Shown here piece by piece: positions 1 to 64,000 of a stretch of 64,000 nt of DNA. The translations under genes were made by a program, and so were the position numbers. The stretch lies in contig JBLDXI010000054.1 of assembly GCA_047495785.1 (NCBI GenBank), positions 1,612,001 through 1,676,000 of the forward strand, in the 5' to 3' direction. The notes below the pieces were generated by a model that was given only the letters and a program-made list of their open reading frames with translations, did not search any database and was not told where the DNA came from. The DNA is from Lepidodermella squamata. Its lineage: Eukaryota > Animalia > Gastrotricha. Numbering within the stretch: position 1 is the stretch's first letter; each line of letters begins with the position of its first letter.

Positions 1-1143
1 CTGACCAGTCCAACCAGATTTGCAAGCACATTTGTTGCCTACGACGCAATCGCCATTCACACAGGCTGGGTTGCATGCGAATTTGAAAGGATAAACCCGA
101 AGATCGAATAATCGCACTGGAAAATACGTGCCTTGGTTGTAAGCCGTGATAACAAAAACCGGAGAATCCATGGTAGAATCTGTTATGGGTAGAAAACTGC
201 CGAGATCCAGAGCAGTGAAAATTGCTGAACATGAAACATTGGTGCAAACGTCCATCCACACGGTGCGGCCGCCTCTAACGACAATACCAACGTGATGCCT
301 GTTTTTTATCGTGTTCTGAGCCAAGTTAACTTTTGGCATTGCATCTTTTGATGTATTGACAGCAGTCCTGACTGGAGAAGCAATGATCTGATACCTGCCG
401 TAGTAGCTTCTCACAAGGGCCAAGAACCCTGCGAAATTCGTGAAATTCAATGGCAAAATGCCACTAGTCCCTTTCGTATACAACAGAGAGGAGTTAGCGA
501 CAACGCCGATCCCATACTCGTCAGTGTTTTGTCCAACCGGACTGTCAACGTGCACGGTCACATTGATTGTAAAATCAGTCATCCTAAAGAACTGTTGCAC
601 CGTGAGAGTTATTGCATCAATTTAGGTGTAATGACGTTTTTACATGTTTGCTGGCCATTGTTGTGTATTCGTTCGTTTCGTTATTTGTTAGAATAATCTC
701 GTTGTCGGAACCAACAGTGGCAAAGGCTTTTGTCGATGTGTATACCCAGTTTTTATCTGCAGTTCATTTTTGTGTCAAAGTTTTTAGCTTTGAATTAACC
801 AATTACCATATACACCATCGTTCAGATATGAGAACATCGGCGAAAATTGTTCTGCATTAGTCGCCGGAACGCCAATAACTAACAGATTTTTTCACTCAAT
901 TTATAGCTGTAATAAGTCAATGAAACTTACTTTGTGAGCAATCAGCCCCAGTGAACCTTGCCAGGCAGTTACAAGTGTTTGAAGTACTGCAAAATCCTCC
1001 TCGCTCTTGACACGGAGGATTACATTCTAAAGACAACAGCTTATTTGAGACAATTCCTCGCAATTACTCAGTTACTCACGCCCCGAAGCGGAAGAGGCAA
1101 GCACGAGCACCAAGCATACAGTTGCAATGCCTTTATTTAGCAT
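1..1143 (-). CDS. Secreted EGF-repeat protein, paralogue 1 (3' part runs off the window start)
   Basis: Manual splicing: signal peptide MLNKGIATVCLVLVLASSASG from ATG 1143; EGF exon CNPPCQERGGFCSTSNTCNCLARFTGADCSQ (about 930-1028); later EGF CNPACVNGDCVVGNKCACKSGWTGQ at 1-75. Colinear with the gene at 9415-10988. Confidence 0.8.
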
Positions 1144-4100
1144 GCCTTATTTGAGCTAGGAATATAGAAACTGTCTTCCCAAAATGGTAGAAAATGACCG
1201 CGTACGTTTTAGAAGTTTCGCTGCATTTCTACACAAGTAATTCGTTTATTTTTGGTTTTTTATTTCATCATTTATTTATTATTCCCCCACAATGGCTGCC
1301 AGAAAAGTGTTTTTGCCTCTGGCAATTGGTAACGCCACCTCTCGATTTGTCGATGTGCGGTGAACACGAACGCCGCTATTCACAAAGTCACCCAATTTTA
1401 CAAGAGTTGTAACTTTCTCAATTTTGCCTATTCCTGGCTGGTCGCGTTTACATTGAAAAATAAAAGAAGTTTTTTCAGTGATAGTTGGCCCTTTCTCCGG
1501 ACATTGCATTTCTGCATTTTATGTCGACCGATATTGATTCTGCTGAATCGATCATAATCAAGTACATTGTTGTAGCAAAATTTAGCGATCGATTTGTGAG
1601 CAAGCCACCTGACGCGCTTCTTTCACCATTGACGCCGCAGGGCAAATCGCTCATTTTGTTCTGAATAGACAAAACGTTCATTAATATTAGAGTGCGCCGT
1701 ATAGTTATGGACATTAAGACTTGACTCTGAACAAAGTCGGTTGTCCTTACACCAGATAATTGAATGCCCTGCGTTACAAAAGCCTCACATTACCTCATTA
1801 ATTTTTAAGGATAACTGCGCAGATACTGGAAGCGACAGACAAATCTCTTTTGGCCTAAAATTCCAGTCCTATTACGGCCAACTTACTACTACAACCGACA
1901 GTCCGAATCCAACTGGTCGGAGGAGGGGAAGAAATGGCCATAGCATGGACGGCGTTGCTCAGGAAGCGTTGACTCAGTTTTCATTCACCCTCGTTCGAAA
2001 TGCGGAATAAATAGTTGAAAGCGGTTGTCCAGAAGCAAGAACCATCTACGGCGAAACAACCTACTACTACCGTTCTTACTGGTCTCACTCTTGACTCGGG
2101 GCTAACCATGAAGCAATGAGCACTGCTTCCGGAAGAAATAAGCCAACAAGCCAACACGGTGGTTACGCAGCAGCTACTCGGGTTGCAACATTTCCATTCA
2201 AAAACCAGCTTGGAAGTGCCTTCAAAACTTGCTTATGGCGCTTATTCGACGGCAAAATGATTGCCTGTGCCCATGCGGATCGACTGAATCGACCTTTAAT
2301 TCAGGATCGACTGGACGTAGTAGAAGATCATTGTTGCAAAATTGCCGAGGTCCAATTTATTCGTTGAATTAAATCAAAACTTGATCAGTTGAAGTTTCTA
2401 TCTGAGCCGCAAATCGGGATGTCTGATGGCTGCTGAGTGCAAAGCCTTTGATGCTGAAAAAGTTTCCATGCAGTGAAACTAAAATGATGCCTTGGTTCGA
2501 TAAAGTATAAAAGAGTCTTGATAACCCACCTTAATGACGAAACGGGGGAATCGCCGTAAACCGTACGAAAGCTGCGGCTATTGTGCAATTTTTGAGCTTA
2601 TTTCAGAATTCCTGTCGAGCCTCCTTTGCGCCGTTGTGCATTTTGATCTTAAACGACTGGACCACGTTTGATCGCTTTGCCGCGATAAAAACGGAGCTAT
2701 CCTTCTTCCCCATGATTTACAATTCTTTAAGGGTGGCTGAGCGAGCGTAGCAGAAAAGTGAGTTGCGCTGCGGAGTGAACGTAGCAGAAATCAAAACAGT
2801 GTAGCAACAACGCGTGTTTAGTAGCATTTTAACGTAATCCGTCGCGCATTCATCTAATCCGCTGCGTAAACGAGTGCTATGACGCGGCAGGCGGTGCGAC
2901 GGTCGCAAAAATAAGGGTGAACGTAGCAATTTGATCAAAACTGAATTTGGTAAAAAGTTGTTATATTATGGACGAAGCCGACAGAAATTTCTTATCTGGC
3001 GTAGACAACACTGTAACAGATAGGAAGCAAACGATCTTTCTATAGTGACTTTATTATAGCTGAATTCGCAAAGATGCGACACTCGTCCACTTTATGCCAC
3101 CTAATGCCCGTTATAAATTTAATCGTTAAAAAAAATCGACAGACAAAATATTGTCAAATTTGTTGTGTTTTGGCGGATAAATACTAGATTTCGCGGTCTA
3201 TCGAATGAGCCCAGCTAAATCTAGCAGGCTCTCATAATTAATTTTCTAGCATTTTTGAAAACAGCTGTCTTTGCAGGTTTACGGCAACTTTGCCATTCTT
3301 CTGCCGCGGTTGGCTTATCCGGAAATTTTTTGAAAATTATAAGAAAATTAGTTTTTTCATGTTGAGTATTGAGAATTGACTCTATCCGTTGATTTTATGG
3401 TCTATACCATGGAGGAATAGAAACTTGTACTACATCGTTATAGTCATTCGATTGTGCACGACGAGCGCGCTGGAGACTCAAGCGATCTGGAGATCTTAAG
3501 CGAGGAAGAGCGGGACTGCCACTGCGAGGAGGCGGGCCGCCTGCAGTTATGGTTACGCATGGGGGCGGGCGTCACGCTGTTTTAACGTAAAGACGCGCTT
3601 TACGGTTTTATATAGCAGAATTTAGGCTGCTCTTATCTGCTATAATAAGCTGTAACGCCCTGCCGGCGCCTGCGCCGCCTACTGTCTCCTGCCAAGTTCG
3701 GCAGTTTTTTAAGGCAGAATGGTCGAAATTCCTCGTTTTATCGTCGTTAAGGGTATCAAAATCTCATCATAGCGATTTTTCTCCGCAAGACTAGAGTCCT
3801 ACGGTCTTGTAACATCAAGGTCCAACAACAATAAAAATCACACCGTAAAGCGTGGCCAGGAGTGGATATCTAGGCAGGTAGCTATGACTTGGCGATGATT
3901 CACGTTTTGAATTTTACAGGTGAGCGACTGCGTCGGATGAAAAGTCGCCACAGTATATAAAACATAATAATATTTACATTTAGTCAATGTCTATACTGAT
4001 AACCGGTTTTGAAGAGGGCGAAGGCTGGCGAAAGATGGAAATCACCCACCCCTCAGTTGAAGATCCTACTTTTTCCGAAAAATTCATAATCATTAATTGT

Positions 4101-4308
4101 GTTAACAATCATGTGTTAACAAAAGTCGCAAGAGTATATAAACATACCTAAAAATACCTACTAAAAATACCTTAGTTTTTCGAGCTCTTTCCGAACAAAA
4201 TGTTTCACGATGTTCTGAAAACATGGGTTGGGTAGTCGGTCCAATTGACATGGAATTGTCCAATTCAATTTTGTTTAAATAATTCGAATAAATGTTTGAA
4301 ATAATCTG

Positions 4309-7300
4309 TAATTCGGCATTGCGGCATAATAACTGCTTTTGATTGACCATACATTTCATTGTATTATATTGCGCGCGCTAACATTTATGCTATTATGCGC
4401 TGCGCCAAAGCGCGCGTTCTGTTTATGAATATACTACGCACACATAAGAGTACTACCGTACCACTTTTTTACTTCGAGCCCTAACGAATTTGGTTTGGTT
4501 TCATTGACATTTTTTTAGATTTTCGTGGATGATGCTAATATGTTGTCAGACCATCTTATGTCATATCCCTTCATTAAAAGTCGGCCTGGGATTCGCTTAT
4601 TTTCTGCTGGCTGGTTTTTTCAGAAAACCAGTTTTTTGAGGGAAAACCTGACTTGGCTTGATGCTCTTGTCCGTCGTTAAGCAGCCGATAAATTGGTATT
4701 TCATCATAAGATGAAAATTCACTCTTGTTTGAAGAATGAGAGGCACTGAAGGGACCAATTTACGTTAATATGATATTGTTCCAATCGATGACCAATTCTC
4801 CTCCTAAAAAATTAATTGAAATTCAAGTTTGTCAGTGATAAGCAATGAATCGGTGTAATATTTTAATTTCGTGGATGATGATGAAATGTTTCCGCTTAGA
4901 ATCGAAGTTGAGGGCCAAACGGTTGATTATGTTGGGTGATAAAGATATTCTTGTGGCTAGATTATTTACAATCGCCACATACTTCTATAAAACAGGATAC
5001 ATTTTTTCAGATTCGACGGCAATTTCTGCTCATTCGGAATAATTTAGCCAGCAGTTGTTAATGATCAACCGTTAGTTCCATTTGACAGGTCCTTGGCACT
5101 GATATTCAGTGGAACAATGTAGTAGTTATCCACGAAATCCCTTAGCTACACCGATTCCAACTTGAACACTGAAAATCTCGCCTTACTGTCTTAATTCACC
5201 GAGGAACATGAACCATAGGTTAAAACTATGTCATTTTCTCGTCGATTGTTCTCTTCAGTGCCTGTCATCTTTTCCATACAGTGAATTTTCATTCAAAGAC
5301 GAAATAGTAATAAACTGGCAGCTGAAAGACGAATTCGAACATCGCGTACAGTCAACATTTTCCTATAAACTCTCGTTTTAAGAAAAAGCCAGCCTGTAAA
5401 ATCTAGAAATTCTTTGTAAACCAGTTGAACTAGGCCCTAACCATTCAAAATTCTGAAGAAAATAGTTATATAATCCTCGAAATTAAAAAGATATTAATTG
5501 AAAACCCCGCAAATCTGGCCAAAAGTCTATATTTTCCTACAAAATCTCGTTTTAAGAAAAAACCAGCCAGTGAAACGCAGCAATTTTTTATCAACCAGTT
5601 GAAACAGACCCTAACCATTCAGAATTCTGAAAAAAATAACTACATCACCCTCGTATTTAAAAAGATATTTAATGACAAATGCGCCAAATCGGCTAATACT
5701 CGAATTTCACGGTAAACGCAATTACCTATGGTAGAACTCATGTGTGCGCAGCACAGCGCTTTATTATACGTTATACGTACCTTACGTCTGATATGATAGG
5801 AGAAAACCACACGATTTACGCTGATTGCTGATGTATTTATCCATACTATAAGGCGGCGTTGCGATTTTCATCGCATTTTTAATTTCGACAAAACCATTGA
5901 TGAGAATTACTACGAATTCTTTTCAATTCTATTGAGCATCCTTGCTTGCGATGCGAGATGAGAGTGTAGAAGCGCTTACCTCAATTACCGTATATTCCGT
6001 AATAGCTTCATATACCCGTTATTTCCGCCAGTTTACAAACCCCCCTTTTAAGGTCTTTGAAAAAAAAGCCTCTTACTCGCAATAGCTACCCGGGACCTAA
6101 TTTTTAATTCAATTTTTTCGATTTTCAAAAATTTTGAAAATCGGATTTAAAAATAATTGCGCGTAATTTTTGAAATTCCATTTCTGAGGCGTTTGATGGG
6201 CATGTTTGATAGAAAATGGCGAAACATAACCGAGTGAGAGAAGTTCAGCAACGAAAATTGCCAAAGTAACTGTCGATTTCCTAGCATTCATGATTTGAAG
6301 ATAACTAACATTTTAAAATTTCAATAAATTTCAACTCGCAATCGAACGATGAAGTTCTCGATTTTGATGAAAAGCTGTTGACTTTAGTTCGTCCCGTTTA
6401 CAACCCCCTTTTTTCGAAGCCTTTTTCGAAGGTCGGCAGGGCAGTTCATCGCGGCCGGGAAGCTTTTCTCGAATGATGGCTGGAATGCGGCTGGCTACCC
6501 CTTTCCTTCGATCATGACGAATCAGCCTATTTTAGACTATTTTCAGCAAATATTCCTGTGAAATACCGTTAGCTCAAGCTCGCTTTGCTCGCGAATAAAA
6601 GCAACCTCTGGTTTGCTGGGTGCAAATTGCAAGTATTGAGCATTTTCCCTCATCTTTGTTCAATTAGTAAAGCGAAACGGCAAAACTAATTGCGTGAATT
6701 AAATTAAAGACCTCGGGAGCAATGCGGGGTTATCATTCGCGGGTCAGAACTGCGCTGAGCTATTAGGATCGCTTAGGAATGCTCAAATTGTGGCAAAACG
6801 TCGGTTTAGGCGGTTGAAGGTCGCTTTTAAGGCCTCTGTTAATTAACCGCCTTCACTAAGCGCATAGAACTCTAGCGAAAGAAAATTGGTCATGGAAAAA
6901 AGTTGCTTGCAAAAACAAAATTTGCGGCCGATGAAAGGGCATTGCCAATGTCGGTGCGGCCGGAGAAGGGCCTGTTCGTTACTGCGGCCGAAGCAAGGCT
7001 TTTCGGCCGCCAAAAATGCCAGAGGTGAAAAAAGTTTGCGGAGCACTGTATTAGCGTCTCAATCAATTCACAATATATAGTTGCCAGTAACAAGCTGCGA
7101 GGTGAACATTCATGTTTTATAACAATTGACTGCTACAAATTGCTCTCCAACAGCAAGCTTACAACAAGGCCATAGAATATTTGAAATTGGGAGAAATTCT
7201 AACCTTTTTCATTATGAAAGAAAATCAAGACTAATTTCACAAAATGATAAGATATTCGGATTCAGCGTGAAAGGTTGGGCTTGGTTGCATGCTTCAGCAT

Positions 7301-9051
7301 GACCACGGATGAAGTGGGGAATAAATTGCGGGAATAAATCTTTTTGTTAGTGCGAACGCGTGTGTGTTTGTGTGGGCTTTTTTGCAGCGCGCGCACAACC
7401 TCGCGCATTTAATACACCTTTCGACTTGCAGCGCGCAGATTTGAGAGCACACGGGCTGTTTTTAGGCGCGCGCACTCACACAGTTAAACTTTTTTACCGC
7501 ATTTCTTCCTAAATTTTGTAGTAATGAATTCCTGATTCATATTAACGCGAGCACACGCAACTTTTAGTAAAATATCGCCAATAGTCTCCTGTAAAATCGC
7601 TGAAAAACTAAACACGAATTCGAGCGTCGAGAGAACATTGTATCATTTTCATTTTTTCTGAATCAAAATTTTGACGAGAAAATTCAAACTTGAAACTTAT
7701 TTCCAATTTATACGGTGGATGATGCAGAACATTTTATGAGACTACCTAAAAGCTAAAATTGCAACCCAGCCTTCTCGATTTTCCCCTGTCTTGGTACCAG
7801 TATTTCAGATTTCTTGAAAGCTAGAAATCGTGGTTCAAATAAAGTTTTGCTCAAGATGAAGTCATAAGGGAAAGGTGAAAACGGTTTGAAGCGCAATTTT
7901 TATTGCATGTTCCAGATAGAAAACAGGTCCAGGGTTTATGAAATCTCTCCGTTTTAATAATTTGAAAGCGGCAAAAACAAAATAGAGAACTTGTAACCAT
8001 CTCACATCAGGAGATCTCACAAACCGCCAGAAACTAGGAAGATAGCCATCGATCAGATAGTTCGATCATTTTACAAGGAAAAATTACCCCAGTAAATTAA
8101 GGTGGATAGATCTATCGATTACTCAACAAGATTTTTCAGCTGGGTGCCTTCTCTCCCTCTATTATACCAAATCGCCGGCCAGCGATTTGAATATGGCCAG
8201 CCGGCCACCAAAAACGCCTCGAAAAACAGAGGAGTTTGCGCATCATTGTGGTAAGCAGTTCAACTTTGAAAAAGCGGTCTCTAGGTTCCCTATTCCAGAT
8301 TGGCTGAAAGAGGGCATCCTACCCTTTAATTACCTCGATAAATGGGCCAATATCGCCAGATCGCGGTATGAACAAAACGCAAGCTCGAATTACTAAGCTA
8401 TACAACGAAGTGGACCAAAGATCAGTGCTTTAGATTTGATTCGATTTAGACCCTCTTTTCACTGATTTAGATTTGAAATGATTGATTTAAGAAGCCCATC
8501 TTCTTGAAAATCTAGATGTTTCGTGATCATCGAGGATCATCCCTGTTTCCCTCGATAATTTCATGGGTCTGGACCCCGACCCCGTGCAGTTACCGAGGGA
8601 GCACTATGGTATCTCATTGTAATTTTCGGTTTTCAGGCTGTATCTCAATCGATTTCTCGAGATTTTATTGAAAGCTTACTACTTTAATTGGCTAGATTGT
8701 CAATATCGACGGGTTGTCTACATTAGCTGCTTTTTGCCGTATTTTTCCCCTTTTCCTTAGCGGTGACTATGATAACAAAATTAATACTGTAGTTTTAGCA
8801 TTTCACTGATTTGACATTTTTTCCACTTGATCCGCTTCAACAAAAAGAAAAAAAGAAAAAAAGCATGGTATTTCTTGCAATTAAGCTAATAAGCGTTGCT
8901 GTTTGCTGGTTTACGCTATTGCTTTATATTACACCGAACGCGCATATTGGGGCATTCGCGCGCATAATAGCATAAATGTTAGCGCGCACAATATAATACA
9001 ATAAAATGTACGGTCAGTCAAAAGCAGTTATTATGCCGCAATACCGAATTA
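4309..9051. repeat. Pair of about 92-bp inverted repeats (4309-4400 and 8960-9051), possibly the termini of a 4.7-kb non-autonomous DNA transposon
   Basis: taattcggcattgcggcataataactgcttttg...tattatgcgc matches the reverse complement of 8960-9051 with few mismatches. No transposase ORF was recognised between them. Confidence 0.6.
4608..5693. repeat. Degenerate foldback structure: inverted repeats 4608-4760 and 5243-5394, plus an about 175-bp tandem pair 5357-5693
   Basis: ggctggtttttt...atgaaaattcact...aggcactgaag recurs inverted. The unit tttcctataaactctcgttttaagaaaaagccagcc...ccctaaccattc occurs twice in tandem. Confidence 0.55.
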
Positions 9052-9414
9052 TAACTTTTTCGACTTGCTACGTTCACTCAGATTTTTGCTACGGTACTTC
9101 AGATTTGCTACATAACACCGGGTGGTGCTACACTCGCACAGATTTTGAGCGCTCGTTGCGCTTCTCCTAATTCTGCTACACTCACTCAGGTTTACGCAGC
9201 GCTTACCATTTAACTCATTCTTTAACACAGGCACTGGATTCCTTCAACTCAGCAGAAATGCGGATTCTTCATTTGATAATCGTAAAGCCATGGTACCCTA
9301 TAGCATACGCTTGCTTAAGATTAAGACTCAAGATGAAATATGAGACCAGTGAAAAAGTCTCGCTTAGTAAGATAAATGCGAAATCAAATATAGTATAATC
9401 AAGTATTGGTTTTC

Positions 9415-10988
9415 TTAATGCGAGTCATAATATTCCTTTTCGTATTGCTTTTCATTGCAATCACGCCGTGGTGTTCCATCTGGACAATCGCACATCATTG
9501 AAACGCATCGTTTCGCGTTGGCACAGTCGCACATGGCTGTTGAATGTTGAAATGTCTGCAGTAATCTGCTGCGTCTTCACAAAAGTCTTACGTTGAAGGC
9601 AATCGGGGCCAGTTTTCCATTTGTCGAAACACGTGCAAACATTTGGCGCCGTGCAATATGCTGCTCGAGAGCACACGGTGGAACCACAGATTTCTGTAAT
9701 TGACGGAATTCGGATTATAAATCATAAATAGAATCGCATCCAGTATGTCTGTCAACTTACGGTTATTACAGAACTGGCCAGTCCAGCCAGCTTTACAAGC
9801 ACATTTGTTTGTTCCAATGCAAACGCCATGCGAACAGGCATGGTTGCATAAAGGCTTAGTATTGAAATCTGAAAAACAAGAAATTGATTCTGGTATCAAA
9901 TCATGCTGTAATGGCTCACCAAGTGGATAAACTCGAAGGTCGATTAATCTCACTGCATAATGAGTGCCTTGGTTGTAAGCCGTCACAACAACGACAGGAT
10001 TATCCATTGCAGGATCTGCGATCGGGAGAACGCTGCTGATGTCAAGTGCAGTGTAGACTGCTAAACATGAAACATTTGTGCAGACGTCCATCCACAGAGT
10101 ACGGCCCTCTTTAACGACGATGCCGATGTGATGTCTACCTTTTATCGAGTTCTCGTTGAAATTTTGAGTTGGATTAGCATCTCTCGATGTATTGACGGTG
10201 GCGCTGACTGGAGAAGCAATGATTTGATACCTGCCGTACCAGCTTCTCACAAGAGCAATGAAGCCGACGAAATTTGTAAAATTCAGCGGCAATAAACCAG
10301 CGCTTCCTTTCTTGTATAAGACAGAAGAGTTGGAGACTACGCCGATTCCATATTCATCAGTGTATTCTCCAACAGGACTGTCCAAATGCATAGTTGCATT
10401 AATTGTGAAATCAGTCAGTCTGAAGACCTGTTAAGCCGTCGGAAATTTAATAATCAATCATATATTACGAAAATTAGCCTAACGTTTTTTGTGGCCATTG
10501 CTGTAAACACACCCGTTTGATTATTTGTTAGAACGATGTCATTGAACGAACCGACAATCGTAAAGTTATTTGTCGATGCATATTTCCAATTTTCCTCTGC
10601 AGTTTGAATAAAAGGTTTCAATCTATGGCTTAAGTTAAACTCTTACCATATGCTCCGTCATTTTGATAAGAAAACATTGGGAAAAATTGTCTCTGATTGA
10701 ATTGAGAAACGCCCTTGACTAAAATTTTTATAAAACCCTCTTTGTTCTGGCAAGATGACAGGTGACTAAACTTACCCTGTGAACAATCCGCTCCAGTGAA
10801 CCTCGCCAAGCAAGTACAGGTGTTTGAAGTACTGCAAAATCCTCCTCTTTCTTGGCATGGTGGGCTACATTCTACAGAATTGCCTTTAGTGTAATATATT
10901 CGCAGCAATTTAATTACTTACGTCCATAAGCAGAAGAAGAAATCACACTCACTAATAAGAAAGCAATAGCAAAATATTTAATCGTCAT
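9415..10988 (-). CDS. Secreted multi-exon EGF-repeat protein, paralogue 2 (EGF, central beta-rich domain, then EGF repeats)
   Basis: Signal peptide MTIKYFAIAFLLVSVISSSAYG; EGF CSPPCQERGGFCSTSNTCTCLARFTGADC; central ORF 9588-10391; EGFs CNHACSHGVCIGTNKCACKAGWTGQFC and CSRAAYCTAPNVCTCFDKWKTGPDC; last exon ends ...EYYDSH-TAA at 9415. GT-AG introns. Confidence 0.85.
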
Positions 10989-11269
10989 TTTTATTCAAAA
11001 GCGAGAAGTAATTCCTCGAATGATACGTCTTAAACTGTTGCGTGGGTTTTCTCACGCGACAAATGCCTATCAAGTTTTGTAGTCGCGGGCGGCACGTGGT
11101 GGCATGGTAACCTCAGATATAATGTCGATTTGGCGATGTCTGGTGAAAAGAGATGTCACGGTAAAGACAATACATAATCCAGGAAACTCCCCGCGTCCAG
11201 AACAGTCGAGGAAAACCGGGAAGCGAGTGATCCAACCCCTCCACACTCTTTCGATATAGCTTGCATCTA

Positions 11270-11875
11270 AAAATATACGTATTTCATGTTCCAAGCAGCG
11301 AGGCAATTATTCAATTTCTTCATTTTGAGCTTGGCAAGGCAAGCCAGGGAAGTGAATAACTTTCATCCTACATATCCGAGTTTCAGGAACGAACTGCAAG
11401 GTTCATACCCATATCATTAAGGCTAGGGGAATGGAATATACTTTCTGCTCATTTTATCCCGGCTCATCGGCCTTGGGTGTGACATTTATCATGCATATCC
11501 TCCATGACGGTAATAGCGACAGTGTCGTTTTGATAGATCCTATGCAAGAGAGGTTTTGGCTGGTTATCCCGGTGGAACTTTAATTTTCTAATCAAAAAAT
11601 ACCGCGACTGGTATTCCTTTTGCCAGTTGAGCCGCTTTATTGTGGCCTCCATTTAGGCCATGTTTTTCCGTCAACCTAACCAGCCTCAGTCTAGGTACAT
11701 TTCTAACGTAATATTCAGCGGTTAATCTCAAGTTTTAGATTAGAGCTTAGACGTTTCGCCGACGAACTCGTTTTTTCGGGCGCTATTTTTACTATCTTTG
11801 CGTCCGGTATCCGATATTGATTCTTGTCGAGTCGACCTAGTCTGCCAACGCAGTTTTCACACCTATCGTCATGTG
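11270..11875 (-). pseudogene. Decayed inverted GALNT copy, most similar to the neighbouring GALNT-A
   Basis: Minus-strand fragments YVRNVPRLRLVRLTEKHGLNGGHNKAAQLAKG, PLLHRIYQNDTVAITVMED, FLKLG and NEFV match GALNT-A segments in the same order, with frameshifts and large deletions. Boundaries approximate. Confidence 0.75.
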
Positions 11876-12234
11876 TAGACCGCAGCCAGCGTTGCAGCTG
11901 AATAGATAATTACGATACACCAAAAATTACGCCGCAAATTAAAATCACAAATCACGTTTAACTGGAAGAAAGCGCTGTGAAAGAAAGAAGGAAGAAGCTG
12001 TTGAAAGCGGGGGAATTGGTGCAATCCGTGAGCTTATTTTAGCATTTACGTCGTGCCGCCTATATCCTAAAGCACTGAGGAGCGTGAAAACATTCTTATA
12101 CTTGAGTGCATGCATACAATCGTGTGTACAGTTGTGTTCGCGTATACCAAAGTTAAAGGATACGTTTAAAAATGCTACCTCTTTGTATACGAAGGAAAAC
12201 AAGCTCACTATGCTGCCACGCTAAAGTTCTACAC

Positions 12235-14174
12235 ATGAGACAACGGAAGCGCCGAATCGCCATTATACTATGGCTAATTAGCTTCATATGGTCAATTTAT
12301 GTCGTTCAATCGATATGGGAGCGATTTTTATTTCTAACAAGCAATGAACCGTATCAAAAATTCGTTTTGAACGAACCGAACGGAGATGGTAAGCCGGTCG
12401 TGCCAAATTTACATGGCGAAAATGGCGCCGCGGTGTATGTCGATCGGAAAAAGCTTGACCGGGTTGACTTGCAGCGATACTCACAAGATTTTTTCTACTA
12501 TCACATGAGCGCTTTCACATCTGATGCTGTCTCCCTTCACCGCTCTCTGCCGGATAAGCGACATCCAGATTGCCTGGTTATCAGTTATCCAATCGATAAA
12601 CTTCCAGATACATCAGTGGTGATAACTTTCTACAACGAAGCTTGGTCCGTTCTGCTGAGAAGTGTCCATTCAGTGCTTGATCGATCGCCGGAAAGCTTGA
12701 TCAAAGAAGTTTTATTGGTGGACGATTACTCGGATCTTGATCACCTACAGCAGCCGCTTGAGGATTACGTCAAGCATTTCCCCAAAGTTAGACTGGTTAG
12801 GCTAACGGAAAGACATGGCCTTATTAGGGCCCACAACAAGGCGGCTGAGCTGGCGACGGGGACTGTCGTGACGTTCTTGGATTCACATATTGAAGTTCTG
12901 CCAGGGTGGCTTGAACCTCTCTTGTATAGGATCTATCAAAATGAGACGGTTGTTGCTATTCCAGTCATGGAGGGTATAAATGGCACAACCATGGCGTATG
13001 AGGAAGGAATCCCTGAAATGGTTGGCATCTTTCACTGGGATTATCTGCTGCAAAACTGGATAGTGGTGAGTTTGGATGAGTAGCTCGGAAAATAATTCAA
13101 AATTCAAACCATTACAGCTGACTGAATGGCGTAAAAAGCTTCGAAGTAAACACTCCGACCCTATTCTTAGCCCTGCCCATATGGGCGGTCACCTTGCGAT
13201 TCGCAGGGACTTTTTCCTCAAACTCGGGAAGTATGACGAAGGTTTTGAGATATGGGGTGAGTAAATCCGATTTTAAAATGGATCTTTCAGCATTTTCTCC
13301 TCGTTTAGGCTCTGAAAACTTGGAGTTGGCCTTGAAGGCATGGATGTGTGGAGGTAGCATGGAGATCCTACCTTGTAGCCGGGTTGGCCACATTGTTCGA
13401 AAAGCCGTGATGCCACGAATCCTGCCATATGCCCATCCTTATGCCCCAATCAAATTCTTTTTCTTGAGAAATAACATTCGCTTAGCTGAGACTTGGCTCG
13501 ATGATCATCGCTTCTACTACTATCACACCCTACCCGTACCATTAAGCAATGATGTCGATGTTTCTGAGAGGAGGAAGCTCCGTGATCAGCTGAAATGTAA
13601 ATCCTTCAACTGGTACATGAACAACGTGTATCCTGAGGGGTTCAACCCAATGGAAACTGAGGCGGCAGGGCAAATTAGAAGCATCGAATACAATCACTGC
13701 CTTGAATCAAGTTCTAATGGTGATCTCAAGATTCGTAGATGCCGGCAACCTAAGAGTGAGTCATTCAAATTTCTCAGAGAGATTCGATCTTTTGGGTTTA
13801 TTTCATTTAAAGAAAGTCAAGAATGGTACTTGACAAAGCATGGCCAAATAAGGCGCGAGGAACTCTGTTGGCAAATCTGGGACACATCTTTAATAGCAAA
13901 CCAATGCCACTTCGACTACACCAAAACATCGTTAGTTCAAAAGTTTGAATATCTCGACGTAAGTTTATCCAAAGTTCGATCTATCATTATTATACATGAG
14001 CTTTCTTGAAATGTTTAGAACAAGTTGATTCGGAGCTCATTCTTAAATGCCTGTTTGACTTTTTTTGACTCAAAGCTGTTATTCCTGCCATGTGATGCTG
14101 ATATTCCATATCAGCTATGGGACTGGAAGCGGGGTCTCGCCGATTTCATGCCCCAGCGGCGGCCAATTGAATAA
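12235..14174 (+). CDS. GALNT: Polypeptide N-acetylgalactosaminyltransferase (GT27), copy A, with divergent active-site motifs
   Basis: Exons about 12235-13065, 13118-13256, 13309-13755, 13813-13958, 14019-14174. N-terminal TM segment, [18 protein letters not shown] (DxH), WGSENLE, PCSRVGH, ricin-type lectin C-terminus. Family-level symbol only. Confidence 0.92.
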
Positions 14175-14394
14175 ATGTCTTTCAAATAAAATTGCCTTTT
14201 AACAGCATATGTTAAATGTCTCGATCCTTGCTGATTGCTGAATACTGAATATTCTCATACGGCGAGCTGGTGACTCATCAGTTTTTAAAAAAAAACAGGA
14301 CTGGGGATCCAAAATCGTTGCCAATTTTTTTTCTTAGAAAATGGTTTTCGGCGAAGTGCAAGGGCACTATTGAAATCAAACTCTACCAAAGCCT

Positions 14395-14822
14395 AAAAAT
14401 CTACCTATCCCTAACCTAATCCTAAGCCTAACCCTAATCATGACCCTATTTCTAATACTAATACGAGCCCTAACCCTAACCCTAATCCTAACACTTATAA
14501 TTAATTAATTTTTCTTTGTGGCATTTAGTTTTTTTTTTATCAATTTTCAATTTCAGACGAATCCGTTTTTCATTCCGACCTTTAACGAGTGCATTGATCT
14601 AAGCGGAAACGAAGTGAAATTAGCAAGACTCAACCAGTGCCAATCAAAAATGGAACTAATCCTAACCATAACCCCAACCCATCTTCTAACAATTATCCCA
14701 ACCCCAGCCCTAACCCTATTCCCAACCCTATTTCTAACCCCATTCCTAACCCAATTCCTAATACTAATCCCAACCCTAACCCTATTCCCATTCCTACCCC
14801 TATTCCTAACACTAATACCAAT
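14395..14822 (+). repeat. Degenerate CCCTAA-like hexamer arrays (about 14395-14495 and 14655-14822)
   Basis: ccctaaccctaaccctaatcctaac and variants ccctat, cccaac and cctaat are directly visible. Confidence 0.85.
14545..14657 (+). pseudogene. Orphan copy of the GALNT-B last exon, with its splice acceptor, frameshifted
   Basis: tttcagACGAATCCGTTTTTCATTCCGACC...GAAGTGAAATTAGCAA...ACCAGTGCCAATCAAAAATGGA is homologous to 17346-17455 and has a short deletion at the AKCD codons. Confidence 0.8.
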
Positions 14823-15180
14823 TATCGTTTTGCTGAAAATCATAATTTTATTCTAAAAAATGTGTAGGAATAGTAATATTGTCATACAGCAATATGAATG
14901 AAAGAACAAGTCGAACAATTCGACGTTAATTTAAAGAAAAAATCGATGAAAAAACTCAAGTTGTTATTAAGTTGTATTTTTTTCCGACATCCTTGTTACC
15001 TCCATTCATCAATTACTGCTCTCCTCAAACAATAGCCCATTCATTCGTTACTACTTCTCATACTAACTCGCTCTTCATTGTGTGTGTTAACCTTTATTAA
15101 CTTGGCGCAGTGTCTTCAATGGCCTTAAATGAATATTAAGCAAGCCGACTTAAGAGATAACCCTCACATAAAACCTACTT

Positions 15181-17588
15181 ATGCAAAGAAAATTTACCAG
15201 CCGATATTTGAAGCACCTACTCGTCGTCATCGCAATTACGTGGCTGCACTGTTTCATCTACCTAATACGACAAGGCAAAATCACTGACCTGGCTGATCAT
15301 CGGCAAAAAATCGTGAATAACCCAGATTTTCACGGCAGAAATGGAACAGGAATTCGGATTAAAAAATACACATTGGACACGGAAGACTTCAACCGATACA
15401 TCGATGGCTACATCAATAACATCTTCAACGAATTTGCCTCAGACATGATGTCCTTACATCGATCCCTGCCTGATATGAGACTACCGGAATGTAGGAATTT
15501 CAGCTATTCCGTCGATAAATTGCCGACAACCTCGATTATTATCACTTTTTACAACGAAGCTTGGTCGACCTTACTGCGAAGTATCCACTCAATTTTAGAC
15601 AGATCGCCGCCTCATTTGTTGAAAGAAATTATTTTGGTCGATGATTTGTCTGATATGGACCATTTAAAGGAACCCCTCGAGCGATATGTCAGTAATTTGC
15701 CCAAGGTGAAAATTATTCGGGCCGATGAGAGGAAAGGCCTGATAAGGGCGAGAATTTTAGGGGCGACTTACGCGACTGGGGATGTGTTGACCTTTCTCGA
15801 TTCTCATATCGAATGTACGGAAGGGTGGCTGGAACCTCTTTTACATAGAATCTACCTTGATCGGAGGAACGTTCCCGAGCCGCTGATTGATATTATTAGG
15901 GACGATACTATGGAATACGTGAAGCTGGTACCGCCGTTCCAGATGGGGATTTTTGGTTGGAATCTCTTTTACGGCTGGGCTTTTGTTAGTTTACTGGAAA
16001 CATTTTTTCGCCTGTTTTTAACAAAAAAATTAATTTTGAAGCAAGGTCCGTGGAGGGAAAAATCACGTAATAGTTCGGCGGATCCGTTTCCGGTTCCAGC
16101 GATGGCGGGTGGATTGTTTTCCATAGATCGGAAATATTTTTACGAATTAGGAACCTATGATACCGGAATGGACCTATGGGGTAAGTGAGAAAAATTTTTA
16201 ATTTCAAAATTTGCTAAAATTTGGCAATAAAATGGAAAATTTCAAAAATGGGGTGATAGAGCAATTTTTCATTTAAAAAATGTGTGGATAAAATGGAAAA
16301 TTTGAAAAATTCGGGAATAACATAAAAAAATTAAAATTTTACAATTTGTCAACAATCTGCATATATAAAATCGAAAATTTCTAAAATCTGCGAATAAAAT
16401 TGAAAATTTTGATTAAAAATCTTCGGTTAGCCCGCCAAATCTTTCCGTTTTCATTCCCGGCAAAATTCATCATTCATCATTCATCATTCATCCATTAATG
16501 GAAAAATTTATTTTTGATAATTTTCAGGCGGTGAAAATCTTGAAATGAGCATTCGAATATGGACATGCGGCGGACGCATCGAAATGGTACCATGCAGCCA
16601 CGTCGGTCACATTTTCCGCCCCGCCAACCCAACTTTCGGCCTGTTCAACTTCGCCAAAAACACGATGCGATTCGCTGAAGTGTGGCTCGACGATTACAAA
16701 AAGCACTACTACAAAAATCTGAACTACCTAGACCGGATGGCGGTTGGCCGCTATGGCGATGTCTCCCAGCGGCGTGAGCTGCGGCGAAAATTGAAATGCA
16801 AATCTTTTAAATGGTTCATCGATAACGTGTACCCTGAACTTTTCGCCCCGGAAGATGCTTTGAGGGGTGGCTTCATTTACTTACCGGATAAACGGCTATG
16901 TCTCGCTAATAATTTCGACACTCTGGATCGCAAGGAATATCAAAATTTCATTGTGGCAAAGCCGTGTGATGCGAATGATGACTCGCAAATGTGGTACTTG
17001 ATGAATCTGAAGCTGAGTCGGATTCGAAATGCGAGGGGTTGTTTGGACTACAACACGAGGGATTCTAAACTTATATCTTACTGGTGCCATTATGGGACGA
17101 CAACTCAAGATTTTAAATATTTAGATGTAAGCAAAATTGTTGAGTTTGTGCTTCGTAGAATTGAATTTAAAAAAATGTTAAATATAATTCCGTAAATTTC
17201 CATAAAAATTGAAAATTCACGGTATTGGAAATTCCCAAGAATTAATTTTGAGAAATTACATTCATTTTCTTGAATTCAAGAAGATTAACGGAATTTTACT
17301 TCATTTTTCATGATGGTAATCAGTTATTTTCCCCCCAATTTTCTATTTCAGACGAATCAAGTTTTCCATCCGACGTTCAACGATTGCCTTGAGTTGAGCG
17401 GAAGCGAAGTGAAATTAGCAAAATGCGACACAACCAGTGCCAATCAAAAATGGAGCTGGGACTCAAATGCGCCCTTCGCAAACTCAGCCAACCAAAGTAG
17501 AACTTTCGTCTTTCGATTATCAACCTCCCTCTCAATTAATTTACTATCACTGATATTTTTAGTTAATTTCGTTTCAACTGAAAGATGA
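15181..17588 (+). CDS. GALNT: Polypeptide GalNAc-transferase, copy B, with hydrophobic C-terminal tail
   Basis: Exons about 15181-15984, 16042-16180, 16528-17126, 17352-17588. Motifs [37 protein letters not shown]; ricin lectin domain. Confidence 0.95.
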
Positions 17589-17886
17589 AAGCTGATTATT
17601 TGCCTAAAAATTGAAATAAATTACTGAGAAAATTTTAGAGTTTTTGCTGAACTTTCTAAATTATTTATTCAATTTTTCTAATTTCAAAAAATGTTTCCAC
17701 TTGAATGACGCTGCGTGCGAAGACTCACATTGGTCTCATCTCGGCTGCACTTCAGAACAAAACGCACTCGAAAGCGCCGCAATTGTTGTTCATACAATTG
17801 TAAGCCGACGTGACATTATTACACCGAAAAGTTCACCTGCACATCACATTTACAAATACATTACTATTTCAAAATGTAAGCAAATA

Positions 17887-19854
17887 ATGTTAAATTCACG
17901 CCGGCTGAAACTCAGGCTAGCTCAACTGTTATTCCTCATCAACATCGCATGGCTTTACTTCGTCGTCACCGCGCTGCAGGCCTATATTCGGATCCACCTT
18001 AAAAATGCCGGAAATTTCACTCGATACAATTTCACCGAGCCTGGCGGGGAAGATTTGCCAGATATTTACGGAAAAATGGGCGAGGCAATCAAAATCGACC
18101 CATCACAGCTGGATCGGCTCAATTTCCGGCGGTATTCCGAGGGCCTATGGCAGCATAATTTCAATCAATTCGCCTCAGATATCATGAGCCTCCACCGATC
18201 TGTGCCGAATATTTTGGAAAATGAGTGCAAATCTGTGGTTTATTTGCTGGATAAACTGCCTGATACCTCGGTGGTAATTTGCTTCTACAACGAAGCCTGG
18301 TCGACCTTATTGAGGACAATTCACTCAATTCTCGACAGATCCCCTCCGAAATTGCTGAAAGAAATCATTCTAGTCGATGATTTTTCGGATTTGCCCCATT
18401 TAAAACAACCCCTCGATGATTTCATCAGCACCTTGCCTAATAAGGTCAGGTTAATTAGGTCCCAGGAGCGATTAGGCCTTATGAGGGCGCGAATGTTGGG
18501 TGCTTCAAATGCGACGGCTGCGACCTTGACCTTTCTCGATAGCCACGTCGAGTGTTCGGAATTATGGCTGGAAAATTTGATGTTTTACATCTATCAGGAC
18601 AGCAGTTTAGTCGCGGTCCCAGCAGTTGATATTATCGATTGGAAAACAATGCAATATTTACCTGTCCAGGGTAGCTTAATCGGGGCCTTCGATTGGTCGT
18701 TAACCTTCACGTGGATAGCGGTAATTTTCAATAAATTATTTCAAACTAATTCAAAATTGAGTTAGGAATACGATAGGATGCATGCAAGAGACGTCAGGCC
18801 ATCTAGGTGGAGCCCTGTCAAAATGCCGGCGATGTCTGGTGGGCTGTTTTCGATTGATCGGGAATTTTTCTATCGATTGGGTGGCTATGATACTGGAATG
18901 CAGTTTTGGGGTATGTTTCCTAATTTTTCAATAAAATTTTCAAATTAAAAATTCAAATTAAAAACTAAAAAAATTTTAATTTTAATTTTAAAAATATTGA
19001 GAAAATATTAAAAAATTTTAAGGTGGTGAAAATCTTGAAATGAGCTTTCGAACTTGGATGTGTGGTGGGAAAATTGCGATGATCACCTGTAGCCATGTTG
19101 GCCATATTTTTCGCGAGCGGGTCCCTTATCTCATCGGTGATTCATACCGGCTTCACAACAACGTCCGCCTAGCCGAAGTCTGGATGGACGACTACCGGTT
19201 TTACTACTACAACAACTTTCTAAAATCATACCCGGATACAACAAATATCGACATTTTGGAGAGGAAGAAATTACGCGAAAATTTAAAGTGTAAATCTTTC
19301 GAATGGTACCTGGACAATATTTATCCGGAATTGTTCGACCCGGTCAAAGTGTTGGCTGATGGGCAAATGCGGAATATAGGCAATAATTTGTGCGTTGAGG
19401 TCACGGTTTTCGGAATGTTCGCGCGGAGATGTGCGATTTTTCACGTTAATCAACGCTGGTCTTTGAGTAAACTCAACCAAATTAGAAGCATCTGGCTGTG
19501 TTGGCAGGTCAACCCGGAAAGTTCCGAGCTGTATCTCAGCGGTTGTGATTACAAAGAAGGCAAACCGCAGCAAGAATTTATTTACACAAAAGTAAAATTA
19601 AATTTGTGAAAATTATCAAATATTAAAAATATTTTTTTCAGGATAATTTATTGCTGAACCCTCTCACTCAGAAATGTATTGGAATCAATGACAGTGATGT
19701 GATGAATCGGCTAAAGATGATGAAATGCGACTCGACTAATGCTTCGCTCCAATGGGCGTGGAAACGCGGCCCGCCGGAATATCTCAGGCCGAACGCCTCC
19801 AATCGGCATAAATCAGTGTCAATAGGGGAAAAATTTGTATCTTCGATTTTCTAA
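17887..19854 (+). CDS. GALNT: Polypeptide GalNAc-transferase, copy C
   Basis: Exons about 17887-18720, 18766-18911, 19023-19591, 19642-19854. Motifs [42 protein letters not shown] follows the stop codon. Confidence 0.93.
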
Positions 19855-20288
19855 AATAAATTAAAATCAAAATATAAACAATAAAGTTGTTTGTGTATTT
19901 TTTAGATTTTTTATTAACACAGGTCATTTTTTTATTAGCGGTGACCGGTATGTCATCGGATCAAATTACGCTGCGTCTCAGTGTCACGCGCTCAGAAATA
20001 AAGCGCGCGCGCGCATCAAAAATAAACAAAAAATCCATAAATAGCGCGCACACAGCGCTAAATAGCCGCAATATTTTATGTGCATACCTCATCCTGATGA
20101 AAGCCTTATCACTTCACTTCACCGCACATTGCGTAGTATTGTGCGCTCACGCTGCTGCTCTTGTTTGTTTGTTATTTCATTTTCAACCTCTGCACTGTAG
20201 TAATATATAGGATTTATTATGTTCCTTATCTCTTATATATCATACTACTTTCGCTATTTACCACATGCCCTAAATAACATGTGAATGA

Positions 20289-22182
20289 ATGCTACGAAAT
20301 TTACGGCTGAGGCTTCTGTTCAGCAACCTTCTGCTAATTTTTGTTCCTGTTTGGTTAATTACAATTGCCTTGGATCGGATATTTTACGTAATATCTTCCG
20401 ATAATTCGACGAGGAATTTCGGTGAAAATGGACGGCCTGTTTTAATAGATAAATCCCGACTGGATCGATTTAGCTTACACCGCTATAATACTGGCTACTC
20501 GCGACATCGATTCAACGAATTCGCATCGGATTTAATTTCGGTCCAGCGAAATTTACCTGATTTTCGCGATGAGGAATGCAAGAATCAATCAATCAAAACG
20601 CGAAAATTACCTCGAACCTCGGTTATTATTTGCTTCTACAACGAGGCCTGGTCTGTTCTATTGCGAACAGTTCATTCCGTCTTGAATCGATCACCACCTG
20701 AATTGATTGAGGAAATAATTTTAATCGACGATTTTTCCGATCTCGACCGCCTTAAAAAGCCTTTGGATGATTACTTTTCATCTTATGCGAAAATAAAGAT
20801 TTTTCGTACAACAAAACGAGAAGGCTTGATACGAGCCAGATTGCTAGGCGTCGAAAAATCTCGCAGCGAAGTTTTGACGTTTCTCGATTCTCACATTGAA
20901 TGCACTGAAGGATGGTTGGAGCCGTTACTCTTCAGAATTTTCGAGGATAAAACCAACGTCCCAACGCCTTTGATCGATGTGATAGATGAGGACGATTTTC
21001 GGTTCAAAAACTCGTCTGCCAATTTTTACGGCGCTTTCAATTGGGACCTTCGTTTCGGCTGGCTGATTGTATGTTGGCAGCAATTTCGATGAAATTGTAA
21101 AAATTGCAATTTATGATTTCAGCTTTCAGCCAGGCGCAAGTCAGTCCTAACTTCGAAAGCTAGTCCTATTGATTCCCCAGCTATGGCCGGTGGTCTTTTC
21201 GCTATTCATCGGCAATTTTTCACTGATTTAGGCCTTTACGACTCAGGCATGGATTATTGGGGTGAATTGTTCGAAAATTTCAAATAATCCACCTTAATTT
21301 TCTTTTTCAATTTTTAGGTGGCGAAAATTTGGAGTTGAGCTTCAAAATCTGGATGTGTGGCGGTCGTTTAGAAATTTTGCCATGCAGCAGAGTCGGGCAT
21401 ATTTACCGAGTCGGAATTCCTTACCTAAAGGATGATTCAGCTTTCACGAAGAACAACATTCGATTGGCCGAAGTTTGGATGGATGATTATCAGCACTATT
21501 ACTACGATCGATTGGGCTATGAGCCACGGATCGACGATCAAAGCCTCGAGCACAGGAAATCGATTCGAAATCGATTGAAATGTCAATCGTTTGATTGGTA
21601 TCTGAAAAATGTCTTCCCCGAGCTGTTTATACCCCATGAAGCTCAATCCTCGGGACTAATTCGAAGCAACGCGGCGGAAAATTCATGTTTAACAGCTGAG
21701 AAAGCTAGGGAATTTTTAACATTGGCTTCATGTGATGGAAATGACGAAAATCAGCATTGGTTTCTTTCGAAAGATGGAATGGTGTTAAGGGATCGAATTT
21801 GTTGGCAGGTTTTTGAAAAGGGCGGGCTTCACGTCGATTGGTGTTGGAATGACAGTAACTATCAACATTTTGAACTCACCAAGGTAAGGATTTCATTTTA
21901 TATTTTTTTGAAAATTTGAAAAAAAACTTTAAATGTAATTTTCAGTTAAATCAAATCCGGCATCAATTTCTGAAAAAATGTCTCGAGGTCACCGATGATA
22001 GACGGTTAATTATGGCTCCATGCAATAACGAGGTCAAAGGTCAAATGTGGCAATGGCATCGAGGTCCTCGGGACAAAGTTCCGCGGCATTTTCTACATAA
22101 ATTAGGCATTAATTCGTCACCGAAAATCAGCTCTTTCTCGCTCAACTCGTTATTACTAACAATTTTATTAATGCTATTTTAA
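20289..22182 (+). CDS. GALNT: Polypeptide GalNAc-transferase, copy D, with hydrophobic C-terminal tail
   Basis: Exons about 20289-21068, 21123-21261, 21318-21883, 21946-22182. Motifs [35 protein letters not shown]. Confidence 0.95.
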
Positions 22183-24490
22183 AATAAATAAAACAATTGA
22201 AATGAGGAATATCTTTAAATTTCCTGTTTCTTTGATGCTTCTGTTCGGCATTTTTTCCAGCAAATGTAACGGACCTTGAGTCATTCTTCGAGTTAGCGAC
22301 CATTTTTGACGCTCATTTCTGCTCGAACACGGCCTCATGTAGGGTTCTTGGAAATTTTCGCTGATCTCTAGACAATCTCCACTTTCAACGTGCCGTATTT
22401 GCTGGGTTTTCTAGAAAAATTAAAATTAAGGAGGATTTAAAAAAATATTTGTTACAATACCTCTAAATATTCGAAAACAGTCGTCTTCCTTGCATCTTGT
22501 TCACAATGGTTGAAAGTCAGTTTTGAGCCTTCGTATGAAAGACAAGCGTAGTCCATGCTGATTTGGCCGTTTTTGCGAAAATAAAAATGTTGCCGGCCTG
22601 AGAAAAAAATTAAAGGAAAAAAAATAAAATGATGAATTTACCTCCATTATTTCCACATTGCCAAATTATGAATTTTTTCTCATCGTTTTTTATTTCCAGA
22701 CACCTATCACCGTGTCTGATGTCGCCTGAATAAATCGCTTCATCCGGTACCAAAATTTCGCTGTAGACATTTTTCAAGTACCACTCGAAAGATTTGCACT
22801 TCAAATCTGCTCGTAATTTTTTGCGATCAGTTACGTCGCCGTATTCCGGGATGTTGTACTTGAATCGTTCGTAGAAATAGAACCGATAGCCGTCCATCCA
22901 AACCTCGGCGAGTCTAACTTCATTTTTGCGTAGGAAATCGGCAGTTGTTTCGAATTTGTAAGGCATTCGGTAGCGAAAAATATGCCCGACTCGGCTGCAT
23001 GGGACATTTTCAATCGCTCCTCCACACATCCAGATTCTAAGGCTCATTTCGATATTTTCGCCTCCTAAATAAAAAAATGAAGAACGAGTATTTAACTAAT
23101 GGCTTAATTTATTACCCCAATAATCCATCCCAGCGTCGTAGGATCCGAGGTGGAAAAAATATCTGCGATCGATTGCGAATAGGCCACCAGCCATAGCTGG
23201 GGCTTTGATGGGATCCGTTGGAACTTTGGTCATTCGCTGAAAAATGAAAAACAATTAACTGAAATTTTTAAATTTCAACAATTTTGAATTTTGAATTTGA
23301 ATAAAATAGCTATTTTAGTTAGTTATTGTTAATTATTTTGAATGAACTACTTCCAATAGCGTCCCAAAATTTGGCCAACCACTTTTTATTACTTTACGGG
23401 CAAAAATCCAATTTTCTATGATCAGATAAACATCATGGCTAAGGACTCCCCATCCTAAATTCAAAAAATCGGTATTTTACTAGGATTGGCAACATTTCTC
23501 TGGATTTTTTGTGGTTGCCACAGTAGAATACTATGTACTAGTATAGTTGAATTTGAATGCTATTTTCCCGCAAAACTTGAACTTTGTCCTTCAAGTAACA
23601 AGTTCAAGTGTCCTTCAATTAACAAAAAATTCAAAGCTTTAGTTAAAATTTGGATTTTATTCAAAAAAAATTAATTTTCGAATTCTGAATTTTTTTCAAG
23701 CCCTTAACTTCGGACTTACGTAAGACCAGGTGAATCTGAGATCCCAATCGAACACGCCGACATTGTTAGGAGCTGACGGTCCATATCGGAACGTGTCCCA
23801 TTCAATAACATCAATCACAGGAATGGCAACGTTAGTCTTATTAAGGTAGATCCTATGCAGCAACGGTTCCAACCACCCTTCCGCACACTCGCAATGAGAA
23901 TCGAGAAACGTAAGGACAGTACCTATCGCCATCTCAGCGCCAGCCATTCTCGACCGAATTAAGCCTTCTCGCCGCTTGTTTCGCAAAATTTTAACCTTGG
24001 GGTAATCCTTTAAATAAGTTTCAAGCCGCGACTTGAGATGCGGCATAGTCGAGTAATCATCGACCAAAATTATCTCCCGAATTAAATGAGGCGGGGATCG
24101 GTTTAAAACAGAATGAACAGTCCTTAACAACGCGGACCAAGCTTCGTTATGGAAGCAAATTACGACAGAGGTATCGGGTAACTTTTGAGTTGGATATTCG
24201 ATGTTTTTGCAATCAGGGTGTCTAGGGTCGAATAGGCTGCGGTTGACGGAGATCAAATCCGAGACGAATTCGTTGAACGCGTTGTTTTCCATGCCTTTGT
24301 CGTACTTGCCCTGTTCGATGTAGCTCAGTTTGTTGTAGTCGATATGAACCGGATGGCCGCCCTCGCCTAATTTACCGGCATATTCCCGGCTTCGATCCCG
24401 GCCTAAGGTAGTGGCGACAAGCCAGAAGAAGGCTAGATGTAGGATTAGTAGGGCTACGGCTAGTGAAAGCCGCTTTTTACGCAGCCTCAT
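22174..24490 (-). CDS. GALNT: Polypeptide GalNAc-transferase, copy E (most canonical motifs), with hydrophobic C-terminal tail
   Basis: ORFs 23696-24490 and 22610-23047 plus small exons near 23115-23237, 22461-22597 and 22174-22410. Motifs [52 protein letters not shown]. Last exon KTQQIRH...[18 protein letters not shown]. Confidence 0.95.
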
Positions 24491-25229
24491 TTTTTCGACT
24501 TGAATTTGGCCACTTGAGCATCGTGTGACTGGGTATAAAACAACAAAAGCGTAGTAGCCGCTATTGTTACTAAGGCTTGAATAAAAAAGTTAGCGTGAAA
24601 AAGCGTAAATATCATCACAGCATGCATCCTATTGTTCCTCGAAAAAACTCAAAAAATCATGAAAATAATAATCAATTAACGGGATTAAAAATAAATCCGG
24701 AGAAATTTGGCCCAATAACCGGGTAAAATACCGAAAATACCGAACCAGTTACCATTGGGGTTTTCCTGGTTTTCTCTGGTAGCTTTTTTATTTCTTCGGT
24801 TAAATCACGGATAAAAGATGGACTTTTCTCCCGATAAGTTAAATAAAAAAAATTATTTGAATTTGCAGAATTCAATTCGCGATTTCAATACGCGGCCAAT
24901 CTCAATCTGGCCACTGAACCTTGCTGATTGCTGATTGCTGAAGCGCGGTCATAGTTCATCGGCGCCTAAAGCGAAGCGACTGCTTGCCAGTTGCCAGACC
25001 GACAGCTCTGCAGATCAAAGCGTCGGCGGAGACATAGATTGCTTTCAGAACGTTGGCCCTTATTAATTTCCATCGGATTTTGTGTCACCATCTCCGATCG
25101 ACTATTTTCCTACGCCTTTATTACTTGTCCTGCAATTATCTGTCCCATTCTTTAATTTACCATTGTCGAGCTGCCCTTTCTTGGGGGCACAACTTACAAT
25201 TAATACATTAACAATAAATAACTGGATAA

Positions 25230-25317
25230 GGGCTACTGATTCATCAGCGCTCCAAGATATAAAGTAAACTGATCCAAGATTACTTTATATCTTGGAGCGC
25301 TGATGAATCAGTAGCCC
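25230..25317. repeat. Perfect 88-bp hairpin (38-bp arms, 12-nt loop); MITE-like or small-RNA precursor
   Basis: gggctactgattcatcagcgctccaagatataaagtaa (25230-25267) is the exact reverse complement of 25280-25317. Confidence 0.9.
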
Positions 25318-25454
25318 GTACCCAGTCTCAGCACACCTGTCGCCATTGAGAACAGCTGTTCACTATGTCGCTGTCGCTTGTAGCAAAATCTTATCAGTGA
25401 TTGGCGTACAATTTTCTCGTTTAGAAATGAGCATAAGTCACCAGGTTCTCCAAA

Positions 25455-26561
25455 ATGAGCCCTAAGTTCATTGCTGTTAAATTCGCCCAAGCTTGTGAAG
25501 ATGACGACCTGGCTTACTTCTCAGCCGTTCTCAACGGAGCTATTCTGTTGCTGGGGGCCGACGAAATCGCTCGAATGATATGCGCGGCAGCAAGCCACAA
25601 ATGTCTAAGCTACCTGCTTTCAACGAACCGAGTTAATTTTGGAAGAAAGTCACTTCACGAAAGTGGCCCAACGTTGGGCTGCATGTGCCTGACAGCAGTT
25701 TGCAATCCATGGATGCGGTGGAACATCACTGGTTTGCAGTACACAAATATAGGACGCCGTGGTGAAGATCGTGTCGAAGACAGAGTAAGAACTGCGCAAA
25801 TTTTACTTGATCACGGTGTCAATGTCGATTCCGCCTACAACAACGACACGGCTCTAAAATTGAGTGTAGATCACCTGCTGGATCCTTTGGTTGAACTTCT
25901 GGTAGCCCGTGGGGCGACTCTAAATGGCTTAGCATCTGCTTTGAATACCGCTTTCCACCAGGAACGTTGGAACATTGCAAAATTTCTCATCGAGGCTGGA
26001 GCGCAACCCGTGTACATCCATAACCCCGCGAACGATGCCTATTATTCTCGACTTGTACCGACATCATGCATGTTTGACATGATAATTCGAGGGAATTCAG
26101 TGGATCACATTGATACAGGAGGGGTGCAAATAACTGCTTTTCCGCGAGGCGCAAGATCCGAACTCTTCAAATCTCTTGCGATGGCTGGTTTTCTGTGCGG
26201 CGAATGCGCCAAGGACGAATATTTCACAAGCATGATAATAGCGAGATGGGCCTGTGACAGAATCAACAATGCGCATCAACTCGATTATCGCTTGTTCGAA
26301 ATTCTTCTCTTCTCAAGAATGACATCGTCATTCCACCCGGAATACTACAAGCCGGAACTTGGCGATGGCGTTGGGAGTGGTTTGCATCAACTGTTAATGC
26401 CGTGTGTGATGCAGCTTTTCCCGATGAAGTTACAGGCTATTTGCAGAATGACGATCCTCAACCGGCTGCCGACTGGCTTCAAGAAACGAGCCGAGGCTAT
26501 CGATAAAGGATTGATTAACTCCTTACCCCCTATCTTACTTGGCTATTTGAAATTTGAGTAA
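25455..26561 (+). CDS. Intronless ankyrin-repeat and SOCS-box (ASB-like) protein
   Basis: 368-aa ORF. Ankyrin-like segments AQILLDHGVNVD...TALKLSV...VELLVARGA and ALNTAFHQERWNIAKFLIEAGA; C-terminal SOCS box PMKLQAICRMTI...SLPPILLGYL. Confidence 0.85.
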   Translation: MSPKFIAVKFAQACEDDDLAYFSAVLNGAILLLGADEIARMICAAASHKCLSYLLSTNRVNFGRKSLHESGPTLGCMCLTAVCNPWMRWNITGLQYTNIGRRGEDRVEDRVRTAQILLDHGVNVDSAYNNDTALKLSVDHLLDPLVELLVARGATLNGLASALNTAFHQERWNIAKFLIEAGAQPVYIHNPANDAYYSRLVPTSCMFDMIIRGNSVDHIDTGGVQITAFPRGARSELFKSLAMAGFLCGECAKDEYFTSMIIARWACDRINNAHQLDYRLFEILLFSRMTSSFHPEYYKPELGDGVGSGLHQLLMPCVMQLFPMKLQAICRMTILNRLPTGFKKRAEAIDKGLINSLPPILLGYLKFE

Positions 26562-27125
26562 CTTGAAAGATTAATTTAATTGCAGTAAACAGAGTTATTC
26601 AACAGAAGCTTCACGTAGTGTATGCCACCGCAATCAAGAATCATTGTCTAGTCGATTCATTCGAAATTGGTGCGAAAAATTAATGCTATTTCTCGGCAAT
26701 TTTTCGCATGGAATAGGAATCCAAAATTAAACCGGATAGTGGAAGGTTTTATAGTATAGAGCAAGAGGATGCAAACTGTCGGTGCGAGATCATTAGATAG
26801 GATCCGGAGAACCCGATGTTAACTAGATTGCTAATTATAGTTATTAAACCCGTGTGGGCCACATTCTCCGAAATCTACGAATTCCAGAGGTGAACTTCGG
26901 CTTTGCCCATATCAGGCGTAGTGAGTAGGAATTTCACAAAGGTTCTTATCGAATTTAAATTTCGATTCAGAGCAGCAGGAAGACGATGTTATGTCAGCTT
27001 TTTTGCTTTATTTATTCCACCCTCTACATCAAGTTGAATTTCACTCCCGTCCCTCTCGACTCTCAGGTAATATTTGTATTACCATTCACAAATTTGTCGC
27101 CTTCAAATTCAAATTCCTCTCCAAT

Positions 27126-28258
27126 TCACGCGGCACAAGCCTCTTTCACGACCTTAGCACAGGTGTACTCGATTCGGTGCTGGCCCGTACCACTGCGCTT
27201 CAGTTGGAACCGTTGCAGCAACGTGCCACCAGGGCAGTTCGGGCTATGGCTGACGAGCGAGTGGGTTTTAGGTCCTTTTTCGTCCACGAAAGCAGTCATG
27301 TGGCTTGTAGTGGTGACCTTGTCTAAGATCTGAAATGATAACAGTCCGAAAAATTAGTTGATTGATTTATAAAATTCTCACCGAGCAGCACGTGTAGTTA
27401 GCGGCAACTTGGCCGTTCGCAGGGTTCTGACGTAGCGTGAACCTGTTCAGGCCCTCGTTGGCACTGCATCGGACATCCTGCCTTTCCAGGTAGTTGGCGT
27501 CGCCATTGCCGCCATCAGTATATGCGTTCTGGACTTCGCGACATGCCACATCGGTGGGTGCAGCGCAGCAAGTGTACGAGTACTGGATGCTGGTTCCGCT
27601 TGGCTTGGTCATTTCGAATGAAGTTAGATAATTGCTGGCAGGGCATTTGATGTTGTGAAACGTGATGGCGAGCATGTGCCCATTTACGTCACTGGCTTCC
27701 GCAGTTAAATGCTTGGCATTGGAACACTTCTCGTACCACTTGGGAGTCGCTGCTCAGAAGAAAGGTGGTTTTTACTATGTATTAACCGAGGCTTTCCAAC
27801 AGGCAGATTTTCCGGTCTGCCGGTGGTGTTTCCTCTGCGCCCAGTCGATCATCAACAACCCAGCCCGAGTTTCAAGGATTGGATTGCTTTTCGTACTTCG
27901 AGAGCACAGGGGAGGCTATAATTATCTTGAATTGTTACGCAACAACCGCGAGCGCGGAAGAAACACCGGCGGGCCGGAAAATATGCTTTCAACAAAGAGT
28001 TGGACACCAGAACTGGTAAGGATCAAGAAAAATCGACATAAGCCATAAGCGTCATCCCTTGGGTACTTGATAAAGTTGGCCACAGAGATTCGTGTTCCCT
28101 ATAAAGTTTGCTATGGGCACTGATTGGAGATTGAACTGATAGATTGAACTGATACTGTCACTACCATCCCTAGCGGTTCTGCGCTCTCTGCTTTTCAACT
28201 TACCGCAGCTACAGGCAATGCATAAGGTTGCTGCAAGAACAGCCAGTCTGAAAGTCAT
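27126..28258 (-). CDS. Secreted Cys-rich repeat protein, copy 1 (signal peptide plus repeats 4-6)
   Basis: Exons 28258-28204, 27749-27382 and 27329-27126 join in frame. Signal MTFRLAVLAATLCIACSC; repeats such as NYLERQDVRC...LNRFTL...NYTCC. Homologous to 46668-47312. Confidence 0.85.
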
Positions 28259-28679
28259 CTTATGATCGAGGTTTTAACTGAAAGTTGTATTCGAAACGAA
28301 AAAACAGATGAGTAACTAGATGACACTAGGGCCGGTCTAGCTTTTTGAGAATGTGTAGAATGGGAGTCATGTTGATCCCGGTGACAACTGAACATACTTC
28401 CTACCGAAAAAGCGCGTTGGCGAGGGCAGCATTAATAATTATGTATACAAAGTCAATTGAATTCCCATGCTAGCACATAGTCGTAGTATAGCACAAGGTA
28501 TTGTATATTAATATTAATAATATAATCGTAATTTTTATTATACACGACCATAAATATTTTATTAATAATGAGAAAAACGTAATTTGAGCATTAGTGTTCA
28601 AGTTCCCTTCTGAAACGTGAAAAAGTACTAAGCTTGCCTGAAATTTGCTTTTAATTATTAGTCATTGAAAAAGCCTTGT

Positions 28680-28846
28680 GAGAGAACGATGACACATAGT
28701 CAGAGGACGAAGAAGATCACGGAAAATAGGGAAGAAAAACCAAAAGAACGAAGATAAGGCACGTTTTAAAATGACGCAAGGCTGCAACAACAATTTCTAC
28801 TCGTGCAAGAAACCTGGCCACTACGCACGCGAGTGCCTAGAACAAG
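28680..28846 (+). mobile_element. Relic Gag-like CCHC zinc-knuckle fragment
   Basis: Translates NNFYSCKKPGHYARECLE. A homologous, further decayed copy lies at 37180-37322 and 38317-38402 (NCYS...GHYARECPE). Confidence 0.55.
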
Positions 28847-28992
28847 TTCCTCCTTTTACCGGAACCAAATTTCTCTCATATAAACCCTAAAACATTTTCT
28901 TTCAAGTATGTGAAATACAGGGAGTAAGGAGGTACGGTACCTCCAGCTCGAGAGGTCCAGGCAAGTCTAGCTTTTCTTGCAGACGTTCTCAT

Positions 28993-31595
28993 TTATGTCG
29001 AGGTAAACTGAATCGCCTTAATTCTGCGACGGCTTTTCAAGCCTGATCCAGCACGAGGCGTTCTCATCTTAGGAAAGAAAAGCATGCCAAGATTCAACGT
29101 GATGCAAGCAAATATCATAGCTGATATCGCGATACGTTGGTAAGAATTCTCCTTGAAAATTGCGCCAGCAATGATGCCTCCGCACCCCAGGAGCATTACA
29201 ATTCCATAGAAACAAGCTGCAGTTGTTTTCAAATCGGTAATCTTTGAAATTCGTCTCTGCAACCAAAGTCTAAGCGTCACAGATAAGTAAAAATTAAAAA
29301 CTTACCGATCTGAGTGCAAGTGCAAGAAAACCTCCTCGGAAAATCATGGCTCCGTTGATCAAGCAAGCCGCCGAAATGATAAATTGAGACATAACTGATG
29401 ATCCGAATGCTAGATTATATTTTACGACAACCCTTTCCACCGTATTCTCAATGTAATTCGCGCCAACCGTTGTCACAACCTTTGGCGGCGATACCACGAA
29501 ACAAATGAGCAACATTGTTGCGAACAAAGTCATTAACGTCGCCCCAATACCACATACTGCCATTCTCAAGCTCCCGAAACCAGATATGATCGGTGCAACT
29601 TTTACGGAGGAAAAGTCAGTCTGCCTTGAAAATCGCCCATCACTCGCCAGCATAATATCCAAGGCAGCTTTTTTCAAAGCCAGCGATGCCAACTCTAACT
29701 TGCCGGCCATACCGAAGATAAGACATGTAATTCCTAGAAAAAACATTCCAGTCGCCAGTATCGTTAGAGCTTGGAAATTCGAATCAAACAGCATGGGTTG
29801 AAGCAGAACAGAAGCAAGCAGTAGGATATTCCCAAGCAGGATGAATCGGCCAATCTCGGGGGCGGATGTTGCGATTCTTTTATTCTTTTTCCGCTCCTTT
29901 TCATGCCATATGGAAACGCCGACGCAAGTCGCGAGTAATATGACCGCGAGTATTGTGATTGTAATGTAGGCGGAAAGATCCAGAAGAGGAGATATCGCTT
30001 TCTCAACGCGAACAGTGTCTAAAGGAGGATTCCCGTTAGATGTTCTCCAGACTATAGGCGAGAGGCTGCAATTCAAAGCTTGAATCTTCGAGTAGTAAAT
30101 GCAAATTGGAAATGGTTGGACTTTGTTGTTAATTGGATCCCTTCTGAATTGAATGATTCCTTGAACCTGGCTGCCGCCCGAGTTCGTAGTTGTATTACTT
30201 TCAAAAGCGACATCTCCAACTTTGACTCTGAGGCGACTCGAGAAAAGGGCTTCTTTCATCGTACCAATAATTGAACTGGCATTTTGCTTGAACAGGTCAC
30301 CGCCAGTCGCCCATTGTGAAAGTGTTTGATTGTCTAGAAAATACTTTGTGATAAAATTGTGAAAAACGACATTTGTGTTTTAACTTACTGATTTTCAACA
30401 TACTATCCGTTTTGTCCAATACAAAAGCTGCCACCATAGTGTTATCATAGCATGCATGTCGGCGAGCGAAGCTTGATGAAGTTTCAGGCCTGTCTATTCT
30501 TGACATCAACCACTCAGTTAAGTCTGATCCTGTATTTCCAAATGAGTCCTTTTCACTGTCGATTCGCAAATCCATCAGACTGTTACAACCGAAAGCGATG
30601 ACACTCTGAAGTACTTCCTCCAACATAGCCTCTGTGCACCAATCAGTGAAGCGGGAAGGGTCATTTGGGACGAAAACGGAGGTTAATAAAGTGAGAATGA
30701 CTACATTTGGCCCAAAAAGCTGATATCGATGAAGAAAACAAGCAGTCCGAGCCGTGTTTAGCGTGTTCAGAATAATAATCCTCGGGTTCAGTCGTTTCAA
30801 GTCCGAAACAGCTTGATCAATGTATTGAGGCTCAGCTAAGGTTCCGAGAAGGTAGGGGATTTTAAAAATTCCCACGACTTTAGAGCCATTATTTCTTTCA
30901 AAATTTGCGATGAATTGCGTTTCGATCTGTCCAAAATAGTCACTGCCCTCTGATAGAATCGCGACTCGACGCCAGGCCATCAATTTGAGGAACTCATGAA
31001 GGCTGTTGTAACAAAAGCTAAGTTGAGGTTGAACGACAAAATAGTTGAGATAACGCGACCTCTGAGTATGAGGCTCGCTTTGAACTGTAGCTAAAGTAAT
31101 TCCAACGTGGTTAAAATGTTGCATTATTTGCCCCGTGTGATAGTTTGCTGTGCTGATAGAACCCAAGGTAAGCGGCAGCCGATCTGTGATGGAGTCGATT
31201 ACCTGAAGCTGGGACAGAACTTTACCAACTCCAATCGCTCTTGAAAGCTGCGGCAGGAGAAAAAAATTAAAACTTTTAATCATAGCTAATCAATTCACCT
31301 CGTCGTCGACAACATCTACAGCTAGTTCATAGCCAGGTAGCATATTCATTCTCTTTACGCTATCAAGGACGAATTTGATCCCCTCGGTACAAATGGGTCC
31401 CAGGGGTTGAACAAAGCCACCATAATTGTACGACGCCATTATACTGATAACCTTCCGACTTGTATCGTTCGGGTTGTGCGTTGAGGAGAAAATTCTCCTT
31501 TCCATTGGAGCTGACATGGGTATCTTTGCCAACGCAGAGCCATCAGTTAACATGATAACTAGCACTCGAATCATGGGAAGAATCATTGAGTTCAT
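28993..31595 (-). CDS. Divergent class C GPCR, GABA-B-receptor-like (Venus-flytrap domain plus 7TM)
   Basis: Exons about 31595-31299, 31247-30389, 30333-29306 and 29257-28993 join in frame. Signal peptide; MLPGYELAV, MAWRRVAIL and LKRLNPRIIIL match VFT motifs; seven hydrophobic helices with IATSAP..ILLG, GFLA and LFFPK matching the GABA-B pattern. Confidence 0.85.
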
Positions 31596-31989
31596 TTTTG
31601 AGCTACCTGTGCTATTCGATGATCTATGTAGCTCTGCGAAATCATCAAAACATCCTGTCGATGTATTTCCTGAGCTTACCGTGTCACGCAGCTACGAACT
31701 AATTGAAATGGAGGTGTTATTGTTGGTTCACATTTCAATACGACTTCAGAGTTTAACGGATATTCTAGTCGACTATAGCTAGCTATAAATCTGACGAACT
31801 AGTTCGGAAGATAAATGTCATCAATTATTGAACATGGATTCATCAACAAGTTTAATTTTCGCCCACTTCTTTCAAAGAGCTAATGCATTTCATTCGTTTC
31901 ACGCTTCCTGACTCGGAGCGGTGAGCAATGTATTACCACTGTCGGCCTTCGGCCTTTGACAGTTGACGGGGAACCTCCTTTGGATGAAC

Positions 31990-32223
31990 GCAACTGTGAA
32001 TAACATAGAGGGATTTAACAACCGCTGCCTTGTCAAGGGTCAACTCATCAGTGAACGACTGCCCGAGATAAGAAATGCAATCGTTCTGCTTGAGTGCAGG
32101 AATAACGAAGTTTTCATCAACATAAAGGTCATCCTCCACAAGTTTCCCATCCATTACGATAATTGCAACAGATTTCTTGGCGTTCAGCTCGAGGCCGATG
32201 GAATGAAACAGATCTCTAACCAT
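31990..32223 (-). mobile_element. Non-LTR reverse transcriptase fragment (domains 6-7; resembles RLE-type elements)
   Basis: SIGLELNAKKS...IPAL...CISYLG. No YADD motif and no flanking domains are retained. Confidence 0.65.
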
Positions 32224-32929
32224 GTTTACCTAAGTTTACTAAGTTTACTAAGTTAGTTACAACTTTCAAGGATCAAGGTGGATTCACTGATAGTAAGAAA
32301 ACATTACGTTAACATATTTATTTAACACAGATTTATGCGCACCTTAAACGACCTAAGATGTTAACCTTATTTGCTTATTTTTCGATAAAAATGACGCGAA
32401 TGCGTAAAGTGTTTGTGCGAACTGAGAATAAGCTATTGCGGTTTGTCACAGGTCACAAGTTTCATGTCGGGCATGCTGAATTCGTTCAAATCGAACGTTC
32501 GTTGCGGCATTACGCGTTTATTCGACATCAACAACGGCTCGAGCAGGCTCGGGTGCTAGCGCTCAGTGAAACCATTTCTCTGAATTTAGACTCGCGATTT
32601 TGCTCGGAGCGGCAGTAGACCAAGGCACTGATCCGACGGTGCGAAAATCGAAAATCGTGGCTAAATCAGATTTGGTGACTAATCAAGGCGCTAGCCTCCG
32701 ATAACACGTTTAGTACAGAGACGCAAAGCTAATTTTACCGTCACTTTTATGGTGCGATGACTCTTGCCGCAAAGGGCACTTACTTAGGGAAACTAACACA
32801 TCTGCGTTACCGTTCACCGTTCATGCTTTCTGTTACTAAGCATTTCGCTCTGCATCAGTAAAAATACCGTCAAATTGCGAGTCATAGCGTGCAATGGTAG
32901 CATTTTCACATTGCTCACAGAACAATAGA

Positions 32930-33380
32930 GATATGTTTTTTACCATCAAGTGGAACCTTATGCCACGACGCTAACAAAGTCATGACGAGTGCCTCAGGCT
33001 GCGCGCACGCTGGTTTAGCCAGTCGGTTAGCTGGTTTTTGATAGGTGGACCAGTATCCGCACAGGTACGCACAGGACGCACAGACACATATCCTCCTTGA
33101 CGACGGACAGACGGAGAGACGGAACACGACCCACGACAACGGGTATTCCCCGTCATTGGCATCAATCAAAAATATCCTGTTGGAGGCTGGGATCTTAGCT
33201 TTACGTTCATCGCATAAATGAAAGCGGCTGCTACACACTGTGAAAAAGACCCATATAGGTTGTAACACTTTTTCGTACATGCGTTATTACCCGTCACCCG
33301 CCACCCGTCACCTTGAAAGGGATGTAAACAAGCTTAAATCCGAGTTATTCAACGACGCTAACAATATTCTCATCTCCACT
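32930..33380 (-). mobile_element. Possible decayed hAT transposase fragment
   Basis: Broken-frame pieces SVVE*LGFKL and TGPPIKNQLTDW loosely resemble the hAT motifs SIVEDxGF and HTGENI. Weak support. Confidence 0.25.
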
Positions 33381-34507
33381 TCCAGTATGTTATACATGAA
33401 TGACGGCTTATCTGTCCAGGGGAATGGATTGGAAATAAAAACTTCAATTTTTCGCTGATGGAAAAGCTCTTAACGCTGTTTGGTGTAGGGGCCCTATCCC
33501 AAGCCCGACTTCGGCCCGTACGCGTTTCGGCCGGCCCGTGTGCGGTCGGACAACGGCGCTTTGCCATTCCGCGCACGGGCTTCCCTAGAACGTGCCTCTA
33601 TGCAACACGGTAAATTCAACGAATTTTACCAAATCTCGCTTGACTGCACACATTACAGTCGAGGTGTCGGCCCGAGCTCGGTGGAAAACGTTGGGTTCTC
33701 GCCGCACTTGGGCTTTCCTAGTGAATCTGGCCATAATTTGGACCTCGGCAACCGTGCGTACGACCGTCGCTCCTTTTGCTCGGGTATCATGCCTATGCCC
33801 GAGCCCGGCGGAATTAGACGTGCCCAAAAATACACTGACCTACCTATTGTTCTCTCGCTTCTTTCGGCTACGATCCTGGCCTTATGTGGTGTTAAATTTT
33901 CAAATGCGGTGCTCATTGGATAACAAATACCCTTGGCATTCAGAGATGGAATTTCAGGCAAAAATGCTGTCGTTCTCAACAAGAGATTAGGTTTATAAGT
34001 ACTGAGTAAACCCTATTTTCATGTCGAATTTCTAGGAAATTATACAAATGAACGCTTATCCGTATATTGGAATTGATTTTGATGCAAAAATGAAATTTTT
34101 GGTAACAGAGAAGCTCCAAACAAACAGAGTCACTAACGAATTTTCGTATAAGCCTTAGATGAAAATGTAGATCGTAATAAAATATGCGAATTCACCGGAG
34201 GAATTTTGATTTCACCGTGTATAACTTACAGTATAACAGAAAATTTGCCTGAAACACCGCTATTTTTGTTGCTGCTACCGCATGGCTTTCTCTCGGAGAA
34301 ATGCGTAAAATTTGCGGTGACCGTGCGGTTTTGGCGCATTTTTGGAGAAAAAAACGCGCTCGCGAAAGAAAATCGATAACGCGCAGCAGCAGTGCATTTT
34401 TATAGGAGTTCGGATTTTTATGAAACACCCTGTATGACTGCCTCAAGCTGTTCTTAGCTTTCGGTGCGACATAGGCTCTCAAAAAATGCAGCGGGCTACT
34501 CAAATGG

Positions 34508-34975
34508 GCACTTCTTCCATTACATTCATTTTTTCAGGTGGACCCGACAATTAGCGGCTTAACTGCTTCTCATGTGTGAGTGCTATGACCATGGGACTTA
34601 GATTTTTAGATTCCTCAACTATAACGACGAATCGTTTTATATAAAAATTCGACTTATTTTATACTCCTGCGTTTTTTTAAATAATGCATTTGCAGTTTTA
34701 CCAAGGTTTTTTTAGGCATCAGCTTGAAGTTTCATGAATATGCAAAATTGCGATGAATCATAGCATTGCTGTCATTTTTATGAGGCAATTTTCGATAAAT
34801 GAATTTTTGCGACTCAGATCTTAAAGTTAAGAAGTTAATTTTTATATAAAACGATTCGTCGTTAGTTGAGGAATCTAAAAATACAAATCCCATGGTCATA
34901 GCACTCACACATGAGAAGCAGTTAAGCCGCTAATTGTCGGGTCCACCTGAAAAAATGAATGTAATGGAAGAATGC
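34508..34975. mobile_element. MITE-like element with about 140-bp terminal inverted repeats
   Basis: 34512-34655 (ttcttccattacattc...cgttttatataaaaatt) is nearly the exact reverse complement of 34832-34972. The core is non-coding. Confidence 0.85.
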
Positions 34976-35466
34976 AGGAAAAGGCCTTGTGATTATTGCT
35001 AAAACCCCATTTTTGTCTCACACACAAAAACACAAGAATCCGCTAGTTTCGAGTCCATACTGCTATTAGTCCCAAGCATATTTCACCTCATGAAAGCGTC
35101 ATTTCTCTAGTCGATTACTTTGTAATTGGTGCGAGAGGGATGGTAGGGATCATCTCTACAAGTTCCATCGCACGGTGAAGTCAGTCAACGACCAAAGGGG
35201 GGCACTTGTATTTTACTTATGCCAAACAGTAATGCTTTCCTACTTCGCTCTCTGGGTGCGAAAATTGTGCTTAGAACAGGAATCCATATCAATTCAATAA
35301 ATTCAAACTTCAAAGTTATATAGATTCAGAGCAGGAAGACGATATTATATCAGCTTTTTCCTTTATTAATTCCATCTTCATCATTAAGCTGAATTTCACT
35401 CCCATCCCTCTCGCCGACTCTCGGGTAATATTTTTATTACCATTCTCACAATTTTCGCCTTCAATC

Positions 35467-36611
35467 TCAAAAGACGGCACAGGTTGATTCAAAGCTTATA
35501 AGGCCCTCTGCTTGACGGCGTTGAAGTCGCCATCTCTGCATCAGCCCACCGTCCGCGCAGGTGAGATTATGACGTTCAAAGGACCACGTTTTGATACTGT
35601 CCTCGTTATACTTGGTGTTAACCACCTTGCTGGTGACAACACTGCTACTCGGAACCTGGATAAAAGAGAGCATGAGAAAGCTTATATGTTCATAGGGTCT
35701 CATTAGAGGATGATTTCTATAAAACAAGGCTGTTTCCCAACCCGAGAGCCCGGACCCAGGGACATATCAATTTTCGCGCTCAAGTTACAGCCCTGAACTT
35801 GCTCCTATCGGTCAGGTGCGAGTGAAACTGAGGAAAGATTCATGCTCTGTAACACTGGCCAGCAGTGCGCGAAGAAGGATCCTCGAGCTAGGGGGTATTT
35901 TCAAATGTGATAAACAAAGGGGCCCCTGTGGTATTCTTGAGAGTTTTCCACCTGGTCCCTGCGAACTGGGGGGTACGATACCCCACATTCACCCCGGTAC
36001 TTCGCGCACTGCCGGCCAGTGGGAGCGCGAGCTAGGGCGTAATTTTGGCGGGCAAATTAGTATGCGAGCCAGGCACCTTCTGAAAATCTCTTTCAGAAAG
36101 TTTCTAGCACTTTTGCGTCATGGCTCCAATACTAACCGAGCAGCAAGTGTAGGTGTACTGGATCGAAGTACCCGCAGTACTCTGGCTGAAGCCTTTCAGA
36201 ACCTCATTGGCGTTGCACTTGATATCCTGTCTGTCCAAATAGACGGCATTCCCGCTACCACCATCTGTGTTGCCATTGATAACTTGTCTGCACGTTCCGA
36301 CAGACGGGGCCTTGCAGCATTTGTAGACATACTGCAATTTATTAGCCTCCCTTACACTCCTCTGGATCGTCCACGACGTCAGGTAGCTGCCGTCGGCGCA
36401 GTAGATGCGGTGACTGCTGAGGTCTAACAAACTGCCGCTTTCAGGCTGGTAGGCGGTAGTCATAAGTGCACTCGAGCAATCGAAAGCATTCGCAGTGCTT
36501 TCTGAAAATAATATGAACCCGGAATTAGCTAATGATTGGTGAAAGAGAAAGCAACTCACGACTATAGGCGATGCCCAAAGTTACTGCAAGAACAGTCAGT
36601 CTAAAAGTCAT
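35467..36611 (-). CDS. Secreted Cys-rich repeat protein, copy 2 (signal peptide plus repeats 1-3)
   Basis: Exons 36611-36560, 36501-36137 and 35655-35467. Homologous to 45690-46595. Stops after TCAVF, where it joins directly to the shared 3' flank. Confidence 0.8.
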
Positions 36612-37322
36612 CTTAGTAGAGATGTTTAAATCGAAAGTTGAGTTTGAAACGAAAAACAGATGAATGACTTGGTAACACTTCGGCCGGTCGAGCTTCTTGA
36701 GGATTTTTAGGGTCGGAGTTATTTTTAACTCGATGACAACTGAGCATACTTTCTACCGAAATAAACCGCGTGGTTGCCGTGGCAGCATTAATAATTATAT
36801 ATTAAAAGTTCAGAATAAATTTACATTCGAGTAAATGGTTGAAGCTATTTTATATTAATATTAATATTATCTTTACCATTTTTATTTGACATCAGCATAT
36901 AATTTGTATTAATAATGATCTACACTTATGTAATTTGAGCATTACAATGTACGTTATGTATTGCTCATTATTATTACGAAATATATGATGATGTGAAAGA
37001 AATGGTAAGGATATAATTAATAAGTAATATATATAATTAATATAATTAACATTAAAATAGCTTGTGTATCTTGTGCTTATACTTGTAGTGTTCAAGTTCC
37101 TTTCTGACGGCGCGAAACGTTCAAAATTAATCAGCTGGCCTCAAAGTTATTTTTAATCATTATTCATTGCCAAAGCCTTGTCCGAGAACGAGGATACACA
37201 GTCGGAGGACGAGGAAGATTCGCACGGAAATCAAGGCAAGAAAAACCAAAAGAACCAAGATAAGGTACGTTTCAAGTTGATGCAAGGCAGCAACAACAAC
37301 TGCTACTCGTGAAACGTGAAAG

Positions 37323-38316
37323 CGTGCGCCATTCTCCCGCATGGCGCATACGGCACTTGGTCGACTTAATCCCAGTTATGCCTCGGCGCACACATTTTAA
37401 CTGGTTGATATTTGAAGTTCGGCCATCATTGCCAGAAACTTCTACTCTACAGCTGTGCACCTCATCCTTGCCTTTAGATCCTTAGCCCTCGAGCCTACCG
37501 AGAATATCCTGCCCTCGTCTAATTCAGCGTCAGCCAATGCCTGTCTGTGCCCAGAACCCTGAGGCCTCAAATTCAAACATTTTGGCGAGCCTTGACTGAG
37601 CCTCCACCCTGAGCCCGCGAGCCTGAGTCTGGTTGGAGCCCTGACCGAGCCAACTGGTGAGCCCTGGAAATATAGTAAACAATTGTGCTTTGCCTTTTAC
37701 AGAGCCTTGACTGAGCCTTTAAGCCTTTGAGCCCAGAGCCTTGACTGAGCCTCCACCCTGAGCCCGCGAGCCTGAGCCTGGTTGGAGCCCTGACCGAGCC
37801 AACTGGTGAGCCCTGGAAATATAGTAAACAATTGTGCTTTGCCTTTTACAGAGCCTTGACTGAGCCTTCGCCCTGAGCCTACGTCATACGTGCCTACGTG
37901 CCTTGAGCCTTCATCTGAGCCCTTCGTCTGAGAAACTCACCCATCACCTGCAGTCGCGGAAAAATCTTATTGAGTAAACTTGAGCCTCCCCTCGTGCTTA
38001 ATTTATTTTGTGTTGAGGACCAATCCCGAAACCCGAACTCGACTCGGAACAACGGAGCAATCCTACGAACAGAACAAAGCGTCAAGCCAAGCGAACCACC
38101 CAAACAAACCAGCTGCAAACCAGTCACCCAGAATCAAAACGAGTCAATATAACAAAAAAAATAATAATAAAATATATAAAGATAAACAAATTAATCATAA
38201 TGATGTATAATAATTTGATGATATAATGATATGATGAAATACCTGACTCTGCCCTGGTCCGAGAGCAACTTTATTTAATGTTGGATGGACTTGAAACAAT
38301 AAATCTGAAAAACTGC
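37323..38316 (+). mobile_element. 3' remnant of a Jockey/I-group-like LINE (RT C-terminus plus 3' UTR with GAGCC-rich tandem repeats)
   Basis: Inverse copy of 42845-43831. An about 149-bp GAGCC-rich unit is duplicated at 37587-37866. Flanked by a 50-bp direct repeat (37273-37322 and 38317-38366). Confidence 0.8.
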
Positions 38317-38771
38317 CAAGTTGATGCAAGGCAGCAACAACAACTGCTACTCGTGAAACGTGAAAGACACATGTGGCCACTACGCACGCGAATGCCCAGA
38401 ACAGGGAAATACGAGTTGAATAATACCAAGAAATGGTCAACATATTTTCACCACTTTAACTGAGCTTTCAGCACTCAATATAGGCTGGCACTAAACTTTC
38501 CAGATTCTTTGCGACATCGGCTTCTTCGATTTTACTGATACCTACCGGTCCTGAACATCCTAGACACGAGCAACAATTTCTGGAAAATTGTTTGACTGTA
38601 AATTTACCTCCTTGTTTCGAATAGGTGAAGTGTTGGTTTATTAGGTAAATTAGAAAAACAATTCCTCAGCCCGCAGGCTAAAAAGGAGATTAACGGGCTG
38701 TTAGTGGCCCCTCAGTGTTAGCAAATTGAATATACTCTATGTACAAAATCTCTATGTATGTGAAAGGCAAT

Positions 38772-41700
38772 CGGTTCGGGTCCGGTTAAATCGTATATTG
38801 TTATGTGCCTCTCTGCGATTGAATATTAAATTTTCTGAGATTTCTTAATAAAAATAATTGTTGAGGAGTGTGCTCCCAGCTTATTAATTTCACATCTCGT
38901 TCGGCTTGGATACGGCATCAACTGTACACTACAACGGACTGTAACCAGCATCGCCGAGATGAAGCCGGAATGCCTCCTGCTACTGTCGATGTTTGGCGCT
39001 GTGGTTATCCTATGGACTGTCGACTTGTCCTTGGCTGGGTCACTTCTCGCTTTTGACCTGGCAGGACAGACTAATTCAAATTCGAACTTGGCTGCTTCTA
39101 CGCCACTCAAGGCGCGTGTGAATCGCGTGCCGTTTGAAACGTGGTGCCGTGAAATCAACGGTCAAGACGACTATAGTGTGCTCGGACACGACGGCAGGCC
39201 AACAGAAACCACGACGCATGAAGGTTTTTCGATCTTTTTTTGTTATTTGGCCCGCGATCCAAAACGTCAAATTACTCGCATGAGAGGTTTTATTCTGATT
39301 TTACTCTTGATTTCGGGGGTTCAGCCAAATCCGGGGCCCCCTGCTAGACACGAATTACCAGTCACACCAAATCATGAGTTGAGCGATGTAGTTCAGAAAT
39401 TGAATTATGGGGACGAAAAAATGAAATTCATACACGCGGTTCATTTCAATGTGAATGGCTTGACATGTAAACTGGAAAAATCTAGTATTTTCAAATATGA
39501 AGCCCTCGCTGAATTCTGCTCAGTGAATAAGCCTGATCTAATCCTAATATCGGAGACGAAAATTCCGGCGAATTCTACACCGAAATTTGTCGAGGATATG
39601 TTTTCAGACTATAGTTGCATTTGGGTTGGACGGGAAAATTCTGGCGGTGGCGGTGTAGCAATATTAGTCCGCAACAATTTGGTGATCAAAAATTATTGGT
39701 CAACCTCATCCACAATCGAGAACATTCACGCTTTAATCGAATCACCAAATGGAATGACATTCACAGCATCCGTGATATATCGATCACCAACAGTAATGCC
39801 CAAAATTCCAGTCGAAGAACTAGACAGTGTTTTAGTTGATCTTACTGCAAAATCGATGCATGTCAATCATCGATTTATAGGCGGAGATTTCAATTGGGAC
39901 CTTCTCGATATCAAAGTTGACTCAGAATTACGAGACACATTCAATACGTTTGATCTGAAACATAGCTTTCCACACTGCATTACTAGGCCAGCCGCTCTTA
40001 CCATGCTCGACCATTTTTGGACCACTGAAAAGGAAGAAAACATCATCTTATCGGGAACAATACATGGGCTTAGCGACCATCACGGGATCTTGTTAGTTAT
40101 CACGGACCAGGGAACAAAAAGGTTTAAAAACCAAGTCGCAACCGAATCTAAGTATCGTAACTTGAAAGCTATCAAGGCAGACCAGTTCAATTATGAACTC
40201 GGTAAGGCACTAGGAAGTCCTAGCATCGAAACCGGAGATAGCTCACAGAATTGCTGGGATAAAATCCAGACAGCGATTATTAAGGTTCTTGATAAACTTG
40301 CACCAGAAACAGTTAGAAAATCTACGCACCGCCGCACCAAACACCGGCCAACTTTTCACTCACTTAGCAAACAACGAAAGGAACATCGAAAAATCCGGAA
40401 ATCGCGAAGGGCCAAATGGCGCAGTAAAGTTACTGAGGCAGGGCGGGATTCCAAAAAAATCTGGAAGGTGGTTAATGAGTTTAGACCTAAGAAATCGTCC
40501 AACCACAACGACTTTCCATCTCTGAATAAAGATGAGTCGTATCTCCTGGCTAACACTTTCAATCAGATGTTCTCGAACGTTGGCAAAAAGATAGCAGATT
40601 TGCTTTTGAATCGCCTAGACTTCGACCGGAAGAACCCGAAGAATCAGGAATTTTCATTTAGGCATATCACGCAAAGGGAACTATGCCTGGCATTCTCAAA
40701 AGTGAAAAACAAATCTACGACTGGTCACGATGGTATTCCGGAGTCTATTCTTAAACTAGCTTCTGATGTTTTGAAACCTCATTTACTCGTTCTGTTCAAT
40801 GTAATAATTGACAATAACACAATTCCTGAGCAATGGAAAATCGCAGTGGTTCATCCTCTTCACAAAGGTGGGTGTAAATCTGACGTAGGTAATTTTAGGC
40901 CTATTTCAATACTGTCAGCCATTTCCAGAACTTTTGAACGGTGCATTTCCATGCAAATTAAGGAACATATCACCAATATCGAGTTTCTTTCGCCTAGCCA
41001 ATTTGGTTTCAGACAATATCATTCTACCGACACATGTCTAGCGAAACTCAGTAATGATCTACGTAAGACTCATGAACAAAGCAAAATATCGGTAGCTATT
41101 GCGATAGACTTGAGCAAGGCTTTTGACTCACTGCATCACCAAGGTGTCTATAACTCCTTAATTAGCGCAGGTTTCACAGAGAAAGCAGTCGGATTAATTC
41201 GCAATTACCTTGAGAACCGAAAACAGTATGTTTCGATAAACAATACCTTTTCAGACCATTTGCCTTTGCTCTACGGCGTGCCCCAAGGTAGTGTACTGGG
41301 GCCGCTACTTTTCACGCTATATATTAATGAGATGGCATCGATTCCCAGATTTGCGAAACTAGTCCAGTTCGCAGATGATACCACTGTATATCATTCAGGA
41401 AAAGATGTTGAAAAGTTACAACAGGAGCTTCAGTACGACATTGATCAATTGAGTGTCTGGCTCGCAGCGAACAGTCTAATGGTAAACGGGAAAAAATCGC
41501 AGATGATTGTTTTGCCAACCGACTACAACACCACTTCCCCACCTAAATTCGAAATCAAAATTGACGGCTGCTTGATCGGAACAACGTCATCACTCAAAGT
41601 CTTGGGGTTTACTCTTGACAATAAATTGGGATTTAAGGAACATTTAAGGGGGGTGAAAAACAAATCACGTAGTGGCTTATTCGGACTGAGGATCGCTGCT

Positions 41701-42497
41701 AAATACCTTGATCGAAAGACTCTCAAACTCATGGCAAATGGCCTAATATTCTGCCACTTAATGTACTGCGATACAACTCTCTCGCAGCTGGCACCGACCA
41801 AGCTCAGCAAACTACAACGTCGCCAAGACCAGGCCGTAAGAATCATTTGCCACGCTCCGATGAACGCGGACCCCGCACCGCTAAGACAAAAACTCGGATG
41901 GCTGGATCTTGACGGAAAACGAAAAGTTCACCTGGCAACACTGATCTGGCGCTGCATTAATGGTGAGGCCCCGGTAGCCATAGCCAACTTCTTCAAACTT
42001 CGAACCGCACCAATGGCTTCTACCCGCAAACAAAACGCCCTCAAAGAACTCTCAAACATCCTAGAGGTGCCCAGGACTAAGTCAGCGATCATGGATCGGT
42101 GTTTGGCTCACCATGGATCGGTATTTTGGAACTCTCTCCCCGACCACATCCGCACATCCAAAACTGCCGACCAATGCAGAAACTTGGTTTACCGTCACCT
42201 GCTTACACAACAAAAAGAACTTACCTCAAATACCGCCGCCTGAAACCAGAAGACAAGAGCATCTGCATTTTATATTTTTATATTGATCCTGCTACAAACC
42301 AACATTCATCACAATTGTTTTCTTTGTTGAGCTATCTTCTTTTTTATACATATAAGTTACATGATGTTTTATAACTATCTAATCTTGTGTACAGTTTAAA
42401 TCGAACCTAACTAATCCATTGTCTTTTTTTACAGCTGAGCTTTCCAACTTTTTCTAAAAACGGATGAATGGCTCATAAATAAATAAAATAAATAAAT
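38772..42497 (+). mobile_element. Non-LTR retrotransposon (CR1/L2-group-like), single ORF, (TAAA)n tail
   Basis: Uninterrupted APE-RT ORF, about 230-nt 3' UTR, and a TAAA repeat tail at 42476-42497. The 5' boundary is inferred. Confidence 0.9.
38959..42243 (+). CDS. LINE ORF2: 2A-like peptide, APE endonuclease and reverse transcriptase
   Basis: Endonuclease motifs HFNVNGL, LISETK, GGGVA, GDFN, LDHF, SDH; RT motifs FRPISIL, QFGFR, DLSKAFD, GVPQGSVLGPLLF, FADD; leader LLLISGVQPNPGP. Confidence 0.95.
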   Translation: MKPECLLLLSMFGAVVILWTVDLSLAGSLLAFDLAGQTNSNSNLAASTPLKARVNRVPFETWCREINGQDDYSVLGHDGRPTETTTHEGFSIFFCYLARDPKRQITRMRGFILILLLISGVQPNPGPPARHELPVTPNHELSDVVQKLNYGDEKMKFIHAVHFNVNGLTCKLEKSSIFKYEALAEFCSVNKPDLILISETKIPANSTPKFVEDMFSDYSCIWVGRENSGGGGVAILVRNNLVIKNYWSTSSTIENIHALIESPNGMTFTASVIYRSPTVMPKIPVEELDSVLVDLTAKSMHVNHRFIGGDFNWDLLDIKVDSELRDTFNTFDLKHSFPHCITRPAALTMLDHFWTTEKEENIILSGTIHGLSDHHGILLVITDQGTKRFKNQVATESKYRNLKAIKADQFNYELGKALGSPSIETGDSSQNCWDKIQTAIIKVLDKLAPETVRKSTHRRTKHRPTFHSLSKQRKEHRKIRKSRRAKWRSKVTEAGRDSKKIWKVVNEFRPKKSSNHNDFPSLNKDESYLLANTFNQMFSNVGKKIADLLLNRLDFDRKNPKNQEFSFRHITQRELCLAFSKVKNKSTTGHDGIPESILKLASDVLKPHLLVLFNVIIDNNTIPEQWKIAVVHPLHKGGCKSDVGNFRPISILSAISRTFERCISMQIKEHITNIEFLSPSQFGFRQYHSTDTCLAKLSNDLRKTHEQSKISVAIAIDLSKAFDSLHHQGVYNSLISAGFTEKAVGLIRNYLENRKQYVSINNTFSDHLPLLYGVPQGSVLGPLLFTLYINEMASIPRFAKLVQFADDTTVYHSGKDVEKLQQELQYDIDQLSVWLAANSLMVNGKKSQMIVLPTDYNTTSPPKFEIKIDGCLIGTTSSLKVLGFTLDNKLGFKEHLRGVKNKSRSGLFGLRIAAKYLDRKTLKLMANGLIFCHLMYCDTTLSQLAPTKLSKLQRRQDQAVRIICHAPMNADPAPLRQKLGWLDLDGKRKVHLATLIWRCINGEAPVAIANFFKLRTAPMASTRKQNALKELSNILEVPRTKSAIMDRCLAHHGSVFWNSLPDHIRTSKTADQCRNLVYRHLLTQQKELTSNTAA

Positions 42498-42530
42498 GCC
42501 GCAAGAGGCCCCGGTTCGAGTCCGGCTATG
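42498..42530 (+). other. tRNA T-arm/B-box-like fragment (tRNA- or SINE-derived)
   Basis: gaggccCCGG-TTCGAGT-CCGG forms a T-stem-loop containing the GGTTCGANTCC B-box consensus. No complete cloverleaf is present. Confidence 0.5.
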
Positions 42531-42844
42531 TTTTCTGTTTTCTTGTCCTAGATCTTAGACTTTTTAAAATTGAATTGTAATGCCGAGGCATGGTCCTTAA
42601 AGGCATGTTCTTAGTTTGCGGATCGTCGATCCTGGTAGCAGTTGGGCCTCGGGTGGCGGCACGCATCAAACGGCGACCCGAGGCGATGAGTGGTTGGTTC
42701 CTTTTGGTGGCTGATGGACTATCTTTTGCCTTTCACATACATAGAGATTTTGTACATAGAGTATATTCAATTTGCTAACACTGAGGGGCCACTAACAGCC
42801 CGTTAATCTCCTTTTTAGCCTGCGGGCTGCCTTGCATCAACTTG

Positions 42845-45026
42845 GCAGTTTTTCAGATTTATTGTTTCAAGTCCATCCAACATTAAATAAAGTTGCTCTC
42901 GGACCAGGGCAGAGTCAGGTATTTCATCATATCATTATATCATCAAATTATTATACATCATTATGATTAATTTGTTTATCTTTATATATTTTATTATTAT
43001 TTTTTTTGTTATATTGACTCGTTTTGATTCTGGGTGACTGGTTTGCAGCTGGTTTGTTTGGGTGGTTCGCTTGGCTTGACGCTTTGTTCTGTTCGTAGGA
43101 TTGCTCCGTTGTTCCGAGTCGAGTTCGGGTTTCGGGATTGGTCCTCAACACAAAATAAATTAAGCACGAGGGGAGGCTCAAGTTTACTCAATAAGATTTT
43201 TCCGCGACTGCAGGTGATGGGTGAGTTTCTCAGACGAAGGGCTCAGATGAAGGCTCAAGGCACGTAGGCACGTATGACGTAGGCTCAGGGCGAAGGCTCA
43301 GTCAAGGCTCTGTAAAAGGCAAAGCACAATTGTTTACTATATTTCCAGGGCTCACCAGTTGGCTCGGTCAGGGCTCCAACCAGGCTCAGGCTCGCGGGCT
43401 CAGGGTGGAGGCTCAGTCAAGGCTCTGGGCTCAAAGGCTTAAAGGCTCAGTCAAGGCTCTGTAAAAGGCAAAGCACAATTGTTTACTATATTTCCAGGGC
43501 TCACCAGTTGGCTCGGTCAGGGCTCCAACCAGACTCAGGCTCGCGGGCTCAGGGTGGAGGCTCAGTCAAGGCTCGCCAAAATGTTTGAATTTGAGGCCTC
43601 AGGGTTCTGGGCACAGACAGGCATTGGCTGACGCTGAATTAGACGAGGGCAGGATATTCTCGGTAGGCTCGAGGGCTAAGGATCTAAAGGCAAGGATGAG
43701 GTGCACAGCTGTAGAGTAGAAGTTTCTGGCAATGATGGCCGAACTTCAAATATCAACCAGTTAAAATGTGTGCGCCGAGGCATAACTGGGATTAAGTCGA
43801 CCAAGTGCCGTATGCGCCATGCGGGAGAATGATCGTTCATGGTCTTATGGCCGAAGCTATCGAAAGATAGTGAAGCTATGTATTTAATGTAGTCGGCCAT
43901 AACATCGCCAGCTGCCAGGCAGCGTTGGCCGTAGCGTTCCAGACGTTCGGTGAAGATGTCTTCAATTGAGGGCACATCAGCCAGAAATAAAGTGCCAAAG
44001 GAATCGGCGTCGTAAGGCAAATCGAGGGCAGCGCGAAGCCCGTTCGCCTGTATTTCAAATAGTCTGTTGATAGAAGACTTGGGTTGACAGGACCATGCTG
44101 GCGAGCCGTACGTGGCCAGGCTTTCGGCCATCGATTTATGAAACATGATTCCTAGTCGCTGTGGCAAAATCTTACGTGTCATGATGCCTCGTAGGACACC
44201 AGCTCTCGGACGGCACTTCGCGGAGATGCTGGATATGTGAGGCTCCCAGCTGAGTTGAGGGGTCAGCGTGACACCCAGGTACTTAATTGAGGGTGTTTGT
44301 TTTATTGTGTGCTTTCCGAGCTTGAGCGAAATCGAGGGCACTGAGTTATAATATCCAAAAAGCATGACCTCGCATTTTTCGAGATTTAAGATCAGGCGCC
44401 ATTGTTCGCACCAGCCGACCGTGACGTCTAGCTGTGCTTGAATTCGGCGGGTACAGTCGAGCAGCGACTTGCCGTAAGCCCAGTTGAGGGCGTCGTCAGC
44501 ATACGTTCCGTTCGCTACTTTCCGCTTGCCATCGTCGGGCTGCAGTCCCATCGGCTGCATATCCGCCGTGAAAAAGATGAATAACAGTGGGCTCAGCGGT
44601 GAGCCCTGAGGCACACCACAGCAGATCGGGTGTTGTTCGCTGAGCTCGCTGTCGACTTTGAGCTTGAAGCAACGGCCGCGCAAAAAGTCGGCCACCCAGC
44701 GGATTATAGGCTCGGGGACACCGGCTTCAATAAGCTTATGCAGGAGTCCATTGTGCCAGACAATGTCGAAGGCACTCTTGAAGTCTAGGGCAGCTGCGAC
44801 GAGCTTCCAATGTCTGGCCAGCGCTACGGCGACGTCGTTGACGAGCCTGAAGGTGGGGTCGGTGGCACTTCGACCTTGCCAAAAGCCGAACTGGTGTTGC
44901 GGCAGCAGATTTTTGCTTACCAGGAAATCGAAGAGAACTTTTGTCACTAGCAGTTCTAGACACTTGCCGAGTGCTGGCAGCAGGGCGACTGGTCTATAGG
45001 ACTCAGGTAGCTCTGGATTGAAACGT
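42845..45026 (-). mobile_element. 5'-truncated Jockey/I-group-like LINE; RT ORF 43676-44947, open upstream to about 45020
   Basis: SYRPVALL, QFGF, LDFKSAFD, GVPQGSPLSPLLF, YADD, KYLGV. It interrupts gtttCAAGTtgatg, with CAAGT on both sides. Confidence 0.9.
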
Positions 45027-45689
45027 ACTTGAAACGTACCTTATCTTGGTTCTTTTGGTTTTTCTTGCCTTGATTTCCGTGCGAATCTTCCTCGTCCTCC
45101 GACTGTGTATCCTCGTTCTCGGACAAGGCTTTGGCAATGAATAATGATTAAAAATAACTTTGAGGCCAGATTAATTTTGAACGTTTCGCGCTGTCAGAAA
45201 GGAACTTGAACACTACAAGTATAAGCACAAGATACACAAGCTATTTTAATGTTAATTATATTAATTATATATATTACTTATTAATTATATCCTTACCATT
45301 TCTTTCACATCATCATATATTTCGTAATAATAATGAGCAATACATAACGTACATTGTAATGCTCAAATTACATAAGTGTAGATCATTATTAATACAAATT
45401 ATATGCTGATGTCAAATAAAAATGGTAAAGATAATATTAATATTAATATAAAATAGCTTCAACCATTTACTCGAATGTAAATTTATTCTGAACTTTTAAT
45501 ATATAATTATTAATGCTGCCACGGCAACCACGCGGTTTATTTCGGTAGAAAGTATGCTCAGTTGTCATCGAGTTAAAAATAACTCCGACCCTAAAAATCC
45601 TCAAGAAGCTCGACCGGCCGAAGTGTTACCAAGTCATTCATCTGTTTTTCGTTTCAAACTCAACTTTCGATTTAAACATCTCTACTAAG

Positions 45690-47312
45690 ATGACTTTTAG
45701 ACTGACTGTTCTTGCTGCGACCTTGGGCATCGCCTGTAGTCGTAAGTTACCGTCTCTTTCACCAATCATTAGCTAATTCGGGGTTCATATTATTTTCAGA
45801 AAGTGTTGTCAGCACTGCCGATTGCTCTGATGCAGTTACCGCCTACCAACCTGAAAGCGGTAGTTTGTTCGACCTTAGCAGTCATCGCATCACCTGTGCC
45901 GATGGCAGCTACCTGACGTCGTGGACGATCCAGAGGAGTGTTAGAGAGGCTAATAAATTGCAGTATGCATACAAGTGCTGCAAGGCCCCGTCTGTCGGAA
46001 AGTGCAGACAAGTTATCAATGGCAACACAGATGGCGGTACCGGGGATGCCGTCTATTTGGACAGACAGGATATCAAGTGCAACGCCAATGAGGTTCTGAA
46101 AGGCTTCAGCCAGAGTACTGCGAGTGGACAGATCCAGTACACCTACACTTGCTGCGAGGTTAGTATCTTTCTGACTAGGAGCCTCCCGAAGGAGATTTTT
46201 AGTACTCGCCCCAGTTCGCGCTCCCACAGTTTCAGTCTTTCCTCGGTTTCACATGCACCTGACCGATAGGAGCAAGTTCAGGGCTGTAACTTTGGCGGAC
46301 ATTAAATATGTCACTGGTTCCGGGCACTCCAACAGCCTTGTTTTATATGAATCATCCTTTAATGAGAACCTAAAAACAAGTAATGCTTGCTCATGCTCTC
46401 TTTTATCCAGGTTCCAAGTAGCACTTCATTCACCAGCAAGGTGCTTGCCACCAATTACAACCAGGACAGTACCAAAACGTGGTCCTTTGCACGTCACAAT
46501 CCGGCCTGTGCGGACGGTGAGCTGATGCAGAGATGGCGCCTTCAACGCCTTCAAGCACAGGGCCTTATCAGCTTCGAATACACCTGTGCCGTCTTCGGCG
46601 GCTCGCCATCACGTTGCGGTAAGTTGAAATGCCTTGGTTCACAATCAATGCACTTTCTTCAAATCAGCGACCGCTCAGTGGTACGAGAAGTGCTCCAATG
46701 CCAACCTGGCAACCGCGGTGTCCGATTACGGCGGTGGGAAAACGTACTCCCTCGCATCTCAAGACGTCAAATGCCCCACCAACAATTATCTAACGTCATT
46801 CGGACTGACCATGCCCAGCGGAACCACCATCATGGACAGCGGAAACACCATCCAGTACTCGTACACTTGCTGCGCTGCCCCCATCGCTGTATCATGCCGC
46901 GAAGTCGAGAACACGTGGACTGATGCCAACTACGGCAACAGCAACTACTTGGACAGGCAGAATATCCAGTGCACTGGTAACGAGGTCTTGAACAGATTCC
47001 AGCTACTTCAGAAACCTACGACCCTCAACATTTCCTACGGCTACACGTGCTGCTCGGTGAGAATTTCTTAAATTAATCTACTAATTTTTGTATGAGATGT
47101 TATCATTTCAGGTCTCAGGAAATGTCACCACTACAAGCCACGTGACGAATTACGCGGACGAAGGCATTCGGATCAACTCACTCGTCAGCCATCGCCCGAC
47201 CTGCCCCAATGGCAAGTTGCTGCAACAGTTCCAACTGAAGCGCAATGGTTTGGGCAAGAGCCGAATCGAGTACACCTGTGCTCAGGTCGTGAGCGAAGCT
47301 TGCGCTGCGTGA
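45690..47312 (+). CDS. Secreted Cys-rich repeat protein, copy 3 (signal peptide plus six repeats of about 50 aa)
   Basis: Exons 45690-45741, 45800-46158, 46411-46618, 46668-47056 and 47112-47312 join in frame. Repeat consensus roughly L-x-x-(H/Q)-x-x-x-C-x(4)-L-x-x-(F/W)-x-L...Y-x-Y-x-C-C. Confidence 0.88.
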
Positions 47313-48099
47313 ATTGGAGAAAAGTATTTTCGAGAGATTGAAGCGGAGAATTGTGCGAGTGCTAATATAAATACTACCCGAGAGTCGAGAGTCGAGAAGG
47401 GTGGGAGTGAAATTCAGCTTAATGATGAAGGTGGAATGAATAAAATAAAAAGCTGATATGAAAGTCTTTCTGTTCTGAATCAAACTTTGAATTTCAAGAA
47501 GAACCTTTGTGAAATTCATACTCACAAAGAAACTCCTGAACGTCTTATATGGTCACAGCCGAGGTTTTTTGAAGGAACGGCTGGCACTTTTCGCACAATT
47601 TAAAGCAAGATCAAAGTCGTCAACCTACAAAACATGGCTTGCTTGCCTCGTATAGTTCGACCATCTTTATGGATAAAGGGAAAATGACCTGATTTGCTCT
47701 AAGCTCTTAGCATTAATTGTCGCTTGTCGCTATAGCAGACAACTAATTCAGATTGTTAACGATTGTGTTCCAAATCTTGTAATTCCTAACACATCTACTG
47801 CTAACTCAAGCGGTCTGAGCTCCAGGATTTGGATCCAGATTTTGGATCCGGGTTCTGGCTCTCAATTATGTTCAAATTGAAGGGTAGACAACCCTGACAG
47901 ATTCGAGGCAAGAAACATAGCGAATAGCGAATAGCGATCCTCCCACAAATATCAAGTCAAAATTCTGGTCAAGAAACTGTTTTTTAAAAGTTAAAAGTGA
48001 CGCCAGCTTATAATCCTGCTTTATTCAACCTCTTTTTATTTGCACATTTTTAAAACCCCATTGGAAATGAGCGCCGGTTGCGTAATCTCCCTAGTAATA

Positions 48100-48415
48100 A
48101 AATCGTCATGCATTGCCACGCGTGAGGCATACATGGCCATGCATAGTCATGCATGGGAATGTATTGCGGTTGTAACTTGTATTGCATGGCCATGTGTTGA
48201 AGTTGTTCAACTATTGCATGGACATGCGTTGCCGATGCATGGGAGCTGTAGCGTGGACATGCAGAATCGTTGCATGCGTAATGTGTGATCACGCGAGACG
48301 ACGCATGATCACGCGTGGAAACGCATGGGCAATACGATGCATGGCAACGCATGGAAAATGCAACTCGAACACATGGCCATGTGCATCCTAAATTGTGCTG
48401 CTCAGGCCATGGGTG
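48100..48415. repeat. CATG/ATGCAT-rich low-complexity tract
   Basis: Dense catgc, gcatg and catggccatg motifs. Confidence 0.65.
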
Positions 48416-51400
48416 CTGCTAATATGACCTCCTTCCAGCTTTCTAGTACTACTCCTATTTATACACCCTACCCTAGCTAACCCCATTCAGGTTTTTGCTA
48501 TCAAGTTGCTATCAAATTGAGAAGTCAAAGTTCATGCTTCTTTTTTACTCAGAAAAGCGGTAACAAGATAGCGCAGACAAGCATTAACACAGTGATGTGA
48601 GACAAGAAAGACGAGTTGCAAAAAAATATGCGATAGGATCGACACAGTTTGAAGACGGTGAAAGACATCAACTGCTGAGAAGTTGGTCAGCGTTAAAACG
48701 GCGAGCCGCGGCGGTAGGACTTCTGACATGAATCTGACAAGTACAACAGGATCGACACTCTACACGCAGCCCCGGGTTATCCCGGCGGGATGGATTCAAG
48801 CTAAGGCAAGCCAGAAGCCATTACCTAACATTTATTTATTTATAACAATAAATGAAAATTGATAAACATAATAAACTGTTTTTCCGTGGCTTTTTAATTT
48901 TTCACAACAAAGTACCTATTGAATATTTTATTAATAAAATCAACTCACATTCATGCCGCTCGTCAATGTGTCAGGAAAACGTCTCCCCCATTTGCAGCTT
49001 CCATATTCAGGCTCTACTTTTCTCTGGGCATCGTTTGGTCCACACACGGTCCCAACGGAACGGCGACTCATTCGAATACTCAGAATTATAGGGTAGACAG
49101 CCTAAAACATGATACATTGTTTACTGCAATATTAATGTAATTACACCATAGAGAACAGAAGTACAAGAGAGGAAACTCACACTGGAAACTTGAAAAATTA
49201 CATAGAGAACGGAGTGATCAGAGAGAACACTCGCTTATTCGCTAAGCTAACGCTAATAATTTCTAAATTATTGTTTAATAATTTTCAAGCTGGATTTTTT
49301 TAAACAAGTTTACTTGTGAACATGAGGTATTTTTCATCAATTTTCAGGGACCGTCATGTCAGCGGGTAATGTCCTAATCTTAAGCCCTTTCGAAAATTAG
49401 CTCATTAATACTAAGAGATGTTATAGAAAAAAATTCAATGAGCAGCGAGGAAAATTGACACAGCTAGGACTATGTGAAATAAGGCCTTCCTTGTTATACT
49501 TCATGTGGCTTCAAAGGCCGAAATTCACTACTAGGGTGAGTATAATCATTTCAAAAGTGGAAAATTTGGGTTCCTCAGCTTCGATAACCCCTATGAATAT
49601 TTGTTCCAAAATTGTGGACCTTTTGTCAATTCATGAACAAATGTAATACAATTCTATTAGGCCTAAATACTGATCTATTAGTTTATTACCTATACATCCT
49701 ACACGGCTGCTTTTTTAGATAGTTGAGCAAGTCGATGCTATATGGTTTGTGGTTTGTAGCGCCGAAAAGCTGACCGAAAATTCATTGAAGCGCCAAATCA
49801 AGCTGTTTACCCAGGGTATTTTTATAGCAAAAGGAATTTTGGATATTCGAAAGGAAAGATGTCTTCAGAATTTCATTATATCCCCAAATTGGTCAATCTT
49901 AAACGAACGATTTTAGGCTTGTTCGATAGCCCTAGTCATCATCTATACGAACAAGTACGATTCCTAAGATTTGGAGACAAATTGAAGATGCTACGAAGAA
50001 AATTAAAAAATTTGCTGCGGATTAAAGTATTTTCCATTTCTGGTATAAATGTGTATAATCATGATCACGAGCGACGGTCATGCCTCATACTGAAAATCAC
50101 GGAGAACCTTATTATCATTTATTTCGCTTTTATTTCGCATTTTTGGCCAAATGGTTTCTCGAAATTAGGTTTCCCAATTTCAGTCATAATTTCAAGGCAC
50201 TGCCCTGTTTTTTTTCAAACGGGGTTCAAGTCCTGCCTTGTATTTAGGGTCTGCGCTTTATTTTTCGAACCTAATCAGTCAGTCTAAATTACCTAGATCA
50301 ACAGTTAAAACCGCCGAATAACCACTATCGCTACTTACCTTCAAACTGTGAATACATAATTTTGCTGAAGTATTTAAGGTGTGTAAAGGACATTAGTGCA
50401 CTTACTGATGAAAAGTCGCAACCTATCCAGCTTCAACCACTTGTCCAACAAGCGCCCATGCAATCCCGCGTCATTCAAGCCCCGCCTATTATTACGTTAC
50501 GGTTCTGCCCTTTATTATTCACATGATCATCACCCTCTGCCCTTAATTCTGGTTCTGCCCTAAATTTCGATCCTGCCTAAATATTCGTAAAATCGGTAGA
50601 TTTATTAAATTCAACGTAATTCAAAGAATAAGACGCATTCTTCACTTTAGAATTCATTCATTGGCTAAAGTCACTAAGAATATTCGAAAAGCGACCTTTT
50701 GCTTATCTAAATTAGGTTCCGCAACATGCAAAATTAATTCCCTAAATAATATTCGGTTCATTAAGGGTTTCGCTAAAATTCGCGAAAGTTGAGGAGATTT
50801 TAAAACTTCTCAGCGGCGGTATAATCGCAGGCCCAGTCATTAACATAGGCGATTATTGAAATTCGTCGATGCATAGTCCTATCTCGAATAGTAGCCTAGG
50901 CTACTACGGCACGTGTGCTCTGCTGCGCTGAACGGTACCGTGGCGTGGGGTAACTTGGCCGTAAAAGTCGCCTTCTGGTCGATATCTCATCGAGAAAAAC
51001 CTTTTTTCACGAATTTTTTTCATGAGAACATTCCTTGCCACCTGAGCTACAACTCCCTTTTTACCGAATTCGAAAAATCGTTTTTAAATGACAAGGAAGG
51101 TCAGTACCAACTCGTTCATTTTAGGCGCTGAGATTTTGAGCATTTATAACAAGGAATTCTGGGATCGAAGGAAGACGCCGATTTCACCGAAAGTTTCCTC
51201 TCGGTGATATCTTTCAAATGACACCTTGAATTCGGAAAACTGATGTCGCAATCGCGAGCGGTAATTACCTGAATTAACTTGGCCGATTTTTAACGTGCGA
51301 AATGCGCACTAAAATTTGGCCTATACATGAGAGGGCATGATGAATCATCGCCCTAGTTTCTGCCGGATGTTTCATAAAACTTGATTGAAATTGGGTGGAT

Positions 51401-52110
51401 ATCTCGTCTTGATGCTTATTGTAGCCCGAAAAGTTCAGTAACTGAAGAATAAATATCAATGCAGTGTGTTATTTCAATTGAAATATTATGCGCTTAGAAA
51501 AGCATGAAAATCAAGCACATGATTTACATACAAGCTTTCATAAAAAAGCGTGAATTCGGGTCGCAAAAGTCCCTGTATTTCATGCCCCCAAGTTAGGGCT
51601 CGATTTTTTTCCCCGAATTCATGTCGCGTGCTGAGATTCATGCCTTTGAAAACTGAATTCATGCCTTTTTTTCCTGTGTTGCATAAGCCTATCCCAAATA
51701 GAAGCCTAGTCTTGAATAGAAGCCTACTTTTCCCCATTTTTCGAGGTATCATTTTTGTATAAGCCCGGGTTAGTATTTCGGTAACTACGGTATATTCCTG
51801 CTCGTACGTCGTACGCGACTATACGACCTGGTTTAGCCTATCAGTGATATAGCGGATTCAACCTACACTATACGGCATCAAAGCCAAGAACAGGTACCTA
51901 AGCCACCGCCAAAGTAGAAGGAATTCCACGCTTCTGGCCTGTCCAGAAGCTTAGAACCCCTACTACTGTTAAGGTGGATATAGATGACCTGATAATCCGA
52001 ATTAAATTAAATTGAAATTCAAGTGACACGGAGTAAAGGAGCAGGGTTAAAGGAGCGTTTAAACCACAGACCACAGTTTTATTTATTTTGCAGAAAATAG
52101 AATTTATTCC

Positions 52111-52410
52111 TCATACGTAGACCTGCCCAACAATCGCGCCACAGTTTTGGCATACATAAAATGTTCCATCGTTTATAATATCCGGATCATCACAACCGCA
52201 ATCATGCATATTGCAAGCTGTTTTCGAAATAGTTATCCAGGAAAAGGCTGAGGTATTTTAATACTTACCTGAAGAGTCGAGAACCTTTTTAGGACAGTAA
52301 GGACAGTCCAGGCGGTTAAGTATTTCAGCAGAGAATTCGATATAGGCGCAGCAGGGAGACCGATAAAATGAATTCGCGTCAATAAAAACTATTGTTTCTC
52401 GCTGATTCAT
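52111..52410 (-). CDS. Small spliced zinc-ribbon protein (TFIIB/VLTF3-type C-terminal ribbon)
   Basis: MNQRETIV...SPCC...CPYCPKK, then a 51-nt intron (gtaagt...aacag, 52268-52218), then CGCDDPDIINDGTFYVCQNCGAIVGQVYV-stop. AATAAA downstream. Confidence 0.6.
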
Positions 52411-52413
52411 TAT

Positions 52414-52831
52414 TTAACGGTTGCTGCAATGCGTCATCTCTATATCGAACCCACTGCTCAAAATCGATGATGACGCATAATGTATGACGAGCCAGTGTGG
52501 GAACAAGGTTGGTAGTTCGATTCTTCTATATGTGTGCTCTCGCGGTGAAATTTTATGCCGAATTTGCCGAATCATAGCCCCTTTACATGCTGTCAACTGT
52601 TTCCTTTAGAATTAATTTGAAAAATTACCAAGTTCACCATGCCTGGAAACGACTGCGAACATACTGGAGACAAACATATTGTGGAGGATGACATAATGGG
52701 CACGGTAGTTTGCAATGACTGTGGCAATACTGTTGGGCATCGCTGAGAATGGAACTGTTGAAACGGGAACCGAGAAACAGGATCAAGCCTGGATCCATAT
52801 GCTTAAGGCCTGTACCTATCATTACAGTCAT
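52414..52831 (-). CDS. Hypothetical Cys/His-containing protein, possibly spliced
   Basis: ORFs 52634-52831 (CHSHCKLPCPLC) and 52414-52596 join in frame only if a very short 34-nt GT-AG intron (52637-52604) is used. Confidence 0.3.
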
Positions 52832-53159
52832 ATTTGAACATTGAACATTAATTATAAGTTGTTAGATATACGCTTTTATCCAGTTGGAATATTCAAATCT
52901 AACTCTACTTCAGGCCCCATTATGAAACATTAGCTTAAGAGTCATAATCATAACGCAAATAAAACGATATACTGCGACTGAAGAGGTGCTGTGTAATAAT
53001 ACCCAAGAAAATACCGGAAAGCTATGACATGCCGTCTCATTGTAAGTAGCAAGGTTTCCGACCGGTCAGATATTTATTTCTCTTAAATATTTTAATGGCA
53101 AAGATATTAATTTTCCTTAAATATATTAATGGCAAAAGTCAAATATTGGTCGTATTTTA

Positions 53160-53291
53160 TCAACGAGTAGGCCCGCATGGTTCACAAGGTCCATCAGGTC
53201 CGTAGGCTCCACTACAAGTCCTCGGGGCTCCATCATAAGGTCCACCAGGCCCCCAGGGTCCGCAAGGTTCGCATGGTTGTTGCTGATTCAT
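53160..53291 (-). CDS. Small Gly-Pro-Cys-rich peptide
   Basis: MNQQQPCEPCGPWGPGGPYDGAPRTCSGAYGPDGPCEPCGPTR; AATAAA-like AT-rich sequence follows. Confidence 0.35.
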   Translation of the reverse strand: MNQQQPCEPCGPWGPGGPYDGAPRTCSGAYGPDGPCEPCGPTR

Positions 53292-54122
53292 TTCGTAACC
53301 TGTATATGGGAAAACTATGAAGGCAATATCGACGATTTTCAAACGCTTTTCAAACTTGAAACGGAGAAACAGGATATTTTCTGCCGCAGTAAGGACAGGA
53401 AAGGCAGTCAGTTAATTCAACGGTAGATTCACTGTGCTTACAAAACGGGCACTCTAATCCCATAAAAACTTTCGTATATAGAAAACTGCCAGCTGATTCA
53501 GCTACATGTTTTCTCTCGTTGCCGGGATAATATCGACCGATTTCGATCGAGGGCAGAGGATAAATTATTTAACGTCAGCTCGTTTGTGCACTGCATTCGT
53601 AATCACCCTAAGCACGCTTACTCTTGCAATTGGTTGCATTTTTTGCTCTTGGAGAGAAATCCGTCTTCTCTAACTGATGCGAGGACCTGACGAGACTACT
53701 CAAGAGAGCATCCTGATAACTGAATCTCAAAGTACTGAAGAATGCTTCGATATGCCTACATTCGATATACCTCTTTTGCAATGAGGCGGTATGTCTCGTC
53801 TGTGGAGAAATTGTTGGCGACGAAGAATTGAAATCGGAACTTACTGCTGCCACTGTTGTCAAGTATCTGTTCTTGCCTAGAACTTCACATGCCTTCATCT
53901 GATTCAGAATAATTATTTACTGATCCAGCGATGTTCAAAGCTAAACTTCTCGATAAAGCAATTATTCGAACCTTCTAATGTTTTAATTTTGAAATGTTCG
54001 AACACTTGAAAAGGAAATCGACAACGCTGTTAATTTCAACATATATATGACTGAACGTTCAAACATTTGAATAATGGAACATCGAAATATCGAAATATTT
54101 TAATTTCTCAAATAAATATAAG

Positions 54123-54380
54123 ATGCTTCGTCGCAAGGTAATAAATCCCGACAAAATCAGCCAAGCAATCCATGAATATCAGAATAGCTCTAAGACAGTA
54201 GATAAAATCGCAGCTGAAGTGGGACTCAGCAGAGGCACGATTTACTATCATTTAGGCAAACAACAACGCGTCTCATCGCTGAAGGGCGGTGGCATCAACG
54301 TTAGTCTGATTCCAAAGGATGTCTCTCATGTCGGCGGCAAGGAAGCTTACCTGCTAAGAAGAAGATTTCTCGGTAAATAA
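54123..54380 (+). CDS. Helix-turn-helix DNA-binding protein
   Basis: KTVDKIAAEVGLSRGTIYYHL fits the classic HTH pattern. Confidence 0.75.
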   Translation: MLRRKVINPDKISQAIHEYQNSSKTVDKIAAEVGLSRGTIYYHLGKQQRVSSLKGGGINVSLIPKDVSHVGGKEAYLLRRRFLGK

Positions 54381-54387
54381 TATAATC

Positions 54388-54723
54388 ATGGAGAAAGGAT
54401 TTCTTTCATACACAGAGGTCGATGAAATCGTCGACGAGAAGGATCAAGATATTGACAAACTGAAGCAGGAAGTTGAGATTATCAGCGATCAGTATTCCTC
54501 GCTCAAGAGACAGTCCTCAAATACCCGTATTAAGACTTTGGAGAACGAGAAGGCTGTCATTGAACAGAAATACAGCGATTTGCTGACTGCAAGGGAAAAA
54601 GAAGATAACGACCGTAAGTTACAGAGCCAGAGGCGCAAAGCTGAGCTGTCTGAACGGCGACAGAAAAGGAAGTCAGATATAGAGAAATTCATAGCTGAAA
54701 TGAGGGCGCGACGAGAAAAATAA
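54388..54723 (+). CDS. Coiled-coil hypothetical protein
   Basis: E/K/R-rich helical ORF packed tightly between its neighbours. Confidence 0.7.
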   Translation: MEKGFLSYTEVDEIVDEKDQDIDKLKQEVEIISDQYSSLKRQSSNTRIKTLENEKAVIEQKYSDLLTAREKEDNDRKLQSQRRKAELSERRQKRKSDIEKFIAEMRARREK

Positions 54724-54741
54724 AAATCGTTTTAATACTTA

Positions 54742-54996
54742 ATGAATACTTACTCGAGTGCCCAAGAAGAAATAATCTCATATATTAAGGTGCTTGTTAG
54801 AGAACTTCAGATCGACTGCTTAAGGACGAACACCCAGCTTCAACGCATTTTTGTTGCATTGAGTGTAATCGCCGCGTTGCTAGGGTATTTTGTGAATAGG
54901 GATAGAATTAAAAAGCCTTCGAAAATCAAAGGCAATCATGCTAAAGCAGTTAGAGCACCAAAGAAACGTGTGATATTTTACTCGCCTTTTCGCTAG
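54742..54996 (+). CDS. Small single-pass membrane protein
   Basis: Hydrophobic IFVALSVIAALLGYFV followed by a basic tail. Confidence 0.6.
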   Translation: MNTYSSAQEEIISYIKVLVRELQIDCLRTNTQLQRIFVALSVIAALLGYFVNRDRIKKPSKIKGNHAKAVRAPKKRVIFYSPFR

Positions 54997-54997
54997 C

Positions 54998-55597
54998 TCA
55001 AGGGACGTTCACACCATGCTTTTTGAGTTCCTCAAGAAATATTTGCGTGCGATCACAATTTAAACTCTTCTGGAGCAACTTTTTCATATCATGGAATTTC
55101 TCGTTTTCTCTCATAATAACCTGATACTCAGTGTCACTGATGTGGTTATCTTCCAGGGCTGTTTTGATCATGTCGCCTATTGAGTTGGCTTTCGACATGG
55201 CAAGAGTGGCGATTCTTTCATGTTTTTCGGCTTTCCTTTCGAACTTTAAGTCAAGCAGGTTGAGAACAAGTATGACCATGCCGCCCGAAGCTGCAGTAAT
55301 CTCCAACATGATACCGGTTGGGAGGCCAAGTGACAGTAGTGCGATTCCACCAATCGCAAGCGATGTTGTGCCGCCCGTTATTCCATGAATAGTAGCTTTG
55401 CAAATTGACGAAAAACGGGAATATCTATTATAAAGCTTCTTTCTTTTCGATATTTCTGTGTTGAAAACATCATTTAGGCGCCGGAGCTCAGCAAGCCTGA
55501 ACTCTTGAGTAGAAGACATCTGTAGTCTGGGAGCAGTGGGGTAAATACTTTCTACTGTTTTTAGCTGGTTGTCATTCATTCTGAATATATGTATCAC
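54998..55597 (-). CDS. Maverick-associated helical protein with a two-helix hydrophobic hairpin
   Basis: QEFRLAEL...KRKKLYNRY, a Gly-rich hydrophobic segment, then KAEKHERI...ALEDNHISDTEY. Resembles a recurrent Maverick accessory ORF (recalled, not searched). Confidence 0.75.
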   Translation of the reverse strand: MIHIFRMNDNQLKTVESIYPTAPRLQMSSTQEFRLAELRRLNDVFNTEISKRKKLYNRYSRFSSICKATIHGITGGTTSLAIGGIALLSLGLPTGIMLEITAASGGMVILVLNLLDLKFERKAEKHERIATLAMSKANSIGDMIKTALEDNHISDTEYQVIMRENEKFHDMKKLLQKSLNCDRTQIFLEELKKHGVNVP

Positions 55598-56253
55598 GTA
55601 TTCTTTAGGTTAGAAATAATCAAAATGTATGACAGTTGTATGCTTTCGTCAGCTGCTGCAATAACCGTTAAGCTATCATTCAATCGGAATTGCTCTATAA
55701 AGGAACAGTATTCATTGCTGCTCTCCAAATTAACATTGTTATAGTTGAAGTATTTCGAGAACAAGTTACCGTTGTTTTTGAAGAAATCAAGGGTGAAGGA
55801 TGTGGCTCTGTTGTCGTCCAGCCGGAACCACATTTCCACTCTGGCTGTTACGTCTGCCCGAAACACTAAGCTATCGCTTACTTCAGGCATTCCGGAAATC
55901 ATGTTATCAAAACTTAGCTTATTCTCGCGCGCAAGAGAAACCTTGCCAGAGCATATCAATCTGGAAGCCCGAATCGCGCCATCGTTTGGATTTATTGGTG
56001 GATGGATGTTCGTGAGCCTAGCATTTTTAAAGTCAACAGTCTGATCGGATTGAATCATTAAACAACTTCGCTCAACCCAATTTTTACTAACAGCATCGTT
56101 GTCGAAAACGGGGCCGCCCAAATTTTCGATGCAGTAGCTATTCGCGTTTAGGTTTGCCGCGAATGGAGTACTGCCGTCTGCCCTCAAATAAATTGCTGCC
56201 TGTCGTGCATTTTCAAACCATTCACTTGGAATGAATATTTCATTCGATCTCAT
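55594..56253 (-). CDS. Putative fibre/spike protein
   Basis: YLRADGS...NLNANSYCIENLGGPVFDNDAVSKNWVE and FKNARLTNIHPPINPNDGA resemble trimeric fibre neck repeats; the C-terminus is beta-rich. Confidence 0.6.
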   Translation of the reverse strand: MRSNEIFIPSEWFENARQAAIYLRADGSTPFAANLNANSYCIENLGGPVFDNDAVSKNWVERSCLMIQSDQTVDFKNARLTNIHPPINPNDGAIRASRLICSGKVSLARENKLSFDNMISGMPEVSDSLVFRADVTARVEMWFRLDDNRATSFTLDFFKNNGNLFSKYFNYNNVNLESSNEYCSFIEQFRLNDSLTVIAAADESIQLSYILIISNLKNT

Positions 56254-56746
56254 AATGAGCGATGACTAGATTATACTTATTCCGCCATTGCCTCAGCGTC
56301 TTATCGTTAACCGATTTCACGTGTACGCTCTGTGCCACAAGGTCGTATCCATGTTCCTGAGCCAGAGCTTTGATAACAAAGTCAAGGTGCATCATATTTT
56401 GATCGGGAAAGAGTTCTGCATAGCCCGAGTCAAACTTGATAAAGCTCGACATCAGCCTCTCAAGTTGAGGAGGTAGCATTTCTATACCGCGCTTTTTAAT
56501 TACAGTCATTAAATGCCATTTTCGTTTGTAAGGTACTAATTTGAATGGCGGGGAGTGCTCACAGTATGGATAACATAAACCGCAGTTTGGGCATACGTTG
56601 AAATTCGCCCTTTCGTCAAGCAAAAGTTCTGTGGCACACGCATCGCAATACACGTAAGGCATGGTAGAAAATGTCTTTCTCACTGATTTAGAATTCTCAA
56701 AATTATCCATCAGTCTCTTCAATTCATCTTCAACGGACGCTTGCAT
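56240..56746 (-). CDS. VLTF3-like zinc-ribbon protein
   Basis: CDAC...VCPNCG followed by YKRKWHL, similar to the YKRxxH motif of poxvirus/NCLDV late transcription factor 3. Confidence 0.7.
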   Translation of the reverse strand: MQASVEDELKRLMDNFENSKSVRKTFSTMPYVYCDACATELLLDERANFNVCPNCGLCYPYCEHSPPFKLVPYKRKWHLMTVIKKRGIEMLPPQLERLMSSFIKFDSGYAELFPDQNMMHLDFVIKALAQEHGYDLVAQSVHVKSVNDKTLRQWRNKYNLVIAHYEIE

Positions 56747-56909
56747 CCTTTTTATCTACGACGGCGTTTCTCTTTAACATTCTTATGAATTTATACTTTG
56801 TCATACCGCAGAGTGTACAAGATCCTGTCATGAGAGCTCGGTTATTACGAGTGGCTAATTGCTGCTCATTCACTGATTTAGTGTTTTTCCTACAATGCAG
56901 GCAATACAT
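56730..56909 (-). CDS. 59-aa zinc-ribbon protein (DUF5679-like); below the ORF-track cutoff
   Basis: MYCLHCRKNTKS...TRNNRALMTGSCTLCGMTKYKFI fills the gap between the protease and the VLTF3-like gene. Confidence 0.75.
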   Translation of the reverse strand: MYCLHCRKNTKSVNEQQLATRNNRALMTGSCTLCGMTKYKFIRMLKRNAVVDKKDASVR

Positions 56910-56911
56910 AT

Positions 56912-57370
56912 CTAGCTTAACAATAGATTTTTCAGTAAGTCATCATTGTGCGGTGACCCGGTGTTATTGAAGTCTAGCAAAATAGCTAACTTATCCCTAC
57001 CTTTACCTAATTCTCTTAGAAAGTAAATGGCATAGAAGCCACATGCAACAGAGCCAGGATGTTGTATATCATGTGTGGAATACCAAATTACTCGTTTGCC
57101 GCGACGCTTAATGATCTCATTAGGGCATATAAACCCGAAGCTATCGAAGTAGATTATTTCAGTCGACTTCACAGCCATTGAGACCCAATGACTTCCGCGG
57201 TTAACTTTATCGTCCAGGTTAATGACGTAATATCCTCGTTGAAGTGTAGCAGGAAGGTCGTCCCGAGCATAACAGCCCTTGAAGTCTTTTCCGAGGAGCC
57301 TCTTCAAAGTTTCGGTTATCTCAAGATTGGATAAGGGATAAAACCCGGTATTTATCAGTTTTTTTCCCAC
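56912..57370 (-). CDS. Adenain-like cysteine maturation protease
   Basis: INLD...GSHWV (His), YFDSFG (Asp), IQ...ACGFYA (oxyanion Gln and catalytic Cys). Confidence 0.92.
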   Translation of the reverse strand: MGKKLINTGFYPLSNLEITETLKRLLGKDFKGCYARDDLPATLQRGYYVINLDDKVNRGSHWVSMAVKSTEIIYFDSFGFICPNEIIKRRGKRVIWYSTHDIQHPGSVACGFYAIYFLRELGKGRDKLAILLDFNNTGSPHNDDLLKNLLLS

Positions 57371-57933
57371 GGCATGTAAACCCCTTTTCCGAATAAGGTC
57401 GGAAGGAATGCACCCAGCAAGCTTGATACAAGCGGCAAGATAAAAGCTCCACCCTGTTGCTCTATATGGCTTTTAATTGCCTTACTACTGCCAGCAGGCA
57501 CAATTTGTCGGGATTCCAGAAGCGAAACCGCCTTTTGCAGTTCATTTAAATCCTCTTTTGGTATTGTCAGCGACACGCCTTTGCCTACGATCTTGTCAGC
57601 TGCTGTACTGGCGAGGGAACTGGCAAGGCCGCTCAGCGCTGCAACAGCTACAGGTGCTATAAATTTAGAAGCTGCGGCAAGCGCTGGTAACAGGAACCCA
57701 CCAGACTGATTCTTCCGGAGCTGAGTTTTGCTCAGTTTAATATCAAGCCCTTTCATCCTTTGTTTGCTCTTCATTACTTTATCTATCTGCCTTTGCGTCA
57801 ACAACAACTTGGAACCATTTGGATCTGCAAGAAGCTGATCAATTGTGAAACGCAAGACAACTTGGCCTGGTTTTTGAAATGCTCTTCTCTGGGTCTCTGT
57901 TAGTTTAATGTCGAATGGAATGTATTTAGTCAT
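57355..57933 (-). CDS. Putative virion core/membrane-active precursor protein
   Basis: Basic N-terminus; GGF-led hydrophobic or amphipathic segments; adenain-type sites IVGK/G and LFGK/G. Confidence 0.7.
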   Translation of the reverse strand: MTKYIPFDIKLTETQRRAFQKPGQVVLRFTIDQLLADPNGSKLLLTQRQIDKVMKSKQRMKGLDIKLSKTQLRKNQSGGFLLPALAAASKFIAPVAVAALSGLASSLASTAADKIVGKGVSLTIPKEDLNELQKAVSLLESRQIVPAGSSKAIKSHIEQQGGAFILPLVSSLLGAFLPTLFGKGVYMPWEKN

Positions 57934-57954
57934 TATTATTCTAAGTTAGAAAAT

Positions 57955-59328
57955 TCACAGCATGTTAAGGCTTATCTCGAGCTTGTCGTCTTTGTAGTTG
58001 AAGCCTATTTCTTTTTCTCTAAAAATGAAACAAAACATAACTAATGGCTTATCGACAGGGCTGATTCTAGCTTTAAATGTGACGCTCACGCTTTGGTCAC
58101 CGCGTGAATTATATATAGCACCGGCATCTACACTTTCCAGATTGAATGCCAGGAAACGGTAAAATCGACAAAAATCAAGGTAACTAAGCTGACTACCAGT
58201 GTTCGTGCTTTCACGATCATTGAAATGGTTCATGTTTTCCTTAATATAGTTATAGAGCCGGTGAGCGTTGAAGCGGGAAAAGTTCATGTTGGCCTCGGCA
58301 AACGCCTCCTTATTGTTTATCATGAGAGAGTAGCTGAATATATTCCACTGAGTGTAAATTTGTGTCAGTTTTGTTTGATACTCTGCGTCTGAGAAGTCTT
58401 GCAAGAATACAATATATAGCCAGCTTGGTTTTTTCATCTCAGATGTGATTGTCCATTGTACCGATGAACTATTCACAGCAAACTGGGGGCTCTGAAAGCA
58501 TTCTAGCGATTGCCATTTGTAAAGTTTCGTGAGACCCGTATTGAAGGCTTTCAAAATGCGTGCTCTAGTTTCAGGCATCAATGTGACTTCCGGAATAAAC
58601 ATATAAGCTGACGAAATCTGGAAATGCATCCCTTCCGGCAAATCATCGTTTTTCCCTATGGCTGCGACTATGGGTTTGGTGTAATTTGGTGTTAATATCA
58701 CACGAAATCTCGCCTTGGTCCACATCCCAAAATAATTTTGGAAGAAAGGAATGTCCCTTAAGTAAAGTGTGACAACCATCTTATGATCCTTAACATACAA
58801 AGATCTCAAGAGTAGTCCCTCGTTGCAGCTGTTCTTCGCAGGATCGAAACTTTCTGCTGTAACTTCAGGAGTCATTTCATAATTTACATGGGCTGGGTAG
58901 TCTCTGGCGAAAAGAGATTCTTCCCCAAGACTTCGCGCATAGTCATCAGACCAGTGAATAACGCCCAGCAACGAGCTCCAGTGTTCGTTATAACGTGTTT
59001 GCTCTACCTGGTTATCATTATCACCTACTTGCACTTCAACTGTTTCAAACATGGATATAACATGGTTCCTAATTGCGTACTTGTCAGTTGCTTTGAAAGC
59101 CTGACTATCGTTTCGTCGGAACTCAACAGTCAACTGGATATAGGCTTCCCTCGGCAATAAAAACAACTCACGCAAGTTATATGTAGAAAAGATAATGCGA
59201 GAAGGCTGAGAGGGCTGATCCTGTATAAAACTTGTTGCACAAACCTCGGCCCAGCTTTTCCTTTCGAACTGCCGATCATCTATGGTCGGGCTCTCAAAGA
59301 GACAGTTCACTATTTCGGATTGAAGCAT
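57955..59328 (-). CDS. Major capsid protein (double jelly-roll, hexon-like)
   Basis: 457-aa beta-rich ORF. Size, position and motifs (LPREAYIQL, KPSWLYIVF, FLAFNL) fit Polinton major capsid proteins. Confidence 0.8.
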   Translation of the reverse strand: MLQSEIVNCLFESPTIDDRQFERKSWAEVCATSFIQDQPSQPSRIIFSTYNLRELFLLPREAYIQLTVEFRRNDSQAFKATDKYAIRNHVISMFETVEVQVGDNDNQVEQTRYNEHWSSLLGVIHWSDDYARSLGEESLFARDYPAHVNYEMTPEVTAESFDPAKNSCNEGLLLRSLYVKDHKMVVTLYLRDIPFFQNYFGMWTKARFRVILTPNYTKPIVAAIGKNDDLPEGMHFQISSAYMFIPEVTLMPETRARILKAFNTGLTKLYKWQSLECFQSPQFAVNSSSVQWTITSEMKKPSWLYIVFLQDFSDAEYQTKLTQIYTQWNIFSYSLMINNKEAFAEANMNFSRFNAHRLYNYIKENMNHFNDRESTNTGSQLSYLDFCRFYRFLAFNLESVDAGAIYNSRGDQSVSVTFKARISPVDKPLVMFCFIFREKEIGFNYKDDKLEISLNML

Positions 59329-59347
59329 TTAAATAGGCATTAGATAT

Positions 59348-59647
59348 TTAGCGTATCAGCTTAAAGCCTGTTCCGGTGTAATTATCGATGTCTCTTTTGA
59401 TTTTCTTCTCAAGCTCCTCAATAGCCTGAATAGAGCGCTCAGCTGGCTTTGTCGGCATCACTTTGTCTGCAAGTTTATTTGCGGCATAGGCACCTATTTT
59501 GTCACCGGCAACTTCCGCTGCCTTTGATAGAGCTGATTTGGCTAAAGTCTGAACCGGTAAGACACCAGTCAATTTGTCGAGCATATTTCTTGCGATGTCT
59601 ACGTAACCGCGTCCTACGACATATGCTTTTGTTCTGCGATTTTTCAT
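59348..59647 (-). CDS. Small basic putative core protein
   Basis: YVVGRGY and YTGTGF Gly-x-Gly sites flank an Ala/Lys-rich helix; located between the two capsid genes. Confidence 0.65.
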   Translation of the reverse strand: MKNRRTKAYVVGRGYVDIARNMLDKLTGVLPVQTLAKSALSKAAEVAGDKIGAYAANKLADKVMPTKPAERSIQAIEELEKKIKRDIDNYTGTGFKLIR

Positions 59648-59670
59648 TATAACAAAGTAACTAGAAAAAG

Positions 59671-64000: not shown

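Follow-up and report, generated by a model that had tools for sequence, protein, structure and literature searches.

Do some polypeptide GalNAc-transferases carry, behind their lectin domain, a second signal that attaches them to the membrane, and if so, by which route? The question is raised by a cluster of GT27 genes in the short-intron genome of the gastrotrich Lepidodermella squamata. GalNAc-transferases initiate mucin-type O-glycosylation, and they are type II Golgi enzymes with a free C-terminal lectin domain that steers follow-up glycosylation. The window, i.e. the whole stretch of DNA that was analysed, is 64,000 nucleotides long, and all positions below are counted within it. In the sequence-only reading of this window, copies B, D and E had been proposed to end in tails like GPI signals, copy C in a weaker tail, and copy A in none.

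Gene models of the GT27 cluster

Five GT27 genes and one exon relic were placed in the window as follows.

Gene A: 12172..14174, + strand, GT27 without tail; exons 12172-13065, 13118-13256, 13309-13759, 13817-13958, 14019-14174
B-type last-exon relic, downstream of gene A: 14530..14660, + strand, found by DNA alignment to the last exon of B
Gene B: 15181..17588, + strand, GT27, 592 aa, intact; exons 15181-15988, 16046-16180, 16528-17126, 17352-17588
Gene C: 17887..19854, + strand, GT27, 586 aa, intact; exons 17887-18720, 18766-18910, 19023-19591, 19642-19854
Gene D: 20289..22182, + strand, GT27, 572 aa, intact; exons 20289-21072, 21130-21261, 21318-21883, 21946-22182
Gene E: 22174..24490, - strand, GT27, about 570 aa, intact; last exon 22410-22174

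The splice models were obtained by homology-guided dynamic programming, which can be trusted only in regions aligned to the reference and produces spurious introns at the N-terminus and in the tails; terminal exons were therefore set by ORF continuity and RNA joints. The model of gene E is uncertain in the region of its first intron (23237-23708). No internal stop was found in the four spliced models (B, C, D and E; 570-592 aa), all of which contain the DSH, WGGEN and CGG..VGH motifs; in gene A the motif is divergent (WGSEN). In Pfam, PF00535 was matched with E values of 7.6e-32 (B), 1.7e-31 (D) and 1.4e-32 (E), and PF00652, searched exon by exon, with E values of 1.4e-5 to 3.3e-7, which lie around the gathering score because the lectin domain is split over exons. 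The C..C..QxW pattern is conserved in the last exon of 18 genes. Identity to GALNT5, GALNT9-like and GALNT12 proteins is about 50%, with the best matches in oyster, Lingula, nematodes and arthropods, and gene A matches an oyster GALNT5-like protein by tblastn. Judged by these domains and motifs, B, D and E are GT27 polypeptide GalNAc-transferases in an expanded cluster, with predicted transferase activity.

The N-termini of B-E show basic residues followed by a hydrophobic run of 17-24 residues; a cleaved signal peptide would typically be shorter, and the run looks like an uncleaved signal anchor. The stems of B, D and E are very short. In the genome there are about 28 GT27 and about 40 C1GALT1-like loci, and among the GT27 loci L003 is a conventional short-branch orthologue. 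In the tree, oyster and Lingula sequences fall together with the L. squamata paralogues (83/83), a placement that only hints at spiralian affinity. The nematode SL1 pattern and COX1 were sought in the assembly, and neither was found.

The relic at 14530-14660 retains an acceptor and about 130 nt of lectin repeat, with a 5-nt gap that shifts the frame and gives stops on translation, and it passes into a CCTAA-like microsatellite. It does not belong to gene A, whose true last exon is 14019-14174. The protein search with the first-exon ORF of C gave no match above 55% identity; its top match, P0001, is a duplicated-domain model and was set aside as no close relative.

Hydrophobic extensions behind the lectin domain

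The tails quoted for B, D and E in the sequence-only reading are present letter for letter in the DNA. They are listed here together with the remnant in C.

B tail: 17460-17588, + strand, 42 aa after ...QKWSW; small-residue tract ANSANQS, polar spacer, 15-residue hydrophobic part, then STER
C tail, decayed: 19762-19854, + strand; PNAS sequon retained, hydrophobic end lost
D tail: 22057-22182, + strand, 41 aa after ...QMWQW; 17-residue linker, candidate attachment site INSS, spacer PKISSFS, 13-residue hydrophobic end with no residue beyond it
E tail: 22293-22174, - strand, 39 aa after ...QKWSL; PLHLL linker, PNRS sequon, spacer IKETGNLK, 11-residue hydrophobic part, final K

Each of the three tails lies in one exon and one frame with the last lectin repeat, behind an acceptor of the form polypyrimidine-(C/T)AG. 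The maximum Kyte-Doolittle value over 11 residues (KD11) is 2.67 in B and 2.77 in D. It drops to 0.91 in C, and the last exon of gene A, read from DNA, ends in ...QLWDWKRGLADFMPQRRPIE directly before its stop, so the weaker tail of copy C and the lack of one in copy A were borne out. On an approximate scale without position weighting, the crude 19-residue insertion energies of B, D and E are +2.2, +2.9 and +6.1, and 4, 0 and 1 residues follow the hydrophobic run. The uncharged runs comprise 11-21 residues, with several polar S, T and N among them. The order of small residues, polar spacer and hydrophobic end attributed to all three copies was borne out; E has no clean small-residue triplet.

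Transcript evidence was drawn from X1, which we took as RNA from its spliced contigs. RNA-like joints were found in C (19591>19642, GT..AG) and in D (21261>21318 and 21883>21946), coinciding exactly with the last introns predicted for both genes, and a single 490-nt contig spans 21608-21881 and 21944-22159 of D. The last exon of D is thus covered by this contig up to 22159, 21 nt short of the stop. The last exons of E have a cover of 3-6, and gene B has none in X1. It had been asked whether transcripts might end or splice out before the tails; for D this is not so as far as 22159, its transcript being spliced into the tail exon and, up to that point, not out of it. Poly(A) signals follow most stops at 3-35 nt (29 nt past the stop in B, AATAAA right after it in D, AATAAA 7 nt past it in E), and the last exons contain none. 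The coding sequences of D and E overlap tail to tail by 9 nt (22174..22182), and the poly(A) signal of each gene sits within the tail codons of the other. Three alternative-allele changes were seen in the D tail, one R>Q in the linker and two synonymous.

Across the genome the tail is carried by 12 of the 18 genes, all in one lineage-specific GT27 clade, and the tail sequences are mutually unalignable. The basal branches of this clade in the tree (E, L005, L011/L008, D and L004) are all tailed. When 3' flanks were read through at random, an extension of at least 20 aa with a hydrophobic 11-mer arose in only 1.7-2.1% of cases. The 373 tail codons of the 12 genes contain no stop, while the two remaining frames have 34 and 13, and T at codon position 2 reaches 0.43, against 0.27 and 0.29. 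Sequence identity drops to flank level in the tails, with 1-5 indels there vs 28-36 in the flanks. Complete C1GALT1-like ORFs of the same genome have polar ends, and because these enzymes lack tails, the tails are not a general T-rich read-through. The suspicion that the hydrophobicity merely reflects read-through into T-rich UTR was accordingly not supported, since the C1GALT1-like enzymes are without it and diverged paralogues share the tail. All these results demonstrated that the tails are selected hydrophobic C-terminal extensions in a translated frame, conserved in composition and more than chance.

Outside L. squamata, the view that canonical GT27 enzymes stop at the lectin domain was confirmed: among 104 full-length homologues from other animals none has a hydrophobic end, with a median of 14 residues beyond the last QxW. 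When 1.84 billion representative proteins were searched with a profile built from 11 tailed last exons, the best 150 matches were multi-repeat ricin lectins, none of which reached the tail columns and none of which was a tailed GT27; these matches are uninformative on orthologues. The protein search with the last-exon ORF of D yielded no candidate, and a literature search on GPI-anchored or C-terminally anchored GalNAc-transferases, or on GPI-anchored cell-surface glycosyltransferases, found nothing relevant. The extension of 39-42 residues is an addition to the GT27 plan and no ground for excluding B, D and E from the family. A GT27 enzyme with a hydrophobic tail behind the lectin domain is a new variant of this enzyme family, for which we infer the mechanism set out below.

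Candidate modes of membrane attachment

A GPI signal consists of a polar linker, small residues at the attachment site and at the second position beyond it, a hydrophilic spacer and a hydrophobic stretch up to the C-terminus, with no cytoplasmic part behind it; the pattern is vague, and the stretch is quoted as 15-20 residues (PMC10491789). The hydrophobic runs in the tails are shorter than this, with 10-17 residues, but similar to that of the alkaline phosphatase described below. Candidate small-residue triplets were found in B (NSA), D (NSS), L004 (NAA), L005, L010 (NKS) and L016/L023 (SGA). The genome encodes PIG-T/Gpi16, a subunit of the GPI transamidase. Its alkaline phosphatase (L031, contig C7) ends in ...TGNTGNNSYMLGPSLVIVLLLQMFAS before the stop, with a KD11 of 2.83 and a crude 19-residue energy of +4.2; the GalNAc-transferase tails have KD11 values of 2.1-3.6 and, for most, energies of +2 to +9, and the N-terminal anchors range from -2 to +2.6. 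In these measures the tails resemble the GPI tail of L. squamata's own alkaline phosphatase. A glypican was sought as a further calibrator, and that search gave no match. The strict fungal GPI pattern is passed by 4 tails, D among them, and rejects the alkaline phosphatase tail; failing it means little, because a tail of the same genome from a GPI-anchored type of enzyme fails too.

A clean hydrophobic C-terminus was found in only 4 of the 12 tails (D, L005, L016 and L023). The run is followed by 1-2 residues in E, L004 and L010 and by 4-11 in B, L015, L017, L011 and L008, and the ends read STER in B, K in E, TR in L004, RI in L010 and QNRRVE in L017, with 9-11 polar residues in L011 and L008. 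About half of the tails, with 1-11 final polar or charged residues, would therefore fit a GPI signal less well, and basic residues beyond the run fit a putative membrane span with a cytoplasmic stub. The tails of L011 and L008 look more like such a span with a short cytoplasmic end. The apparently uncleaved N-terminal anchor is unusual among GPI proteins as well. A 2012 paper by Galian et al. is said, going by its title, to concern GPI modification of proteins that retain a membrane span.

The mechanism we favour, and to which we give an even chance of being right, is that the tail is a putative C-terminal membrane-attachment signal, most often for GPI, added behind the lectin domain in a lineage-specific GT27 clade. 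The protein would enter the ER as a type II protein by its N-terminal signal anchor, which would be retained, and the lectin domain and tail would therefore be lumenal. Behind the last lectin repeat the chain continues with a polar linker, in many copies bearing an N-x-S sequon, and then with small residues, a short spacer and 11-17 hydrophobic residues that lie at the terminus or close to it. Most likely this tail would be recognised by the GPI transamidase and exchanged for a GPI lipid; a minority of copies (upstream L011 and L008) may keep it as a second membrane span. With either GPI or span, the lectin end would be held at the membrane and, with the very short stem, the enzyme would lie flat on it; if anchored by GPI, it would in addition travel with GPI-anchored cargo. 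A much bolder extension, which we consider improbable, is that the whole clade, being catalytically competent, is GPI-anchored, exits the Golgi together with GPI-anchored cargo and displays the enzyme or lectin on the cell surface, acting on or binding GPI-anchored mucin-like proteins.

Three other explanations were weighed against the favoured mechanism. The tail may be a second, C-terminal transmembrane segment, making a hairpin enzyme resident in Golgi or ER with both ends cytosolic and a catalytic and lectin loop in the lumen. The N-terminal anchor appears to be retained, basic or polar residues follow the run in half of the tails (from STER in B to QNRRVE in L017), and in L011 and L008 some 20 hydrophobic residues are followed by 9-11 polar ones, with a favourable crude energy in L011 (-1.2), all of which would suit such a hairpin. 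In B, D and E, however, the energies of +2.2 to +6.1 are poorer than those of most of their own N-terminal anchors and the runs of 11-21 residues hold several S, T and N. D, L005, L016 and L023 lack any residue after the run, and the tails agree with the GPI tail of the genome's own alkaline phosphatase; we therefore regard a second span as a possible but rather unlikely account of the tails in general.

Less likely again is a translated tail that anchors nothing and serves as a quality-control or retention signal, a cleaved propeptide or a segment packing on the lectin domain. It would agree with a composition that is kept while the sequence is hardly conserved, and with gene C, which is expressed with linker and sequon kept though its hydrophobicity is lost. 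A polar linker followed by small residues, a spacer and a hydrophobic run at the end, as kept in 12 diverged genes, is nevertheless a recognised membrane-attachment pattern (PMC10491789), and neither amphipathic periodicity nor conserved contact residues are apparent in the tails. Very improbable, and already disfavoured, is the view that reading simply runs on into AT-rich 3' sequence and yields a tail without function, or that the tailed genes are paralogues in decay. In its favour, D and E have AT-rich tail codons that double as the poly(A) region of the opposite gene, tails evolve at the nucleotide level almost as fast as flanks, B lacks X1 cover, and the catalytic region of L023 appears damaged. 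Against this view, about 2% per gene is expected by chance while 12 of 18 was observed, stops are absent in the tail frame only, T is enriched at codon position 2 and indels are few; the rest of B, D and E is intact, every basal member of the clade has a tail, and other glycosyltransferases of the genome are without such ends.

Significance and comparison with known systems

If the tail is a lipid anchor or a membrane span, an anchored lectin domain would alter the posture of the enzyme on the membrane, the substrates within its reach (membrane-proximal stalks) and possibly its destination. Given the approximately 28 GT27 and 40 C1GALT1-like loci, surface O-glycosylation may have been remodelled on a large scale, with the tails as one part of this. 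Surface display, if true, would be a naturally occurring example of the long-standing idea of a cell-surface glycosyltransferase as an adhesion or recognition molecule. Pairs of tailed and tail-less paralogues (L004 vs L003, L010 vs L012/L013) offer a natural set for comparison.

With canonical GT27 enzymes (GALNT5, GALNT9-like and GALNT12), B, D and E share an apparent type II anchor, the GT-A domain, the DxH and Gal/GalNAc-T motifs and the ricin lectin with QxW; they differ in having 39-42 residues with a hydrophobic end past the last QxW, against a median of 14, and in their very short stems. GPI-anchored ecto-enzymes such as the alkaline phosphatase L031 are similar to the tails in small residues, spacer and a short end of similar hydrophobicity, but begin with a cleaved signal peptide, whereas B, D and E have a signal anchor that looks uncleaved, and charged residues end about half of the tails. 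The GlcNAc-1-phosphotransferase alpha/beta precursor and NTPDase1-type ectonucleotidases have membrane spans at both the N- and the C-terminus. Their lumenal catalytic part between terminal hydrophobic segments is the layout that the GalNAc-transferases would have if the tail spans the membrane, as L011 and L008 suggest, although the folds are unrelated and B, D and E have C-terminal runs that are short and only marginally hydrophobic.

The GALNT cluster and its C-terminal ends

The Lepidodermella squamata assembly (121 Mb, an animal genome with short GT..AG introns) holds about 28 GT27 loci genome-wide. Five GT27 polypeptide GalNAc-transferase (GALNT) genes, A to E, were found at 12,172-24,490 of the window (1,612,001-1,676,000 of contig C54), A-D being plus-strand genes and E a minus-strand gene. 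Protein models of B-E were obtained by homology-guided splicing, corrected by RNA joints, and contained no internal stops (B 592 aa, C 586 aa, D 572 aa, E about 570 aa). In each of these splice models a basic N-terminus was followed by a hydrophobic run of 17-24 residues, resembling a type II signal anchor. The stem was very short, and the DSH, WGGEN and CGG..VGH motifs and a ricin-type lectin domain were present. The ends past the last lectin QxW were as follows.

C-terminal ends of the five window genes
A, plus strand: stop 15 residues past QLWDW
B, plus strand: tail of 42 residues beyond QKWSW
C, plus strand: 30-residue extension, weakly hydrophobic
D, plus strand: tail of 41 residues beyond QMWQW
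E, minus strand: tail of 39 residues beyond QKWSL

The tails of B, D and E quoted in the sequence-only reading matched the sequence letter for letter, and its description of C as shorter and weaker and of A as tail-less agreed with these ends. The three tails share exon and frame with the last lectin repeat, 3' of a good acceptor site.

An ORF at 14,518-14,856 was considered as a long tail of A and rejected: it derives from a B-type last exon, now a relic with a frameshift, and continues into a microsatellite. The relic lies between A and B (14350-14860) with about 85% identity over about 130 nt including the acceptor, and the CCTAA/CCCTAA-like microsatellite that flanks and invades it yields long spurious ORFs in three frames. 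Elsewhere in the window, a single-exon 368-aa ORF with a weak ankyrin-repeat match (25455-26561) adjoins E and had no identical counterpart among publicly collected gene calls, and a LINE-like 1,094-aa ORF with apurinic-type endonuclease and reverse transcriptase (38959-44947) precedes a further reverse-transcriptase fragment in the opposite orientation.

Transcripts and 3' ends

X1 was the only sequencing run with RNA-like behaviour: its contigs lay on exons, intergenic DNA was bare, and predicted introns were skipped exactly with GT..AG ends. It was taken as RNA from this exon cover and these spliced contigs, which gave three joints.

Splice joints in X1
19,591>19,642, plus strand: last intron of C
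21,261>21,318, plus strand: internal intron of D
21,883>21,946, plus strand: last intron of D

A single 490-nt X1 contig joined the third exon of D to its last exon and continued unspliced to 22,159, 21 nt short of the stop, so up to that point the D transcript does not splice out of the tail exon; splicing before the tail was an outcome that the earlier reading had named as counting against it. The remaining D/E overlap was covered in X1 at E-like depth, and B had no cover in this run. X1 matches an alternative haplotype, which was also present in the DNA-like run X2 at about half depth. The differences listed for the D last exon were three, one R>Q in the linker and two synonymous, with no indels among them.

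At 18225-18540 and 20990-21520, the second haplotype of X2, again at about half depth, differed at many sites in C and D exons (for example, 13 differences per about 140 nt), and X1 agreed with it at several of these sites. Such differences reflect either a highly heterozygous sample or paralogous contigs mapped together.

AATAAA or ATTAAA was found 3-35 nt past the stop in most tailed genes, with neither inside the last exons of B-E, which indicated that the annotated stops are the real ends and that the 3' UTRs are very short. At 22160-22195 the convergent genes D and E share 9 nt of coding sequence, tail-to-tail. Each gene's AATAAA is embedded in the tail codons of its neighbour, so that each gene supplies its neighbour's poly(A) signal, and about 40 nt accommodate the two tails along with the two 3' ends.

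Distribution and selection of the tails

Last exons were read for 25 of the roughly 28 GT27 loci, and 12 of them encoded a hydrophobic tail.

Tailed GT27 genes (L numbers denote loci outside the window)
Window: B, D, E
Upstream on the same contig, C54 (19 kb upstream): L015, L023, L016, L017, L011, L004
Downstream: L005
Other contigs: L010 (C11), L008 (C24)

In a maximum likelihood tree of the catalytic and lectin core, all 12 fell inside one long-branched clade exclusive to this genome (support 83/51 for 17 genes, 67/60 for 18 with L004 added), while the conventional short-branch member L003 (C58) had no hydrophobic tail. No tails were found in GT27 genes outside the clade with a readable end. 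The early branches of the clade all carry a tail (E+L005, L011+L008, D, L004). Six members lack one (A, C, L012, L013, L014, L027) and occupy positions nested between these branches, which requires at least 4-6 changes of tail state; the simplest reading of this topology would be one gain followed by several losses. The tails are preceded by a PLHL-type or WKRGPPDY-type linker common to tail-less relatives, which end just past it (L003 versus L004; L012 versus L023). L023 (G000:C54:1579975-1583220, G000 being this assembly) has a long branch and a third-exon ORF without recognisable CGG..VGH, unlike its near-copy L016, and may be a decaying copy that retains a clean GPI-like tail.

The hydrophobicity could have reflected mere read-through into T-rich UTR, as the earlier reading had itself conceded. 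When real 3' flanks of these genes were translated from every position, a tail of at least 20 residues with a hydrophobic 11-mer arose by chance in 1.7%, and in 2.1% under a composition-matched random model. Tails of different subgroups could not be aligned with each other, yet the frame was open in all 12, where 373 codons contained 0 stops and the two alternative frames 34 and 13. T made up 0.43 of codon position 2 versus 0.27 and 0.29 at the others, which points to hydrophobic codons and not to uniformly T-rich DNA. In a comparison of the four closest paralogues, DNA identity in the tail fell to flank level (L017: 0.43-0.45), and gap columns numbered 1-5 in tails versus 28-36 in flanks. These patterns argue that the tails are constrained in composition and frame, as is typical of membrane signals, and that they are genuine and under selection in a lineage-specific GT27 clade; chance and read-through were rejected.

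GPI signal or membrane span, and known enzymes

In the accepted GPI signal, a polar linker leads to the attachment site, where the residue is small, as is the one two positions on; a hydrophilic spacer then separates the site from a hydrophobic stretch at the terminus (PMC10491789). Clean fits to this pattern, with the hydrophobic run at the very end, are D, L023, L016 and L005. One or two residues follow the run in L004 (TR), L010 (RI) and E (K), and further residues in B (STER), L015 (H/E-containing) and L017 (QNRRVE). The tail could instead be a second membrane span, and this reading is preferred for L011 and L008, where about 20 hydrophobic plus 9-11 polar residues look like a span with a cytoplasmic stub. 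By a crude hydrophobicity sum over 19 residues, most tails scored a marginal +2 to +9, compared with -2 to +2.6 for their own N-terminal anchors. Alkaline phosphatase is a classic GPI protein, and the calibrator L031, an alkaline phosphatase of this genome ending in TGNTGNNSYMLGPSLVIVLLLQMFAS before the stop, gave values within the range of the GalNAc-transferase tails. The genome also encodes the GPI transamidase subunit PIG-T. Because of the pattern fit, the calibrator range and the presence of PIG-T, a GPI-type signal is favoured for most copies, including D, and is probable for B and E. The proposal of GPI anchoring, or of double anchoring that would keep the N-terminal anchor, is plausible; a cell-surface or adhesin role is speculative. 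The genome has five alkaline phosphatase genes, three in tandem on C32 (1.555-1.569 Mb), and L031 (G000:C7:676258-679947) has a textbook GPI-type C-terminus.

About 40 C1GALT1/Fringe-like glycosyltransferase loci (L037-L048; C17, C42, C31, C32, C33 and other contigs) were found, many tandem and mostly long single ORFs, constituting a second large O-glycan enzyme expansion. As a within-genome negative control, the complete C1GALT1/Fringe-like ORFs fetched had no hydrophobic C-terminal tail and ended in polar residues. Searches of the full-text literature for GPI-anchored or C-terminally anchored GalNAc-transferases returned nothing relevant, a related one for GPI-anchored cell-surface glycosyltransferases was blank, and protein-database searches for tailed relatives, over records that appear to leave out those close to this genome, were blank or uninformative. 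Among molluscs, brachiopods, arthropods, nematodes, tardigrades and vertebrates, 104 full-length homologues all lacked a hydrophobic C-terminal end, their median length past the last QxW being 14 residues. By all sequence features tested the tailed genes are GT27 members, and their putative C-terminal anchor and short stem set them apart from all family members examined, representing a new form of a known enzyme family.
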